64,000 nt of DNA, taken from assembly GCA_000004985.1 (NCBI GenBank), contig GG738845.1. One strand, written 5' to 3'. This document shows, in pieces, positions 1 through 64,000 of this stretch; position 1 is the stretch's first letter, and each line of letters starts with the position of its first letter. The notes under the pieces are model-generated. The model did not search any database and was not told the origin of the DNA. It saw nothing but the letters and a program-made list of their open reading frames with translations. The DNA comes from Naegleria gruberi (taxonomy: Eukaryota). The position numbers and the translations under genes are program-made.

Positions 1-682
1 AATCAGATCTTTGTGTTGGACATCCATAGGATTGAATAGTACGATGATGTGGAATTAATTTATCGAGTTTTGAAATTTCTTCTTCCAAATGTTCAACTCT
101 GGCATCTTGTAAATGTTCCAAAAGTCTATTTTGTTGATTCTATATATTATCATCAAGAATTATTATGTTCCGCATAATGTTTGTTATTAGAGTATTCCGC
201 ATAATATTATACATATAATTTACACATTTGATTGTAGATGATGATTATCATTAGCCAAGTTTTATCATCAATATTATTAATAGTAAATAATATAATAGCA
301 AATAAAAACCAGATGATGATGAATATTAATAATAATAATTATTGCTTACCTTCAATTGTTCATATTTAAATTTAGCCAAATTAAAATCTTCAATAGAAAC
401 AGTCTTCTTTTCAACAGCAGCAACAGGCTGTGACTCTACTGGTGCAGATTCTTCAACACTTCTATTAATTGGTGATGAGACTTGTGTGGTTATTGATGAA
501 TTCATTGTTGGTTCAGGTTGTTGTGGAAGTTGTTGTTGTTCAGGTTGTTCTGGTTGTTGTTGTTGGTGGAGTACAGCTGGCTCTGGCTCAACACTACTTG
601 ATTGTTGTGATGCTTGTGTGAGTCCGTTGTTTGGGAAGAAATTTTTGACAAAGTTGGTGGTGAGAGAAACACTGTGGTGCAT
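1..682 (-). CDS. Partial gene of unknown function (Q/P-rich N-terminus, coiled-coil-like C-terminal part). 5' exon 350..682 (ATG 680-682 in AAAAATG context), intron 140..349 (GTAAGC...ATAG, 210 nt), 3' exon 139..<1 continues beyond the window start
   Basis: Minus-strand ORF 326..682 reads through a GTAAGC donor at 349. After the acceptor at 140/141 the same strand stays open to position 1 (NQQNRLLEHLQDARVEHLEEEISKLDKLIPHHRTIQSYG...). The ORF track misses the 3' exon because it lacks a stop inside the window. Confidence 0.35.
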
Positions 683-1320
683 TTTTTAGTGTTGATTGAA
701 TTTGGAAAATAAAAGTGGTGAGCATTGGTGAGAATCGAAACACCAACCTTCTCTATGGAACATTTCGATAATCTTTTTCAAGAATTTAATTCGTGTTTAT
801 TGGTCAGTATATTCAAAAAGGATAAGGTGTTTAAAACTTGGTTTTGGATGTCTGAAAAAATAGCTTTGTTGATTCAGTCCAATTCAGAAAAGATTTATTA
901 AGGGAATGTTGAATTTGATATTAGTTACTTCTCTAAGAATGGATGAGAGTAGAAATTCATTATTTCAATACTTGATATTCAAAACACTCAAATTATTTGT
1001 AAAGCTTATGAGCTGTATTATGTTCCATTGTAATTTTTCTGGTTGACCAGCAAAACTCATCCACATAGACAAATTTAACCTCGTGCAAACTCTACCTAGT
1101 ACACACATTTTCACCATTTCATAATAACTGTATTAGATAATGAAACTTTACATTGTAAAAATATTAGAATTATAAAAAGAGAAAATAAATGGTTCAAAAT
1201 TCACTTTTGAGGGGCATGCTAAAAACTACCCACCAATTTGCTGTGACTCACAACGCAACCCATTTCCGAGCCTTTTCCATTGGACTTTTTAATTGCTTCA
1301 ATAAAACTTTCGAAAACAAA

Positions 1321-2480
1321 ATGCTTGCTGCTAAGAAATCAGGTGCTGCTACTGCTGCCGACAATAAGATTAAAATTCTCTTCGTCACTGGTAACGAAAA
1401 TAAGAAGAAGGAAGTTCAACAAATTATGGGTGAACAATTCCAAGTTGATTCTTTGGCTATTGATTGTAGGTTTTTTAAATCATCATCATGGAAATTTTAA
1501 TTTAACAATAATTATTATCATAACCATGATTACAATGTTTTAATGAAATATTATTTCACTTATCGAAATTATCAAAATTATCAAAATTATATTTTAACGT
1601 TTTTTGGAAATTGTATTATTGAATTTAAATAGTACCAGAACTTCAAGGAGAAATTGATGAAATTTCAAAGGAAAAATGTAGAATTGCCATTCAAAACGTT
1701 TTGACTGATCCAAAGATTGCCTATAAATATGGTTCCGAACACGTCATTGTTGTTGAAGACACTTCATTGTGCTTTAATGCTTTGAATGGAATGCCAGGTC
1801 CTTATATTAAATGGTTCTTGGAAAAGTGTGGACATGAGGGTTTGAACAAGATGTTGGTTGGTTTTGAAGATAAGACTGCTTCTGCTGTTTGCACTCTTGC
1901 TTATTTCCATCCTAAATGGTTGCAAGAACAATTAAAGACTATGAAGGGACACGAACATATGCATGACCATGGTGAATCTGGTTGTTGTGACCACGATCAC
2001 GAACATGATCATCATGAACACAAGCATGAACATAAACATGAACATGGTGAATCTTGTTGTGATCATGACCATCATCATGAACACAAGCACGAACACAAGC
2101 ATGAACATGGTGAAGAAAAGTGTTGTAAGGGATTGAGCCCAGAGGAATGTTGTAAAAATAAGGAAGGAGCTGAAAAGTGTTGTGAAAATGATGAATGTTG
2201 TAAGGAAGGTGAAGAAGAATGGGAAGATGATTGTTGTGATGATGGATGTGGATGTTGTGGAGAAGTTGAATTGGATTTGAATCCAAAAGTTATCAGAGGT
2301 GAAACCACTGGTGACATTGTTCTTCCAAGATCTGCTGAAGGTCCAGCTTTCGGATGGGATCCAATCTTCCAACCAACTGGTTTCACACAAACTTTTGCTG
2401 AAATGACTAAGGAACAAAAGAATACTATCAGTCACAGATATAAGGCTTTCCAAGCTTTGCAAGCTGCCTTGTTAGAGTAA
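1321..2480 (+). CDS. itpA: Inosine triphosphate pyrophosphatase (ITPase/Ham1 family). Exon 1 1321..1465, intron 1466..1632 (167 nt, GTAGGT...ATAG), exon 2 1633..2480. Carries a roughly 110-aa His/Cys/Glu-rich insertion
   Basis: Exon 1 gives [25 protein letters not shown]...LAID. Exon 2 gives [19 protein letters not shown]...[24 protein letters not shown]...[14 protein letters not shown]...[35 protein letters not shown]. This is collinear with human ITPA. The splice restores the conserved IDLPELQGE motif. Confidence 0.8.
1971..2108 (+). repeat. In-frame tandem duplication (about 75 nt + 63 nt units) inside the ITPase insertion. It encodes [25 protein letters not shown] / [21 protein letters not shown]
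   Basis: Two consecutive near-identical nucleotide units: ggtgaatct(g)gttgttgtga(c/t)ca(c/t)ga(t/c)ca...gaacacaagca(t/c)gaaca(t/c)aa(a/g)catgaacat. Confidence 0.6.
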
Positions 2481-2602
2481 ATTTTTGTCTTTTCAATTGT
2501 TGAGTATTTAAGTGTAAGAGATGTGTTTGTCTCGAAAAATTTGTTCTGCCTCAATTCAAAAAACAAGAAAATTCGTGTCTTATTAAATAACCAAAAAAAA
2601 AT

Positions 2603-4429
2603 ATGAGACAACACTCCCTCGTACATCTTTTATTCGGTAGCAGAAATGATGACACACTGAATGCTGCTGATGATGATCAAATGAGCACCTTTGCTGCCAC
2701 TAATGAGCACGATAAAAATCAAGAGAATATTCTTGTTACAATGATGGTTCTAGCTATTGCTTCCTTTTCAATATTTGCTTCGGAGGAGAGTTTCTTTTTT
2801 CAATCATCAATGATTTATAGATTGATTTTGTTCTTTTTGATGAGTGCAATTTCTATTGGATTACTTCAATTAATTATCAAGTTTGTAAATACTAATGATT
2901 ATTGTAGATATGTGATATATTCCCTCCTCATCATTGTGATTGCACAATTTCCATTTGAAAAGTATTCGAGTTTGAATTTGCATGATGAAAAATTGTGGAA
3001 ACATGATGTAGAGTATTCGACTAAGGTTTTACTACCAACTATATATACGAATGTTACTTTTTCCAAGATACAGCACGAGTATAAACTTGAAGAAATTGCC
3101 AAATGGTACAAAATACCAACAAATGATACCTATCTTGTGAATGAAGATGATTTATTTTACAATTCGATACCAAATGATATGAATTATTGTAATTATAAGG
3201 CTAGTATTGATAGTCAATGGTTTGAATATTTAAAGGCTGCAAAGGACATGACAATTATTCCTCTCAATAGAATGAAAATCTTGGAGAAATTCAATTCTAC
3301 TATGAGTTTCAAACTCTACAAATCAGTCTCCAAAATTCTCAACTCTATCAAATCTGTACATGATTTGACATTAACTAAAACTAGATTGGAGCAGGGTATT
3401 TCAAATGAATGTAAAGGAGATTATTTCAAATTGATTTGGTGGGATTTTAATAAGGAGTCAATTATGAATTGTTCATTTATAATCAAGTTTAACACAACCG
3501 AAAGAACCAAGCACGAAACTATTTTAGATTTTGAACGTCGACAAGTGTTGGAGCCAACAGAGCATACATATATTGAGAATTTGTACAAACCCGAATATAA
3601 ATGGGCAGTTGCAAGGAGGACAATACAAGAAACTGAAATATTTGTAAGCATTCAGTCAAAGAGTGTACATGAGGATTTTTCTGAATTATTCATTCCTTAC
3701 TCTAACGCAACAACCTATTCTTCATCAAGTAAATGTAGAGAGGAAAAACATACAGTTTATTTGGGAGATTTCATAATTAAGAATGAAACGAAATACGAGT
3801 GGGTTCACTCTTATGATCCAATATTATTTTATACTGGAGCAATTATGGCTGCTTTTGCCTTTCTATCAATGTGGATATGTAAAATGTTACTAATTATCTT
3901 GATTGGATTTATTATCTATTATTTAATATTTAATCATCAACAAGCAAATGAAGAAGAACACTTAGAGGAGGAAATTATCACGAACATTTTGGAATCCACA
4001 AATCCTGAAACACTTCAACAACCTGTATCATCTTTATCAAATGACATGACATTTTTCAACGTAAATCTTAATGAAGTGAAAATGGAAGAACAGATTGGGG
4101 AAGAAATACTATTGGGACCAGTTATATCATTCGAGGAAATGAGAAATTCCAGAAAATCCAGACCAAACCAATCGAATGATAGTATTAGTCAGGATTCTAA
4201 TGAGGAGGATGAAGAGTTAGGTTCAACTCTTGAACTAGCAGTCAACCCTTCTCCAGCGACATTACAGGAAGGAATTGCAGAACAAACCACTCTATTAAGA
4301 GTGACCAGAAGAAAGAATCCAAGTGTAAAGCGTTCCTTTGAACGAGCCATGGAACCAATTTTAGATATTATGGTAGATGATGATATTATAGAATCATCAC
4401 CAAATCTAAAGAAAATCAAGGAAGAATAA
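2603..4429 (+). CDS. Hypothetical multi-pass membrane protein with an acidic C-terminal tail (608 aa)
   Basis: Long intron-free ORF with ATG in an A-rich context (aaaaaaaatATG). It has several hydrophobic segments (ILVTMMVLAIASFSIF, LILFFLMSAISIGLLQLII, IMAAFAFLSMWICKMLLIILIGFIIYYLIF). I recognise no family. Confidence 0.4.
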   Translation: MRQHSLVHLLFGSRNDDTLNAADDDQMSTFAATNEHDKNQENILVTMMVLAIASFSIFASEESFFFQSSMIYRLILFFLMSAISIGLLQLIIKFVNTNDYCRYVIYSLLIIVIAQFPFEKYSSLNLHDEKLWKHDVEYSTKVLLPTIYTNVTFSKIQHEYKLEEIAKWYKIPTNDTYLVNEDDLFYNSIPNDMNYCNYKASIDSQWFEYLKAAKDMTIIPLNRMKILEKFNSTMSFKLYKSVSKILNSIKSVHDLTLTKTRLEQGISNECKGDYFKLIWWDFNKESIMNCSFIIKFNTTERTKHETILDFERRQVLEPTEHTYIENLYKPEYKWAVARRTIQETEIFVSIQSKSVHEDFSELFIPYSNATTYSSSSKCREEKHTVYLGDFIIKNETKYEWVHSYDPILFYTGAIMAAFAFLSMWICKMLLIILIGFIIYYLIFNHQQANEEEHLEEEIITNILESTNPETLQQPVSSLSNDMTFFNVNLNEVKMEEQIGEEILLGPVISFEEMRNSRKSRPNQSNDSISQDSNEEDEELGSTLELAVNPSPATLQEGIAEQTTLLRVTRRKNPSVKRSFERAMEPILDIMVDDDIIESSPNLKKIKEE

Positions 4430-4513
4430 ATTGTCAAATAGATGCCCAATTCTCTCAGTAACAAGTCCAATTTGAGATTTATTGTTTGAAATCAATAGAT
4501 TCAATATTTACAA

Positions 4514-6220
4514 TTAAAATGATTCCCCTGTTCCCATTTGTTGATTTAGTAATTCTTCATCAAGGTAAGAGGTTTGTCCATTATCAAAATCTGTACTCTC
4601 TATTGTAGTTGCTTGGGTATCGTATTGTGAGTATCTATTATTATTTGTGTGGTCAGTAATTGGTTGAGATGGAAGATATTGATCTGAGAATAGTGATAGC
4701 ACATTTTCTGATTTAAAATTCGCAATAACGTTAGCGATTGGATCTTTCAAACGTATTTCATAATCAATTGTTGCCATTATTGTCTTGTTGGCCTTTCCAA
4801 TTATATTGGCAGTTCCCTTAATAACATTGCTTTTGCCATCCTTTATAAATCCGGCTAAAGGAATCTCAACTTGCCCAACAACTTCGCAATTATCTATTGA
4901 GTGAGCAATTGTTAATTGCACCAATATATAACCATTAGCAATATAGTACATAAATAGTGTGTTGTTTTCAAATTCGAATAACTTTTCAAACGCAAGCTCA
5001 TTAGTTATACCGTATGTCATTCCTGATAATTGTGTTTCATGCTTGAAGAAATCAACTGACAAGAAGAATGGAAGATTGCTCCACTCCTTGGAAAAGTGAG
5101 TCATATTTGGCCTAGTGTTGAATAACTTGAATTGACATTGATTTTCAGAATGGGTTTGAACAAAGTTTACCTTAATTTCTCTAGGTTGAGGTAAATCTTT
5201 GTGTAAAATTGTAACCATTCTATCTCCTTCATCTTCTGGAATATATTTTGGCTCTGGCTTTGTTTGGGGCTTTTCCTTTGGTGGTTCTTGTTTAGGAAGT
5301 ACCAACTCTTCATATATAGGTTTTTCGATAATTGGTGGTTTTCTTAGAGTTGGTTTTTCAATAATGATAACTTCAGGTTTGTAATTACTTTTTACAACAT
5401 CGACAAAAGGTTCAATTTCCTTATAGATTTGAACAGGTGGTTTCCAATCCATAATTGGAGGTGGAGGTTTCACTTCTCGTTTCACTTCTGGTTCAATATT
5501 TACTTGAACAGATTGAGCATAACTAGCAGGTTTCTTTTCTATGAGTGTTTGAACTTCTGCCGATATTGTTAATATGGAGTTAGTTTGGGTTGGAACTGAT
5601 TTCTTTTCCTTTTTCTCCATCATTGTCTCCAGCTGAGTTTCTTGATTTTTATACTTGGCAACAATTTTTGTATACTTTACGTGTTGCTCTGAAAATTTAT
5701 CATTCCATTGTTTGATTTCTTGTTTTAATTGTTCAATCAAAGTTTCATATTTTTTGTTTTGTTTCTTTTCCTTTAACTTTTCTGTATCCAACAATGTATC
5801 TTGAAGGTTTTTGTTGACCTTCCTTAGTGATTCAATTTCTTGTCTTAGTTTCTTATTCTTTTCCTCGCTGTCTGATAATTTTGTAATTTCAATTTGTTGA
5901 AGTTGAATTTTGTTTTGGAGCTCTGATGAGCGTTCTCTTTCGTCCTTTAAATCTCGTTCCAACTCTCCTAAACGATTAATTAATTCCTTATGATTATCCA
6001 AAATAAATTTGAAATTATTTTCCAACTGATCGTATTTAGATTGAAGTTGTTTAATCTTGGTATTTTTACTCCGAATTTCATGTTGAAGAGATAATAATTC
6101 CATCTCATGTTGTTGACGCAATTTAATATCATCAGCTGAGGGCTGAATAGGATTTCCTATTTGTTGTTGTTGTTGTTGCTCCCGACTAACAATCCGTGCC
6201 TGTTGTCGTTGTTGAAGCAT
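4514..6220 (-). CDS. Coiled-coil protein: N-terminal poly-Q, a long heptad-repeat region, Pro/Lys-rich repeats, and a C-terminal about 180-aa predicted beta-sandwich (C2-like) domain
   Basis: 568-aa minus ORF with ATG at 6218-6220 in an A-rich context. The coiled-coil region runs ELLSLQHEIRSKNTKIKQLQSKYDQLENN...LQNKIQLQQIEITKL. The Pro/Lys repeats are KPPIIEKPIYEE / KPEVIIIEKPTLRKPP. The function of the C-terminal domain is not established. Confidence 0.45.
   Translation of the reverse strand: MLQQRQQARIVSREQQQQQQIGNPIQPSADDIKLRQQHEMELLSLQHEIRSKNTKIKQLQSKYDQLENNFKFILDNHKELINRLGELERDLKDERERSSELQNKIQLQQIEITKLSDSEEKNKKLRQEIESLRKVNKNLQDTLLDTEKLKEKKQNKKYETLIEQLKQEIKQWNDKFSEQHVKYTKIVAKYKNQETQLETMMEKKEKKSVPTQTNSILTISAEVQTLIEKKPASYAQSVQVNIEPEVKREVKPPPPIMDWKPPVQIYKEIEPFVDVVKSNYKPEVIIIEKPTLRKPPIIEKPIYEELVLPKQEPPKEKPQTKPEPKYIPEDEGDRMVTILHKDLPQPREIKVNFVQTHSENQCQFKLFNTRPNMTHFSKEWSNLPFFLSVDFFKHETQLSGMTYGITNELAFEKLFEFENNTLFMYYIANGYILVQLTIAHSIDNCEVVGQVEIPLAGFIKDGKSNVIKGTANIIGKANKTIMATIDYEIRLKDPIANVIANFKSENVLSLFSDQYLPSQPITDHTNNNRYSQYDTQATTIESTDFDNGQTSYLDEELLNQQMGTGESF
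6161..6179 (-). repeat. (CAA)6 microsatellite encoding the poly-Q tract of the coiled-coil protein
   Basis: The plus strand reads ttgttgttgttgttgttg. Confidence 0.5.
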
Positions 6221-6435
6221 TTTTTTTGTAAATTGTTTTGGCGGGAAATTTCGTTACATTGATGATTTCCTATGAGGATTGAAACAACTCATGATGATTT
6301 TAAATTGAGATGAGTTGATGAAATTTTCTTTAATAAGTTATTGATTTGTTTAATTTGCTCTTGTATGCTGGTGGTTAGAAGAGTTCCAATATATGACATT
6401 ATTCAATAGTTTATTTAAACTTTCTAATAAAAATG

Positions 6436-7038
6436 TTATAAATCATGTAAAGCATTTTTAAAAGGTTCTTCGTCTAAAGCCTTACTACCAATTGTAATAT
6501 CACTTTTAATAGCATTAATTAAATCATCTAAATTGTCATATTTTTCCATATATCTAATAAAGCCACAAATAGAAATAGTTAAATTTTCTCCATAAAAATC
6601 AGAATTAAAATCATGCAATAAATGTGGTTCAATAGTTTTCTGTTCATTTTGAAAATGTGGATTGTTACCAATACTAATAACTGTTTTACAAGTTATTCCT
6701 CTTATTTTAGCATATCCTATATAAACACCCATTTCGATTTGTGATAATTCTTTACAATTTTCAATTGGTAAATTCGCTGTTGGAATTCCCAATAATTTTC
6801 CTCCTCTTCCAAATCCTTTAATTACTTCTCCTGTTATTTTAATAGGTTTTTCAATCGGAATTACATTGTGTATTCCTATTATAATAAAAATTAATAGGAA
6901 TAATTTGTTTATATAAAAAATTTAATAATGTAACATTTCCGATGATTATTAAAATGATGATTACTCATCAATAATTTTTTTACTGTACATACTCTTTAAT
7001 AAATGATTGGGTATAGTACAAAGGGTGGAAGTTGCCAT
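6436..7038 (-). CDS. rfk: Riboflavin kinase (flavokinase). Exon 1 7038..6993 (46 nt, MATSTLCTIPNHLLK + 1 nt), intron 6992..6877 (116 nt, GTATGT...TTATAATAG), exon 2 6875..6436
   Basis: Exon 2 encodes (R)IHNVIPIEKPIKITGEVIKGFGRGGKLLGIPTANLPIEN...ISIGNNPHF...DFYGENLTISICGFIRYMEKYDNLDDLINAIKSDI, which carries the GFGRGxKxLGIPTAN and NPxF riboflavin-kinase motifs. The minus-strand frame has no ATG between the acceptor and an upstream in-frame stop. The ATG at 7036-7038 (aaaaaaaATGG) plus a GTATGT donor at phase 1 restores the frame. Confidence 0.75.
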
Positions 7039-7277
7039 TTTTTTTGTTTGAAAAGGTTCATTCCGATGAGTCGGATATTTGTAGAGCATATTGTTCCGTA
7101 ATATAGCCTCTGCAGGGTGGATTAATTGCAGTAAATAATTTTAATAAGGATGAGAGAACAGCACAAAATATTTCATAACAATACGAGTGATATTTGAAAG
7201 TTTTACTCTGCAGAGAAGAATTTACAGTGCAAGTAAATGGTAGTATTTTGGAAGAACAAAAATTTTAGCTTTAAAAA

Positions 7278-7982
7278 ATGTCAGAAGTGGACCGTGAAAC
7301 TAAAGTGAGAAAGGAGGTTTTGCGAGTGTAGGTATTAATTTCATCATCATCAACAAATATTAATAATGATCATTATTATTGTGTGGAATGAACAAATTGG
7401 AATCTATAGATTTAATTTGAGGAGAGACAATTTTCAAACTTTACTAGAATACAATGATTATTTGGAAAGGGTTGAGGATATTAGTATGTGTTTTATAATA
7501 ATATATATTTGTTAATCATCATGACAATAGTCTTTGATCTTGCCTATTCAAATGATAATGAAGTTAAATTAAAAAGACAAAAGGAAATGGATGATTTTAA
7601 ACATAATAACAAGACTCTTATCGCTAAAAACAGAGCACTTGCCGAGAATGAATACAAACAACAAATTTTGGAGAAGGAAAAGAAGGAGGCAGTAGAGGAA
7701 GAAAGAAAACATAAGGAATCCCAACTCAAACACTTGAGAGAAGTAACAGTGCAAGAGAAACAAGAAGAAAAGAATGCAACTACAAATTTCCAAGTACCAC
7801 TGGCAATGCAAATGGGATTGAATCAAAAGAGACAGCCAGCTCCGAAAATGATTGCTCAAACAGGAGTTATCTATGCAACTTTACCTCCCGAAGAACAGAG
7901 AAGATACGAAGCAGCAGCTGGTTACACTCCTTCCTTTGTCATGCAGAGAGCTAATCAAGAAGCTTACACTCTTGTTTTGTAA
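7278..7982 (+). CDS. Hypothetical small charged coiled-coil protein. The main ORF is 7488..7982 (ATG at 7521). A possible short 5' exon 7278..7325 (MSEVDRETKVRKEVLR) would join across a 159-nt intron (7326..7484) in phase 0
   Basis: The ORF is KLKRQKEMDDFKHNNKTLIAKNRALAENEYKQQILEKEKKEAVEEERKHKESQLKHLREV...YEAAAGYTPSFVMQRANQEAYTLVL. The upstream ATG at 7278 (aaaaaATG) lies in the same frame and is interrupted by a stop that a GTGTAG..TTAG intron would remove. The exon join is speculative. Confidence 0.3.
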
Positions 7983-8260
7983 TGAATGTATTCATATTAT
8001 ACAGGAGAGATCAATCTTTAAACTCTCGGAATTAGATTTTCAGATAACATATGATGCAAGATTTGGAAGAGATTTGTAAATTAGAAATTGGTTGTTTGCT
8101 TCAAGTGAAGATCGAAGATGTCAACAATAGATGGTGCATATTATACAGGTTCTAATAACTCAATAAAATTTACACTCATCATGAAATTGCACTACAGTAA
8201 TGCTGTTAATACTGTATGTTATTGTTGCTTTATTGTTATTTCGAATAATCATTAGAAAAA

Positions 8261-9370
8261 ATGCTTTCGTTCTCTAGAAGGCTCCTTCTCAAAGGTCCCA
8301 CTATTTCTGCCACAGAGCTGGAAAGTATATTCGGATTAAAAGCACACAACTGTGATGTAAAAACTGCTCTCGATCCAACCAAAGCAAAATGCAAAAAGCT
8401 TGCTCTCTTTGGTGATTCCAAGTTGAGCAATTTAATAACAGAAAAATTAAAACCACTACTTGATGATGAATCAATACCATTGGGAGATATTAGCATGAAG
8501 AGAGAAAGGTACACCATGAACTCAACTCTTGCTTCCTATTTGAAATACAAGCATGAGGAAATTTATCTCAGTATTCTTGAGAATGACATTGAAAAGAGGG
8601 AACAATTGAATGACCACAGTTTGGGAACTGTATTTGAAGCGTTGTTTTATCTTGCTCCACAAGAGAAGTGTATTGAAATTGTGAATAGTTTGATTGAATG
8701 GGTCGATGGAGAAGGTTCACAATATATCAAGGCACCATTAGTGAAATTTTGCATCATGGTTGATTCTATTAATGATGGACCACAGCTCAAAGTGGAGAAT
8801 TGTTTCTCAATGAAAGAAATTACAATGAAGATTGATGAGGATAATAGTCAGGAATTGTTTGGCGATATATCTAAATTCATGATGGAACGTTCCAAAGAAG
8901 CTATTGAAAAACACAATGAAACTAACTCTCTAGATTTCATAATTAATGGAAAAATTATTCAGGGAAATCATTTAGAAGAACCAATAACAGTTCAATGGAA
9001 AAGTAGATCTGGAAATTATTATGATCAGAAGGTCTTTCCGTGTTGTGGTACTTTATGTGTTTTGAATGGTGGAAAATGTAAAAGGAGAACATGGCTCAAT
9101 AAGGATTCATTTCATTCTGGCCAATTGAAAGGATCAGGAAGTAAGAGATGTGGAGGTGGACATGCACCCTCAGGAAGTAGTACAGATCACATCCCCAAAG
9201 TTAGAGCACATTGGTCATGTTGTTACGAACATGCAGAAAGTGAAGGATGCATCCAAAATGGCTATACTAAAAAGTTGAAAGGTCTCGATTTGTTTCCAAA
9301 AGTACCAATATCATCATCACAAGAAGATGAATTAGAGGATATATCCAACACACCTCATTTCAGTGCCTGA
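8261..9370 (+). CDS. RNase III-domain protein, probably mitochondrial (mL44/MRPL3-like), with an unusual Cys-rich C-terminal tail
   Basis: The N-terminus MLSFSRRLLLKGPTIS looks like a presequence. KLALFGDSKLSNLITEKL and GTVFEALFYLA match the RNase III signature regions (ERLEFLGDS and EALIGAIYLD). The C-terminus reads FPCCGTLCVLNGGKCKRR...HWSCCYEHAESEGC. Confidence 0.4.
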   Translation: MLSFSRRLLLKGPTISATELESIFGLKAHNCDVKTALDPTKAKCKKLALFGDSKLSNLITEKLKPLLDDESIPLGDISMKRERYTMNSTLASYLKYKHEEIYLSILENDIEKREQLNDHSLGTVFEALFYLAPQEKCIEIVNSLIEWVDGEGSQYIKAPLVKFCIMVDSINDGPQLKVENCFSMKEITMKIDEDNSQELFGDISKFMMERSKEAIEKHNETNSLDFIINGKIIQGNHLEEPITVQWKSRSGNYYDQKVFPCCGTLCVLNGGKCKRRTWLNKDSFHSGQLKGSGSKRCGGGHAPSGSSTDHIPKVRAHWSCCYEHAESEGCIQNGYTKKLKGLDLFPKVPISSSQEDELEDISNTPHFSA

Positions 9371-9475
9371 GTAATCATGTAAAAACTGGAAATTTTAAAC
9401 TTCCACACAACAGTTCTAAAAATTTTAAAAATAAAATCAATTCTCTCCTCGAACATCAAATTCTACAAAAAAAAT

Positions 9476-10456
9476 ATGGCCCCAAAACGTAAACGTGTTG
9501 TTGATGATGAAGAAGAGGAAGAATATGAACCAGTTGAAGTAATTGATGACTCGGATGATGACGATGATGATGTAGCTGCTTTTGTTGATGATTCGGAAGA
9601 GGATGATGGTGATTTTAAAGAAAAATCATCCAAGAAGAAAAAGAAAGATGAAGGAGATTCAAAGAAGAAGAAATCATCCAAGAAGGAATCAACTAAAAAA
9701 TCCTCCAAATCAAAAGATAAAGATACAAAGGAAACTAAAAAGAAAGCATCAGGTGGTAAAAAAGCTGCATCAACCTCTTCTGGACCTAAAAAGAAGGATC
9801 TCACCATCAAGGATGAAAAGGAAGCAAGACAAGTTGTTTTAGATTTATTTAAAAAGACAAATAGACCATTCAATTTACAAAATGTTATTGATCACTCGAA
9901 AGGTCAATTGAAAAAGGCGATGGCCACTAAGTGTGTTGACCATTATGAAAAGAAGGGTGATTTGAGTGTAAAAGTAAATGGTAAAACAAAGATTTGGTGG
10001 ATCAATCAAGAAGGGTTGGAAGTTTTGAGCAAGGAAGAGTTAAAGGAAATTGATGTAGAAATTAAAGAATTACAAGAAGAATTAGCACAAGTTAGATCCG
10101 AGGTCACACAACTTACAAACGAGAAAGCTAAGTTATTGAAAGCTCCAAAAACAGAAGATTTACCTGCTCAAATTGCAAAGGAAAGAGCTGATTTAGAAAA
10201 GAAGAAGGAAAAATTAGAATCACTTCAATCTGGTTCAGTTAAACTATGTACAATGGATGAAAAGAAGGAAGCTTTAAAGAGTATGGATAGATATCTGAAA
10301 GAATGGAGACTAAGAAAGAGATTAACTAAAGAAATTATTGATAAGATTTCGGAATCTACTGAAAAGAAACCAGCAGAAATTATTGATGACCTAGGAATTG
10401 ATACTGATGAGATTGTTGGTGTTAGTATAGATCAAGTTGGAAAACTAACACAATAA
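9476..10456 (+). CDS. hop2: Hop2 / PSMC3IP (TBPIP) meiotic homologous-pairing protein with an about 110-aa acidic plus Lys-rich N-terminal extension
   Basis: RQVVLDLFKKTNRPFNLQNVIDHSKGQLKKAMATKCVDHYEKKGDLSVKVNGKTKIWWINQ matches the winged-helix part. The leucine-zipper region follows. KKEALKSMDRYLKEWRLRKRLTKEIIDKISE...DDLGIDTDE is collinear with human YCKEWRKRKRM...VGIETDED. Confidence 0.75.
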   Translation: MAPKRKRVVDDEEEEEYEPVEVIDDSDDDDDDVAAFVDDSEEDDGDFKEKSSKKKKKDEGDSKKKKSSKKESTKKSSKSKDKDTKETKKKASGGKKAASTSSGPKKKDLTIKDEKEARQVVLDLFKKTNRPFNLQNVIDHSKGQLKKAMATKCVDHYEKKGDLSVKVNGKTKIWWINQEGLEVLSKEELKEIDVEIKELQEELAQVRSEVTQLTNEKAKLLKAPKTEDLPAQIAKERADLEKKKEKLESLQSGSVKLCTMDEKKEALKSMDRYLKEWRLRKRLTKEIIDKISESTEKKPAEIIDDLGIDTDEIVGVSIDQVGKLTQ

Positions 10457-10512
10457 TTTTGTAAATAATAATAATTTAATTAACTGTACAATAATAATAA
10501 TTAAATAGAAAA

Positions 10513-11282
10513 AATGTCATTAATGAACAAGTGTAAAATCATTACAATAAGTGGAAGACCAGCAACAGGAAAGGTAAAATATTAATCATGATCATAATAA
10601 TTGAATAATGATATAATAGACAAGTGTTTGTTCAGATTTAATTACGAAATTGAGGGAAACATTTCCGAATGATAATATTATTTTCTTGGATTCAAACACC
10701 CTTCTTGCCGAATCATCACCACAATACAACAACATACCTCTCGAGCATAAACAAGAAATTGAAAAACTTAAAAATTCTGGAAAATTGAAATACAATTTAA
10801 ATCCAATGATTATGGCCAACCTTTTGAATTCATTTATTAATTTTCATGAAAATAATCAATTATCATCAGGGTGCAGTAATATAATAATTTACTACAGAGG
10901 GCCTCAATCAGTGGATGTAGCAAATCTTTTGGAATTTAAACCTGATTTGTATATTTATTTGGATGCCCCAAAGGAGGATTTGATTGAAAGAGTTTGTAAG
11001 AGACGAGTGGATTTAATATCTGGAAAAACGTATCACATGACATTGGATGCTGAATTTATCAAGCAAAATTCAAAAGGTTTGAAATTGAGTCAAAGAATTG
11101 GCGATTCTGAAGAATTATTTGTGCCAAGAATTGAAAGATCTGACAAACACTTATTGCCAGTTCTAGAATATTATCAAAACATTCCAAGTGTCCATGTGGA
11201 AATTATTAAGAGTGACAAGGCCTCACCAAGACAATTAGTTTTTCAACATGTTTACAATTCGTGTTTGAAAATATTGAAATAA
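10513..11282 (+). CDS. Adenylate-kinase-like nucleoside-monophosphate kinase homolog with a non-canonical P-loop. Exon 1 10513..10573, intron 10574..10635 (62 nt, GTAAAA...TTCAG), exon 2 10636..11282
   Basis: Exon 1 is MSLMNKCKIITISGRPSNRK, spliced at phase 1 into the ORF-track frame (D)LITKLRETFPNDNIIFLD... The LID-like segment LIERVCKRRVDLISGKTYHMTLD resembles the AK LIERLxGRRIHPASGRxYH. The protein has ISGRPSNRK where a GxxGxGK Walker A would be. Confidence 0.5.
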
Positions 11283-11376
11283 TCTCTTGGTCAACTTGAT
11301 TGGAACAAGTGATTGATCTGATGCAAAAATACTCTTCCAGCAAACAATCATACAGAACATCAGTTACAAACACCTT

Positions 11377-13602
11377 TTATCTTTTATTGTAATAGGTATT
11401 ATTATTTTTGCTATTATTATAAGAAGAGGAATTATTATAAGAGGAATAACGAGGAGGAGATGAATCACTTGCAAATGATTTGAGGAAGTAATCAATAAAT
11501 TGTGATGTGATTGGATTGATGGTTTTTCCCTTTTCATTTTGCAGAACAAAAAAGTGAGTTTCATGCACAGCATTATACTTTCTCTTGTGGACATTCTTTT
11601 CATTGTGTTGACTTCCTGTAATATAGGCATGCACATTAGCTCCCAATACATGTTCATGTGTGAGGAAACTAGAACTGCACAATCTTTGTAAACTCAGAGC
11701 ATCCATCCAATTTGGAACCACAATTAGGAATGAAAGAGATTCTGTAGAGTTTGCTAACAGATTTTCCATATGAGATACCATCATTTGCATCAACTCTTCA
11801 CTAAATGGAGGATTAGATTCGAAACTATTTCAATTAGAGTTAATATTATTTAAAAAAACTTACCATCCAGATTTTGGGAAGAATTCAAAAAATCCTCCCA
11901 ACGAACCAAACCAAAAATCTAAATCTCCACAAGCTGAACAAAAATCTACAAAGTATGAATTCAATGGAGAGGCAAAGTTTTCAGAATTTACATTCATATT
12001 CTTATTGAGAGTTTCAAAGACCTCTACAGGACAAGCAGCATGCAGACCTGTTCCTTCAAATCTCTTTTCTCCTGCTCCAAACATGGCTCCATATCTCAAA
12101 AGTAAGCAATATACAAAATAGTCAAATACACAAGTTGTATAGTCGTTCGATCTATTGAAGAAAATATCTTGTAAAACTTCTCTTTTTCTTGAATCATTTG
12201 CAGAGATGATATTCAATCTGTGATGGAAATGTTTTTTCAGCTTTTCATAGTGGCTCATATTTAATTGGTGACTGGTGAGTATATTTGAAAATCTTTGCAC
12301 CCTTTCTCTATTTTCTAGAATTATTTGGAATGGTTCCTCTTTCTTGCTAATTTTTCCACAAATTTGATTCACCTTCTTTGTGTTAAAGTATTTTACAATA
12401 AAATCATACAATGAGTTACAGTCATTGAAATTCTCCAATACTAATTCACTACTATTGAAATGTAAGAGTAATTCATTCTTGATGGAGGTGTGTATCAATT
12501 CATTACTCTTGGTGGCAATAAATTTACAAATATCATCAGCAACATTGAATACCTTTTCTTGTAATGGTTTTCCAACAAGATCTTTCATTTCTTTCAATTT
12601 TTCCATAATTTCGTCCATGTTATTTGCCGAGTTGAGATACTTTTCATAGTTGGAACAATGTTCAACAAGTTTGGATTTCTCCTCCTCAGATAAACTCTTC
12701 CCAATATTGTCCTGATTGATACATTTCCTAGAGGCGTCAATGTATAATTTCAATGAAACTCTTGCTTCTTCTAAATTTCTTGGAAACATGTTTGCCTTCA
12801 TTGGTACGTCATCAAGTATTTCTCTCCTCAAAGATTCACTGCTCGGATCAACTAAATACTTGTCACTGTTACAAAGGAGGGATGGAACAATTGGATCAGT
12901 GAAATAGTCAATAGTTTCAGATTTGAAATTTTCTCTCAATGCCTTGTTTTCCAAAACTTTTCTCTCCAACATCCATCTATTGAATGATTGTTTTGGAACT
13001 TGATCCATATCTAATTTTTCCTTGAGTAACTCTCTTTGGTATTGTCTCAGAGATGTGATCGAAAGACTTCTCTCCAATTCAACCTCCAATCTCGGAACTA
13101 TTCCCAAGAATTTACAAAGTTTAGGATTCAAGTTTTTAGATATTTCCTCGTGCCTAGATAATAAATTAGAGTGTAAATTGTACAAATGGAAATTGGAAAT
13201 GTATTCAAACAAGCTAATACTATTTGTATAATTTCCATTGAAAGCATTCTCAAGAGGAACAATTTGCACTTGATAGAACGCATTATTTGCCAAATCACCA
13301 AGTGTCTTGTCCATAGCAAAATAGAAATTATCCAACTTGGGAGCGTAATTATTAGAACGTTGCTTGTATGATTGTTGTTTATATCCTCCACCACCACTAT
13401 TACCTACATCATAATCACTATACAACCTCTTATCTTCATACCGATCATTTCTATTATTGTATCTAGAAGATGATGACGATGATGATGATGAATAATTATT
13501 GTTGTTGTTGTATGAATTATTATTATACCGAGAGTTTGATGACGAAGAATAATTATTACGATTATTATTATTGTGATTATTTGAACTCATTTTTTTATTC
13601 AA
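11377..13602 (-). CDS. pcif1: PCIF1 / CAPAM homolog (mRNA cap-adjacent adenosine N6-methyltransferase, NPPF catalytic motif). 5' exon 13602..11864, intron 11863..11825 (39 nt, GTAAGT...AAATAG), 3' exon 11824..11377
   Basis: CPVEVFETLNKNMN...FASPLNSYF...SLGGFFEFFPKSG/C-FESNPPFSEELMQMMVSHMENLLANSTESLSFLIVVPNW...HEHVLGANVHAYITGSQHNEKNVHKRKYNAVHETHFFVLQNEKG is collinear with the human PCIF1 methyltransferase domain ([27 protein letters not shown]...YRSGSQHICKKEEMHYKAVHNTAVLFLQND). The N-terminus is Asn/Ser-rich low complexity. The intron is required to join the two ORF-track pieces 11860..13602 and 11377..11793. Confidence 0.8.
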
Positions 13603-13791
13603 AATTAAGAATAGATTCCTGGAGGAATCTGTTTTTTAATTTTTATGCAATTAAAGAATTGATGATGAGAATGTTTTCATTCTATGTTGTTAACATTTCA
13701 TCAATATATTAAATTGTTCAAAGTTTTAAACTAGTTTAGTCTTTAGACTTTTCCCGCCTAAATAATTCTTCAAAAATTGATTTTAAAAAAA
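13603..13791. promoter_or_regulatory. Divergent intergenic region between the PCIF1 homolog (minus) and the Cdt1-like gene (plus), presumably a bidirectional promoter
   Basis: A 189-bp AT-rich spacer between two head-to-head start codons, with an A-run just before each ATG. Confidence 0.3.
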
Positions 13792-14893
13792 ATGAGCAAA
13801 AGAAAAGCAGACGACATTTCAACAAGTAAATTAACATCACCACCATCAGGTACAACAACGTCTGAGGAGGTCATTGAACCAGTACCTGTACGATCAAGAG
13901 AAAAGAGGAGAGTTGTCCGTAAAGTTACTACTAACAGCACAACAAACGATCAATCAAATAATGTCAACAATACGGAAGTACAACCATCAACCATAATTGT
14001 TACAAATGAGGTGCCATCTGTGGTTACTGTTGTTAAACCAATAACCCAGAAGGAGGAATTTTCCAAGAAGGAGAAGGAAGTATTGGATGAAAATTTTGGT
14101 AAACTCATGTTTACCTTGGGTACCTATTTTCATCGTGGTTTCAGTGACTTTAAGTTGTCTGCAATTAATGAATTATACAAGAATAGTGGAGAACCTTTTG
14201 GTGTTGAAACGTTAAAGATGATTCAATATATTGTTCCTGAACTGTTTACAATTTACTTGAATCATAATCAGGAAATTTGTGTAAATATTAGTAATGACTT
14301 TGAAAAGATTAAAGCCACTATTGTTGGTATGTGGAAGAAGAGAATTGTAACAGTAGAAAAACCACAATCTTTGGAACCACAAATTGAGATCAGAGCCTTG
14401 AATATCACAACAACCAAGCCATTACCAAAAATTGAAAACTCTACAGATAAAACACAACAACCAAAGAAATCTATTGAAGAAATGCTCAAAGAAAATGACA
14501 GAAAAGAGCAAGAAGAATTTGAAAGAGCAAAGATTCTCTCTAAAAAATTTGAAATTGACCGAGTGATAGAAACTTTACTAATCATGTTTACGTAAGTAGT
14601 ATTGATATCTCAAGTTCTCTATAATTTTTTTCAGTATTTTGAAAATGAAAAAGAAATTCAGAATGGACTTGAACACTCTAGTTCAAGAATTGAAAAATCG
14701 ATATACTAAGGAAATCTCTGTTCAAGAATTGAGAACACATTTGGAGCTGTTGTGTAAGCATGTTCCAACATTATTCACTTTGAACTCTTTTGGAAATCTC
14801 AAAGTATTTGAAATGTCCAAAGATGCCAAGTTTGAAAATGCTAAAAAAAGTTTGGAAGAAAGTATGTCGAGGGACAAAAATTGCTGCTACTAA
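13792..14893 (+). CDS. Possible Cdt1-like replication licensing factor (middle domain plus C-terminal winged helix). Exon 1 13792..14591, intron 14592..14634 (43 nt, GTAAGT...TTTTTTCAG), exon 2 14635..14893
   Basis: The ATG at 13792 (aaaaaaaATG) gives MSKRKADDISTSKL... The middle region FGKLMFTLGTYFHRGFSDFKLSAINELYKNSGEPFGVETLKMIQYIVPELFTIYLNH and the spliced C-terminal exon (MDLNTLVQELKNRYTKEISVQELRTHLELLCKHVPTLFTL) resemble the Cdt1 central and C-terminal winged-helix regions. The family assignment is weak. Confidence 0.35.
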
Positions 14894-15303
14894 CCTTACA
14901 GTATTGTATCCTCTATTATTGAATTGTATCAAAAATAATTTAACTTTGGAATTATTTTCAAAATAGAATGCAATATCCAAAGCGTTTTGAGTAGTTAAAC
15001 TAATTGGAGAAGAGACCACTATCAAAAGCTCACAAATATTTTCGAAATATTCTTAGTTTATTGGTGGATTGTTCATCCATTGAAATCCAATAAATTTTTA
15101 ACGAATGTTTAATGGTAAGATTCTAGCTTAGTTTTCCTTTCATGTCCTTACCATGAAATTGTCTTCCACCATAGATGGTGTTCATGATTGATGAAGTACG
15201 AAACGAATGAGATTGTTAACTTATGAGACTGTTAACCGTTGTAACAAATTTTACTCCTTTTGTGCTTTCACTTTAAAGAGCTCTCCATTTCACTCGGAAA
15301 AAA

Positions 15304-16725
15304 ATGGCAAAACCAATTTTCTCCCTTTTCACATTAAAGGCAGAGGTATTGCTGTTGATGGTGCTCCTTCTTCTTTTTACTTCACAAACTTTCCAACAAA
15401 CATGTGAAAGTTTCTTGTTTTCAGAAAACGAATCTCCACCAGAAAGAGCTTTCTGTCCAATTTCTTTTGTCAATTTGGACAACAAGTGCCAATCTTTCAC
15501 AACCATTAACAAGCAGAAGAAAGGTAGTACATGTTCAACAAAATCTGATTGTTATTTCGCTTATATGAATTGTGTCAATCAAAAATGTGTTCCCATGCTA
15601 AGACTACCAGGTGATTCTTGTGTCGATGACAATCAATGTTTGTTTAATATTGTTCCTGCCAATAGAAAAACCATGGTTGATATGGTCAGACCAAAATGTA
15701 TCAACAATAAGTGTCAATTGTACAAAGTTGTGAAGAGAAATGATGGAGAAGAGTGTTTTGTTGATGACAACATCAATACAGTGTATGATTGCAAAGATGG
15801 ATATGTATGTTATAAGTGTTGTGAATCCTGGAAACCAGTCAAGAGTAAATGTGTTCCAAAAGTAAAGGCAAAGAAGGGTGAAAGTTGTTCGAATCCTTCT
15901 GCAGACAATTCCATTATTCCAACTTTCAAGATTTGTGAAAGTGGCTTGTATTGTAAAACAATGAATGATGGAAGTCAATTGTGTACTGAAACACTTCCCA
16001 AGGGAGCCAACTGTGCAAATTCAGAATCTGTATGTGAAGAAGGCACAATTTGTCGTCAAAATTCACCAAGTGATAAAACAATGACTTGTCAAAAGAGCGC
16101 TAGTTATGGAGAGAGTTGTGTTTTGAATTCTGATTGTACTCACAGTTCATCAGCTCTAGTCAGGTGTTACAATAACAAATGTACAAGATGGTACGGAATA
16201 GAAATCAATGGAATTTGTAAGGCAAATGACGAATGTTATTCTGGCTACTGCTCTACTGCTGGTAAATGTGCAGAAAGACCAAGTACACCATGTTCTGGAT
16301 CCGCTTACTGTCAAAACAGTAATTATAATAATTATTGTGCATGTGGAGGTAAGAGTTCATCAAATAGTCCAGGAAAATGTGTAGACAGTTGTTTAGGAGC
16401 AATGATTGATGTAACAACCTGCCTATACAATCAAGGATTATTAGGAAGTGATTTTTATGGAGGATTGGGTTTTCTTCAATATGTAGATGAAGATAGTTCA
16501 TTATTTACTAGATGTAGATATGCCTTCTCAAGACATTATTCTTGTTTGAGAAAATCATGGATTGCTGCTGGAATTCCAACTAAAGGAGACATGGCAGGAA
16601 TTGATTTGGATGCTTATTCGGTTGATGCAAGTCCAATTGTACCAGACGAAGCAAATCAACATCAAATTTCTTTTGGATTGATTTTCATTATTATGATTTT
16701 AATCAATTTTGTAATTTTACAATAA
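15304..16725 (+). CDS. Secreted or GPI-anchored cysteine-rich protein with a signal peptide and a C-terminal hydrophobic tail (473 aa)
   Basis: The ATG is in an aaaaaaATGG context. The N-terminus MAKPIFSLFTLKAEVLLLMVLLLLFTSQTFQ looks like a signal peptide. About 60 Cys residues fall in repeated CxxxxC/NKC patterns. The C-terminus reads GLIFIIMILINFVILQ. Confidence 0.5.
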   Translation: MAKPIFSLFTLKAEVLLLMVLLLLFTSQTFQQTCESFLFSENESPPERAFCPISFVNLDNKCQSFTTINKQKKGSTCSTKSDCYFAYMNCVNQKCVPMLRLPGDSCVDDNQCLFNIVPANRKTMVDMVRPKCINNKCQLYKVVKRNDGEECFVDDNINTVYDCKDGYVCYKCCESWKPVKSKCVPKVKAKKGESCSNPSADNSIIPTFKICESGLYCKTMNDGSQLCTETLPKGANCANSESVCEEGTICRQNSPSDKTMTCQKSASYGESCVLNSDCTHSSSALVRCYNNKCTRWYGIEINGICKANDECYSGYCSTAGKCAERPSTPCSGSAYCQNSNYNNYCACGGKSSSNSPGKCVDSCLGAMIDVTTCLYNQGLLGSDFYGGLGFLQYVDEDSSLFTRCRYAFSRHYSCLRKSWIAAGIPTKGDMAGIDLDAYSVDASPIVPDEANQHQISFGLIFIIMILINFVILQ

Positions 16726-16872
16726 ATTTATCTAATCACAAAATGTCCGTTACTTTCGTGTCCAAATTTAAATTTATTTTGGTTTAAACAACTCCCAAAC
16801 AATATCAGAACGTAAAACCTATCTCTATTTAGTTAGATATTGGTGAATGTTTAATTCTGAGGGAAGTGAAGA

Positions 16873-17142
16873 ATGGAAATAAATGCTGAGCTTGTCTTTA
16901 TCAATGCCCTTCCAGACTACATAATATTATTAAAAGAAGACTTTATTTATAATAATTATAAAGCTAATTTAGAAATAATTAAATTAAAAACTGAACATTA
17001 TTATGATTTTTATATTAGTGTTGAAGGTATTGTATGTCCTTTCCAAATTGCCAAAATTTTTTCCAAACAATTCATAAAAACTGACAAGGAATTAGTTAAA
17101 TCCATATCAAAATCTCTGGCACTTATGTTATTTGATTACTGA
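16873..17142 (+). CDS. Small ORF (89 aa) of unknown significance
   Basis: An ATG-initiated ORF with no recognisable family. It may be non-coding. Confidence 0.15.
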   Translation: MEINAELVFINALPDYIILLKEDFIYNNYKANLEIIKLKTEHYYDFYISVEGIVCPFQIAKIFSKQFIKTDKELVKSISKSLALMLFDY

Positions 17143-17242
17143 AGTCCTATTTGCAAAATTGTTGTTTATTATTTATTATTGGTGAGGTAATATCTAATCC
17201 AAACCTTATCATTGGATTTTCTTAACATATAGTACAAATAAT

Positions 17243-19327
17243 TTATTGTTGAATCTTTTCCTTGACAACCTCAAATATTTCATAAAGAGTGTCCCAATCA
17301 GGATTAATAAAGTAACACCACCTACATGTCCAATCCATTTGAGTAAAATACAACCCTCCAAATATAGCAAAATAGGAGAACAATAAGCCAGCGCTGACAA
17401 TTCTGACCCACAATGTGAATTTTCCCACCCTTCTCGTTTTTTCACTACAACAAAAGAAGCAACAGCAAAAGAATGCAGAGCATGCATATAATAGTTTGAA
17501 AGGTTTTGATTTTGAGAAATTCTTCCACTTGGAGGGTTTTCCATTCTCCAAATCCAAGTTTTCCTCCCCATCTTCATTACTAGAATTTCCAAGAAGTTTT
17601 CTCCTTTGAGGTGTCTTATTGTTCAAATCTTTCTGTTGAGCTGCTTGTTCTTCATATGGATTTGGATGTCTCATTCGTGGAATGAAAATCATTGTGGATA
17701 AGAAACCAACAAGTAATCCTCCAACGTGAGCAAAATTATCAATCCAAGGAATTAATCCAACAATTACCTGAGCGACAACTTGAATGGTAATTAGAATGAA
17801 ATCTCTTTTTGGACTTGGCATGTACCTCCAATTCATCCATAAATCTGCATAAATGCCTCCGAGAATTCCAAATAGAGAACTTGAGGCTCCAACTGTGACA
17901 ATTTCTGGAAGAAAAAGAGCACTCAATAGATTGCCACCAACACCACTAATGAGATAAATGAAGCAAACAAAGATACATCCCCAATGTCGTTCAAGTGGGA
18001 GCATGACTGACATTTGCCACATCATATTGAGGCACAAGTGAACTATTCCACCATGAAGAAATATTGGAGTGAGTAATCTATAGACTTGCCAATTGGGAGA
18101 AATAATCAAAGTACCTTGTTTGGCTCCCAATTGCACAAGAGTTGCTTCTGGTGGGCCAATTAATGGATTGACCAAGATGGACTCAAGTCCACCTAATCCA
18201 ACACTCACTGCAAACATTATTATTTGAACAATGGTCAATCCAATTGTGAGGAATGGTGTCTTTTTGTGTTCCTGATTGACAGTTCTATTGACAAGGAATG
18301 GATTTTTACTGTCTTTCATGAACTTGCTTGAAAAGTAATTGGAAACAAAGTTTTTGGATGGTTTCTGGAGGAGAACGTCATCTTGTAAATCATTTTCATC
18401 CATTACATCACCCAGAGATTGTCCATTTCCTCTTTCAAACATCAATTCTGGTGTTTCACTATTGGAATTCGATTTGCCCTTATCCTGTTTTTGAAATCCA
18501 AAAGAGTTAATTTCCTGTCTCATTCTCTTAATCTTATCATCCCATTTCTGCTTTCTTTTGAGTTGCTTAACTTGTTGTGGACTTTGTCTCTTTGGGTTGC
18601 TTGTTGGAGATGAACTTCCTTGATTCCTAGGAGAATCGTGAAGATTGAGTGGGGATGGCATTGGTGAGGAGGGAATGAGATTCCTCGTTGAGGATGCATT
18701 CGATACAGGTGATGAATAATCCACTGCACTTGGAGATTGTGATAAAATCGAAGAGTTGGAAATATTGAGTGGACCAGCACTTTGTTCCTTTAACAATTTT
18801 CTCCTAAAGAACCCTGAGAGTCCACCACCAGAATGTTTCGATTGTTGTTGTGGAGCGAGTTCTCTGGTTTTCTTTTTGGGAGTGGAATTTGCAGAGTTGG
18901 ATTCAAGATCGTTGTGGAGTGGAATTTCTTCAATTTCATCAGTCATTACCATGTCCATCAGTTCCAACATGATTGAATCGGGTCTTCTCACTCGAGGCAG
19001 GGAAGAGCTACTGCTTCTGTTTGATGACTCATTCACTCTGAGAGCTGAATAGGAGCCAGGTATACCATCAGTGTTGTTATTTACATGGTGTTCATTAGAG
19101 GAAGATTGTGGAATACTTGATGATGAAGAAGATGACGGAGGTTTTGGAACTGGCCTCAGACTAATGACATTCTCTGTAAGCTCCACAGAGATGACATCTT
19201 CAGAGGATGAAACTGATGACGAGTTTGATGTTGTAGTTGGAGGTTTATGAGAACTTAGGGAAGAGAAGGTAACACTATTCGATGGAAATGCAAATGAGTA
19301 GTTGGTACTAGTATTCGTTGAGTGCAT
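17243..19327 (-). CDS. Rhomboid-family intramembrane serine protease with a long Ser-rich N-terminal region
   Basis: Rhomboid motifs are present: LLTPIFLHGGIVHLCLNMMWQ (HxxxN), GASSSLFGILGGIYADL (GxSx active-site region) and FAHVGGLLVGFL (AHxGG). Six to seven predicted TM helices occupy the C-terminal half. The ATG is at 19325-19327. Confidence 0.75.
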   Translation of the reverse strand: MHSTNTSTNYSFAFPSNSVTFSSLSSHKPPTTTSNSSSVSSSEDVISVELTENVISLRPVPKPPSSSSSSSIPQSSSNEHHVNNNTDGIPGSYSALRVNESSNRSSSSSLPRVRRPDSIMLELMDMVMTDEIEEIPLHNDLESNSANSTPKKKTRELAPQQQSKHSGGGLSGFFRRKLLKEQSAGPLNISNSSILSQSPSAVDYSSPVSNASSTRNLIPSSPMPSPLNLHDSPRNQGSSSPTSNPKRQSPQQVKQLKRKQKWDDKIKRMRQEINSFGFQKQDKGKSNSNSETPELMFERGNGQSLGDVMDENDLQDDVLLQKPSKNFVSNYFSSKFMKDSKNPFLVNRTVNQEHKKTPFLTIGLTIVQIIMFAVSVGLGGLESILVNPLIGPPEATLVQLGAKQGTLIISPNWQVYRLLTPIFLHGGIVHLCLNMMWQMSVMLPLERHWGCIFVCFIYLISGVGGNLLSALFLPEIVTVGASSSLFGILGGIYADLWMNWRYMPSPKRDFILITIQVVAQVIVGLIPWIDNFAHVGGLLVGFLSTMIFIPRMRHPNPYEEQAAQQKDLNNKTPQRRKLLGNSSNEDGEENLDLENGKPSKWKNFSKSKPFKLLYACSAFFCCCFFCCSEKTRRVGKFTLWVRIVSAGLLFSYFAIFGGLYFTQMDWTCRWCYFINPDWDTLYEIFEVVKEKIQQ

Positions 19328-19747
19328 TATCTGAGTGTATATTTTTTTAACTGTTAAATATTTTCAAAAAATTAATTCAAAATAGGAAATCCCTTAATTA
19401 AGGAAATGACAGAACATTGAGAATCAGTAAAATCTGATATGGTAGCGGATTTTTTTCTATCTATTCTGCTAAAGTTATGAACCTAGTTGCCACTTATTTT
19501 ACTTATTTTATTGTTGTGCACAATGATAATAGTTTGCTGGTTGACACTTATTATTAAGGTGATTCATTCTATTGCATACGTTTAGTTTTGCCACTTTAGT
19601 GGGATGATTTCGTATCTAATATCTTTAATGGAGGTCAGAAACCTTGCCTCGCCGAGTGAACGATTGTTAGTTCTTAATGTGTTAACCAATATTTTTGAAA
19701 ATTCCATAATTCACCTGTGTAAATGTGAATATTTCTAATCTCAATCA

Positions 19748-20962
19748 CTAGTCAATCAAGTCAACATTTGAAACGTCTTCAGTACTAAAGGGAGTTACAG
19801 GAGTTACAGCATCACTACTCGAATAATGGTTTTGTGATTTTTCTTCCTCCTCTTGCTCTTCCTCATCAACAACAGTTGCCACAAATGGTGTAACAACATC
19901 ATTACTCTGCTCTGTTCCTGAAAAAGGAGAAGTACTTCTTGTAAAGAGTGTAGAACTTTTAGGTCTATCTTCAACATCTTCATCACCGTTCGCTGGTGTG
20001 ACAACATTGGTTTTTGGAGGGGATTTATGAAGATCTTGAGCTGATTTAGTCATGGTTGCAGTGCCCAATCTATATGCCGTTGCAGGAACATTTGTAAAAG
20101 CATCCACAGTTAAAATCCTTGCAGCAGATGCGCCGTGAGGTGAATAAGTGTAAAAAGAATCCAAATTGGTTGGTGTTAAGGTTGTTGGTGTTGGTGGAAC
20201 ATGAAGAAAGTCTTGATAATCCTCCGATGTTACTTGAGAACCAAGTCTAATGAGCCTCAGAGTGACATCTTGGACGATCGTTACCTCCATCCAATGCCCC
20301 ACCATGATCGAATTTGAAACAGTTTGTTTGAATTTATAATAAACCACCCACTCCAATCCATATTTCAATAATTTTTCATTTTCCTTCTCCAACATTTTCC
20401 TTATCCTCGTTTTTACATTCTTATCATATCGCCTCATATATCTCATCTTTAGTAGTGGTGCAATGTAAATTAAAAAGACAAATATGAAACCTCCAATGAA
20501 AAAAGTGAAAATGAATAAGAAAATAAATAGTATCAACATGATATAATAGAATCGATCATATTGTTCCATTCTAGTTTCATAATGTTTCAAAATAAAATTG
20601 AGAGGTGAAATAATACTTTCATTGGCAGTTGAAAAGAAATCCTCTGCATTTGGAATTCCTTCTCCACTCAATTCCTCAATCAGTATTCTTGATGGCCGTA
20701 TCGTTAATGGTGATCCACAAAATTTCCTTGTACCCTCATAGACAATTTCCATCTGAGGTCCACCAAATGGATATTGCTTAATGTTAGTAGAGTTGTTTAA
20801 AAATCGAGAACTTGATACAGCCGAATCGGAACGAAGAATGGGATGTTTTATAAAACTCTGATTGGGTACTAATAAGGATGCATGGCTGAGTGAGGGCACA
20901 AAGAGTGAAAAGTTAGATTTCGAAGAACCTGCATCCGTGGCAGTTGTGGTTGTTGTGGTCAT
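19748..20962 (-). CDS. Hypothetical single-pass membrane protein (404 aa), poly-Thr N-terminus, acidic C-terminus
   Basis: Minus ORF with ATG at 20960-20962 (aaaaaacaATGacc). One strongly hydrophobic segment reads FYYIMLILFIFLFIFTFFIGGFIFVFLIYIAPLL. No family recognised. Confidence 0.4.
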   Translation of the reverse strand: MTTTTTTATDAGSSKSNFSLFVPSLSHASLLVPNQSFIKHPILRSDSAVSSSRFLNNSTNIKQYPFGGPQMEIVYEGTRKFCGSPLTIRPSRILIEELSGEGIPNAEDFFSTANESIISPLNFILKHYETRMEQYDRFYYIMLILFIFLFIFTFFIGGFIFVFLIYIAPLLKMRYMRRYDKNVKTRIRKMLEKENEKLLKYGLEWVVYYKFKQTVSNSIMVGHWMEVTIVQDVTLRLIRLGSQVTSEDYQDFLHVPPTPTTLTPTNLDSFYTYSPHGASAARILTVDAFTNVPATAYRLGTATMTKSAQDLHKSPPKTNVVTPANGDEDVEDRPKSSTLFTRSTSPFSGTEQSNDVVTPFVATVVDEEEQEEEEKSQNHYSSSDAVTPVTPFSTEDVSNVDLID

Positions 20963-21302
20963 TGTTTTTTATGAATGATGTGAAGGATGATAATTTAGAG
21001 TGTGGTGGTTTTGGGGGTGTTGATGAACCTGTTGTTAACATGAACAGGTTTGGTGTTTTTTTACAAGTATGAATTCGTCGGTTATTCTGTTATTGAGGAA
21101 CAATGATTGACGAACTGAGATTTGACAAAGTTGTTAACAACCAACTGCACTGGCAAGTTGTTTTTGTTAGGTGTGCGCTGTTAGCATGCTATTTGTTATT
21201 TAACATATTTAGAAAGATAACTTCATTGCTACCAATAATCTTTCCAATTCAATCATTGTCATATAGAATAGTTATTATTTTAAACTGTGGCGGGAAAGAA
21301 AA
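20963..21302. promoter_or_regulatory. Divergent intergenic region, presumably a bidirectional promoter
   Basis: A 340-bp spacer between head-to-head genes with start codons at 20962 (minus) and 21303 (plus). Confidence 0.25.
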
Positions 21303-23198
21303 ATGATTTGCAAATGGCGCCAAAACATGTACAAAAAAATGTTTCAATTCCCTCAGAGCAGAGAAGATTTCATGCTCTTTGTTCAGCAGGTGGCGAGGGA
21401 GGATGTAAAGAAGTGTCTGGCTGGTATCACAACCACTCATCCCGAGTTGGTGCAACAATTTGTGAGTGTTTCACCAAAGCAACAACCCTCTCCGACACTT
21501 TATCAACAACCTCCTTTCATACAACAGCAACCTGTAATATCTAATAATCAACCATCTTCATCTCCTCCTCCAAAATTCTCCTCTTATTCAACCACACCAG
21601 CAACTAGTAATCAGGAATATACATCACATCTTTCTAGAAATGTCTCAACGAATCAAAATACAGCTCCTTCTCAAACTAAGAATAATCCAACACCAAACTC
21701 TAATCATCAACAACATGTAAATACTCCCAACAGATCCAGCACAACAACTCCAAAAACAGTGTCACCCAATAGTAAGCGAGTTCAACCACCAGTAGCTGCA
21801 ACAAATAAATCTGCATTGAAAGACAAGTCGCCCTCGCCTAATGAAAAGGTGAAGAAATCACCAACAGAAGGAAAACAGGTGACAATCTCCGAGAGACTAC
21901 TAAAGCCAACCATATCAATGCAGAAAAAGTTTGAAAAAGGTCAAGTTAAAAAGCCAACTTCTGAAAAACAATTTAAGGACCTAAGAAAGGAGCAAAACAA
22001 GTCAACTTCCTTATTATTAAAGAAGAAACCTATTACTCCAAAGAAGGATGCTAAAAAATCGAGCCCAAAACAAAATATTTCAAAAACTGTCTCTAACGAA
22101 AGTAATATCAGCACAGCAGAAAGGGAACAGGAAAATTCTGAAGACGAATCAAACATTGACAATTCTCAAGAAGAGGAATATCATGAAGAAATTATTGAAA
22201 CCAATTTGGATATTAGTAATATTTCGAATGATCCTTCAGAATCATATCATTCAAATGAATCTCAATCAACAACACCTAAGAAATCTCAACCTGCTTCAGC
22301 AAGTTCTTCACCTAAAAATCAGAATTCTTCCACGAATTCCATCCAACAACCTCCATCACCAAAAATATCACCTAAGAGAGAAGTTTCTCAGCCAGTAATT
22401 GTGAATCAATCAAACAGTGTACAATCCAAACCTTCCGAAAAATCCCTTATTTCCAATCAAACTCAACCCATCAACAGGACAAGTCCAACAAAAAGCAACA
22501 CCACAAATAACAATTCTGAACAGCCATCAATTTCTTCAATTTCAAATCATTCGAATAATCCTCAATACGATCAATTGGAAGAGATGGTTCTTAATGACCT
22601 CCTCAACGAGCTTGTAAGAGAAGAACACTTGGCAAACAAGAAACGAGCTCATCAAGAAATCAAACTGATTGAAAAAAAGAATCAACAAAACGACAAGTAT
22701 GACGAAATTCTAAAGCTATTAACTCAATTAGAACAGGACGAACAGTCGATACGAAAGAGATTTACGAATAAGAATTATTTATTGGACAGCACAATGAATA
22801 GTGAGACAAGTACAAGTACAACAGAGGAGGTGGGCGAGGAGGGGACATATGATGGGCTTGGTGTAGAAACTATCAAAACTATTCAAAAATTCAAAAGAAG
22901 AAACAAGAAATATTTTGAAGCGTTTTGTAGACCTCACGATTTATCTATTGATACTTTAATGCAAGTGTAAGTAATTCTTAATACTTTTTCCAGTTTAAAA
23001 AATTAAAAGAATTGGAGAGGATATTTTGAAGGAGGTTATTGCTGATGTTTGTGACGAATTCTCTGATGCCATGTCAGATATTGTTAAAAACACAGCCGCT
23101 CAAGAATTTGGAATGAATGAAACATCTTCAGATATTTCATCATCAATGAATAGGACAAATGATGAAGACCTTTCTACCACATTAAAATCGTCCTTGTA
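21303..23198 (+). CDS. Hypothetical Ser/Pro/Asn/Thr-rich low-complexity protein with a C-terminal coiled coil. Exon 1 21303..22966, intron 22967..23009 (43 nt, GTAAGT...AAAAG), exon 2 23010..23198
   Basis: ORF-track piece 21303..22970 ends at a GTAAGT donor. A phase-2 splice joins an open 62-codon exon (V)IGEDILKEVIADVCDEFSDAMSDIVKNTAAQEFGMNE...TTLKSSL. The N-terminal region about 50 aa long (EDFMLFVQQVAREDVKKCLAGITTTHPELVQQF) is the only non-repetitive part. Confidence 0.4.
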
Positions 23199-23626
23199 AT
23201 CCTGTTATTTCTTTGTTGAAGGGACGATCTTATTAAAAGACAAAAAACGTCTGTGAGCGTTACAATGAATACTAAATGTTACAGATGTTTCAGAATTAAC
23301 TTATCTGGGTCTTAAAAGTACCAAATAAGTTAGCCATTTTCTGTACAAACATCGGTTCAAAATTCTTCGATTTCTTTCATTAAAATATCAAAATAAAAAC
23401 GCTTAATTGTTGTGATAGTATTTAATTCACAAGTGGAGGGAACTTTTAGTGCGCCATTTATTTTATCATTACACAATTAGGCTGCAGTTGACGACATTAT
23501 AATAGTATAAAAAACAACAGACAAACAAGCTAGTTTGCTGGCTTTTATATTATATACTATTAAAGAACATTGATAGAGTAACAGTAATATAGTAGTAGAG
23601 TAAATTAATGAATTACAAATACAATA

Positions 23627-26443
23627 ATGGGTTCAGCACTCTCAACTCGGTACCCCTCATCAGGCTCTGAAACATCATCATCTTCGGTAAACCACACCCC
23701 TCGAGAGAGTAGAGTGGTGGTTGTTGCCAAGAGAGCCAATTCAACTCCAAACCTTAAAAGCGACTTGAATGCTTCACCTACAAATTTTTCCTCATCAAAC
23801 AATGTGGCCAATAGTGCCACCACTGTTAATACCTCTCCAACATCTTCAATGAATAATAATATATCACCTTCAATGAATCAATTTAAATTTCCAAGACATG
23901 GAGCGAATGGTTCTCGGTCATCTTCATTCACGAGAAGCATTCATGGAGGTACAATATCAACAGCAACTTCTGCTGTACAGAATGCCAACTCTGGTTCATG
24001 CAATAACATCCCTTATTCAAACAATAATAATTTTGATACAACATCAATGGCATCTATTCAGCCATCAGTTATCACAACAAGTAATATAAAACTTCAAGCT
24101 CATGAATCTGCAATATCATTACTAAGGTTCAGTCCAGGTGTAGCAAGAACTCCATCGCCCGACAATACATCAGATGCTCTAAGCTCACCAAAATCTATTG
24201 AACAATTAGTCGATAATACCCACATTTTTACAACAAGTAATCCAAGTATCGTAAGTTCTATTGGAAATAATCAGTCTCCTTCCCCTCCTACATTAAGCTA
24301 TTCCAACACTCCAACAGGAACCACGATAAGTCCTTTTAATAGTGGAAGTTGTTCCACTCCTCCTGTTCCTTCTGTTTCCACCCCACCTACTGTCACCTCT
24401 ACTTCATTGCCTCCAATTCACCCTCAAACAATTTCTGGGTTTAATAGTGTTTCAAGTCCAAATAATGTCAATTCTGCCTCCAATACTGCCTCTCCAACTC
24501 ATTTCACATTTCCTTCACACACTCCAACTCTTTATCCCATTCAAACGGAGAGCAATTCTTTACCGAGTATTGACAGAGTATCTACTCCTAATAGATATAG
24601 GCATATTCCACCGAATGCTTTTGCAGCTTTTAATTCAAACAGAAGAGGATCAGTCACTAATCCTATTGTACCTGTTGCTATTGTTGAAAATAACAATTCA
24701 GGGACCTCACATTCAATTGAAGTGACCAATTCTTTTTCGTCTCTTTCACAATGGGGCGGAATTAATGAGGAAATTATTCTTCCTGAAACACAGAAAATGA
24801 ATGAATACAATAAGGAACTTAAAAAACAGGTTAAAAGCACCATTAGTCCAGAGGATTTAACTAGATTGGAAATTGGTGACAATAGCGATATTCTCATTCA
24901 AATGCTTCTTTATAATCCAATAGCAACAGTAATCACAGATTTGGACGGGAATATTATTGTGATGAACGAACCCTTTAAGCAACTATTCAGAGTGGATGAT
25001 CCAGAAACCATTACAAGCATTTCAATATTCATTCCTAAAGAATACAGAAAATTTCATGAAAAGATTCTTAGAAAATATAAGAAAAAGAACAGACCAAAGA
25101 TTAAGAGAGTAACGTTGGGATTAACACAATATGGTGACAAAATTCCAATATCCATATCAGTCACCTCTTCTGAGCTTCAAAGTTCTGGAAAACCTGTCTA
25201 TATTTGTTTTATCAAGGATCTTACAAGTGAATTCAAACTTAACACCCTAGACGTCATGTATCAAAATGTTACAGGACTTTCTTCTATTCCTATCATTGGT
25301 ATAGACCAAGATTGTAGAATTACATTATTTAATCATGCAGCCGAAGAGACTTGGATGATTAGTAAAACAGAGGTACTCGAAAATAATGTTAAAATTCTAA
25401 TGCCAGAGGCAACAGGAAAGGTGCATGACAAATTTGTGACTGAGTATATTATTGGTAAAAGAGAAAAATCAGTCATTGACAAAGTTAAGCAAGTCATTGG
25501 AAGAAGAGTTGGAAATGGCAAAGAATTCCCACTAGAAATTAAGGTGGCTGAGGTTAAGCACGAACTCAACAACAAGAGATCATTCGTTGCATTTTTAAGA
25601 GATTTAACAGCTGTCATGACTGCAAGAGAGTTTCAGTTGACTCTTTACCCAGAAAAAGTTGTAAATATGTTAGAGTCAGGAGAAAGAACTATTCACCATC
25701 ACCACACTTGTGCCAGTGTTTTGTTTTGTGATATTGTTGGTTTTACAGAAATATCTAGACAAATGGAAAGTAATGAATTGGTGATGATTTTGGATGAAAT
25801 TATTTCAATGTTCGACAATCATCTGTTAAGCAAATACAGAATTGAAAAGATTAAAACAATGGGTGACAATTATATGTGTGCAACTGGACTGGATGACAGT
25901 ACTGACCATGCGAATAATATTGTTGAGGCTGCTATTGAAATGCAAAAATTAATGCATGAATTTAATGAGAGACATGCCGAATTGAGACTTAGATTTCCAG
26001 ATCATTGCAACAATTTTGGACAAGTTATTTCTGTAAGAGTTGGTGTTAATTCGGGAGATTTAGTAGCAGGTATTGTTGGTAACAGAAAACCAGTTTATGA
26101 TGTTTTTGGAGATAATGTCAATCTTGCCTCAAGAATGGAAAGTTCAGGAATTGAATCACAAGTCCAAATCACTCCAAAAACATATAGCTTATTGAAAAAT
26201 GAATTGAAACAATATTTTACAATAAGAAGGGATAACAAGGTTAAAGGTATTGGTCTAATGGATACGTACATTACAAATCTCTCCCCCGAAAGTTTTGATA
26301 TGAAAAGTGCAAGAATTAATTCTCGTCACGCTCATCAAAACTCTGGAATACCTAATATTGGAGATATTGATGAGCATTCATTCTCTCTAACATCCACTTC
26401 CATTGAAGACGATATTGATGGAGTTGAACATTCGAATTTATAA
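23627..26443 (+). CDS. N-myristoylated PAS-PAS class III adenylyl cyclase (single CHD catalytic domain), 938 aa
   Basis: The N-terminus MGSALSTR carries the N-myristoylation consensus Gly2/Ser6. A long Ser/Thr/Pro/Asn-rich linker follows. There are two PAS-like segments (LIQMLLYNPIATVITDLDGNIIVMNEPFKQLF... and VTGLSSIPIIGIDQDCRITLFNHAAEETWMISKTEVLENN...). The cyclase domain reads TCASVLFCDIVGFTEISRQ...YRIEKIKTMGDNYMCATGL...VRVGVNSGDLVAGIVGNRKPVYDVFGDNVNLASRMESSG. The Lys in EKIKT and the Asp in YDVFG indicate ATP specificity. Confidence 0.8.
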   Translation: MGSALSTRYPSSGSETSSSSVNHTPRESRVVVVAKRANSTPNLKSDLNASPTNFSSSNNVANSATTVNTSPTSSMNNNISPSMNQFKFPRHGANGSRSSSFTRSIHGGTISTATSAVQNANSGSCNNIPYSNNNNFDTTSMASIQPSVITTSNIKLQAHESAISLLRFSPGVARTPSPDNTSDALSSPKSIEQLVDNTHIFTTSNPSIVSSIGNNQSPSPPTLSYSNTPTGTTISPFNSGSCSTPPVPSVSTPPTVTSTSLPPIHPQTISGFNSVSSPNNVNSASNTASPTHFTFPSHTPTLYPIQTESNSLPSIDRVSTPNRYRHIPPNAFAAFNSNRRGSVTNPIVPVAIVENNNSGTSHSIEVTNSFSSLSQWGGINEEIILPETQKMNEYNKELKKQVKSTISPEDLTRLEIGDNSDILIQMLLYNPIATVITDLDGNIIVMNEPFKQLFRVDDPETITSISIFIPKEYRKFHEKILRKYKKKNRPKIKRVTLGLTQYGDKIPISISVTSSELQSSGKPVYICFIKDLTSEFKLNTLDVMYQNVTGLSSIPIIGIDQDCRITLFNHAAEETWMISKTEVLENNVKILMPEATGKVHDKFVTEYIIGKREKSVIDKVKQVIGRRVGNGKEFPLEIKVAEVKHELNNKRSFVAFLRDLTAVMTAREFQLTLYPEKVVNMLESGERTIHHHHTCASVLFCDIVGFTEISRQMESNELVMILDEIISMFDNHLLSKYRIEKIKTMGDNYMCATGLDDSTDHANNIVEAAIEMQKLMHEFNERHAELRLRFPDHCNNFGQVISVRVGVNSGDLVAGIVGNRKPVYDVFGDNVNLASRMESSGIESQVQITPKTYSLLKNELKQYFTIRRDNKVKGIGLMDTYITNLSPESFDMKSARINSRHAHQNSGIPNIGDIDEHSFSLTSTSIEDDIDGVEHSNL

Positions 26444-26496
26444 ATTATTAATTTTCCATGTTAATTATTATTCTAAAAAAAAGAATTTATTAAAAA

Positions 26497-26808
26497 ATGC
26501 AACAAGTTGATGATAATTCATCGGATGAATATGATGACATTCACTTGGTGTTCGACATTCCGGATTTTAATTTAATTGAAAATTTAAAATTTGAAAAGTA
26601 TTCAATTATTGGGATGGACACTGATAGACCAATGGTGAAAATCGACAATTTTATATTTGAAGGAAAATTTGAAAATTTACTATCGGATACTGCTATTTGT
26701 GTTGAACAATATCAATCGGACGACCATCACCATCATAAACCGACTGTTATTTCCACAAGAACTATATTAAAATTGAACAGAGTATTAATTGGACCAAAAA
26801 AGCTTTAA
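26497..26808 (+). CDS. TFIIIC subunit 6 (GTF3C6 / tau55-related) homolog
   Basis: IHLVFDIPDFNLIENLKFEKYSIIGMDTDRPMVKIDNFIFEGKFENLLSDTAICVEQ aligns with human GTF3C6 QLVLVELSGIIDSDFLSKCENKCKVLGIDTERPILQVDSCVFAGEYEDTLGTCVIFEE. Confidence 0.6.
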   Translation: MQQVDDNSSDEYDDIHLVFDIPDFNLIENLKFEKYSIIGMDTDRPMVKIDNFIFEGKFENLLSDTAICVEQYQSDDHHHHKPTVISTRTILKLNRVLIGPKKL

Positions 26809-26983
26809 TGGACAAGTTTTATCAATTGATTTTCAATACACCACACATAGAAGGAAATATTGAAACTATATGAGCATGGCCAAATGAAACATTTCAAAAA
26901 TACTAGTAGAGAAACAACATCTTCAATTAATTGATGATGAAGAATTGTTTCAATTTTGATATTAATAAAATTAATAAGAAAAA

Positions 26984-28192
26984 ATGAGCAACAACCAACA
27001 AGGAAATTACATTAATTTTCGGCCTTCATCATCAAATAATGGTGGCGGAGGTAGTTATGGTGGATCATCATCATCATCCTCCTCTAAGAAACAACACAAA
27101 TATCCAAAACGTCTGAGTCAAAATCAAGAAAAGACTAAATCATCATCAGGAAGTGAAAATATTTATCGACCACAACTTGCTGCACCAAGCAATGCACCAC
27201 TTCCATCAGCAGAAGAAATGTATAATAGTAGAACTAATCAAGATAGAGACACTAGAAACAAATCACCTATTAAACCGTTAAGAAATTTCAACAATTGGGT
27301 TAAAGGAGTATTGATCCATAAATACGTACCAACACAATCAACAGTTTTGGATATTAGTTGCGGAAAGGGAGGTGATTTATTTAAATATCACTTTCGTAAT
27401 ATCAAGAATTATGTTGGTGTAGATATTGCTCTTTCATCTCTTGTAGATTGTATTAACAGATATAATGAAAATTCAACACAATTTAAATTTCCAATGTCTC
27501 TAGTTCATGCTGATGTAGGAAGGGTATGTATTTTGATTTATTTATTATTTTGAACTTTTTAGAGATCAATTGAATCAGCTTTACCTAGAGGACTGCTCTT
27601 CGATGCTGTCAGTTGTCAATTTGCTGTTCACTACATGTTTGATGCTGAAGAGCATGCTAGAACTCTCTTGAGAAACGTTTCTGAGAGATTGAAAATTGGT
27701 GGTAAATTTATTGTCACAACGTCAGATGCCTATGTTCTTGTAAAAATGTTAAGGGCAGCTCAAGGCCTTACTCTTAAGAATGAGGTGTTCGAAGCAACTT
27801 TCCATTGCACTAGTGAAAAATCATTCCCTCAAACATTTGGTAATCGTTATGATTTCCAATTAGTAGATGCTGTTGATAGATGTGCTGAATATCTTGTTCC
27901 TCCAAAACATTTCATTGATTTGGCCAAGGAACATAATTTGTCCCTTGTTGAACATTTGAATTTCCATGATTTTTATCAAAAGTATGGCAGTAATCAAGAA
28001 ACTAAGGTAAATGTTAAACCAGAACTCAAATTGGAAGGTATGACAGAAGATCAATGGACTGCCATCTATTTGTACAGAGCTTTTGTTTTTGAAAAGATTG
28101 GAGATGACACCTCACTAGTTCAAGATTATCAATTTAATCAACCTTCAGGATATAGAAAACTTTCTGAATCTGACATTATCTCACTTAAATAA
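26984..28192 (+). CDS. rnmt: mRNA cap guanine-N7 methyltransferase (RNMT/Abd1). Exon 1 26984..27523, intron 27524..27562 (39 nt, GTATGT...TTTTTTAG), exon 2 27563..28192
   Basis: LRNFNNWVKGVLIHKYVPTQSTVLDISCGKGGDLFKY (the SAM-binding VLDLGCGKGGDL motif), then FDAVSCQFAVHYMFDAEEHARTLLRNVSERLKIGGKFIVTTSDA, FGNRYDFQL and WTAIYLYRAFVFEK. All are collinear with human RNMT. The phase-0 splice joins ORF-track pieces 26984..27553 and 27635..28192. Confidence 0.85.
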
Positions 28193-28393
28193 ACACCCTA
28201 GTATTTTGTTAACTTGAACTTCAATTCTAAATTAAAACCATCAAGACCATTTAATATCCACGACAATTATAACCTACAACAACCTTCATACAGAAAACAA
28301 CTTTATTTTTACCTCAAGGTTCACCTTTGTAGTTGAAATAAAGTCATTGAGTGCACTTTGAAATCTCTATCAACAAGTAAGAAAAAAAAAACA

Positions 28394-29278
28394 ATGAGCA
28401 AGAACTTCAACTTTAGATCTGAGAAAGTGTCGTCATCCAGTACTGCTTCCACCAGTGGTAGTAGCAGTGGCAACAAGAAGGATGTTACCAAGACAAGTTC
28501 TATGTTTAAATCGACCAAGCCAACTGAAAATAATTCAACAACCACCACTATTACATATAAGGACATGCCAATAACTTTCAAAAAGGAAGATGTCGAAGTG
28601 ATATCGAACAGTGGCATTGTTCTCATCAAGACTTTTAGAAATCATCCAAACCTCCAACAAGATTTAATTAATTACTGCCTCAGTGCATTGAGAGGAAATG
28701 AGGAGGGCATAACTGGAACTGAATTTCCTACCGATGAAACAACCTTTCAAAAGTGTTTCCTCGACATTCCATTCGAACAATTCAACTCTAAATTTGCCGA
28801 CATTATTTGTGGAGCAGCCATGAAAGTAGCCAAAGAACATTGCAAAATATTACAAGACTATCAAGATGATTTCCGTATAGCTCAACTATGCTACTATACC
28901 AATAAGGGAAAGCTAGGATGGCACAGAGATAGAATTAGTGGATTAACCCCAGAGGAGCAACATTTAATAGTAAGTCCTGTGGTATCCATGTCTTTAGGCA
29001 ATGATTCTATATTCAGTTACAAACTCAATACTATCAATGAAACCACTGGAAAATTAGAATATGGAACGGAAGCCATCGATCTTCAATTGAAATCTGGAGA
29101 TATTCTCATCTTTGGAGCCACTCAACGAATGTTCTATCACTGTGTTAAAAGAATTATTCCATCAACCAATCACCACAAACTGGATATGGACGGATTGAGT
29201 GGGAGAATTAATATCACACTAAGGGAGGGAACTTACTATCCAGAAAACATTGGTGCTCCAACTGCAAACTTGTTTTAA
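28394..29278 (+). CDS. AlkB-family Fe(II)/2-oxoglutarate dioxygenase (nucleic-acid demethylase or repair enzyme); subfamily not assigned
   Basis: GWHRDRIS (the HxD iron ligands), PVVSMSLGNDSIFSY, GDILIFGATQRMFYHCV (the second His) and RINITLRE (the 2OG-binding Arg) are collinear with E. coli AlkB (LHQDKDE...PIVSVSLG...GDVVVWGGESRLFYHGI...RYNLTFR). The ATG is at 28394 (aaaacaATG). Confidence 0.7.
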   Translation: MSKNFNFRSEKVSSSSTASTSGSSSGNKKDVTKTSSMFKSTKPTENNSTTTTITYKDMPITFKKEDVEVISNSGIVLIKTFRNHPNLQQDLINYCLSALRGNEEGITGTEFPTDETTFQKCFLDIPFEQFNSKFADIICGAAMKVAKEHCKILQDYQDDFRIAQLCYYTNKGKLGWHRDRISGLTPEEQHLIVSPVVSMSLGNDSIFSYKLNTINETTGKLEYGTEAIDLQLKSGDILIFGATQRMFYHCVKRIIPSTNHHKLDMDGLSGRINITLREGTYYPENIGAPTANLF

Positions 29279-29405
29279 TAAACTCAAAGGTAGCACCTTC
29301 ATTCCCTGGCCAATTCGTTCTTTTTATTATCCATTCGAATTCAAATTGTTTAGTAAAGTTTCGAATGGTTCATGATGAGTGTGATGAAAGTTCTCTACAA
29401 AAAAA

Positions 29406-31256
29406 ATGCTGAATCATCAGCAGCTGAATCATCATTTCGAGTCGGAAAATGAAGTAAAATCTTCAACATCATCCATGCGAAATAATGTAAAGAATACAAC
29501 AACAACAATAATAACAACAAATGGGACAATACATAGTATTGTAGGAGGAGGAGGAGGAAATAATTTTGAACGAAAATCAACATCCTCACCGAGAACATTA
29601 GACTATACTAATAGTAATAATAACAAACAAAAACTTTCCTTTATAATGAATAGATTAATTCTATTCGGAGCCTTGTTGCTATTTATTTATTTAATTTATG
29701 TCATGCTCAAGTTTCATAGTACAGTGAAGAGTAATGAAAGTACAACCAATAATCGAATTAAAAGCGAGTTTATCAGTGAGGATGATCCGTCCACAATTAA
29801 AAACATTATCAAGGAACAAATTGAACAAGAACAGCAGCAGCAAATAGAGGATAAATCCGATGCTGATAATATTCTAGATAATATTCTAGATAACGCTACT
29901 AGTAAGAAGGGTAACAAACAACAATTGGATGGTAATATAATTGATACGACGAATATTGATTCTGTCAATACGAAAAATGTAAATTCCAATAGTAATAGTG
30001 TGAATAAGAATACATTCAGTACAAGTATAATGGATGAAGAGGCACAAATTGAATTGGTTTGTAATTTAAATATTCAACGATCGGATTCTTGTTATAATAA
30101 TTGTAACAAGATTAATGAAATGAAAAAGGAATTGGAATTATATTGTAAACCTAAAGATAGTGATGAATCTTTGATGAAATGTACAAATTTATATAATTCA
30201 CTAATTTGTCAAACTAATAATCTAGTAATGGATTTGCAAAAAATTTCAAAATCAAATTGTTTGAAATATAGAAGTCAATATAATTGTGTAAATAATAATG
30301 TTAAATCTATGTATGTCTATGAAAAGAATGCTTTCAAATTGAATTGTAATATAAATTTTAGAAATTCCAAATTTTCCATTGATTTCCAAAAGGACTATTT
30401 CAACTCATTCAATTATGATACATTTAAGAATTTAAAAGTTATTGAGAATGAAAATCTAGTTACCATATTAGTTTTTAGAGAAAATGGAATTAGAAATGAA
30501 ATTAACAATATTTATTACTTTATTAATGAGTTATATAATACATATATGGTAATTGAACTTTTTGATTTGGGAGTAGAGTGGGATTTGATTCATATAGTTT
30601 TTATGGATGAGCACGAAAATTCAAAATTCGACTCTATATGGAAATTAATGTTCAAGCAAACTAGGCAACTAAATCAAATATATCCAGAAATGAATCAATT
30701 GGTCAAATTCCAACATGTTCTATTTCAACCTTCAGTTTACAATTCTCCAATTATTAATTATTCCAAAAATGTTAACCATGATTGCCAATCAGTTGATTTG
30801 CTCAACAATTTTGCGAAAATTATCCTACGTAAATTGAGTACCGTTACTACATTACCATTTAAAATAGCTCAAAAGTCACTCTTGGTTGTCTGCATGTACC
30901 AAGATGATAGATTGAAACAGTATTGGACCAATACTGATACACAAGTTAATTACCAACTAATTGACTATTCAACCTTTTCAACATTGAGTATACCACAACA
31001 AATAATTCTATCCTCAAAGGCCAATTTGTTGATTGGCAGAGGTGACAAATTAATTTATTCTTTATTTATGAAACATGGCAATTATGTAATTGAACTAGTT
31101 GATACAGATTCACAAACTTCCTATCAAGAATCATTTAACAATATTGCACAATGGAAGGGACTTCAATACGAGAAAACACATACAATGACTATTTTAAATG
31201 GAGGTCAAAGAGATTTTAATATATTTTTGAATTTAGTTTTATCTAAAATAAAATAA
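29406..31256 (+). CDS. Type II membrane protein, possible GT61/DUF563-like glycosyltransferase (616 aa)
   Basis: The ATG is in an aaaaaaaATG context. A single N-proximal TM helix reads LILFGALLLFIYLIYVML. The luminal domain has conserved-looking blocks (SSKANLLIGRGDKLIYSLFMKHGNYVIEL resembles the GT61 GVHGAGLTN...VIE region). The assignment is tentative. Confidence 0.3.
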   Translation: MLNHQQLNHHFESENEVKSSTSSMRNNVKNTTTTIITTNGTIHSIVGGGGGNNFERKSTSSPRTLDYTNSNNNKQKLSFIMNRLILFGALLLFIYLIYVMLKFHSTVKSNESTTNNRIKSEFISEDDPSTIKNIIKEQIEQEQQQQIEDKSDADNILDNILDNATSKKGNKQQLDGNIIDTTNIDSVNTKNVNSNSNSVNKNTFSTSIMDEEAQIELVCNLNIQRSDSCYNNCNKINEMKKELELYCKPKDSDESLMKCTNLYNSLICQTNNLVMDLQKISKSNCLKYRSQYNCVNNNVKSMYVYEKNAFKLNCNINFRNSKFSIDFQKDYFNSFNYDTFKNLKVIENENLVTILVFRENGIRNEINNIYYFINELYNTYMVIELFDLGVEWDLIHIVFMDEHENSKFDSIWKLMFKQTRQLNQIYPEMNQLVKFQHVLFQPSVYNSPIINYSKNVNHDCQSVDLLNNFAKIILRKLSTVTTLPFKIAQKSLLVVCMYQDDRLKQYWTNTDTQVNYQLIDYSTFSTLSIPQQIILSSKANLLIGRGDKLIYSLFMKHGNYVIELVDTDSQTSYQESFNNIAQWKGLQYEKTHTMTILNGGQRDFNIFLNLVLSKIK

Positions 31257-31263
31257 GCAAAGC

Positions 31264-34200
31264 TTAATCACTAATGACATATTCCTCTGGCTCTTCCTCG
31301 TCATAGGATTCTTCACTATCAAACTCTTCATCTTCAGACGATTCAAACACGTCCTTCTTGTTATTATCGAATTCTTGATTTTCTACCTGTTTGAACTTGT
31401 TGTAATCCAATCGATTGACCATGAGGGATTGTTCTTCCTCTTCTTCACTAGGGGAGGCACTCGAAGCATCTTCTTCTGCTGGTCTTGAAACTCTCACAGT
31501 CTTTTGGCCATATTGTGAACGAGGAGGAACGTAATCATTGGTAACTGTTTGTTTCACACCCATTTCACTTTCACTACTGGTTGTGGATTCATCGTCTTCA
31601 TCAACCATCTTTTCAGGTATTTGCATTTTGTTTGGAGGTAAATAGAGTAAATCTTGTTTTTCAACACTTGGTAGCAAGTGTTTTCTGTGTTTACCAATCC
31701 ATTTAGGAGAGGCTGCATCAAACAGAGAAGGAATAGTAAACGTTGAAGCCTTGTCATTTTGATCCAACCACGATTTAAATGATGTCAATTGGTTAATTAC
31801 CTTCAATTGATTTCCATTCTTTGAGAAAATTGGTTGGTTGATACGTCTACCACCCATTTTCAAAAGTGGATTCTTCTTTACATCTGCCGTATTTTGATCT
31901 AATTTAACCTTTTGAATTGGTGGTAAAATATTTCCAATAATTGCCAACAAGTTATTATTGTTGAATTGCAATGACAAATGATAGGCATCAATATAATTAC
32001 TATTCATAATGTAATAGCTTAACAATAATTCATTCTTCTTCTCTTTCTTCAAATATTGTTCAATCCACAAACTTTCCATTTCATCAAATGGGAATATAGA
32101 AAGCAAATCAATGAAACAATTTCCAATCAAGGAGTAGTAAAGCATACAGTAGAATGTTCTTCTCTTCTCACTTTCATCCTCCATACTTCTGCAATAATCA
32201 AAAGCCAAGTGATACATATCATTAGTTAAATATATTAAGACTTGAATATTGGAATCAATTGAATACTTCGATGAAGTGGTTATATCCATGTCGGAAGTGT
32301 TCGAAGTAGTTGAATCAGACAAAATGTTTAACAAACGCTGTGCTGAATTAAATGAGCAAGATTTGATTAAAATACTGAGTATACTTGAAACCCATTCATC
32401 CAATTCACTGAAAGAACTTTCGCTATTGTTAATAAATAAGTTCGAAAGGTAATGAATAGCTTGATTAAGAATTGAGTCTTGGGTACGTTTAGTGTCCAAC
32501 AGCCATAATCCAACAGCAAAGTGTTGATATGGAGCTGGAATGTTGAATTCCTTAGCATACTTATTTAAAATTGAAACGTCATTACCATTTGAATGTGAAT
32601 GGTTATTATCAATAATTAAATAGAATATAATTAAATGTTTGAGTTGGAGTGAAATATTACTATTATAGATTTGTAAAATGAAATTTTTCAAATCTTTTGG
32701 TGGATATTCTACTTGGCATTTCTCTGCCATATGTTCTATTAAAAAGTTTTTAGTGTTAGTAACATTATGAGTAGGTACCATATCGCTGTCAACACTAGTA
32801 AGATTCATAATATTCAAAATAGAATTGAATTCATCTTCACTAACATTGATCTTGTTGATAGGGAATGGTTGTTCTTTTCTTTGATCCCACTCGGTTTGTA
32901 ATTGGGTATAATTGTAAATATTAGATGTCATTGGTAATAAACCATTTTGAATTAACCATATCATGGTTTTAGCATATTCCACCTTGAAGGTGATAGTCTC
33001 CTTATATTTTACTAGGCTAGGAGTATAGTCATCACCAACATTTTCAATTAACTTAGCTCTATGAATTATTGATTGAATAAGCAAACATAAGGTTTCAAGT
33101 TTGCGAATTGATTTTTGTAACACCTTTTTGCATTCCTGTAACACAAGTGGAGGAGTTGTACGATTTGTATTTTCAAGTAATTGTTGTAAATTTTTTTCCA
33201 ATTCAGAAAATTCGTATTCTTGTGTATTCTTGATCCAAATAGTAATATCCTTAATATCGTGGACGATAAATCTTTGTTTAATACTTTGACTTGTACTCAT
33301 TGGAGCATCGTTATTGAATGGTAATATCAAATCCTCTTGATTTAATACAGTTCCTTCGATATATTCTACCAATGTTGATATTAAATTATTATTGTACAAA
33401 TCTTCGAACAAGTTGTTCATGTTAGATCTGTATTGATGTAATAATTTTTGTAAGGAAGGATTGGCTATCAAGGTATTGTCATTTTTCATTGTGATAGTAT
33501 GAATAGATTGATTTGTCAATACACTAATCTCCAGTCTTGTCAAGTTATTTGACTTATATTGAACGTAATCATGAACATGAACATCCAAGATATTACAATA
33601 CAAATTTTCAATGTCTATACATGCTAAACTAGACTCTAGTTGATCAGTTAAAATCCAAATATTCAAATTGAATATGAGTAATTTGACACTACCTCCATCT
33701 TGTAGTAAAATCAGAGAAGAATACTTGTCAATATTAACTAATTTAACTTGAACCAATTGTTCAGCATAATCTCTCAAGTCAATATATTGCTTAGATTGAT
33801 ATGATTTAAAGTAATCAACAAAATAAAACATTACAAGTTCGTTTGCCTCTGTTCCAACAAGAAGAGTAAAATCATGTTGTTTGCCAATATTATTAATTGA
33901 AATACTTGTAATACTATCATTGCACAATTGTTGAGTAAATACTTTCTCTAATAAATTATTCAATATCTTGTAAAATATAATCTTTCCACTTTCAAATCCT
34001 ACAATGATTAAATCCTTTTCTTTGCTATAATAAATACTAGTTGGATTATCAAGAGGTAAATATTTAAAATTAAAATCATGATCCATAAGACCTATACCAT
34101 TATTTGTTAATACTACAAGGTGATTTTCAACAGCCAAACAATTATTAATTTCATAATCAAGATTAAAATGTCTTAATTTTCTACCACTAGATAAATCAAT

Positions 34201-34497
34201 AGTAAATAATTCCTTTTCCTTTGTAAAACAACAAAGAATCTCTCCAGCACTATCACTAGGTGAATAATAACAACAAGTATTAATATCGGATGGTGAATAA
34301 AATGTTGCAACAACCAATTTGGTCTCGTTATCAACAATCTTTACTTGTCTCCCTTCAGTGATCACAAAGGAAACAAAACCATCTGATGTTATTCTTCCTT
34401 GTTGAGCATTCTTCACTCCCGGAATTTCCCTTCCCAAACACAATTCATAGGGAAGCCTCATAGATAATTGATGAGTAGCCAATGAAGGAGTGGTCAT
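31264..34497 (-). CDS. Large (1077 aa) beta-propeller plus alpha-solenoid protein with an acidic tail, possibly a Nup120/Nup160-family nucleoporin or another vesicle-coat-like scaffold
   Basis: Intron-free minus ORF with ATG at 34495-34497. The N-terminal 400 aa show WD-like strand patterns (VVATFYS, LVVLTNNG, LIIVGFESGKIIFYK, TLLVGTEANELVMFYF). The C-terminal part is alpha-helical. The protein ends EEDASSASPSEEEEEQ...ESSEDEEFDSEESYDEEEPEEYVISD. The functional assignment is a guess. Confidence 0.35.
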   Translation of the reverse strand: MTTPSLATHQLSMRLPYELCLGREIPGVKNAQQGRITSDGFVSFVITEGRQVKIVDNETKLVVATFYSPSDINTCCYYSPSDSAGEILCCFTKEKELFTIDLSSGRKLRHFNLDYEINNCLAVENHLVVLTNNGIGLMDHDFNFKYLPLDNPTSIYYSKEKDLIIVGFESGKIIFYKILNNLLEKVFTQQLCNDSITSISINNIGKQHDFTLLVGTEANELVMFYFVDYFKSYQSKQYIDLRDYAEQLVQVKLVNIDKYSSLILLQDGGSVKLLIFNLNIWILTDQLESSLACIDIENLYCNILDVHVHDYVQYKSNNLTRLEISVLTNQSIHTITMKNDNTLIANPSLQKLLHQYRSNMNNLFEDLYNNNLISTLVEYIEGTVLNQEDLILPFNNDAPMSTSQSIKQRFIVHDIKDITIWIKNTQEYEFSELEKNLQQLLENTNRTTPPLVLQECKKVLQKSIRKLETLCLLIQSIIHRAKLIENVGDDYTPSLVKYKETITFKVEYAKTMIWLIQNGLLPMTSNIYNYTQLQTEWDQRKEQPFPINKINVSEDEFNSILNIMNLTSVDSDMVPTHNVTNTKNFLIEHMAEKCQVEYPPKDLKNFILQIYNSNISLQLKHLIIFYLIIDNNHSHSNGNDVSILNKYAKEFNIPAPYQHFAVGLWLLDTKRTQDSILNQAIHYLSNLFINNSESSFSELDEWVSSILSILIKSCSFNSAQRLLNILSDSTTSNTSDMDITTSSKYSIDSNIQVLIYLTNDMYHLAFDYCRSMEDESEKRRTFYCMLYYSLIGNCFIDLLSIFPFDEMESLWIEQYLKKEKKNELLLSYYIMNSNYIDAYHLSLQFNNNNLLAIIGNILPPIQKVKLDQNTADVKKNPLLKMGGRRINQPIFSKNGNQLKVINQLTSFKSWLDQNDKASTFTIPSLFDAASPKWIGKHRKHLLPSVEKQDLLYLPPNKMQIPEKMVDEDDESTTSSESEMGVKQTVTNDYVPPRSQYGQKTVRVSRPAEEDASSASPSEEEEEQSLMVNRLDYNKFKQVENQEFDNNKKDVFESSEDEEFDSEESYDEEEPEEYVISD

Positions 34498-34695
34498 TTT
34501 TTAAAGCAGAAAAAATTTATTCGTTCTTGTTCAAATAAGTTTTTCAAATTTTCATCATCATCTTTATTTCTATTATATAAAATACAATATATTCGAGTAA
34601 TCATATGGTGATGACCGAAATCCTTCGGAAGTTCGGAAGGTTGAAGAGGTTTTTAATAATTTAATATTTTCATCAAATTATAAATACTAAAAAAA

Positions 34696-36679
34696 ATGAG
34701 AGAAGTTGTAACGCTGCAATTTGGTCATTATTCAAACTTTATTGGCTCACACTATTGGAACACACAAAAGAATGTATTGGAAGGATACAAGCCATTGATG
34801 AATAATTATCACATTCCAAATTTTCGTCCTGAAGTGGAAACAAGTGTCTTATTCCGAGAGACTAGAGGTGGTTATTCGATTCATTCAGAAGATGAAGCAC
34901 TAGAATATTTTCCTAGATTGTTAGTTTTTGATTTGAAGGGATCAAGAGGATCTTTGAGAAAGAATAATGCTGATCCTTATCAATCAGTTGATCAAGAATT
35001 TATCAATCAACATAAGAATATTACTCGTTGGGATAAATTGGAAGTGATGAAGACTTTTGAAAATACTAAACAAACTAAATTTACAAAACAACAATTAAGC
35101 AAGAATGAAAATACACGTGAATTGGTATTGAGTGACGATGAAAGTGAAGTCAGTCAATCACAAGAACCACAACAAAAGAAACAAAAGAAGGAATATAGTA
35201 GAATAGATATTGAACAGGATTTGGAGGAAAATGTCTCGTTATGGAGTGATTATCTTCAAGTGGATTTTCATGACAAGACTATTTGTGAACCTCTCCAGTT
35301 CCAATTTGAAGCAGAAAGTTTCAACGCTCTTAATTATGAATCCTCTGAAGGATTTTCCATGAATAGTGCCTTTGATGTTTATTCTACAGGAAGAGAAGTT
35401 TTACATGGTAATTTTAGTTTGGATCAATACGATGATTTTTCTTCTCAATTAATGTACTTTGTTGAGGAATGTGATAGCTTGGATGGTTTCCAAATTTTCA
35501 CAGATTCTTTCAATGCTTGGGGATTGACCTGTACTGAATTTATTGAAATGATCAAAGATGAAGTTGGAACCAAAGTGCCAATTATTGCCTATGCATCATC
35601 TCCATATATTCCATCTTTTGCTAGTGACACTGATAGATCCAAGTTTATTTTGAATACTTGTCTCACTTATTGTGACCTCTATGAAAATGCAAGCTTGTTT
35701 ATTCCAAACAATGCTCAACAATTAGAATCTATGGCTTCTAGTCCATTCTTCTCTGGATTTGATGTAAGTATAAGTTTTAATACTTTTAGATTCACAATAA
35801 TTCCATCAATTTAATTTGAAATATTCGAAATGTTAATAGCCAAGAAAAATGTATCACTCTGCTTCAGTTATGGCTGCTGCTTTTGATTCCGTCTCTCTTT
35901 CCTATCGTCTCAATGGCCAAGGTAATAAGCAAATTGGCATGCACACATTCGCACAAGAAATGACTCCTCTTTCCTCACTTAAAATTGCCAATATTAATTT
36001 GGCATTCCCATATGCTTACACAATGGGATCATCTCTATATCAAAATTTGAGAGGTCTCAATCCAATTCATCAAAATAATCTCTTCACACCACTCCTCTCT
36101 AATATTGCCTCTGGATATGACAGTGAATCTCCATTTGCTCACTCTCTCATTCTCAGAGGTTTGAATCCAGTTAGTGTTCCACTCTATCACGATTCCGATC
36201 TCAAGGAATTGGATCAATTACGTATGAAGAAATACGGAGGTGAAGAATTGGAAAAGTACAGACACCTCATTGGATGCAATTCTCATAGTGAAATGATTGA
36301 AAATTATATGGGACAAACAAGAAGTTACTCCAAACATGCCTTCCATGTAAATCAAGCATTCCAAACACCATATACCTTCCCAAGAATCCTCAATAATGAA
36401 ACACTTTCAGATAAGGGCTTTTTGAGAGAGGCAGGCGCAAATGCAGCAGAACGTGTTGAAAGTTGTCCACTTGGAGCTTACTTGTCGAATAGTAGAAACT
36501 TTGTCCAACACATCAAGGAACTCAATGAATACTTTGACATGCTCAACGGAGGTACTTCTGCTCTATTTTCTGGTGGATTGACTGGTGCCACAACTTTCAG
36601 ATACAAAATTTCCAAAGATGAAATGAAAGAATACAAGGAAGTCATGGGCAGAATGTTTGATAATTATGAAGAATCATAA
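34696..36679 (+). CDS. mstA: Misato / DML1 (tubulin/FtsZ-related mitochondrial-distribution protein). Exon 1 34696..35763, intron 35764..35839 (76 nt, GTAAGT...TTAATAG), exon 2 35840..36679
   Basis: The N-terminus MREVVTLQFGHYSNFIGSHYWNTQ is the Misato/tubulin GTPase signature (compare MREIITLQLGQCGNQIG). The phase-0 splice joins ORF-track pieces 34696..35814 and 35849..36679. Confidence 0.75.
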
Positions 36680-36804
36680 ATGTTTGTCCAATCTTCAATG
36701 TTTAAATTTTAATTTCCAAATTCTAATATGATTTCAATTATTCTTTGCAACTTCTTCACCAATATTATAAATCTTTTAAAGTAATTTTATTTACAATGAA
36801 GAAG

Positions 36805-37344
36805 TTATTTAGCCAACTTCTTTCGAATTTCCTCACTCAACCATTTCACACCATCTCCAATACCTTCCCCACTCAAAGCATTTGAGGAAACTATGGTCCA
36901 GCTCTTATTTGAAATGTTGTGTAATTTCAAAGATTCAGACACTTCGGAGGAACTAAGGGAATTTGCCAAGTCTTGTTTGTTGGCAAAGAACAGTATTGGT
37001 ATTGGTCTTTCTTTAATTTCTTTCAACAGAATTGTCAGCTCATCTTCTGCGACTGCAACTCTTACACGATCAGCACTATCAACAACAAAGATAACTCCAT
37101 CCACTTCCCCGTAAAAACTCTCCCACAAATTTCTATACTTTCCCTGTCCAGACATATCAAACACTGTAAAATTAAGTTTCTCATAATCAAAATTCTCTTG
37201 ACTGTAACCAACAGTTGGAACAACATTTGTTTCACGTTCCTTCTTTGGCTTTAAATGATTAATAATTGTTGATTTTCCGCTGTTATCCAATCCGCAACAA
37301 ACAATCTTTACACTTTCCTTCTTTTTAGAATTAAAAGCTCCCAT
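36805..37344 (-). CDS. arl6: ARL6 / BBS3 (ARF-like GTPase of the BBSome pathway)
   Basis: [33 protein letters not shown]...[21 protein letters not shown]...[24 protein letters not shown]...[14 protein letters not shown]...[27 protein letters not shown] is collinear with human ARL6 at roughly 55% identity ([71 protein letters not shown]). The ATG at 37342-37344 is chosen over the ORF-track start at 37392. Confidence 0.8.
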   Translation of the reverse strand: [179 protein letters not shown]

Positions 37345-37714
37345 TTTCTTTTTAATAATATAGGTTGTATTAATTATAATAGCAAAATACAAGGTGCCCG
37401 AGCAACACAGTCGACTGAGTTTTTTTGATGAGGTTTTTTGATGGTCAAGTTCTCTACAGCTTTAAATGCGTACAAAAATGGCGCCACAATTTTCATTAGC
37501 CTTATTGATAATAAGAGATGATGGAAATACAAGTTATGATAAAGATATTATCTTTATAATAAAAATCCATACATTTAATACAATCCTAAGTAATTACATG
37601 TAAAATAGTGCATTTTTGATTCATGAGTTTCTGAATTCTACCACTACATTACTTTGTGAATCTAACTAACTTATTCCATAAAATTTACAAAAATTTATTA
37701 CAAAATTCCATGAT

Positions 37715-38755
37715 TTAAATTTCCTCAGATTTATACTTGATAGGTGGATCAAGAATAACAAATCTTGAAGCTATCAATGCCAATTCTTCACTTGGTTTAG
37801 TTCTTTCAATAATTGCTTGAATTCCACCCAAAGTTCTCTCAAGTGCCAAACCAAAATCATTATCTCCATGAATTGTATAAAAAGCCAAAAATAAAGCACT
37901 CACAACATCACCAGTTCCAGTAAAAGAACCTGGTAAACGTTTAAACTTGATTCTATACTTTTTCTGAGAATGTCTATTACTGGCATACAAGACAAGAGTT
38001 TCCTTATCATTATTAAATTCCACACTGGTCAAAACAACGACAGGAATATTATATGGTTCACTGTGGAATAAATTAATGACATCGAGAGCATCTTGTTCAG
38101 TTTCAATTTTCTTTCCACTCAATGTTTCTGCTTCGAATTGATTTGGTGTAATGACAGAGGCACGTTTCAAAACTTGATCTCTATAAATTTGAATCAATGA
38201 TTCTGGCACATATAATTTTCCAGCGTCACCCATAACTGGATCACAAACTAAATTTATACAATATCATCAATTATTGATTGTATAAATATAATTTTTCTAA
38301 TTTCTCAACATACCATAAATTAATTTTGGATTTTTCTCAACTAATGAATCATGGATATGCAAAATATTAGACAAGAATGTTTCACTTCCGATATATCCTG
38401 TAAGTAAATGAGTATAAGATCCTTCCAAATTATTCATTTGTAAACCTTGAAATAATTGTGCAAGTTCATCTCCACTAAGTGTTTGTCCCTTCCATCCTTT
38501 CGAGTAGCCAGTATGATTAGAAAATTGTACCGAATTAATAAAATCAACTTCAAAGCCTAATAATTGAAGAGGAAAAACAGCAGCTCTATTTCCAACATAT
38601 CCATGAACCACATGACTCTGAACACTCAAAACCTTTCCGTTCAAACATGATGGTATGCTAGAATAATCAATGGTTGTTGGTGCAACTGAAGACGATGATG
38701 ATGCAGTTTGTGATGAGGACATTTTTTTATAATGATTCTCTTTGAGCGCATTCAT
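37715..38755 (-). CDS. pdxK: Pyridoxal kinase. 5' exon 38755..38314, intron 38313..38248 (66 nt, GTATGT...AAATTTAG), 3' exon 38247..37715
   Basis: Exon 1 reads [43 protein letters not shown]...[10 protein letters not shown]. Exon 2 opens with (V)[15 protein letters not shown]..., the PdxK VCDPVMGD motif, and carries [12 protein letters not shown]. The phase-1 splice joins the two ORF-track pieces. Confidence 0.85.
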
Positions 38756-39683
38756 AACAAATTATTCTTCTAGTCTACTACTGGTATGCTGCTTCAAGTG
38801 CAATTATTACAATTGTAAAGATGACATTGATTGAGGAAAATAGGAGAGAGTCCAAGATACTGAGAATTAATGAGAATTAATTATCTTTGTCTTTCCGAAG
38901 AAGAAAAAATCAATAAAATTGAATTTTAAAAAATGAAACAGTGTACGATAGAGTCGGATTTTTATTTTGTTGAAATTCAAGTGTAGGTTTTTAGGGATTG
39001 TGACGATGATTGTGGAAAATGTGATGATTTTTAATTTTGGTGAACCATGATAATAATAATTGAAAATATGGAATTTTTTGATAATGTTAATATGTTTTTT
39101 GGCATGATGGAATATATTTATTGTTGAATTGTTTAATTTAATTTAATATTTATTCGGAAAAGACAACAGGATAAAAGTAAAAATCAATTTGTTCAATTAT
39201 TGAATGAACAGATAGCATCATTATTTGGTAAAACTTGCATTAATTTTATGAATGTTCAGGTGCTGTATTATTCGAAAAAGAATAAATTGGCAATCAATGC
39301 CATTGATAGAAAATACTTGGTACATTTATATAATTTAATGCAATTTATTGAAAATGGAGAATATAGAATTATTAAATCATCTCCCTATTTACACACAATT
39401 ATTAGTAATAATAGATTATATTGTGACCATTTATTATTGAAAACAATAGTACAATAGAGAGTGTGCAGACTACTACTAGCTCAACATATGTAAATAAAAT
39501 TCAACACTAAATATATTTTCCAAATTATTTAAGCCATCTAGCTCGTAAGAGAGAACAACGGTCTATCTAAGTGGCATTAAGGGTCATAAGCACTAAGCGT
39601 AAATTATTTTCATTGTAATCTAAAAATTAATGAGACGTAAATCTCTCCGATCGTAATGTATTAGTACACATTAATTAAAAAAA

Positions 39684-39902
39684 ATGAGTCAACAAACCCA
39701 AGTAGTCATTGTCGATGGTTATGGTGCTGTCAGTAGCAATTGCGATTATCAACCAACAGCACAATTTGTGCCTGGGAACTATAGATCTGATGTTGAGATT
39801 GAGAAGGCCAATGAAGCATTGGCTTGTGTTATGGGTGAATTGTTTGACAATGGATTTACATTTTTGGTCAAACATGGTGAAAACTTTATTTTTAAAAAGT
39901 AA
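39684..39902 (+). CDS. Small ORF (72 aa) with a strong start context, unknown function
   Basis: aaaaaaaATGagtcaa gives MSQQTQVVIVDGYGAVSSNCDYQPTAQFVPGNYRSDVEIEKANEALACVMGELFDNGFTFLVKHGENFIFKK. The sequence is non-repetitive and runs of rare codons are not obvious. No homolog recognised. Confidence 0.25.
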   Translation: MSQQTQVVIVDGYGAVSSNCDYQPTAQFVPGNYRSDVEIEKANEALACVMGELFDNGFTFLVKHGENFIFKK

Positions 39903-39945
39903 GGCTGGCTAATACTATCAATAAATTGAATTTATGTTCTAAGGA

Positions 39946-39951
39946 CAAAAT
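39946..39951 (-). terminator. Pol III terminator (T4 run) immediately 3' of the tRNA
   Basis: The minus strand reads ...ACTCATCA-ATTTTG directly after the discriminator base. Confidence 0.45.
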
Positions 39952-40041
39952 TGATGAGTGTGGGATTTGAACCCACGCCCTTGCGGAACACGGTATTAAT
40001 CATACCTTAACGTGTCGTCTTAGACCACTCGACCAACTCAC
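39952..40041 (-). tRNA. tRNA-Leu (anticodon AAG) with an 11-nt intron between positions 37 and 38
   Basis: The minus strand reads GGTGAGT-TG-GTC-GAGTGGTCTAA-GAC-G-ACACG-TTAAGG[TATGATTAATA]C-CGTGT-TCCGCAAGGGC-GTGGG-TTCAAAT-CCCAC-ACTCATC-A. It has a 7-bp acceptor stem with one G-U pair. The D arm is the class-II type (3-bp stem, GAGTGGTCTAA loop). The anticodon loop TTAAGGC is identical to human tRNA-Leu-AAG. The variable arm is long and the T loop is TTCAAATCC. Confidence 0.85.
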
Positions 40042-40170
40042 CATATGCATCACAAAAAACAAGCCATTTAGGATTAAATTAAAGAATTCAATTTAATGTA
40101 AGTGTGGAAGCAAAATTAACAAAAAACATTATGAAAATTTAAAAAGAATTCAAATTTACAAATAGTTAGC

Positions 40171-41151
40171 TTAAACCTTATTTTCAGGACTTTGTTGAGG
40201 TGTTGATTCAACCTTTGGAGCAGTTTCTCTACCCTTTACAATAGTATAAGCCATACTACCAAAGATGGAAATGAAAGTACCCACAACACTGACAGAATCC
40301 AATTTGTCACCAAAGACAACAGCACCAAGCAAGCTTTGAACACAAGCCTTACAAGTACCAGAGATGGTGTGAGTGAGAGAGGAAGTGACATTAATTTGGA
40401 GGAAAGTGGCAACATTGATCAAATAGCCCAAAACGCTACTAACAATCAAAATGAAAATGAAACGAGTATCAGTAATATGTGGACTAGATAAGGCTTCACT
40501 TAAATCACCAGTAACCAAACAAATAATGAACAACAAGACGGAACTGATAATATTGTTGTAGAGCATCAAAACCCATTGGTTACTAACCAATTGCATCTTT
40601 GACTTGACAAAGATACCATAGAGAGCGACAAAGGCACTAGATAACAATCCATAAATAACACCCAACCAAGTGAAATCCATACCATCCAAACCAGCCTTTC
40701 CTAAAACTCCAATAATATAACCAATTAATACAACTCCACAACAATACAAGATATTTAAACTTGTTGTTTGCTTGTGTAAAACATAGATGAACAAGGCAGT
40801 AAAACAAATAGAGAGGGATCTAGCAATTTGATATAATAAAACATCGGCAACTTGCAAACACAAATTATTAAAAACAAGCATACCAATGAAGAGAATAGAA
40901 AGTGGAGCAATTTGTTTGGCACGATCCATATTAAATTCTGGTGCCGGAATGAAATTTGGAAGAATTGGATGAGAGGCTGCTTGTAAAATGATCGCAAACA
41001 CTAATTGTACCAAAGTCATTGTCATGGCTGGGAATGTATATTCCTTAGAACTTAAAATATACTTGTTTGCGAATACTGTTGATAACGAAATAACAAAGTA
41101 GAAGGCCACTGCGCTGGCGATAATAGATGTTGAATAATGTTTTTCAGTCAT
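40171..41151 (-). CDS. Nucleotide-sugar transporter (SLC35 / TPT-DMT family, GDP-fucose-transporter-like), 10 TM
   Basis: VFANKYILSSKEYTFP (the NKYIL motif of the SLC35C/E family) and multiple TM helices throughout. The ATG is at 41149-41151 in an aaaaaaaATG context. Confidence 0.7.
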   Translation of the reverse strand: MTEKHYSTSIIASAVAFYFVISLSTVFANKYILSSKEYTFPAMTMTLVQLVFAIILQAASHPILPNFIPAPEFNMDRAKQIAPLSILFIGMLVFNNLCLQVADVLLYQIARSLSICFTALFIYVLHKQTTSLNILYCCGVVLIGYIIGVLGKAGLDGMDFTWLGVIYGLLSSAFVALYGIFVKSKMQLVSNQWVLMLYNNIISSVLLFIICLVTGDLSEALSSPHITDTRFIFILIVSSVLGYLINVATFLQINVTSSLTHTISGTCKACVQSLLGAVVFGDKLDSVSVVGTFISIFGSMAYTIVKGRETAPKVESTPQQSPENKV

Positions 41152-41394
41152 TTTTTTCTTATCAAATTTTATTTTCCAAACTACTTTCGCGCCTTTTTTT
41201 CTTTCTTTAAGAATTAAGTTTTATTTCCAATGAGGAATTGGAAGATTTCATAGGAACAACATAATATTATTCCAGCTTGTTTTGTTTCATAATTGAAATG
41301 AGAATTCATAAATATTTACAACAACAGTAAATAAAATCAAATTGAAATCTTCTAATTGTAAAGTACCAAGTTCTTTTAAATTTATATTAAAAAA
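41152..41394. promoter_or_regulatory. Divergent intergenic region between the transporter (minus) and the actin-like gene (plus)
   Basis: A 243-bp AT-rich spacer between head-to-head ATGs. Confidence 0.25.
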
Positions 41395-42525
41395 ATGGCA
41401 TCAGACACTGAAGTTGATTGTGTTGTGATTGATTGTGGATCAGCTTTTTGTAGAGCTGGTTTTGCAAGTGGAGATTCTCCTAGAGCTGTTTTTCCTCCGA
41501 TTGTTGGTCGACCGAAACATCAGTCTCTTATTATTGGAATGAGCCAGAAGGATGCCTACATTGGTGATGAAGCATCAACTAGGAGGAGAGGAATTTTGAT
41601 TTGGAAATGTCCAATCGAGAAGAGGATTGTTACAGGATCATGGGATGATATGGAAAAGATTTTATATCATACATTTTATAATGAGTTGAGGGTAGATCCT
41701 CAGGAACATCCAACTCTAATGTCTGAAAGTCCATTCAATCCAAAATCAAATAAGGAAAAGATGACTCAGATTATGTTTGAAACATTTGAAGTGCCTGCTT
41801 TTTATATGGCAAATCAGGGAGTGTTGGGATTAATTGATTCTGGAAAGAGTAGTGGAATAGTATTGGATTGTGGAGAGGGTGTATGTCAATCAGTTCCAAT
41901 TTATGAAGGAATGGCACTGCCACATGCCACTATGGAATTGGATTTTGCTGGAAGAGATGTGTCTGCATGGTTAATGAGTTTTTTGATGGATAAAGGATAT
42001 TCTTTGTATAATACAACAGCAGAAAAGGAAATAGTAAGGGATATAAAAGAGAAATTGGGAAGAGTTGTTTTAAATTTCTCAGAAGAAGTAAATTCACCAA
42101 CCACGAAAGAGGAAGAATATGAAATGCCTGATGGCAACATTTTCAAAATTGGAAAGGAAAGTTTTAAAATTACAGAACCATTTTTTACTCCAACTTTATT
42201 GAATATGGAATCGTATAGTTTACAAGAAATGATTTTTCAATCCATTTCCAAATGTGATTTGGATCTGAAAAAGGAAATGTACAATAACATTGTTCTTGCA
42301 GGTGGAAGTACATTATTTAAAGGATTTCATGAGAGATTAAGTAAGGAATTGAATGAAATTATTCCAACAATGGTTCATTCGAATATTTCTGCTCCACCTC
42401 ACCGAAAATATTCAACATTTATTGGTGGAACAATTTTGGGAAGGTTGTTATCGTCTCAAATAGTTGGTCCAACCTCTGAAAGAATTGATTCACAAAACAG
42501 TTCTTCTTCTTGGTCTCTCAAGTGA
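41395..42525 (+). CDS. Divergent actin / actin-related protein (roughly 50% identity to conventional actin, altered C-terminus)
   Basis: VVIDCGSAFCRAGFASGDSPRAVFPPIVGRPKHQ, KMTQIMFETFEVPAFYMANQGVLGL, GIVLDCGEGVCQSVPIYEGMALPHA, EKEIVRDIKEKLG, YEMPDGNIFKIG, LAGGSTLFKGFHERLSKEL and ISAPPHRKYSTFIGG are collinear with actin. The last about 20 actin residues are replaced by ...SSQIVGPTSERIDSQNSSSSWSLK. Confidence 0.75.
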   Translation: MASDTEVDCVVIDCGSAFCRAGFASGDSPRAVFPPIVGRPKHQSLIIGMSQKDAYIGDEASTRRRGILIWKCPIEKRIVTGSWDDMEKILYHTFYNELRVDPQEHPTLMSESPFNPKSNKEKMTQIMFETFEVPAFYMANQGVLGLIDSGKSSGIVLDCGEGVCQSVPIYEGMALPHATMELDFAGRDVSAWLMSFLMDKGYSLYNTTAEKEIVRDIKEKLGRVVLNFSEEVNSPTTKEEEYEMPDGNIFKIGKESFKITEPFFTPTLLNMESYSLQEMIFQSISKCDLDLKKEMYNNIVLAGGSTLFKGFHERLSKELNEIIPTMVHSNISAPPHRKYSTFIGGTILGRLLSSQIVGPTSERIDSQNSSSSWSLK

Positions 42526-42699
42526 ATACAAAGAATATGGATCCTCACTAATTCATAGAAAGTGCTTTTAATCATCAAAATTGAAAATGTTATTCTCTTC
42601 TTTTTTAAATGTAACTGTTGTTTTTATTCTTCTTGATTCTTGATGTACGTGATATCAGTGGAAAATTTATAATAAGCCACAAACAAAACTACAAAAAAA

Positions 42700-43989
42700 A
42701 TGAGCACAATGCAGACAATTCATCAACAATCAACGATATCATTGGATGCTCACTATCGACAACAACAACAACCTGAGATGATAATAATAGATGACATAGA
42801 GGAGGAACAACAAACCGATAATACTAGTATGGTGACCGATATTGTTGTTAACGGTAATGAAAATATTGATGTGAGTAGAGCGGTGAAAAGTAATGGCAAA
42901 ATTGAAAAGAGGAAACGGATGCTGGAAAGGAGAAGGAACAAGATACATCAAATTAAAAGGAAATGGAAGGAAGTGAATAATATGCGAGCTTGTGTAGAAG
43001 AGGAAGTTGAAGAAAATAATGCAACAACTAACTGTGGTAATGCAATTTCCAAAGATGACTTGAAGAATGTGCTGTCATCTTTACTCGAAGGAACAGTCCT
43101 ACAAGCTATGAAGACAATGCAAGAGGAAATATCTTCTCTCAAGGAGCAACAGGAAACACTCCTCTCTATAATAGCCAAATCCGAAACTTCAAATAATACC
43201 ACTAGTGTTATTACCACTCCACAATCATCTACTTCCACTACTCCTACTCCTCCTCATCATTTCTCTAAGCAACAACCTTCACAAGTACCACCACCACCAT
43301 CATCACACCTCTTACATCAACCTAAGCATCACGGTTCTGTAGATAAAGATTGCTGGGTTATTTGGAATAATGCAATTTATGACAAGTTACATCTTTTGAG
43401 AAGAATGAAAACAATTAAATATCATGAATGGGAAGATTTCGTGGCAAGAGATGCTCTCATTTGGAGGCGACACTTTGAATTGAAAGATCAATATAAAACC
43501 TCTGACAAGAAACAACATTACACACAATATGTGGACTATATTAGTCCAGTAATGCATGCTAAGGAATTTCTTGGAAAAACCCTCCAAAAAATCAGAGAAG
43601 GATCATTCAAGAACAAGGAAGTATCTCAAGATATGCTTAACAAAATGCTCGATAGTGTTTCAAAGGAGGCCAACATTGGCCCATACCAACAAGACATGCT
43701 CAAGAAGAAGGAAATTACACCCAAGTCCAAGATTAACTCACCTTTCTGGTGGTTGAATCTCGATATTTATAGACAGCTTTCAATTTTGGTGGAAATGAAA
43801 ATTGTTTCCAAAGTTGATTGGAATAATTACATGAAAAAGGTAATGCAACTGAGTGACTCGATTTTGGTTGAAACTGACCGAGCCCAGAAAATCATTACCT
43901 TTGGCGAGGATTTAATGAAATCTATCAAAGAAAAGACCTCTACTGACAAGTGGTTCCAATTTTTACAAAAGAAGAGATTGGAAGAGTAA
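42700..43989 (+). CDS. Hypothetical protein (429 aa) with Q-rich N-terminus, basic/coiled-coil middle, and a conserved-looking C-terminal helical domain
   Basis: The ATG is in an aaaaaaaATG context. No family recognised. The C-terminal block is DCWVIWNNAIYDKLHLLRRMKTIKYHEWEDFVARDALIWRRHFELKDQYK... Confidence 0.4.
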   Translation: MSTMQTIHQQSTISLDAHYRQQQQPEMIIIDDIEEEQQTDNTSMVTDIVVNGNENIDVSRAVKSNGKIEKRKRMLERRRNKIHQIKRKWKEVNNMRACVEEEVEENNATTNCGNAISKDDLKNVLSSLLEGTVLQAMKTMQEEISSLKEQQETLLSIIAKSETSNNTTSVITTPQSSTSTTPTPPHHFSKQQPSQVPPPPSSHLLHQPKHHGSVDKDCWVIWNNAIYDKLHLLRRMKTIKYHEWEDFVARDALIWRRHFELKDQYKTSDKKQHYTQYVDYISPVMHAKEFLGKTLQKIREGSFKNKEVSQDMLNKMLDSVSKEANIGPYQQDMLKKKEITPKSKINSPFWWLNLDIYRQLSILVEMKIVSKVDWNNYMKKVMQLSDSILVETDRAQKIITFGEDLMKSIKEKTSTDKWFQFLQKKRLEE

Positions 43990-44187
43990 GTTACATACTA
44001 CACAATCCAATTTTGCGAGTAAAGGACTGTGTTTAAAATAATTGTTTTCTTCTTTTTTTCTGTTTTCTTCATTCACCCAGGTGTTATTAATTACCAAAGC
44101 CATGCTAAGAATAAATAAAATGTGAAACGGTTTTTCAAAAACACAACCGTTACATTTCAAATTTAAAAAAAAAGCAACAACAACAAT

Positions 44188-46722
44188 ATGGCACCCAATA
44201 TCACCTCCAAAGCCAACAATGTGGTCTTTATCGACGCAACACCATCCACACCAACTAAAAAGACCACCAAACAACGTTCTACCACACCCATCAAGTCTCC
44301 CACCAAAAACACAATCATGAATTTCTTCTCCACCAAGAAACAAACACCCTCATTGTCAATTACAACACAATCTACAAACAACAGCTGTTGTCTTACAGTG
44401 GCATCACACACTGCTACAACCACCACTCCTCTTCCTCCTACTACAAATGCTAGCACCACCACAAGAAATAATGATGCCCTTTCGATAACCTCCGAGGAGG
44501 ATGATGTTATCATGATTGAATCATCACAAGAAAGTTTAATTATTACTAATAGATTACCTCAAGTTGTGGTTATGGAAATGATTAATGATAGTCATATTGT
44601 TAATAATAATAATAATACTAATAATAACATGATAACATCCATGATGACTGGTGTTAATACCACTCCAAAGAATGACAAGAAGAGAAAGTATGAATTATCA
44701 CCATCTACCGATGAAGAAAAGAAGGAAAATATTGATCCTAAACAAATGAATGCAATTCCATCTTCACCAATTGTTTCACCAAAGAAGAAGAAACTAAAAG
44801 AAACTATTGTTACTGCTTCTGATAGTATTGCTAATACTACTGCTGCTACTACTGCTACAACTCCTTCCTCAACAACAATTAGTGATAAAACACCAACAAG
44901 TGTCGAAGAATGTGAAGAACTAATTCAACAACTTGTTAATGAAGTGAAAAATCTCAAACCATCATTAGATGACTCTTCAAAGTTGAGAAAGGATGAAAAG
45001 ATTAAAAAGTACTTGAAGAAATTATTTGAATTTTGTCAATCCAATAAGGAATTCCAAGCCAATAAGAATACCTATCCATTCAAACCTGCATTTATTAATT
45101 TATTGATTGCTTACTGTCAAGGTGTTGCCTCTCTAGATGTTGATGAGTTGATTCAGGATGTGAGAAAGTCATGGATTAAGATTGCCCAAAAGAAGCAACT
45201 CGTTACTGGAACAATTGATGAAAATACCATTGACAATTTACTGCCAACAATTGATGCCATGAAGAATGCCATCAATTTGCACTTGGAGAGAAAGGTTTAT
45301 GGTGTTAAGGATTTGTGTGAAATTAGTGTTTGGGAAGCAAGAAAACTTTCCTCTCTCACCACCAAGGTTGGTTCCACAGCTAGAGATTGTGCCACCCTGG
45401 CTAAGCAAATGAGAAGTAACTTTAAAAAGATTGCTGAAACTAAAGGAAAGGAAATTAACAAGTTACAAAAGCTCAAAGTCAAATTGGAGAAGCAAGCTGC
45501 TAAGGAAACTAAGAAGGAAGCAAAGAAGGAGGCAAAGAAGGAAGTTGCCTCGAATGCTGCCACTCTCACCTCTCCAAAGAAGAATAAGCAAACTCAAGTC
45601 AAGTGTAAGAGTATCACACTTTTCACACAAAAATGTAACATTCTTAAAGAGGATAAGGTTGTTTCTGCTCCTGTTTGTAGAGTTCAAAGTGGAAAGACCA
45701 TTGAAGAAATTGATTTGGCAATTGCTGCTCAAAACTATCCAGTCTCTCTCAAGGAAACAATTGCCTCCATGAAGAAGAATCCACTCAAAAAGCCAAAAGT
45801 TGCCTTCAAATTCATTTCACTCTTTGGTAAGGTTCATACTTTCCATAAGGACGAAGAAGAGTGCCAATCCACTGTTGTTAACGGAAGAAAACCACTTGCT
45901 AAGGATCCAAACATGACCTATCCAGAAGAGGATGAGGAAGAGATGGAAGAATTGGTTTTGGGTGAAGCTGATCTTGCTGTTGAAGGTGAATGCCTCGATT
46001 CTGAAGATGATGATGGTGAAGAACTTGAATTTGATTCAGAAGACGATGTAAATATGGAGGAAGATAATATTTGTGCTGATGACATTATTGAATATGAGGA
46101 TGGTAAGATTGAACATGTTGAAACAAGTGAAATCTCCAAGGATCAACAAAAGAAGAAGAAGAGACAACAATTATCTGATTTGGATCCAATCTTTGAATGT
46201 TCAAATCAATTACAAGAAGTTACTTTCACTGTTGATGAAGATTTCATCTTTGACATTTCTGAATTGAATTGCAATCAAGTGTTTTGGTGGCAAAATCAAT
46301 CAGCTCCAAAGAAGAATGTCACTGCCACTGAAACTGAAGCTAAGAATGCAACCAGTTCAACTGATGCCACCAATTCAGACAAGATGGATACTACTTCTGA
46401 TGGAACAACCACAACAGAAACAGGTGAAAAGAAAAGCAAGCCTAAAAAGCAACAAGGTGCTTCTGTTCCAGGAGAAATCAAGTTTGTCAATCAAACAGAC
46501 TCTTTCACCTCTCCTTCCAAGTCTGATGTTTGGGAATCTGGTCAAATGGAACATTTGAAGATCATTCTCACTACATGTGCAACTAAACCAGAAATTGTCG
46601 CTGCCATGCTTCAAAAATTCCCATCTCTCTCAAAGAACAGAGTCAATAAGAAGATTAAGGACATTGTTGTCAAGGAAAAGAGAGATGGCGATAGTAAGAC
46701 CAAATTTTATTTGAAGGAATAA
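44188..46722 (+). CDS. Possible CAF-1 large subunit (CHAF1A/Cac1)-like protein, based on its architecture: basic N-terminus, K/E/R-rich coiled coil, acidic ED block, C-terminal helical domain. 844 aa
   Basis: The N-terminus is basic and T/S/P-rich with a MNFFS motif (PIP-box-like but lacking the canonical Gln). The KER-like region reads KLQKLKVKLEKQAAKETKKEAKKEAKKE. The ED-like acidic block is EEDEEEMEELVLGEADLAVEGECLDSEDDDGEELEFDSEDD. The C-terminal domain reads ...EHLKIILTTCATKPEIVAAMLQKFPSLSKNRVNKKIKDIVVKEKRDGD. The call rests on architecture only. Confidence 0.3.
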   Translation: MAPNITSKANNVVFIDATPSTPTKKTTKQRSTTPIKSPTKNTIMNFFSTKKQTPSLSITTQSTNNSCCLTVASHTATTTTPLPPTTNASTTTRNNDALSITSEEDDVIMIESSQESLIITNRLPQVVVMEMINDSHIVNNNNNTNNNMITSMMTGVNTTPKNDKKRKYELSPSTDEEKKENIDPKQMNAIPSSPIVSPKKKKLKETIVTASDSIANTTAATTATTPSSTTISDKTPTSVEECEELIQQLVNEVKNLKPSLDDSSKLRKDEKIKKYLKKLFEFCQSNKEFQANKNTYPFKPAFINLLIAYCQGVASLDVDELIQDVRKSWIKIAQKKQLVTGTIDENTIDNLLPTIDAMKNAINLHLERKVYGVKDLCEISVWEARKLSSLTTKVGSTARDCATLAKQMRSNFKKIAETKGKEINKLQKLKVKLEKQAAKETKKEAKKEAKKEVASNAATLTSPKKNKQTQVKCKSITLFTQKCNILKEDKVVSAPVCRVQSGKTIEEIDLAIAAQNYPVSLKETIASMKKNPLKKPKVAFKFISLFGKVHTFHKDEEECQSTVVNGRKPLAKDPNMTYPEEDEEEMEELVLGEADLAVEGECLDSEDDDGEELEFDSEDDVNMEEDNICADDIIEYEDGKIEHVETSEISKDQQKKKKRQQLSDLDPIFECSNQLQEVTFTVDEDFIFDISELNCNQVFWWQNQSAPKKNVTATETEAKNATSSTDATNSDKMDTTSDGTTTTETGEKKSKPKKQQGASVPGEIKFVNQTDSFTSPSKSDVWESGQMEHLKIILTTCATKPEIVAAMLQKFPSLSKNRVNKKIKDIVVKEKRDGDSKTKFYLKE

Positions 46723-46857
46723 TTCAATCAGCTGAATATTTTTTCTCTCTTCAACATTGAAGAAGTGTTTGAAAGAAAAAACTCTAGTTATATGTAGCAT
46801 TAATAAAAAAAATTCAATAAATGGAATGGGCCTTTTGTGATAGTTAAAATCAACTAA

Positions 46858-48075
46858 TTAATTTTGGTTTGGTATTTGTGTATTGCCTGTATCAACAACA
46901 CCTAGACTCATAACCTGGAAGTAAACTGAAGGATGAATGAGAGATCGTCTTGGTGATTTCAAAAGGTGAGCCTCAAAGAATGTTCCCTCTTCTTTTGGTG
47001 GTTGCTTTTCAAGTTTCTTTGAGAGTAATCTTACATGTGAAAAATATTTACAGGTTTCACCTAGAACTGTTCTATCATCTAGTTCATGTAGAGTATAATT
47101 AGTGTACAAGAAGGCAATTTGATATTTTCTGGCAATTTTCTTCATTAGTCGAATTATTTCGTCCAAACTTAAATCCTCCTTTTCTGATATCTTGCTATTG
47201 ACCTTTGACTGTACAAGAGAGGTCAAAATAACAGCCAAACTATCAATTACTACCAATCGAAGAGAGTTGTAGAAATTATCTTGTTCACTTTCTATGAGTT
47301 TAACCAATTCTATTAACAGAGTCTTCAATTCTTCCGGTGTTGAAACATCCAACACTCTGATTTTTGTAAATGTCTCTACGAGTGAGCAAATTTCATCAGC
47401 TTCCACTTGTGACTGTTGTGTAGCTTGAGATTGTCTAATTTGTTCATTATATAGATTGCTCTTTGATTCATACATCATGGCAAATTCTCTTGCATTGAAA
47501 GATGAATTTGTTGAAATCCACAAAACTGTATCTGAATTCTTTTCAATAATGGTATTGAGTGACACAGTTTTACAGAGACAAGTTTTTCCACTTGATTGAA
47601 ATCCAACAATTTCTGTCAATTCTCCACATTGAATTCCTCCATCCAACAAGCTATCCAATTGACCACTTCCTGTATTCAGTCCAGAAACTCTAATTTTACC
47701 ATCATTGAGTGCCATTTGTTCTACACTGACACTCTTTGGAGCATATCTTCCCAACAAGTATTCTTGTAAAATATAAACTTGTTTTTTTACAATATTCATA
47801 TTAAAATTAAAATTTGATGGAAGCGATTTGATAGAATATTTTCCATTATTATCAGTCTCCTCTTCCTGCACAGATACAACCCTTTCATCCTGATTTTGTA
47901 GAGCAACAACACTCTCATTATTCTGCAATTCCGAATTGTACCACCTCTGCATTCTGTTCGTCAAATTTCCGGCTGAATTGAAAACAACATCTTCCACACT
48001 CTCAATCCCACTCCCACACATCAAAATGTACAGTGATCGAGGAATGTTATTCTTATGTTCGGATAGTAGAGGCAT
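46858..48075 (-). CDS. RAD51 paralog (RecA-like ATPase; RAD51B/C/D/XRCC3 class)
   Basis: RVSGLNTGSGQLDSLLDGGIQCGELTEIVGFQSSGKTCLC resembles the RAD51-family ISTGSxxLDxLLGGGIExGxITELxGExxxGKTQLC Walker A region. A Walker B-like LRLVVIDSLAVIL segment is present. 405 aa. The ATG is at 48073-48075. Confidence 0.55.
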   Translation of the reverse strand: MPLLSEHKNNIPRSLYILMCGSGIESVEDVVFNSAGNLTNRMQRWYNSELQNNESVVALQNQDERVVSVQEEETDNNGKYSIKSLPSNFNFNMNIVKKQVYILQEYLLGRYAPKSVSVEQMALNDGKIRVSGLNTGSGQLDSLLDGGIQCGELTEIVGFQSSGKTCLCKTVSLNTIIEKNSDTVLWISTNSSFNAREFAMMYESKSNLYNEQIRQSQATQQSQVEADEICSLVETFTKIRVLDVSTPEELKTLLIELVKLIESEQDNFYNSLRLVVIDSLAVILTSLVQSKVNSKISEKEDLSLDEIIRLMKKIARKYQIAFLYTNYTLHELDDRTVLGETCKYFSHVRLLSKKLEKQPPKEEGTFFEAHLLKSPRRSLIHPSVYFQVMSLGVVDTGNTQIPNQN

Positions 48076-48268
48076 TTTTTTTATTATTATTTGAATATTT
48101 TAATATTTAAAATTCTCCCAATCAGTGGATATATAAGACTAATATTTGGGCGGGAAATAATTATTAGTGGGCCACGGAATTACAGTCAAGAACAAATGGT
48201 GAAGATTTACTAGAATTCTCAAATGAAAGATTTTAATCTCATTATTTCTTCTTACTGCTTGTTGTTAG

Positions 48269-51200
48269 TTAGTTGTGAATAATTTTGAATTTGTAATTGA
48301 TGCTCGATTCATCATGGTTCACCTTTTCACAATAGCACAAGAATTTCAAGTGGTGACCCAGTACTAATTCCCTTGCTTGTTTGAAAGTTTCTGAGCCAGT
48401 GACTGGAAGTTTCTTATTTGTTGTTGCTCCTTTCTTGTAGGCAAATATTTGCTGAATAGCTCTTGTATCCAGAGTCAATGTTACATGCTTTCCAACCTTT
48501 ACTTGGAATAGGAGGTCATGATCTGGTTTGGTAAATTTATGATTGCAATGGCCACATATTTGATCTGTATCCACAAACCAGGTTGAATCTGAAGTAAGTT
48601 GTTTTTGACAATGTGGACAAACAGGAACTGTTGGACGATCTCCAATTTCTAAAATGTCTGAAATATATCCTTCCACATTTCCAACACTTTTCTCAAAGCA
48701 AGTAAACTCATAATTAATAGAATTGAGAATGGATTGTGATTGAATCTTTCTTCCATTTTTCTTTAAAAATCCTTCTTCTACTCTCAATCTGACGCTGTAT
48801 GGGAATTTCACATCACTTGCTTGTTCCAATCCACTACTAGTGGAAGGATAAATCATTGAAAATTTGTCTGCTATTAATTGAGTAGACTCGTGCATATCCT
48901 CAGTTCTTTTTACCAATATATTGTGAATAGTTACATTTGTTCTATTGCTACTAAAACCATATGCGACAGCCAATAGCATGGATGTTTCTAACAATAGACT
49001 ATCCAATCGTAAAATGATATTAGAATGTTTCTGTAATACATAAACGGAAAACTTAGTGGTATTATCATGATTATTTTCGGCTATATAAATAATCTTTCCC
49101 TCAATGTCACATCTGTGTACTCTCGAGCTATTTTCATCATTCACTACGTCTTCAACACCTCCATGAGATTGTTGAGTATCTCCAGAAATTGGTTGATCGA
49201 AATTATAATACAAGCTATGTTTGTAGGAAGAATGAGGAGCAATATTTTCAGGAATTGGATCTACACCAATGACGGAGCCCATACTGAAATTATCTTCTGG
49301 AGGAATAAATTTACAAGAGGTGTGTTGTTTGTTTGTGGTAAAGAAATATACAGGAATGAGAGGATTGGTAAATTCGCTTGAATTAGAATAATTACTCAAT
49401 TGGGAATCAGTTGTAAGATTATGTTCAGTGTGATACATTGGTGAAACAATGGAATATAATTCATCATTTGGTCCAATATAAATTCTATCCTTAAATGAAC
49501 AAACATCAAATTGGAAAATTTTGCCTTGAGAAATGTTAGGGTCAAATATTGATTTCCAATAATCATATTCATGACTACCTGAAGGGAGTAAAATTACACA
49601 AAGACTTCTTGATTTGGAACATTGAATGAGAACACTGTTGGACATGTTTGATTCATTTGCAAGTTGAGGAATTCTATTGTAAATCTCATTAAAAGAGCTT
49701 TCCAATGTTTGTCTAATATAATCATAACTCCAAACACGTTGTATTACTCCCTGAATGTTAACATAATAAGATGGGAAGAAGGCTGAATGAAGTTGTTTGT
49801 AAATGATTTCAAACTTCTTTGTGAAAGGACCATTTGAAATTCTGGAAATTAAATGATAATTTCTTTCATAATCCTGTTCACTTTGGGATGAAAAGTCAAT
49901 TCTTCTTCTTGGAGTGTTGATAATATTCTTATGTCTGACATGGGTTGGAGTTGATCTAATACCTTGGGAAGTTCTTGGAGGAGTTGAAGGTGTTGCATTA
50001 TCATCACCTGTCAAGTCCATATTATCCTCATTGGAATCTTTAGAAAGCATTGGGAATGTAAATTTTGACTCTAGTTGTTCAATATCTTGTTTCAACTCGT
50101 TAACATCTGAAGATTGAGAATTACATTTCATTTCAAAAACGTAGGATATTACAGGTCTTGGTCTGAAAATCCAATCACTATTTGAATCATGGGGATCGCT
50201 AGATGGTGTAATGTGGAATAAATTTGTTGCAATTTCAATAATACTTCCAGGTTCTAAATTCCACTTGTCTCTCATTTCTCTTAAGAGGAATACATCAAAG
50301 AAATCATTTTCTTCCAAATTTTTTTGAAGTATTTCATTATCGTGAGGTTGGGTAGGTCTTTTTAACATTTTACAAATACATAGAGACAGATTCGGATAAA
50401 TTTGTGGTGAAGAACTGAAAACTAGAATTTTCAAAACCATACTGTCTTTTGGGGAGTTAGGTTGTGATAAAGTCATACCAGAACCAATATTGGCAAATAC
50501 TTTTTCATTCAAGCATCCATTAACTGCTCTAATAAGTTTAGAAACAAATCTACCTGATGATTTTACAGTTAGAATCTTCTTTAAATGTTCCCATTGTGAA
50601 AAGAATTGATCAGTACTATTTCCTGATGATGACTGTTGAGAAAGAGAAACTGTACGTTCAGCCACTGGTGGTGCCTTTGATTTTCTGAGTTTATCTAACC
50701 AACTTTCTCCAACAACATTATTATCATTTACAGTGTTATTTTCAGTCATGACATCATCTTCAATATCCTCGTCAGCTACTACTTTGGATTTTCTGTTGGA
50801 GAAGAGTAAATTTTCAACCTCACTTTCTCTTGGATTTCCAACTTTTTTCTTAATTCCCTTTAGTCTAGTTTCCAAATCAAATCCATCTTCTCCTGATATA
50901 ACGATATTATTATTCTTTGGTGGGGATATTTGTTTAGGTTGTTGTGGTGGAGGAGCACTTTTTTGAATTTGTTGAGGGGTTGAATAATTAATGGCAGAAA
51001 CCATTTGACTGAATTGTTTGTCTCTATTATTCATTGTTGTAGTATCTTCCTCTTCACTATCAGTAACAATTAAATCATCAATATCAATTGTTGGTTTTGA
51101 AGATGTCCTATTATTCATCACTTGTTTTTGTTGTGTTAAATAAGTTGAAATGAGTGCAGAATTATTAAGTGTAGCTTGAGGTGCACTTGCAAATAGTGCT

Positions 51201-52204
51201 GCATTCACTCCACTCAATACAGCCATTGTTGGTACTGGAATAGTTGGATTTGTTTCTTCATCTGAAAAATCGTCAATATCGTCATCTTTTTCAATTTCCT
51301 TTGGTATATGATAGGATATTGAATTATTTTGAGATTTTCTTTTTTGAGTTGGTGTTTTGTGAGGTGTAGAACTATAATAGTGTGATGAAGATTTTCTTGT
51401 ACTGGCAGATGAATTATACGAGAAAGAAGGAGGAACAATAGTCTTCTCTAGAGATGGAATTATTCCTTTGTTCAATGGTTGTGACATTTGAGAAGATGTT
51501 GTAGATTTGGTTTGAGATTCCTCATCGTAATTCATATCATTATCCTCATCTGATGAAGAATAATAAATTCCTGAAATTTTTTCTGGAATTGATTTCTTTG
51601 TAATTTTTCTCTTTTTTGGTGAGGTTGATCCCTTCTTTTTCTTGTTAGATTTGTTGGATGATTTGTTTAGACTAAGTGAAACACTTGGTTCATCGAAATA
51701 TTTATCAAAATCATCGTCACTAATCACTTCATCCTCTACTACTTTGGAATTTTTCTTAGGTGTTGGTTGTTTCTTCTTTCCAATCGGTAAACTCATATTA
51801 ACTTCATCATCTTGACTTTCTCTCATAGAAGATGAGGAAGATTTCTTCTTATCAAAAACAGCAGACAAGACAGCATTGCTTTCCTCTGGACTCACATCAA
51901 TTCCAGTCTTGTTTGCATTATCTTCATTTTGTGAATCCTCATAGAATGATTGTGAATCTTGTTGTTGCTTTCCATAAATTTTGGAAAATTTTGTTGGTTT
52001 GTAAGTAATTTCTTCATCAGAATCCGAAGATGATTCTCCACGAAATTGTATTCCTCCACCTCTTCCAACAACATTATTTCCTCTAGGTATTTGTTTTGAA
52101 AGGAGTGCAAGCTGTTTTTGCTCTGCATTTTGTCCTCCAGAGAGTGGTGTCCTAATGGAAACCTTGTTAGTATTCAATGGTGCGTTATTTCTAACTTTCC
52201 ACAT
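48269..52204 (-). CDS. Large (1311 aa) Ser-rich protein with a C-terminal OB-fold-like domain carrying a C4 zinc ribbon (RPA70 DBD-C-like). The candidate class is a ssDNA-binding scaffold (CTC1/RADX/RPA1-like)
   Basis: Intron-free minus ORF. The N-terminal 800 aa are low-complexity S/D/E/K-rich. The C-terminal region has CPHCQKQLTSDSTWFVDTDQICGHCNHKF (C-x2-C-x17-C-x2-C) embedded in beta-rich sequence. The function is inferred weakly. Confidence 0.35.
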   Translation of the reverse strand: MWKVRNNAPLNTNKVSIRTPLSGGQNAEQKQLALLSKQIPRGNNVVGRGGGIQFRGESSSDSDEEITYKPTKFSKIYGKQQQDSQSFYEDSQNEDNANKTGIDVSPEESNAVLSAVFDKKKSSSSSMRESQDDEVNMSLPIGKKKQPTPKKNSKVVEDEVISDDDFDKYFDEPSVSLSLNKSSNKSNKKKKGSTSPKKRKITKKSIPEKISGIYYSSSDEDNDMNYDEESQTKSTTSSQMSQPLNKGIIPSLEKTIVPPSFSYNSSASTRKSSSHYYSSTPHKTPTQKRKSQNNSISYHIPKEIEKDDDIDDFSDEETNPTIPVPTMAVLSGVNAALFASAPQATLNNSALISTYLTQQKQVMNNRTSSKPTIDIDDLIVTDSEEEDTTTMNNRDKQFSQMVSAINYSTPQQIQKSAPPPQQPKQISPPKNNNIVISGEDGFDLETRLKGIKKKVGNPRESEVENLLFSNRKSKVVADEDIEDDVMTENNTVNDNNVVGESWLDKLRKSKAPPVAERTVSLSQQSSSGNSTDQFFSQWEHLKKILTVKSSGRFVSKLIRAVNGCLNEKVFANIGSGMTLSQPNSPKDSMVLKILVFSSSPQIYPNLSLCICKMLKRPTQPHDNEILQKNLEENDFFDVFLLREMRDKWNLEPGSIIEIATNLFHITPSSDPHDSNSDWIFRPRPVISYVFEMKCNSQSSDVNELKQDIEQLESKFTFPMLSKDSNEDNMDLTGDDNATPSTPPRTSQGIRSTPTHVRHKNIINTPRRRIDFSSQSEQDYERNYHLISRISNGPFTKKFEIIYKQLHSAFFPSYYVNIQGVIQRVWSYDYIRQTLESSFNEIYNRIPQLANESNMSNSVLIQCSKSRSLCVILLPSGSHEYDYWKSIFDPNISQGKIFQFDVCSFKDRIYIGPNDELYSIVSPMYHTEHNLTTDSQLSNYSNSSEFTNPLIPVYFFTTNKQHTSCKFIPPEDNFSMGSVIGVDPIPENIAPHSSYKHSLYYNFDQPISGDTQQSHGGVEDVVNDENSSRVHRCDIEGKIIYIAENNHDNTTKFSVYVLQKHSNIILRLDSLLLETSMLLAVAYGFSSNRTNVTIHNILVKRTEDMHESTQLIADKFSMIYPSTSSGLEQASDVKFPYSVRLRVEEGFLKKNGRKIQSQSILNSINYEFTCFEKSVGNVEGYISDILEIGDRPTVPVCPHCQKQLTSDSTWFVDTDQICGHCNHKFTKPDHDLLFQVKVGKHVTLTLDTRAIQQIFAYKKGATTNKKLPVTGSETFKQARELVLGHHLKFLCYCEKVNHDESSINYKFKIIHN

Positions 52205-53622
52205 TTTCCTAGGATTTATTTGATGATAATAGAAGGCAAAAAGTAGCCTAAAAAGTTGAATTTATATTATTTGATGATCAAAAATATTTAATTTTGTGTG
52301 ATGAAGTAAATGTATGATCTCTGTGGTTGTTGATTTTTTTTTAATGATGAAAATTTTTCAACTTGGGGCTGGAAAACATGTGTTTGAAAAATCCAGAAAA
52401 ACAAGGAATCTTAAATGACCAACAATATTTTACCAGATAAGAATCAATCATGACTGGCCAAATTATTCGAAATTTTAAACTTTTCTTCTTAAGGTGGCGG
52501 TAGGGTCTTCCAAAAATATTCCTTCAATGAAAAAAAAAATGTTTGCAATGAAATACAATTTTGCTCCTTTACATTCTCATTGAACAAGCAATTATAAGCC
52601 ATCTTCGATTCATCTTTTATTCTACTTGCCTGTTTGATGTCTAATACTCTTCAAGTTTTTATACATCAATTTTCTATCATCATCACAAATATTTAATTTT
52701 TGTTATTTATAATTTGAATGCAGGGTTACTGTGCCAGTTTCACCTAGTTTCACTCATCAGAGAATACACACGATCCAACTACAAGTTGTCTATCTAATGA
52801 ATTGGTTCCGAGATGTTTGCTAATGCTTTGATTGTGATTTTGAGCAAAGTTTTGGCTGTTTTGAAATAAGCAAACAACAAAATAATCACAAAAAAAATGA
52901 AAAGAGGGTTGTGTTTTGGTGTGGGAGTAAAATAAGTTGTTTTGTCACCAAGATTCTATAATGTAAAGAATGGATTTGTTGGTAAAGTTCCTATTCACCA
53001 CAAGGAACTGAATGGCACTATTTGTTGTCTACATTACAAGCAATTTATTGACAAATATTATGAAATGGAGAAAAAATTCACAAACTCAAACTTAGGAACA
53101 ATTCAAACAGTACAACAAAATACCTCTACTCCAAATCAATGTTATCATTCCATGTACATTCCGAAAAAGCTATTACAACTCTGGTACCTTCGACCAACAA
53201 GTGTACTAATAACAAGAAAGTTTGAATTGTGTTCATAAATGATTTTTTATTAAAATTACTAAATTTGCCATTTTGCCAATAATAGATATTCGAATATTTG
53301 TAAACCAACATTTGCACTTCCAATTAAAATAGGCGAACCGCCACCTTAATTCTTTCTTTCAATAAGAAACAATTAATATTATTTAACTGGAAATTGTTTA
53401 AAAAAAATGAGCAGTTTAGTTTTTAACTATGGTAATACTTTTGTCAATGTGCCTCCCCAACAACAAATGTTGCTACAATTAATTTGACTGGATTATTGTC
53501 GAGTATTCTTCCATCATCAACAACTTTACAAAATTCGTTAATTATGATCCGAACCAACACTCAAGCTGAACAACCGTCAACACGCACGAAGTTAGCTTTT
53601 GTGTATTAATATTATTACATTT

Positions 53623-54189
53623 TTATTGGATGATCGTAAAAACTTCAATTTCAGTAACTTTGAAAGTATTAGTGCCTGCCAAGTAGGTGTTAGCTTTAAA
53701 GCTTTGAGGTTCCATTCCACAAGGTAATTCATAGGTTGTACCAAAATTGGAAAAAGACTTTGAGTTCCTATTACAATCATCAGCAATATATATGTCATGA
53801 TTTCCAAAGGTTGGAAGATAGTGTGGATGATTGTAAATGGCTTGTTGTTTTTGGTCTTGTTTGACATTGAATTTTGTAATATGATAACTTCCATTCAATT
53901 TTTCAAGCTTGAAAAGAAATGCTGCATCGTCACAAGCAAACTCATAATTTGATTTCCAATTTTGAGATGAAAAACCTCCAAATATTTTTCCAAATTCGGA
54001 CTTGATAATTGTTAAGGTTGCTCCTTGATTATCACATTTTTCATGGAAGATTTCAGAACTGAATCCATCTTCACTTGCTCTGAATAATAATTTTGGAGTT
54101 TGTTGGCTCTTCGTGAAGGTAGATAATTCGAGACCAACATTTTCAATGGAAGAAAGAATTTGTGAGGAAACAAAGTGGTTTGGTTGCAT
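53623..54189 (-). CDS. TLDc-domain protein (188 aa)
   Basis: LLFRASEDGFSSEIFHEKCDNQGATLTIIKSEFGKIFGGFSSQNWKS...DDAAFLFKL...HDIYIADDCN matches the TLDc pattern LLYRGSRDGFSAxAFHxxCDGKGPTLTLIK...GxxFGGY...W...DxxSFLFSL. Confidence 0.55.
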   Translation of the reverse strand: MQPNHFVSSQILSSIENVGLELSTFTKSQQTPKLLFRASEDGFSSEIFHEKCDNQGATLTIIKSEFGKIFGGFSSQNWKSNYEFACDDAAFLFKLEKLNGSYHITKFNVKQDQKQQAIYNHPHYLPTFGNHDIYIADDCNRNSKSFSNFGTTYELPCGMEPQSFKANTYLAGTNTFKVTEIEVFTIIQ

Positions 54190-54315
54190 TTTTTATTGAA
54201 AATATTTTGTTGAAGGAAAAAGCTCAATTAAGGGAATAATGGAACAAAAAAAACTCAACAAGTTCGATTAGCATTGTTCTTCTTAAACCAGAAATTAGCA
54301 AGTAAATAGTGAAGG

Positions 54316-55553
54316 ATGGTTTTGAATCAAACTCATGAACATGGTGATTTAACTGACAAGAACAAGCTATTGAATCAGGAATCACCAACTAGTTATAATC
54401 CTTCTCCTAATAGTTATTATTCCAACCCTTCGGACCCATATTTACATCAGCAAGGGAGCTTGGAAAATGTAAGTTGAAAGAGTTGATTAATATCTTTCTC
54501 TGACTATTATAATAGGTTAAACAACACAATAGCAATGATGAGGAAAAGATATGTCGTTGTTGTCATGGAGTTTTAACAAGTAATGATGATTATATTTCTC
54601 CGTGCAAATGTACAGGTTCCATGAAGTTTGTTCATCGTTATTGTTTGGTATGTTTTTCAATTATCTCATATGTTAACTAGGCTTAGGATCAATGGAGAAC
54701 AGTGAGTCCAAAAGCAACATCTTTCTATCAGTGTGATATTTGCTCACATCCTTATGATATCAAAGATGTGGATGAGAATGGTAGGGTTTTAGATGAAACA
54801 GAAGTGAAAGAACAAGGTTGTGGTTATAAACCTAAATCAATACTCAAGTTTGGCACATTAGTAACTCTTGACTTTTCAATCATTCTAATTGTTTGGCAAG
54901 TATTGGTATTATTATGTGCTGGTTTCTTTGCTTTGTGTGATTATGATTATGGATTGAGAGCTAAATTGTTTGGTCTGGATATGAATATATATCTGGTTAC
55001 CTATATGTAAGTATATTAGAAATTTGAGGAAATGGATTAATAGTTCAATAATAGTTGTGGATTGGTAATGTTCTTCTTCATTATGGGCATGTTAGGATTG
55101 TGCTGTACTGGAATTGTTATCTTGAACAAGATGATGAATGACACCTTCTGTGGGAATTGTTTAACTAATGACCACTATTACTCTCATAATACATACCCAT
55201 ACTATGGCAGAAGGCACTCCAGACGTTCAGCTTTGTACCATTGGTACTGTTTTTGGCCATCCTTGTATGGTCGTCCAATATATGGTAGTTCTCCACATTG
55301 TTTCCCATTCGGTTGCTTTAATTGTGGAACTGGTTTTTCTGGAAATTGTGGAAAATGTGGTGATTGTAAAGGAGAAGGTGTATTGATTGTTCTTGTTATC
55401 ATTGTTCTTGCAGTGGCTATTGTAGGATTAGTGTTTGGTATGATTCTTATGGGATTGCTAGGCTATAGAATATTTTCTAGAAGAATTTCCGTTTTGAAAA
55501 AGAAAGACCAAGCTAAGTATCAACAAATTCAAAATTACTGGCCTCTTCCTTAA
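54316..55553 (+). CDS. RING-CH (MARCH-type) E3 ubiquitin ligase with a C-terminal TM anchor. Exons 54316..54468, 54516..54647, 54687..55006, 55055..55553. Introns 47, 39 and 48 nt
   Basis: Exon 2 gives EKICRCCHGVLTSNDDYISPCKCTGSMKFVHRYCL. Exon 3 continues DQWRTVSPKATSFYQCDICSHPYD, completing the C4HC3 RING-CH signature. The donors are GTAAGT, GTATGT and GTAAGT. The acceptors are TAATAG, GCTTAG and AATAG. Exon 4 carries a Cys/Gly/Tyr-rich segment and a TM helix (VLIVLVIIVLAVAIVGLVFGMILMGLLGY). Exons 3 and 4 are ORF-track pieces 54702..55010 and 55062..55553. Confidence 0.7.
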
Positions 55554-56707
55554 ATCCTTAAATTTCATCAATAGCATAAATAATAGACATTATAATCTCT
55601 TATTACTAGTTAAAATTAGTTATTAGAGTAAAGATGATATTAAACATGTGACGTTATAATTAACATGTTCGATATATAGGTTTGAATTTTAACAACTTCA
55701 ATAACTTCAGATTCCTCAATTTAAGTACCACTTCCAACATGGAAGTGTGCACATGCATGCTAGTTGCACTGATGGTAATTATTGGCGATACATGTTGATA
55801 TGCAATATCAGAAATAATGATGGATGTGTTCACATGCTCGTTACACAACCAAATTTGTTGAAACTTAGTGAGAAGTAAATGCATGCAGTGCTAAAACTAT
55901 ATGGCAATGAATTGTGAATGTAGACATGTGAGACATGTTCCAACTCGTGAGATTAACATGTTGATAAGGCAAATGCTCGGTTGTTGATTAGTTAGATCTG
56001 CCTTAGCAAAGCGCCACAGTCATTACCTTTAGCGTGTGGTAACCACATCCGTATTCATCATTCCTATTACTGTTGATCTTATTAATATTCCTACATTAGT
56101 GTTTGTATCCGAGAGTTCAAAAAGCAACCTCAACTTGTTGTGAGGGAAAATATGGCTGCATGTGGTAGCGAACAGAACCATAATGGATTTGTACGGGGTA
56201 ATCTCTTCACTACAAATTAGTACAAATAATTGAGGAATTGTGTGTGCACAAAGATCAATTTTGCTCCATGCTCCTCCACTAGCTCTTGCTGTATGCTGTT
56301 TGACTTTGTTCAAAACTTGGACACATGATTCTAATAGAAGCTAACCACCAAGTTGATCCTTTTCTTTTTGACATTTTCTCACAACAAAAGCATATCAATC
56401 AAGGGAATGTTCTCACCAATCATACCATTATTTTAAACTTTTATTACTGTAAGTACATGGGAGTGAGAAAAAAACACGTTCTTGTGCTCGGCCAAATTTA
56501 ACCCTTACATTCTATTTAAGGGAGATGAAAAACGTTGTTTCCACCGCGAACTACAAATTTCGTAGGTACAAAATGAACTTTTTACTGAAAAATTTCCAAA
56601 TGAGGAATGATACCACAGTGTTTTTACAATATTCTGTTGTGGTGTGCGCTTTAAGAGGCTGCTATCCATGTGAAAGTTGCAAAGATTCGAAACAAAAAAA
56701 CAACAAC

Positions 56708-59700
56708 ATGAGGATAAGAAATTATTGCTTCATTGTAATTGCCTTACTGCTACTTTGTTCAGGGGTGATTTTGGTGCGAGGTTTGTCATGCTCAAAAGAA
56801 GAAGATTGTGCTGATTCTTCAGGTTCTTGTATCAATGGAAAATGTGAGTGTTGGAATAACCATAAGACAGGTGATTATTGTGATGTATGCATTAGAGGTT
56901 ACGTTGGTGCCAATTGTGAAGATTGTGCCGCTGGTTTTACAAAAGACCCACAAGATGGGTCAACATGCTTGGCCAATTGTAATCCAGCTTGTTATAGAGG
57001 TGATTGTGTTGGCACTAATCTTTGTGAATGCAATACAGGTTGGGATGGAGCCACATGCAATGTTTGTGCTAAAGGATATAGTGGTACAGATGCTTTTGGC
57101 AATCTTTTATGCGACGTAAAAACCTGTGTTCCTGGATGTGGTTATCATGGAAAATGTGATGTTCCTCCAAGTACTTGTAAGTGTGATTATGGTTGGGAAG
57201 GGGCTGTTTGTAATATCCCTCAATGTTATGGAAACTATGCCTGTGGTAATAACTCATATTGTTCATCCGCTTTCGAATGCTCATGTGTTGAAGGTTATAA
57301 CCAAACTGCAGCTGGTTGTGTGCCAAATGTTTATAATTGTCCTGTACCATGTGGAGATCATATGAAATGTAACTCTTCATTACTTTGTGCATGTGAACAA
57401 GGTTATGATAGTATCAATGGTGCTTGTTACAAAACATGTCCTTCTAATAGTGTTAGATCTGGAACTGATTGTGTTTGTGTTGCAGGATATTCCTTAAATA
57501 ATGGTGTATGTGAAAAAGAATGTAAAGACTGTACCAATGGAGTTTGCTCCAATGGAGTTTGTACATGTAATGATGGTTTTGAAAAGAAGGGAGAGTATTG
57601 TTACAAGCCATGTTCAGTATTTACTGGAACAGTTGGTGCTACTTGTGCTATTGGTGGTATTTGTAAAGCTAATGGTCCATTCTTCTCCTGTTCGTGTTCA
57701 GAATCTGGTAAAGAAGAGTTTAATGGAGTTTGCAGAACACCTTGCAATCCTGCTTGTGGTGAAAATACTGAATGTAATGAGAATTCAATTTGTCAATGCA
57801 AATCAACACTCGATCAAGATAAATATTCATTCGATAATGCAACCAGAAAGTGTTATCCAAATTGTACCAAATGCAAATTGGAACATCAAACATGTAACAA
57901 TCCAGATGATGCAAATTGTTTCTGTGACAGAGTGAGAGGTTATTTACCAATTTATGATTCCAATGGAGTTGTCATTTCCTGTGAAAAACCATGCAATCCT
58001 GCTTGTATGGGATATTCACACTGTGTTAATGGTGATCATTGTGAATGTGATACTGGTTATACCAATTATGGAAATGAATATGGTTGTGTGAAAACCTGCA
58101 CATCAGCTTGTATTGGTTTGAGTTGGTGTAGTGACGCTATTTGTTATTGTCCTTCTGGATATCAACAACATAGTAATTCAACAAGTATTTGGTGTGAACC
58201 TGTTTGTTCAACTCCATGTGGTGCTAACATGGAATGTAGTGCTCCAGACAATTGTACTTGTAAAGCTGGATATGAAGTGATTGGAAGTGAATGTATCAAA
58301 TTATGTCCTTCTAATAGTGTTAGATCTGGAACTGATTGTGTTTGTGTTGCAGGATATTCTTTAAATAATGGTGTATGTGAAAAAGAATGTTCTCCAGAAT
58401 GTACCAATGGAGTTTGCTCCAATGGAGTTTGTACATGTAATGATGGTTTTGAAAAGAAGGGAGCTTACTGTTACAAGCCATGTTCAGGATTTACTGGAAC
58501 AGTTGGTGCTCCTTGTGCTGCTGGTGGTATTTGTAAAGCTAATGGTCCATTCTTCTCTTGTTCGTGTTCAGAATCTGGTAAAGAAGAGTTTAATGGAGTT
58601 TGCAGAACACCTTGCAATCCTGCTTGTGGTGAAAATGCTGAATGTAATGAGAATTCAATTTGTCAATGTAAATCAAATCTCGATCAAGCTAAATACTCAT
58701 TCGATAATGCAACCAGAAAGTGTTATCCAAATTGTACTAAATGCAAATTGGAACATCAAACATGTAACAATCCAGATGATGCAAATTGTTTCTGTGACAG
58801 AGTTAGAGGTTATTTACCAATTTATGATTCCAATGGTGTTGTCATTTCCTGTGAAAAACCATGTAATCCTGCTTGTATGGGATATTCACACTGTGTTAAT
58901 GGTGATCATTGTGAATGTGATACTGGTTATACTGATTATGGAAATGAATATGGTTGCGTGAAAACCTGCACATCAGCTTGTATTGGTTTGAGTTGGTGTA
59001 GTGACGCTATTTGTTATTGTCCTTCTGGATATCAACAACATAGTAATTCAACAAGTATTTGGTGTGAACCTGTTTGCTCCACTCCATGTGGTATTAATAA
59101 GCAATGTAGTGCTCCAGAAGAGTGTTCATGCAAGATTGGCTTTGATGACGTGAAAGAGGTGTGTGTTGAATCTTGCCAAGTAGGTTACTCGAGAGCCGAA
59201 GATGATGATAAGTGCTATGCCGATTGTAAAGTCTGTGGAGCTCACTCTTCTTGCTATCACTCTGAATGCGTTTGTGATTTGGGTTATCAAGTAGATGCTA
59301 GAGGTGATTGTTCTTCAGTTGTCCATGACAATAGCACAGGGAATACTACTGCAGGTAATAGTTCTACTTCTGGTGGCTGTGATCCAATATGTAATCCAAC
59401 AACTAGTTCCTGTCTGGATGGAGCTTGTATTTGTAAAGACAATTTGGAAATGATTGGTGGTGAGTGCGTTCATGTTTGTTCTTTAGATTGTGGTATTCAT
59501 GGAATTTGTCAAAATACCACAGGCAGTGCAACTTGTAACTGTACTGATTTCTTTGAAGGAATGGCATGTTCCACCTGCAAGAGTGGTTTTTCATTGATTA
59601 ATGACCGATGTGTATGTGATGATTCTTCAGGTCGTGCTTTGGTGGGTGAGAATTGTATCTGTAACTCTGTAGCCTCGTTTAAACAAGTTGGTACAGAGTG

Positions 59701-62700
59701 CGTTCGTTCTGAACCAAATTGTAGATATGGATGTGGTAATGGATTGTGTAGATTTGTGAATAATGTTACTTCAGACACTGAGTGTGTGTGTTCAGCTGGT
59801 TTCATTTCTACCAATCAATCCAATTGTAATGATTGTGATAGCAATCAAGGCTTGATTCTCTCCAATGGTTTGTGTGTATGCAATGTTAGACTTGGTTTCA
59901 GATTATCAACAATAGATGGGAAATGTAAAATTTCCACACCAATTTGTGCTGACAAATGTGGTAATGGTGAATGTCAATTCGTTGATTCCACAACTGATTT
60001 GGCAGAATGTAAATGTAATGTAGGTTATATGACTGTTCGTGGCTCTGGAAAGATGTGTTCCGAATGTGCAACAGGATACTCACTTTCAAATGGTGTTTGT
60101 AAACTCATTTGTCCTGAAGAATATTCTGGAGATGACTGTTCTACGTATACTCCAACATCTGCTTGTGTGAATCCACCATCAAACTCTCTTTCTTTCTGTA
60201 AATCTGTTGTCTCTTATCAGGTGAAAAATACCTTATATATCCAAGGAGCTCAAAGCCCATCCCAAGCCAAGGAAATGTTCTTTACCAACATGAAATCAGT
60301 AGATGAGGCTGCTAGTAATATCCTCTCTCAAGTATTGAATGAATTTGCAAAACAAAACATGTCTTGTGATTCCAATTGTATTGCTGTATCAACCAAATCC
60401 ATTTGTTACCAATACATTAGTTCATGTTCTGTTGATAATTCCAATGTTGCAGTTGAAAAGAAGCTCTGTAAAAGTGTTTGCAATTACATTTTGAATAATG
60501 AAGTTGTGACTTATCCTGATGTTTATGCTAATAGTTGTAATAGATTACCAGAGACAAATTGTTTTTATGGTACTTATTTGCCTCCAGCCACCAGCTGTTT
60601 TGGAGTTCCTTACTTGAATTCTTCAGTTTGTTCTGGAAAAGGACGTTGTGTCGATACTGACTCTTGTTCATGTAATCAAGGGTTTACAGGTAGAAACTGC
60701 CAACTCCCATTCTGTTTTAACATAGATAGCTCTGACCGTTTGGTTTGCTCATCCAATGGTGAGTGTGTTGGAGTTAACAAGTGTAATTGTAAATCTGGTT
60801 TCACTGGTAAAGACTGTTCTATCATTAATTGTAATGGAAAGAGTGAAGCTGAAGGAGGATGCTCATTCCATGGACAATGTTCTGCTGAGCACAAGTGTGT
60901 TTGTTCTGGTAACTTTGTTGGTGCTTCATGTTCAGAATGTGCAACAGGATTCACTGGAGTAAATTGTGATATTCCAATTTGTAATGGTATCAAAGCTAAT
61001 GATAAGACAGTGTGTAGCTCAAGAGGATCATGTATTGTTGATGGTGGTGAGCCAAAATGTTCTTGCTCCTCAGGATATAGTGGAACCAGTTGCCAAAACT
61101 TTAAATGTAATGATATTGACAGATCTAGTTCAGATGCTTGCTCCAAACATGGTAAATGTATAGCACAAAACACCTGTGTTTGTGCTGGTAATTTCGATCC
61201 GCTGAGATATTGTTCCACTTGTACACCTGCTTTCAATGGAACTGATTGTACAGAGAGAATTTGTTCAGATGAGTTGACTTGTAGTGCCCATGGTAAATGT
61301 AATTCCAATTTCAAGTGTGACTGTCAAGGAAACTGGGTTGGTGATTTCTGTAACCAATGTAAAGATGGATTCGTTGGAACTAATTGTCAATTTGAATGCT
61401 CACCATCAACAAAGTGTAGTGGTAGAGGATCATGCAACATGGATGGAACTTGTCAATGTACTGGAAATAGTATTGGAAAAAATTGTGAACAATGTGCAAC
61501 AGGATGGTTTGGAGCAAAATGTGACTTTTCCATTGATTCCACAAGCTTTGGATTCTCTAGTAAGGGAGATTCTTTATATGGAACTGTTTATTCCAACCTT
61601 AAAAAGAAATTTGCTTGTTCTGACCTTGTAACAACAACTGATATTCTTGGAATTGGTGCTGTATGTGTTTTGAATCCTGAAAAGAGTTCCATGGAAATTA
61701 TTTTAGGTCTCTCTGCATCCGTTAAAATTGGTAGTACTTTACAATTCAAGAAATATTTCGATTCACTTGAAACAACTCAAGTCACAATTTCAACTAAGGA
61801 TTATGTGGCAGTTTCACCACTCGCAAACTTGATTTCAGATAAGCCAAGCGTATCCAAAGCTTGTGGAAAAGTATACTTGGATGCTTCATCATCTGTTTCA
61901 ATAGATCGTAGAACTTTGCTCTTCTCGTGGTCAAATATTTTAGCTCCAACAACACATGATGCAGATACTTTGAATGCATTCCTTTCTTCAGTTACATCTT
62001 CTGGTGTTTATATTGGAGGTGCTGATTTGAGCGTAGGTTCTTACTCAGTCCAAGTAACTGTAACAAGCTCATTCTCTCTTGAAAAATCAACTTCTACCGT
62101 TTCTTTTGATGTATCTGATTTGACATCCCCAACTGTGGCTATTAAGGAAGGTCTTGAGAGTAGTATAATCATTGGTAAAAGTTCCGTCATTACACCAACT
62201 GTAACTTTCCCTTCTTGTTATAAGGGAGAGGGACCAATTAGTTATGTCTATACTTTGGATACCACAAAATCCATAAATGTTGATGTAAAACAAAAGGGTG
62301 AATTATTGATATTTAATGATGATTATACTAAAATAACTGAAGAGGGTGATTATTACTTTATTTTGACCACAACTCAAAAAGGAGCTGCTGATGTTAAGGT
62401 ACCATTCAAAGTTACAGCCAAAGCACTTCCACTTGTTGTTTCTTTCAGTGTTCGTGACATGGTTCAATCTTTTGAAAATGATGTAACTTTCACAATCATC
62501 ACTCGTGACCCAAGCAATCCAAGTAATCCTGGAGGAGATGTTGTCTTGTCATGCACCAATCTTGACACTGCCACAACTTGTGATGGATTTTCAAATTCTG
62601 CAAGTAATATTAATCAAACTACTCGCAGTTTCAAACAAGGAATGCAACCAGGAACTTATATGTTCACAGCAACCTATACTAAGGGATCTAGAAAGTCTCA

Positions 62701-64000
62701 ATCTTCTGTAAAAGTCACACTTTTGGACAAACCAAAATCAACAATTATTAGAGTGTTAGTTTCCCCTCCTAGGAGTGCTGATTTGACAGCAGTTGATCCT
62801 TCTACTGAACTAGTTCTTCAAGCTACAACAATGGATACATTGAGTTCAGATAGAGTCTTTACTTGGAGCTCTCCTGATATTGACCTTACCTCAATTACCA
62901 CTTCCAACAAGTATATTGTAATTCCAAAGAGCTCTCTCGTTCCAGGAACTTCCAATACTGTTAAAGTTAAGATTGTAGATGGCACTAGATCTGGAGAGGC
63001 TGAAATTTCTTTCTCTGTTAACTCTCCTCCAACACAAGGTATTTTAGAAGTCACACCATCCACAGGTATTGCTTTATCTGATGAATTCCAAATTAAGTGT
63101 GGAAATGGTTGGTACGATGTTCAACTTCCTTTATCTTTCAAATTCATGTACAAGGAAGAAAATCAAACAAATTGGAAAACTCTATCAGAACAATCAGAGA
63201 AGAGATCCTTGGCAACATCCTTACCATTTGGTGTGTTGCAAATCAAAGCCATTGTTTACGACTCATTGGGAGCATCGACTGAAGCAATCACTACAGTAAC
63301 CACTATACTTCCAGATGCTGGAGCAGTCCTGAGCATTTTAACCTCACAACAAGGGACAGTCACTGTTTCAACACTTGCTTCTGCTCTCAGTGTTGTTGGA
63401 TCAGTTACGGGATTGACTACAGATCAAAAAGCAGCAATGCAAGAGGCCAGTAAGACTTTTGTTAACAAGTACTTTGAACAACAATCTCAAAAAGACAGTT
63501 TGCTTGAAGAATCATCTTCCTCTGCCTCATCTAAACTTTCAGTTATTTCTTCTATCAGTAATTTTGTAAAAAATCTCCCTGATGAGACTGTTTCAATGGT
63601 TATTCAAAAATTCTCTAAAACTATGGGTTCTGCTTCTACTAGTTCCTCAATTAGTATGGGTAGTGACGATATTTCCTCATCAACCAAGTCAGCAAACTCT
63701 CTCAGAGAACACGTTACTCAAAACATGGCTAAGAGATTTATTTCTTCCTTCACCAAGAATGATTTGAAGACGATTGACGATGTTTATGCCAGTCTTGTTA
63801 GCATTCAAGTTAAATCTTCTGTCGCTGATATGCCAGCCACTAGAGGAGAGGGTGTGGACTCAAACACTTATGCAAGACTTGTCAGTATTCCAACTTTGAA
63901 TGGATTGTCAGAATTGGTTAAGGATCAGGGTGTCTCTTCATTCAAACTTTCATCAACATTTGGTGATAATTCCAAGATTAAGAGTTTAGATAGTGTTAAA
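56708..64000 (+). CDS. Giant secreted EGF/laminin-EGF-repeat protein (over 2430 aa inside the window, 3' end beyond the window). Signal peptide, about 45 Cys-rich EGF-like modules, then a Cys-poor beta-rich region with a REJ/PKD-like character
   Basis: The ATG at 56708-56710 gives MRIRNYCFIVIALLLLCSGVILVRG (a signal peptide). The frame then stays open to the window end. Repeated CxxxxCxNGxCxCxxGxxGxxC modules are typical of tenascin/laminin-type EGF. From about 61500 the sequence switches to S/T/V-rich beta-strand repeats with recurring LLFSWSN / VFTWSSPD motifs. The gene is absent from the ORF track because no stop codon occurs before position 64000. Confidence 0.8.
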   Translation, partial: MRIRNYCFIVIALLLLCSGVILVRGLSCSKEEDCADSSGSCINGKCECWNNHKTGDYCDVCIRGYVGANCEDCAAGFTKDPQDGSTCLANCNPACYRGDCVGTNLCECNTGWDGATCNVCAKGYSGTDAFGNLLCDVKTCVPGCGYHGKCDVPPSTCKCDYGWEGAVCNIPQCYGNYACGNNSYCSSAFECSCVEGYNQTAAGCVPNVYNCPVPCGDHMKCNSSLLCACEQGYDSINGACYKTCPSNSVRSGTDCVCVAGYSLNNGVCEKECKDCTNGVCSNGVCTCNDGFEKKGEYCYKPCSVFTGTVGATCAIGGICKANGPFFSCSCSESGKEEFNGVCRTPCNPACGENTECNENSICQCKSTLDQDKYSFDNATRKCYPNCTKCKLEHQTCNNPDDANCFCDRVRGYLPIYDSNGVVISCEKPCNPACMGYSHCVNGDHCECDTGYTNYGNEYGCVKTCTSACIGLSWCSDAICYCPSGYQQHSNSTSIWCEPVCSTPCGANMECSAPDNCTCKAGYEVIGSECIKLCPSNSVRSGTDCVCVAGYSLNNGVCEKECSPECTNGVCSNGVCTCNDGFEKKGAYCYKPCSGFTGTVGAPCAAGGICKANGPFFSCSCSESGKEEFNGVCRTPCNPACGENAECNENSICQCKSNLDQAKYSFDNATRKCYPNCTKCKLEHQTCNNPDDANCFCDRVRGYLPIYDSNGVVISCEKPCNPACMGYSHCVNGDHCECDTGYTDYGNEYGCVKTCTSACIGLSWCSDAICYCPSGYQQHSNSTSIWCEPVCSTPCGINKQCSAPEECSCKIGFDDVKEVCVESCQVGYSRAEDDDKCYADCKVCGAHSSCYHSECVCDLGYQVDARGDCSSVVHDNSTGNTTAGNSSTSGGCDPICNPTTSSCLDGACICKDNLEMIGGECVHVCSLDCGIHGICQNTTGSATCNCTDFFEGMACSTCKSGFSLINDRCVCDDSSGRALVGENCICNSVASFKQVGTECVRSEPNCRYGCGNGLCRFVNNVTSDTECVCSAGFISTNQSNCNDCDSNQGLILSNGLCVCNVRLGFRLSTIDGKCKISTPICADKCGNGECQFVDSTTDLAECKCNVGYMTVRGSGKMCSECATGYSLSNGVCKLICPEEYSGDDCSTYTPTSACVNPPSNSLSFCKSVVSYQVKNTLYIQGAQSPSQAKEMFFTNMKSVDEAASNILSQVLNEFAKQNMSCDSNCIAVSTKSICYQYISSCSVDNSNVAVEKKLCKSVCNYILNNEVVTYPDVYANSCNRLPETNCFYGTYLPPATSCFGVPYLNSSVCSGKGRCVDTDSCSCNQGFTGRNCQLPFCFNIDSSDRLVCSSNGECVGVNKCNCKSGFTGKDCSIINCNGKSEAEGGCSFHGQCSAEHKCVCSGNFVGASCSECATGFTGVNCDIPICNGIKANDKTVCSSRGSCIVDGGEPKCSCSSGYSGTSCQNFKCNDIDRSSSDACSKHGKCIAQNTCVCAGNFDPLRYCSTCTPAFNGTDCTERICSDELTCSAHGKCNSNFKCDCQGNWVGDFCNQCKDGFVGTNCQFECSPSTKCSGRGSCNMDGTCQCTGNSIGKNCEQCATGWFGAKCDFSIDSTSFGFSSKGDSLYGTVYSNLKKKFACSDLVTTTDILGIGAVCVLNPEKSSMEIILGLSASVKIGSTLQFKKYFDSLETTQVTISTKDYVAVSPLANLISDKPSVSKACGKVYLDASSSVSIDRRTLLFSWSNILAPTTHDADTLNAFLSSVTSSGVYIGGADLSVGSYSVQVTVTSSFSLEKSTSTVSFDVSDLTSPTVAIKEGLESSIIIGKSSVITPTVTFPSCYKGEGPISYVYTLDTTKSINVDVKQKGELLIFNDDYTKITEEGDYYFILTTTQKGAADVKVPFKVTAKALPLVVSFSVRDMVQSFENDVTFTIITRDPSNPSNPGGDVVLSCTNLDTATTCDGFSNSASNINQTTRSFKQGMQPGTYMFTATYTKGSRKSQSSVKVTLLDKPKSTIIRVLVSPPRSADLTAVDPSTELVLQATTMDTLSSDRVFTWSSPDIDLTSITTSNKYIVIPKSSLVPGTSNTVKVKIVDGTRSGEAEISFSVNSPPTQGILEVTPSTGIALSDEFQIKCGNGWYDVQLPLSFKFMYKEENQTNWKTLSEQSEKRSLATSLPFGVLQIKAIVYDSLGASTEAITTVTTILPDAGAVLSILTSQQGTVTVSTLASALSVVGSVTGLTTDQKAAMQEASKTFVNKYFEQQSQKDSLLEESSSSASSKLSVISSISNFVKNLPDETVSMVIQKFSKTMGSASTSSSISMGSDDISSSTKSANSLREHVTQNMAKRFISSFTKNDLKTIDDVYASLVSIQVKSSVADMPATRGEGVDSNTYARLVSIPTLNGLSELVKDQGVSSFKLSSTFGDNSKIKSLDSVK
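57436..59170 (+). repeat. Near-identical tandem duplication (2 x about 867 bp, over 95% identity) inside the EGF-repeat gene. It duplicates a block of about 8 EGF modules (289 aa)
   Basis: Copy 1 starts tgtccttctaatagtgttagatctggaactgattgtgtttgtgttgcaggatattcc at 57436. Copy 2 starts with the identical string at 58304. The ORF-track shadow ORFs 57501..57935 and 58368..58961 (MVYVKKNV...PMEFAPMEFVHVMMVLKRRE...) are the same out-of-frame reading of the two copies. They are offset by 867 nt, with a 3-nt indel (KDC versus SPEC). Confidence 0.8.

What the first reader, a model, noticed from the sequence alone, without database searches (positions are those of the whole stretch)
57436..59170. Recent 867-bp in-frame tandem duplication of an 8-EGF block inside the giant gene
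Two adjacent copies are over 95% identical at the nucleotide level. Both start with tgtccttctaatagtgttagatctggaactgattgtgtttgtgttgcagg and contain the same out-of-frame ORF MVYVKKNV...PMEFAPMEFVHVMMV. They differ by a few substitutions and one 3-nt indel. This indicates a very recent duplication, or possibly an assembly collapse or expansion artefact. It is a hotspot for unequal crossing-over and for copy-number variation between strains.
Basis: seen in the sequence. Interest (0 to 1): 0.5.

Follow-up and report, generated by a model that had tools for sequence, protein, structure and literature searches.

The report
Tandem EGF-block duplication in Naegleria gene
A large surface-protein gene of the amoeba Naegleria gruberi carries two adjacent, in-frame copies of an eight-module cysteine-rich (EGF-like) block; the repeat is real but ordinary, and its uneven similarity shows it did not arise in one very recent step.

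Summary
The repeat is real. Copy A is 57437-58303 (867 nt) and copy B is 58304-59173 (870 nt). They are adjacent and in frame, inside a single-exon N. gruberi gene for a 2628-aa predicted type I membrane protein (EGF-like array, REJ domain, one TM). It is the only direct repeat of 80 nt or more in the window.

The identity is mosaic, not uniformly above 95%:
- First 768 nt: 96.7%.
- Next 45 nt: 82%.
- Last 54 nt of each unit: 50%, which is the background for unrelated EGF modules in this gene.

The near-identical tract (about 813 nt) is therefore shorter than the 867-nt period. A single clean tandem duplication cannot give this.

Differences in the core are enriched for synonymous changes (dN/dS 0.23, p = 3e-4), so both copies are constrained and the repeat is not an assembly artefact. 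Core divergence (dS about 0.09) far exceeds that to a near-identical environmental relative (2 mismatches in 1163 coding nt).

Most likely history: an older block duplication kept similar by gene conversion or unequal exchange. A recent duplication followed by replacement of one tail remains possible.

The shared out-of-frame ORF is a by-product. Copy-number variation could not be tested. This is an ordinary example of repeat-array evolution and of low interest.

The parts
56708..64000 (+). Host gene: N. gruberi 'predicted protein', 2628 aa. Uninterrupted ORF from ATG 56708, running about 594 nt beyond the window end.
   Evidence: open frame. (P0001: 100% identity, 100% coverage, named Naegleria gruberi). 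(full sequence with C-terminal Ser/Thr-rich stretch, one hydrophobic TM-like segment and a short basic tail).
57338..57436 (+). Module U: the six-Cys EGF-like module immediately upstream of copy A (aa 211-243). It is not part of the near-identical repeat.
   Evidence: It is 50-67% identical to the last module of copy A, which is the background level for same-type modules.
57437..58303 (+). Copy A of the block (867 nt, 289 codons, aa 244-532): one four-Cys half module plus seven six-Cys EGF-like modules.
58304..59173 (+). Copy B of the block (870 nt, 290 codons, aa 533-822).
57437..58204 (+). Near-identical tract of copy A; its partner is 58304-59074. 25 differences in 768 nt (96.7%). Sharp left edge at 57437/58304.
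   Evidence: For codons 1-263: dS 0.093, dN 0.021.
58205..58249 (+). Intermediate zone in module 8; its partner is 59075-59119. 8 differences in 45 nt (82%).
   Evidence: differs from the core rate (p = 9e-5) and from the tail rate (p = 8e-6); max-chi-square breakpoint at 58249.
58250..58303 (+). Divergent tail of copy A (NCTCKAGYEVIGSECIKL). It forms the junction with copy B and has no close relative anywhere in the window.
   Evidence: 50% identical to the copy B tail and 56% to the module U tail. blastn-short found no donor.
59120..59173 (+). Divergent tail of copy B (ECSCKIGFDDVKEVCVES).
   Evidence: synonymous sites are saturated over codons 274-290.
58391..58393 (+). Codon TCT (Ser) present in copy B and absent from copy A (gap after 57523). 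B keeps the Cx3Cx3C spacing (CEKECSPEC) while A has CEKECKDC, so this is probably a deletion in A.
57501..57935 (+). Out-of-frame (+1) ORF in copy A, 144 aa. A by-product of the coding sequence.
58368..58961 (+). Out-of-frame (+1) ORF in copy B, 197 aa. A by-product of the coding sequence.
   Evidence: in a codon-shuffle test, an alternative-frame open stretch at least as long as the observed 198 codons appeared in 17.7% of shuffles.
60623..61522 (+). Teneurin/tenascin-type EGF repeats of the same protein (about aa 1306-1605).
   Evidence: PF25024 EGF_TEN 2.3e-20, plus PF23106 and PF07974.
62594..63328 (+). REJ domain match (aa 1963-2207).
   Evidence: PF02010 REJ, E = 3.9e-35, 121.8 bits against a cut-off of 25.

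Best explanation
The feature is a real, in-frame, intragenic tandem duplication of an eight-module EGF-like block. It lies in the extracellular array of a Naegleria gruberi type I membrane protein: signal peptide, about 30 EGF-like modules, REJ domain, Ser/Thr-rich stalk and one TM.

Both copies are translated and under purifying selection. This is shown by the substitution pattern.

The inferred history has two stages. The block was duplicated well before the present near-identity arose, most plausibly by unequal exchange between in-register EGF modules. The two copies were then kept alike by gene conversion or unequal sister-chromatid exchange. The latest tract ran from the left edge of the unit (57437/58304) to about 58204-58249 inside module 8. 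An earlier tract reached a little further, which left the 82% zone. The last 54 nt escaped homogenisation and drifted to background similarity.

The functional consequence is also inferred. The duplication adds about 289 residues, or eight rigid disulphide-bonded modules, to the ectodomain, which lengthens or diversifies a binding array. Since homogenisation, modules 2-4 have accumulated amino-acid changes, while modules 5-8 are almost frozen.
For: - Repeat geometry and reading frame. The annotated protein contains both copies.
- Three identity tiers: 96.7%, 82% and 50%, with significant breakpoints.
- The tail of A matches neither the tail of B nor the upstream module above the 0.41-0.63 background. 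No one-step duplication with an 867-nt period can leave only 813 nt alike.
- Synonymous sites in the tail are saturated, while core dS is 0.093.
- The synonymous excess in the core (p = 2.8e-4) and dN/dS of 0.23 show both copies are constrained.
- dN/dS is 0.8 in codons 30-129 against 0.02 in codons 130-263 (Fisher p = 0.012).
- There is no third close copy in the protein; the next best match is 22-29% identical.
- EGF-like nature: HMMER homology to insect MEGF10/Nimrod-type arrays, E = 4e-46 to 1e-35. All Cys align. The AF2 model has pLDDT 85.7. The top PDB fold matches are tandem EGF arrays.
Against: - Only one genome of this organism could be examined, so the order of events is inferred from a single pair of sequences.
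- Erosion of a conversion-maintained repeat from its edges would be expected at both ends. Here the left edge is sharp and the first 87 nt are 98.9% identical.
- Gene conversion needs pre-existing similarity, so homogenisation must have been continuous since the duplication. That is an extra assumption.
- A donor for an ectopic replacement of one tail could lie elsewhere in the 41-Mb genome, which was not searchable here.
- No orthologue was found to date the duplication.
Confidence: 0.5

Rival explanations
1. A recent tandem duplication of the full 867-nt unit, followed by a second local event that replaced the last 55-100 nt of one copy. The second event would be an ectopic gene conversion from another EGF module elsewhere in the genome, or a template-switch junction that copied an in-register EGF half-module.
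For: - The left edge is sharp and there is uniform core divergence, with no significant heterogeneity of synonymous differences across the core.
- The genome holds many EGF-like modules that could act as donors.
- If copy B's tail was the one replaced, the replaced tract could extend rightwards without any coincidence of boundaries.
Against: - No donor was found in the 64-kb window.
- The 82% intermediate zone is not expected from one replacement tract.
- If copy A's tail was the one replaced, the tract must end exactly at the unit boundary. This holds because 58304 onward is identical to 57437 onward for 56 nt.
Confidence: 0.27
2. One reading: a single, very recent, clean tandem duplication, with all differences having accumulated since.
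For: - 96.6% identity over 786 nt.
- A perfect in-frame, in-phase arrangement.
- The first 56 nt are identical.

Against: - The last 54 nt are 50% identical and their synonymous sites are saturated, while the core has dS 0.09. That is a rate difference of more than 10-fold within one module.
- The breakpoint is highly significant (0 of 2000 permutations).
- The junction module is not a chimera of the flanking modules at core-level identity.
- Core divergence is much larger than the divergence to the closely related lineage in L001.
Confidence: 0.15
3. An assembly artefact in the Sanger NEG-M assembly. Either two haplotypes of a single block were placed in tandem, or a collapsed longer array is shown as two copies.
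For: - N. gruberi NEG-M is reported as heterozygous, and it is the only assembly of the species (PMC9928731).
- The related metagenome contig L001 stops 134 nt before the repeat.
Against: - The copies differ at 3.3% of core sites and 50% of tail sites. Coding divergence to the related lineage is 2 mismatches in 1163 nt.
- The differences show a coding signature, a synonymous excess with p = 2.8e-4.
- The junction preserves the frame and the Cys pattern.
- The longest perfect run between the copies is 119 nt, so 700-800-nt Sanger reads can separate them.
Confidence: 0.03

Closest known systems
Concerted evolution and tandem duplication of EGF-like repeat blocks in surface receptors. Insect Nimrod/Eater/MEGF10-type NIM-repeat arrays are an example.
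   Same: - Arrays of six-Cys EGF-like modules in the ectodomain of a single-pass membrane protein.
- Modules 6-8 of the unit align Cys-for-Cys with insect NIM repeats at 30-36% identity.
- Module 8 fits the published NIM motif CxPxCxxxCxNGxCxxPxxCxCxxGY (PMC4073527).
- Adjacent repeats are far more alike than distant ones, as expected from block duplication plus homogenisation.
   Different: - The CCxGY/EMI motif that defines the Nimrod superfamily is absent.
- The organism is a heterolobosean amoeba, not an animal.
- The repeat unit is an eight-module block present only twice.
- The protein also carries a REJ domain, which Nimrod proteins lack.
- That Eater repeats evolve in concert is recalled from memory (Somogyi et al. 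2008) and was not checked here.
REJ-domain proteins: sea-urchin sperm receptor for egg jelly (suREJ) and polycystin-1/PKDREJ.
   Same: - A Pfam REJ domain match at E = 3.9e-35.
- A large extracellular region with adhesive-type modules upstream of REJ.
- A single C-terminal TM, as I recall for suREJ1.
   Different: - No GPS, PLAT or polycystin channel domains were detected.
- There is no C-type lectin or PKD repeat.
- The duplicated block lies far upstream of REJ and is unrelated to it.
Intragenic tandem segmental duplications that create copy-number-variable exonic repeats, such as human LPA kringle IV-2 and mucin VNTRs.
   Same: An in-frame block of disulphide-rich modules repeated head to tail at high identity. 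In principle it is a substrate for unequal crossing-over.
   Different: - Only two copies are present.
- The copies are 3.3% diverged, with a longest perfect match of 119 nt.
- No population data show any variation in copy number.

Membership tests
Tandem (head-to-tail) intragenic duplication | Two adjacent copies in the same orientation with no spacer, and the reading frame preserved. | tested here: met
   Copies at 57437-58303 and 58304-59173. One continuous ORF. The annotated protein contains both.
Tandem (head-to-tail) intragenic duplication | For a single recent event: similarity is uniform over the whole period, and the junction is explained by the flanks. | tested here: not met
   Identity tiers of 96.7%, 82% and 50%. 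The junction tail matches neither flank above background.
EGF-like domain | Six cysteines with C4-x-C5 spacing, recurring every 30-45 residues. | tested here: met
   Seven six-Cys modules plus one four-Cys module per unit, with eight CxC motifs.
EGF-like domain | Recognised by curated EGF profile HMMs (Pfam). | tested here: not met
   Unit A has no family at E <= 0.01. The best matches are EGF_TEN at E = 0.19 and cEGF at E = 0.28. A PDB sequence search gave 0 hits at E <= 1.
EGF-like domain | Sequence homology to established EGF arrays, and an EGF-like fold. | tested here: met
   phmmer E = 3.7e-46 to 8.6e-36 to P0013, P0014 and P0004; of these, P0004 is a source-named insect MEGF10 protein carrying Pfam EGF families. 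AF2 of modules 6-8 gave pLDDT 85.7, all short beta-hairpins. The top Foldseek PDB matches are NELL2/NELL1 EGF arrays, WIF-1 EGF1-3, SCARF1 and DLL4. These are weak: best E is 2.6e-3 and TM is 0.3-0.4.
Nimrod superfamily (NIM-repeat phagocytosis receptors) | NIM repeat motif CxPxCxxxCxNGxCxxPxxCxCxxGY (PMC4073527). | tested here: inconclusive
   The strict pattern matches only module 8 of each copy. The relaxed Cys/GY pattern matches 8 modules in the protein.
Nimrod superfamily (NIM-repeat phagocytosis receptors) | A CCxGY motif immediately N-terminal to the NIM repeats (PMC4073527, PMC7718733). | tested here: not met
   P0001 has no CC dipeptide at all.
REJ/polycystin-1 family | REJ domain. 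| tested here: met
   PF02010, E = 3.9e-35, 121.8 bits against a cut-off of 25, at aa 1963-2207.
REJ/polycystin-1 family | GPS cleavage motif, PLAT domain and multi-pass polycystin channel region. | tested here: not met
   Pfam on the 2430 aa in the window and on the C-terminal 197 aa gave none of these, even at E <= 10 for the C-terminus. Only one hydrophobic segment is visible.
Copy-number-variable exonic repeat (VNTR-like) | Different copy numbers among individuals or strains. | not testable with these tools
   There is only one N. gruberi assembly. The related contig L001 ends before the repeat. The JGI metagenome scans gave 0 hits.

The most novel reading that the evidence does not exclude
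The protein is a heterolobosean particle-binding or adhesion receptor. Its NIM-like EGF modules, the type used by animal phagocytosis receptors such as Nimrod, Eater, Draper and MEGF10, are being expanded and diversified by block duplication plus gene conversion. Modules 2-4 of the duplicated block would then be under relaxed or diversifying selection (dN/dS about 0.8), while modules 5-8 are frozen. That would be an amoebal counterpart of animal EGF-repeat phagocytic receptors, and a sequence-level trace of ongoing homologous recombination in Naegleria.
Probability: 0.1. Interest if true: 0.45.

Novelty: new member of a known kind. Interest (0 to 1): 0.15.

Why it matters
The finding has modest value.

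- It documents that a Naegleria surface-protein gene has grown by in-frame duplication of a block of EGF-like modules.
- The copies carry the signature of later homogenisation. This is indirect sequence evidence for homologous recombination or gene conversion in an organism whose sexual cycle has never been observed.
- For annotation and assembly, it flags an 867-bp repeat that short-read assemblies may break or collapse.

It does not reveal a new kind of element or mechanism.

Tried and rejected
- Tandem Repeats Finder found nothing. Its longest period is 500, so this says nothing about an 867-nt period.
- Pfam on the unit gave no significant family. A PDB sequence search gave 0 hits.
- The look-up of encoding contigs had nothing on record for P0001 or for the 1311-aa neighbour. 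The 188-aa TLD-domain neighbour gave one ENA metagenome contig, L001. It is nearly identical to the window but ends at window 57303, before the repeat.
- Two exact-pattern scans of JGI metagenome contigs found nothing, one using the unit start and one the 119-nt identical run.
- A homologue search with the REJ/C-terminal region returned nothing, not even the protein itself, after 8000 word-sharing candidates. It is therefore uninformative about orthologues.
- The representative search with the unit found no orthologue or paralogue above about 38% identity.
- The unequal-crossover chimera model predicts a junction made of the 5' part of module 8 plus the 3' part of upstream module U. It was tested and rejected at recent-event identity: 56% against the roughly 97% expected.
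- A donor for either divergent tail was sought in the window by blastn-short and none was found.
- The out-of-frame ORF was considered as an overlapping gene and rejected. The +1 frame of this Cys-rich coding sequence is often open, with an alternative-frame stretch at least as long as the observed 198 codons appearing in 17.7% of codon shuffles. The ORF is also truncated in copy A by one synonymous change of the main frame (GTG vs GTT at 57932-57934).
- The Fritz-Laylin 2010 genome paper is not held. No paper mentions PRJEB11402.

Full report
**What the window is.** The + strand frame containing the finding is open from 56453 to the window end. It has an ATG at 56708 followed by a hydrophobic signal-like N-terminus. 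The 2430-aa translation is 100% identical over 100% of its length to a 2628-aa 'predicted protein [Naegleria gruberi]' on a 1.56-Mb scaffold (P0001). The window is therefore N. gruberi NEG-M nuclear DNA, and the gene has no intron in this part.

Pfam finds teneurin/tenascin-type EGF repeats (aa 1306-1605) and a REJ domain (E = 3.9e-35, aa 1963-2207). The complete protein ends with a Ser/Thr-rich stretch, one hydrophobic segment and a short basic tail. No GPS, PLAT or channel domains are detected. The protein is a large single-pass surface protein of 2628 aa, which is large rather than giant.

**The observation.** Copy A is 57437-58303 (867 nt, 289 codons). Copy B is 58304-59173 (870 nt, 290 codons). 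They are directly adjacent and in frame.

The first 56 nt are identical and include the quoted 50-mer. One codon (TCT, 58391-58393) is present only in B. B keeps the Cx3Cx3C spacing that A has lost, so this is probably a deletion in A. Nothing else in the 64-kb window is repeated over 80 nt or more. No other part of the protein is more than 29% identical to the unit. TRF is silent only because its period limit is 500.

**The identity is mosaic.** A sliding comparison and a codon-by-codon list show three tiers:
- 57437-58204 against 58304-59074: 25 differences in 768 nt (96.7%).
- 58205-58249 against 59075-59119: 8 differences in 45 nt (82%).
- 58250-58303 against 59120-59173: 27 differences in 54 nt (50%).

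The intermediate zone differs significantly from both neighbours (p = 9e-5 and p = 8e-6). A max-chi-square scan puts the main breakpoint at 58249, and 0 of 2000 permutations reached that value. Whole-unit identity is 93.1%, not above 95%.

The 50% value equals the background between unrelated, same-length EGF module tails of this gene, which is 0.41-0.63. Synonymous sites in the tail are saturated, whereas core dS is 0.093.

**Why this excludes one clean duplication.** A one-step tandem duplication with period P leaves P nucleotides alike. Here only about 813 of 867 are alike.

I tested the two possible registers. If the duplicated segment ended at 58303, tail A should equal tail B. It is 50% identical. 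If it began 54 nt upstream of 57437, or if unequal crossing-over between the upstream module U and module 8 made a chimeric junction, tail A should equal the end of U. It is 56% identical. Neither holds, and no donor for either tail exists in the window. At least two events are therefore required.

**Real, and constrained.** In the 263-codon core, 14 of the 27 differences are synonymous, although only 20% of sites are synonymous (binomial p = 2.8e-4). dN/dS is 0.23. Both copies have therefore evolved as translated sequence since they were last identical.

Amino-acid changes are concentrated in codons 30-129 (modules 2-4), with 12 non-synonymous and 4 synonymous changes and dN/dS of 0.8. Codons 130-263 have 1 non-synonymous and 9 synonymous changes, dN/dS 0.02 (Fisher p = 0.012).

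An ENA metagenome contig (L001) from a very close relative aligns to window 51013-57303. It shows 2 mismatches in 1163 coding nt and about 0.5% mismatches overall. The copy-to-copy core divergence of 3.3% is several-fold to about 20-fold larger. The last homogenisation therefore predates that split, and allelic haplotypes stitched in tandem cannot explain the repeat. The longest perfect run between the copies is 119 nt, well within what Sanger reads can resolve. An assembly artefact is therefore unlikely (about 3%).

**Most likely history.** My preferred explanation (about 0.5) is an older duplication of the eight-module block. The copies were then kept alike by gene conversion or unequal sister-chromatid exchange. 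The most recent tract covered the unit from its left edge to about 58204. An earlier tract reached about 58249. The last 54 nt were never included.

The main rival (about 0.27) is a recent full-unit duplication followed by ectopic replacement of one tail from an EGF module elsewhere in the genome. The sharp left edge and uniform core favour it. The 82% zone and the lack of a donor count against it. The whole genome could not be searched here.

It is credible only if some unknown local process scrambled 54-100 nt.

**What the modules are.** Each unit has eight CxC motifs: one four-Cys half module and seven six-Cys modules, 46 Cys in all. Pfam does not call them, and no PDB sequence matches.

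An exhaustive HMMER search over 1.84 billion representatives finds no orthologue. It does show that modules 6-8 are homologous to EGF arrays of multi-EGF proteins, at E = 3.7e-46 to 8.6e-36 and 36-38% identity. One of these (P0004) is named as an insect MEGF10 protein by its source, and the aligned set (P0003-P0007, P0010) are insect MEGF10/11-like proteins. All Cys align.

Module 8 fits the published NIM motif CxPxCxxxCxNGxCxxPxxCxCxxGY (PMC4073527). The CCxGY motif that defines the Nimrod superfamily is absent. The modules are therefore NIM-like, and the protein is not a Nimrod member.

An AlphaFold model of modules 6-8 is confident (pLDDT 85.7). Its best PDB fold matches are tandem EGF arrays (NELL2, NELL1, WIF-1, SCARF1, DLL4), though these are weak (best E = 2.6e-3). 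'8-EGF block' is acceptable shorthand.

**The out-of-frame ORF.** It exists in both copies because the copies are alike. It is 144 aa in A and 197 aa in B. The difference arises because a synonymous change of the main frame (GTG vs GTT at 57932-57934) creates a TGA in the +1 frame of copy A. In a codon-shuffle test, an alternative-frame open stretch at least as long as the observed 198 codons arose in 17.7% of shuffles. It is a by-product, not a gene.

**What could not be tested.** Copy-number variation between strains, and the copy number in relatives, remain open:
- There is only one N. gruberi assembly (PMC9928731).
- L001 stops 134 nt before the repeat.
- Two JGI metagenome scans found nothing.
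- The REJ-region homologue search was uninformative.

The repeat is a plausible substrate for unequal exchange, but 3.3% divergence and short perfect runs would reduce its efficiency. 'Hotspot' is conjecture.

**Verdict.** This is a genuine but ordinary case of EGF-array growth by block duplication with later homogenisation, in a lineage-specific Naegleria surface protein. It is a new member of a known kind and of low interest (0.15).

Noticed in passing
window 52494-53347 (approx.), compared with L001: An ~850-nt insertion is present in the window but absent from the near-identical metagenome contig L001. It has terminal inverted repeats (GGTGGCGGTAGGG... / ...CGAACCGCCACC) flanked by TTAA on both sides. 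L001 has a single TTAA at the empty site. There is no long ORF inside. It looks like a polymorphic non-autonomous (MITE-like) DNA transposon with a piggyBac-type TTAA target duplication.
   Followed up: partly
L001 (ENA ERZ929261 / ERR1078381 / PRJEB11402, contig k127_107772), aligned to window 51013-57303: An environmental 'metagenome' assembly contains a very close relative of N. gruberi NEG-M. Overall identity is 98.2-98.9% including indels, and there are only 2 mismatches in 1163 coding nt. The contig ends 134 nt before the tandem repeat. No paper mentioning the project was found.
   Followed up: partly
window 57977-58303 and 58847-59173 (modules 6-8 of each copy): These modules resemble the insect Nimrod 'NIM' type of EGF repeat, and module 8 fits the strict motif. 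The nearest non-self relatives are multi-EGF proteins, among them a source-named insect MEGF10 protein (P0004). The protein lacks the CCxGY motif, so it is not a Nimrod member.
   Followed up: partly
window 57524-57823 vs 58394-58693 (codons 30-129 of the unit) against 57824-58225 vs 58694-59095 (codons 130-263): After homogenisation, amino-acid changes accumulated almost only in modules 2-4 (dN/dS about 0.8). Modules 5-8 show only one (dN/dS about 0.02; Fisher p = 0.012). The cause could be relaxed constraint, diversifying selection or chance with small counts. It is unresolved.
   Followed up: partly
window 39951-40043 (-): The single tRNA gene in the window is 91-93 nt long (Rfam tRNA, 47.4 bits). 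ARAGORN could not assign the anticodon, so it probably contains an intron.
   Followed up: no
window 60200-60620 (aa ~1165-1305 of the protein): A cysteine-poor or irregular-Cys segment lies between the N-terminal EGF-like array and the teneurin-type EGFs. It has no Pfam match and its nature is unknown.
   Followed up: no
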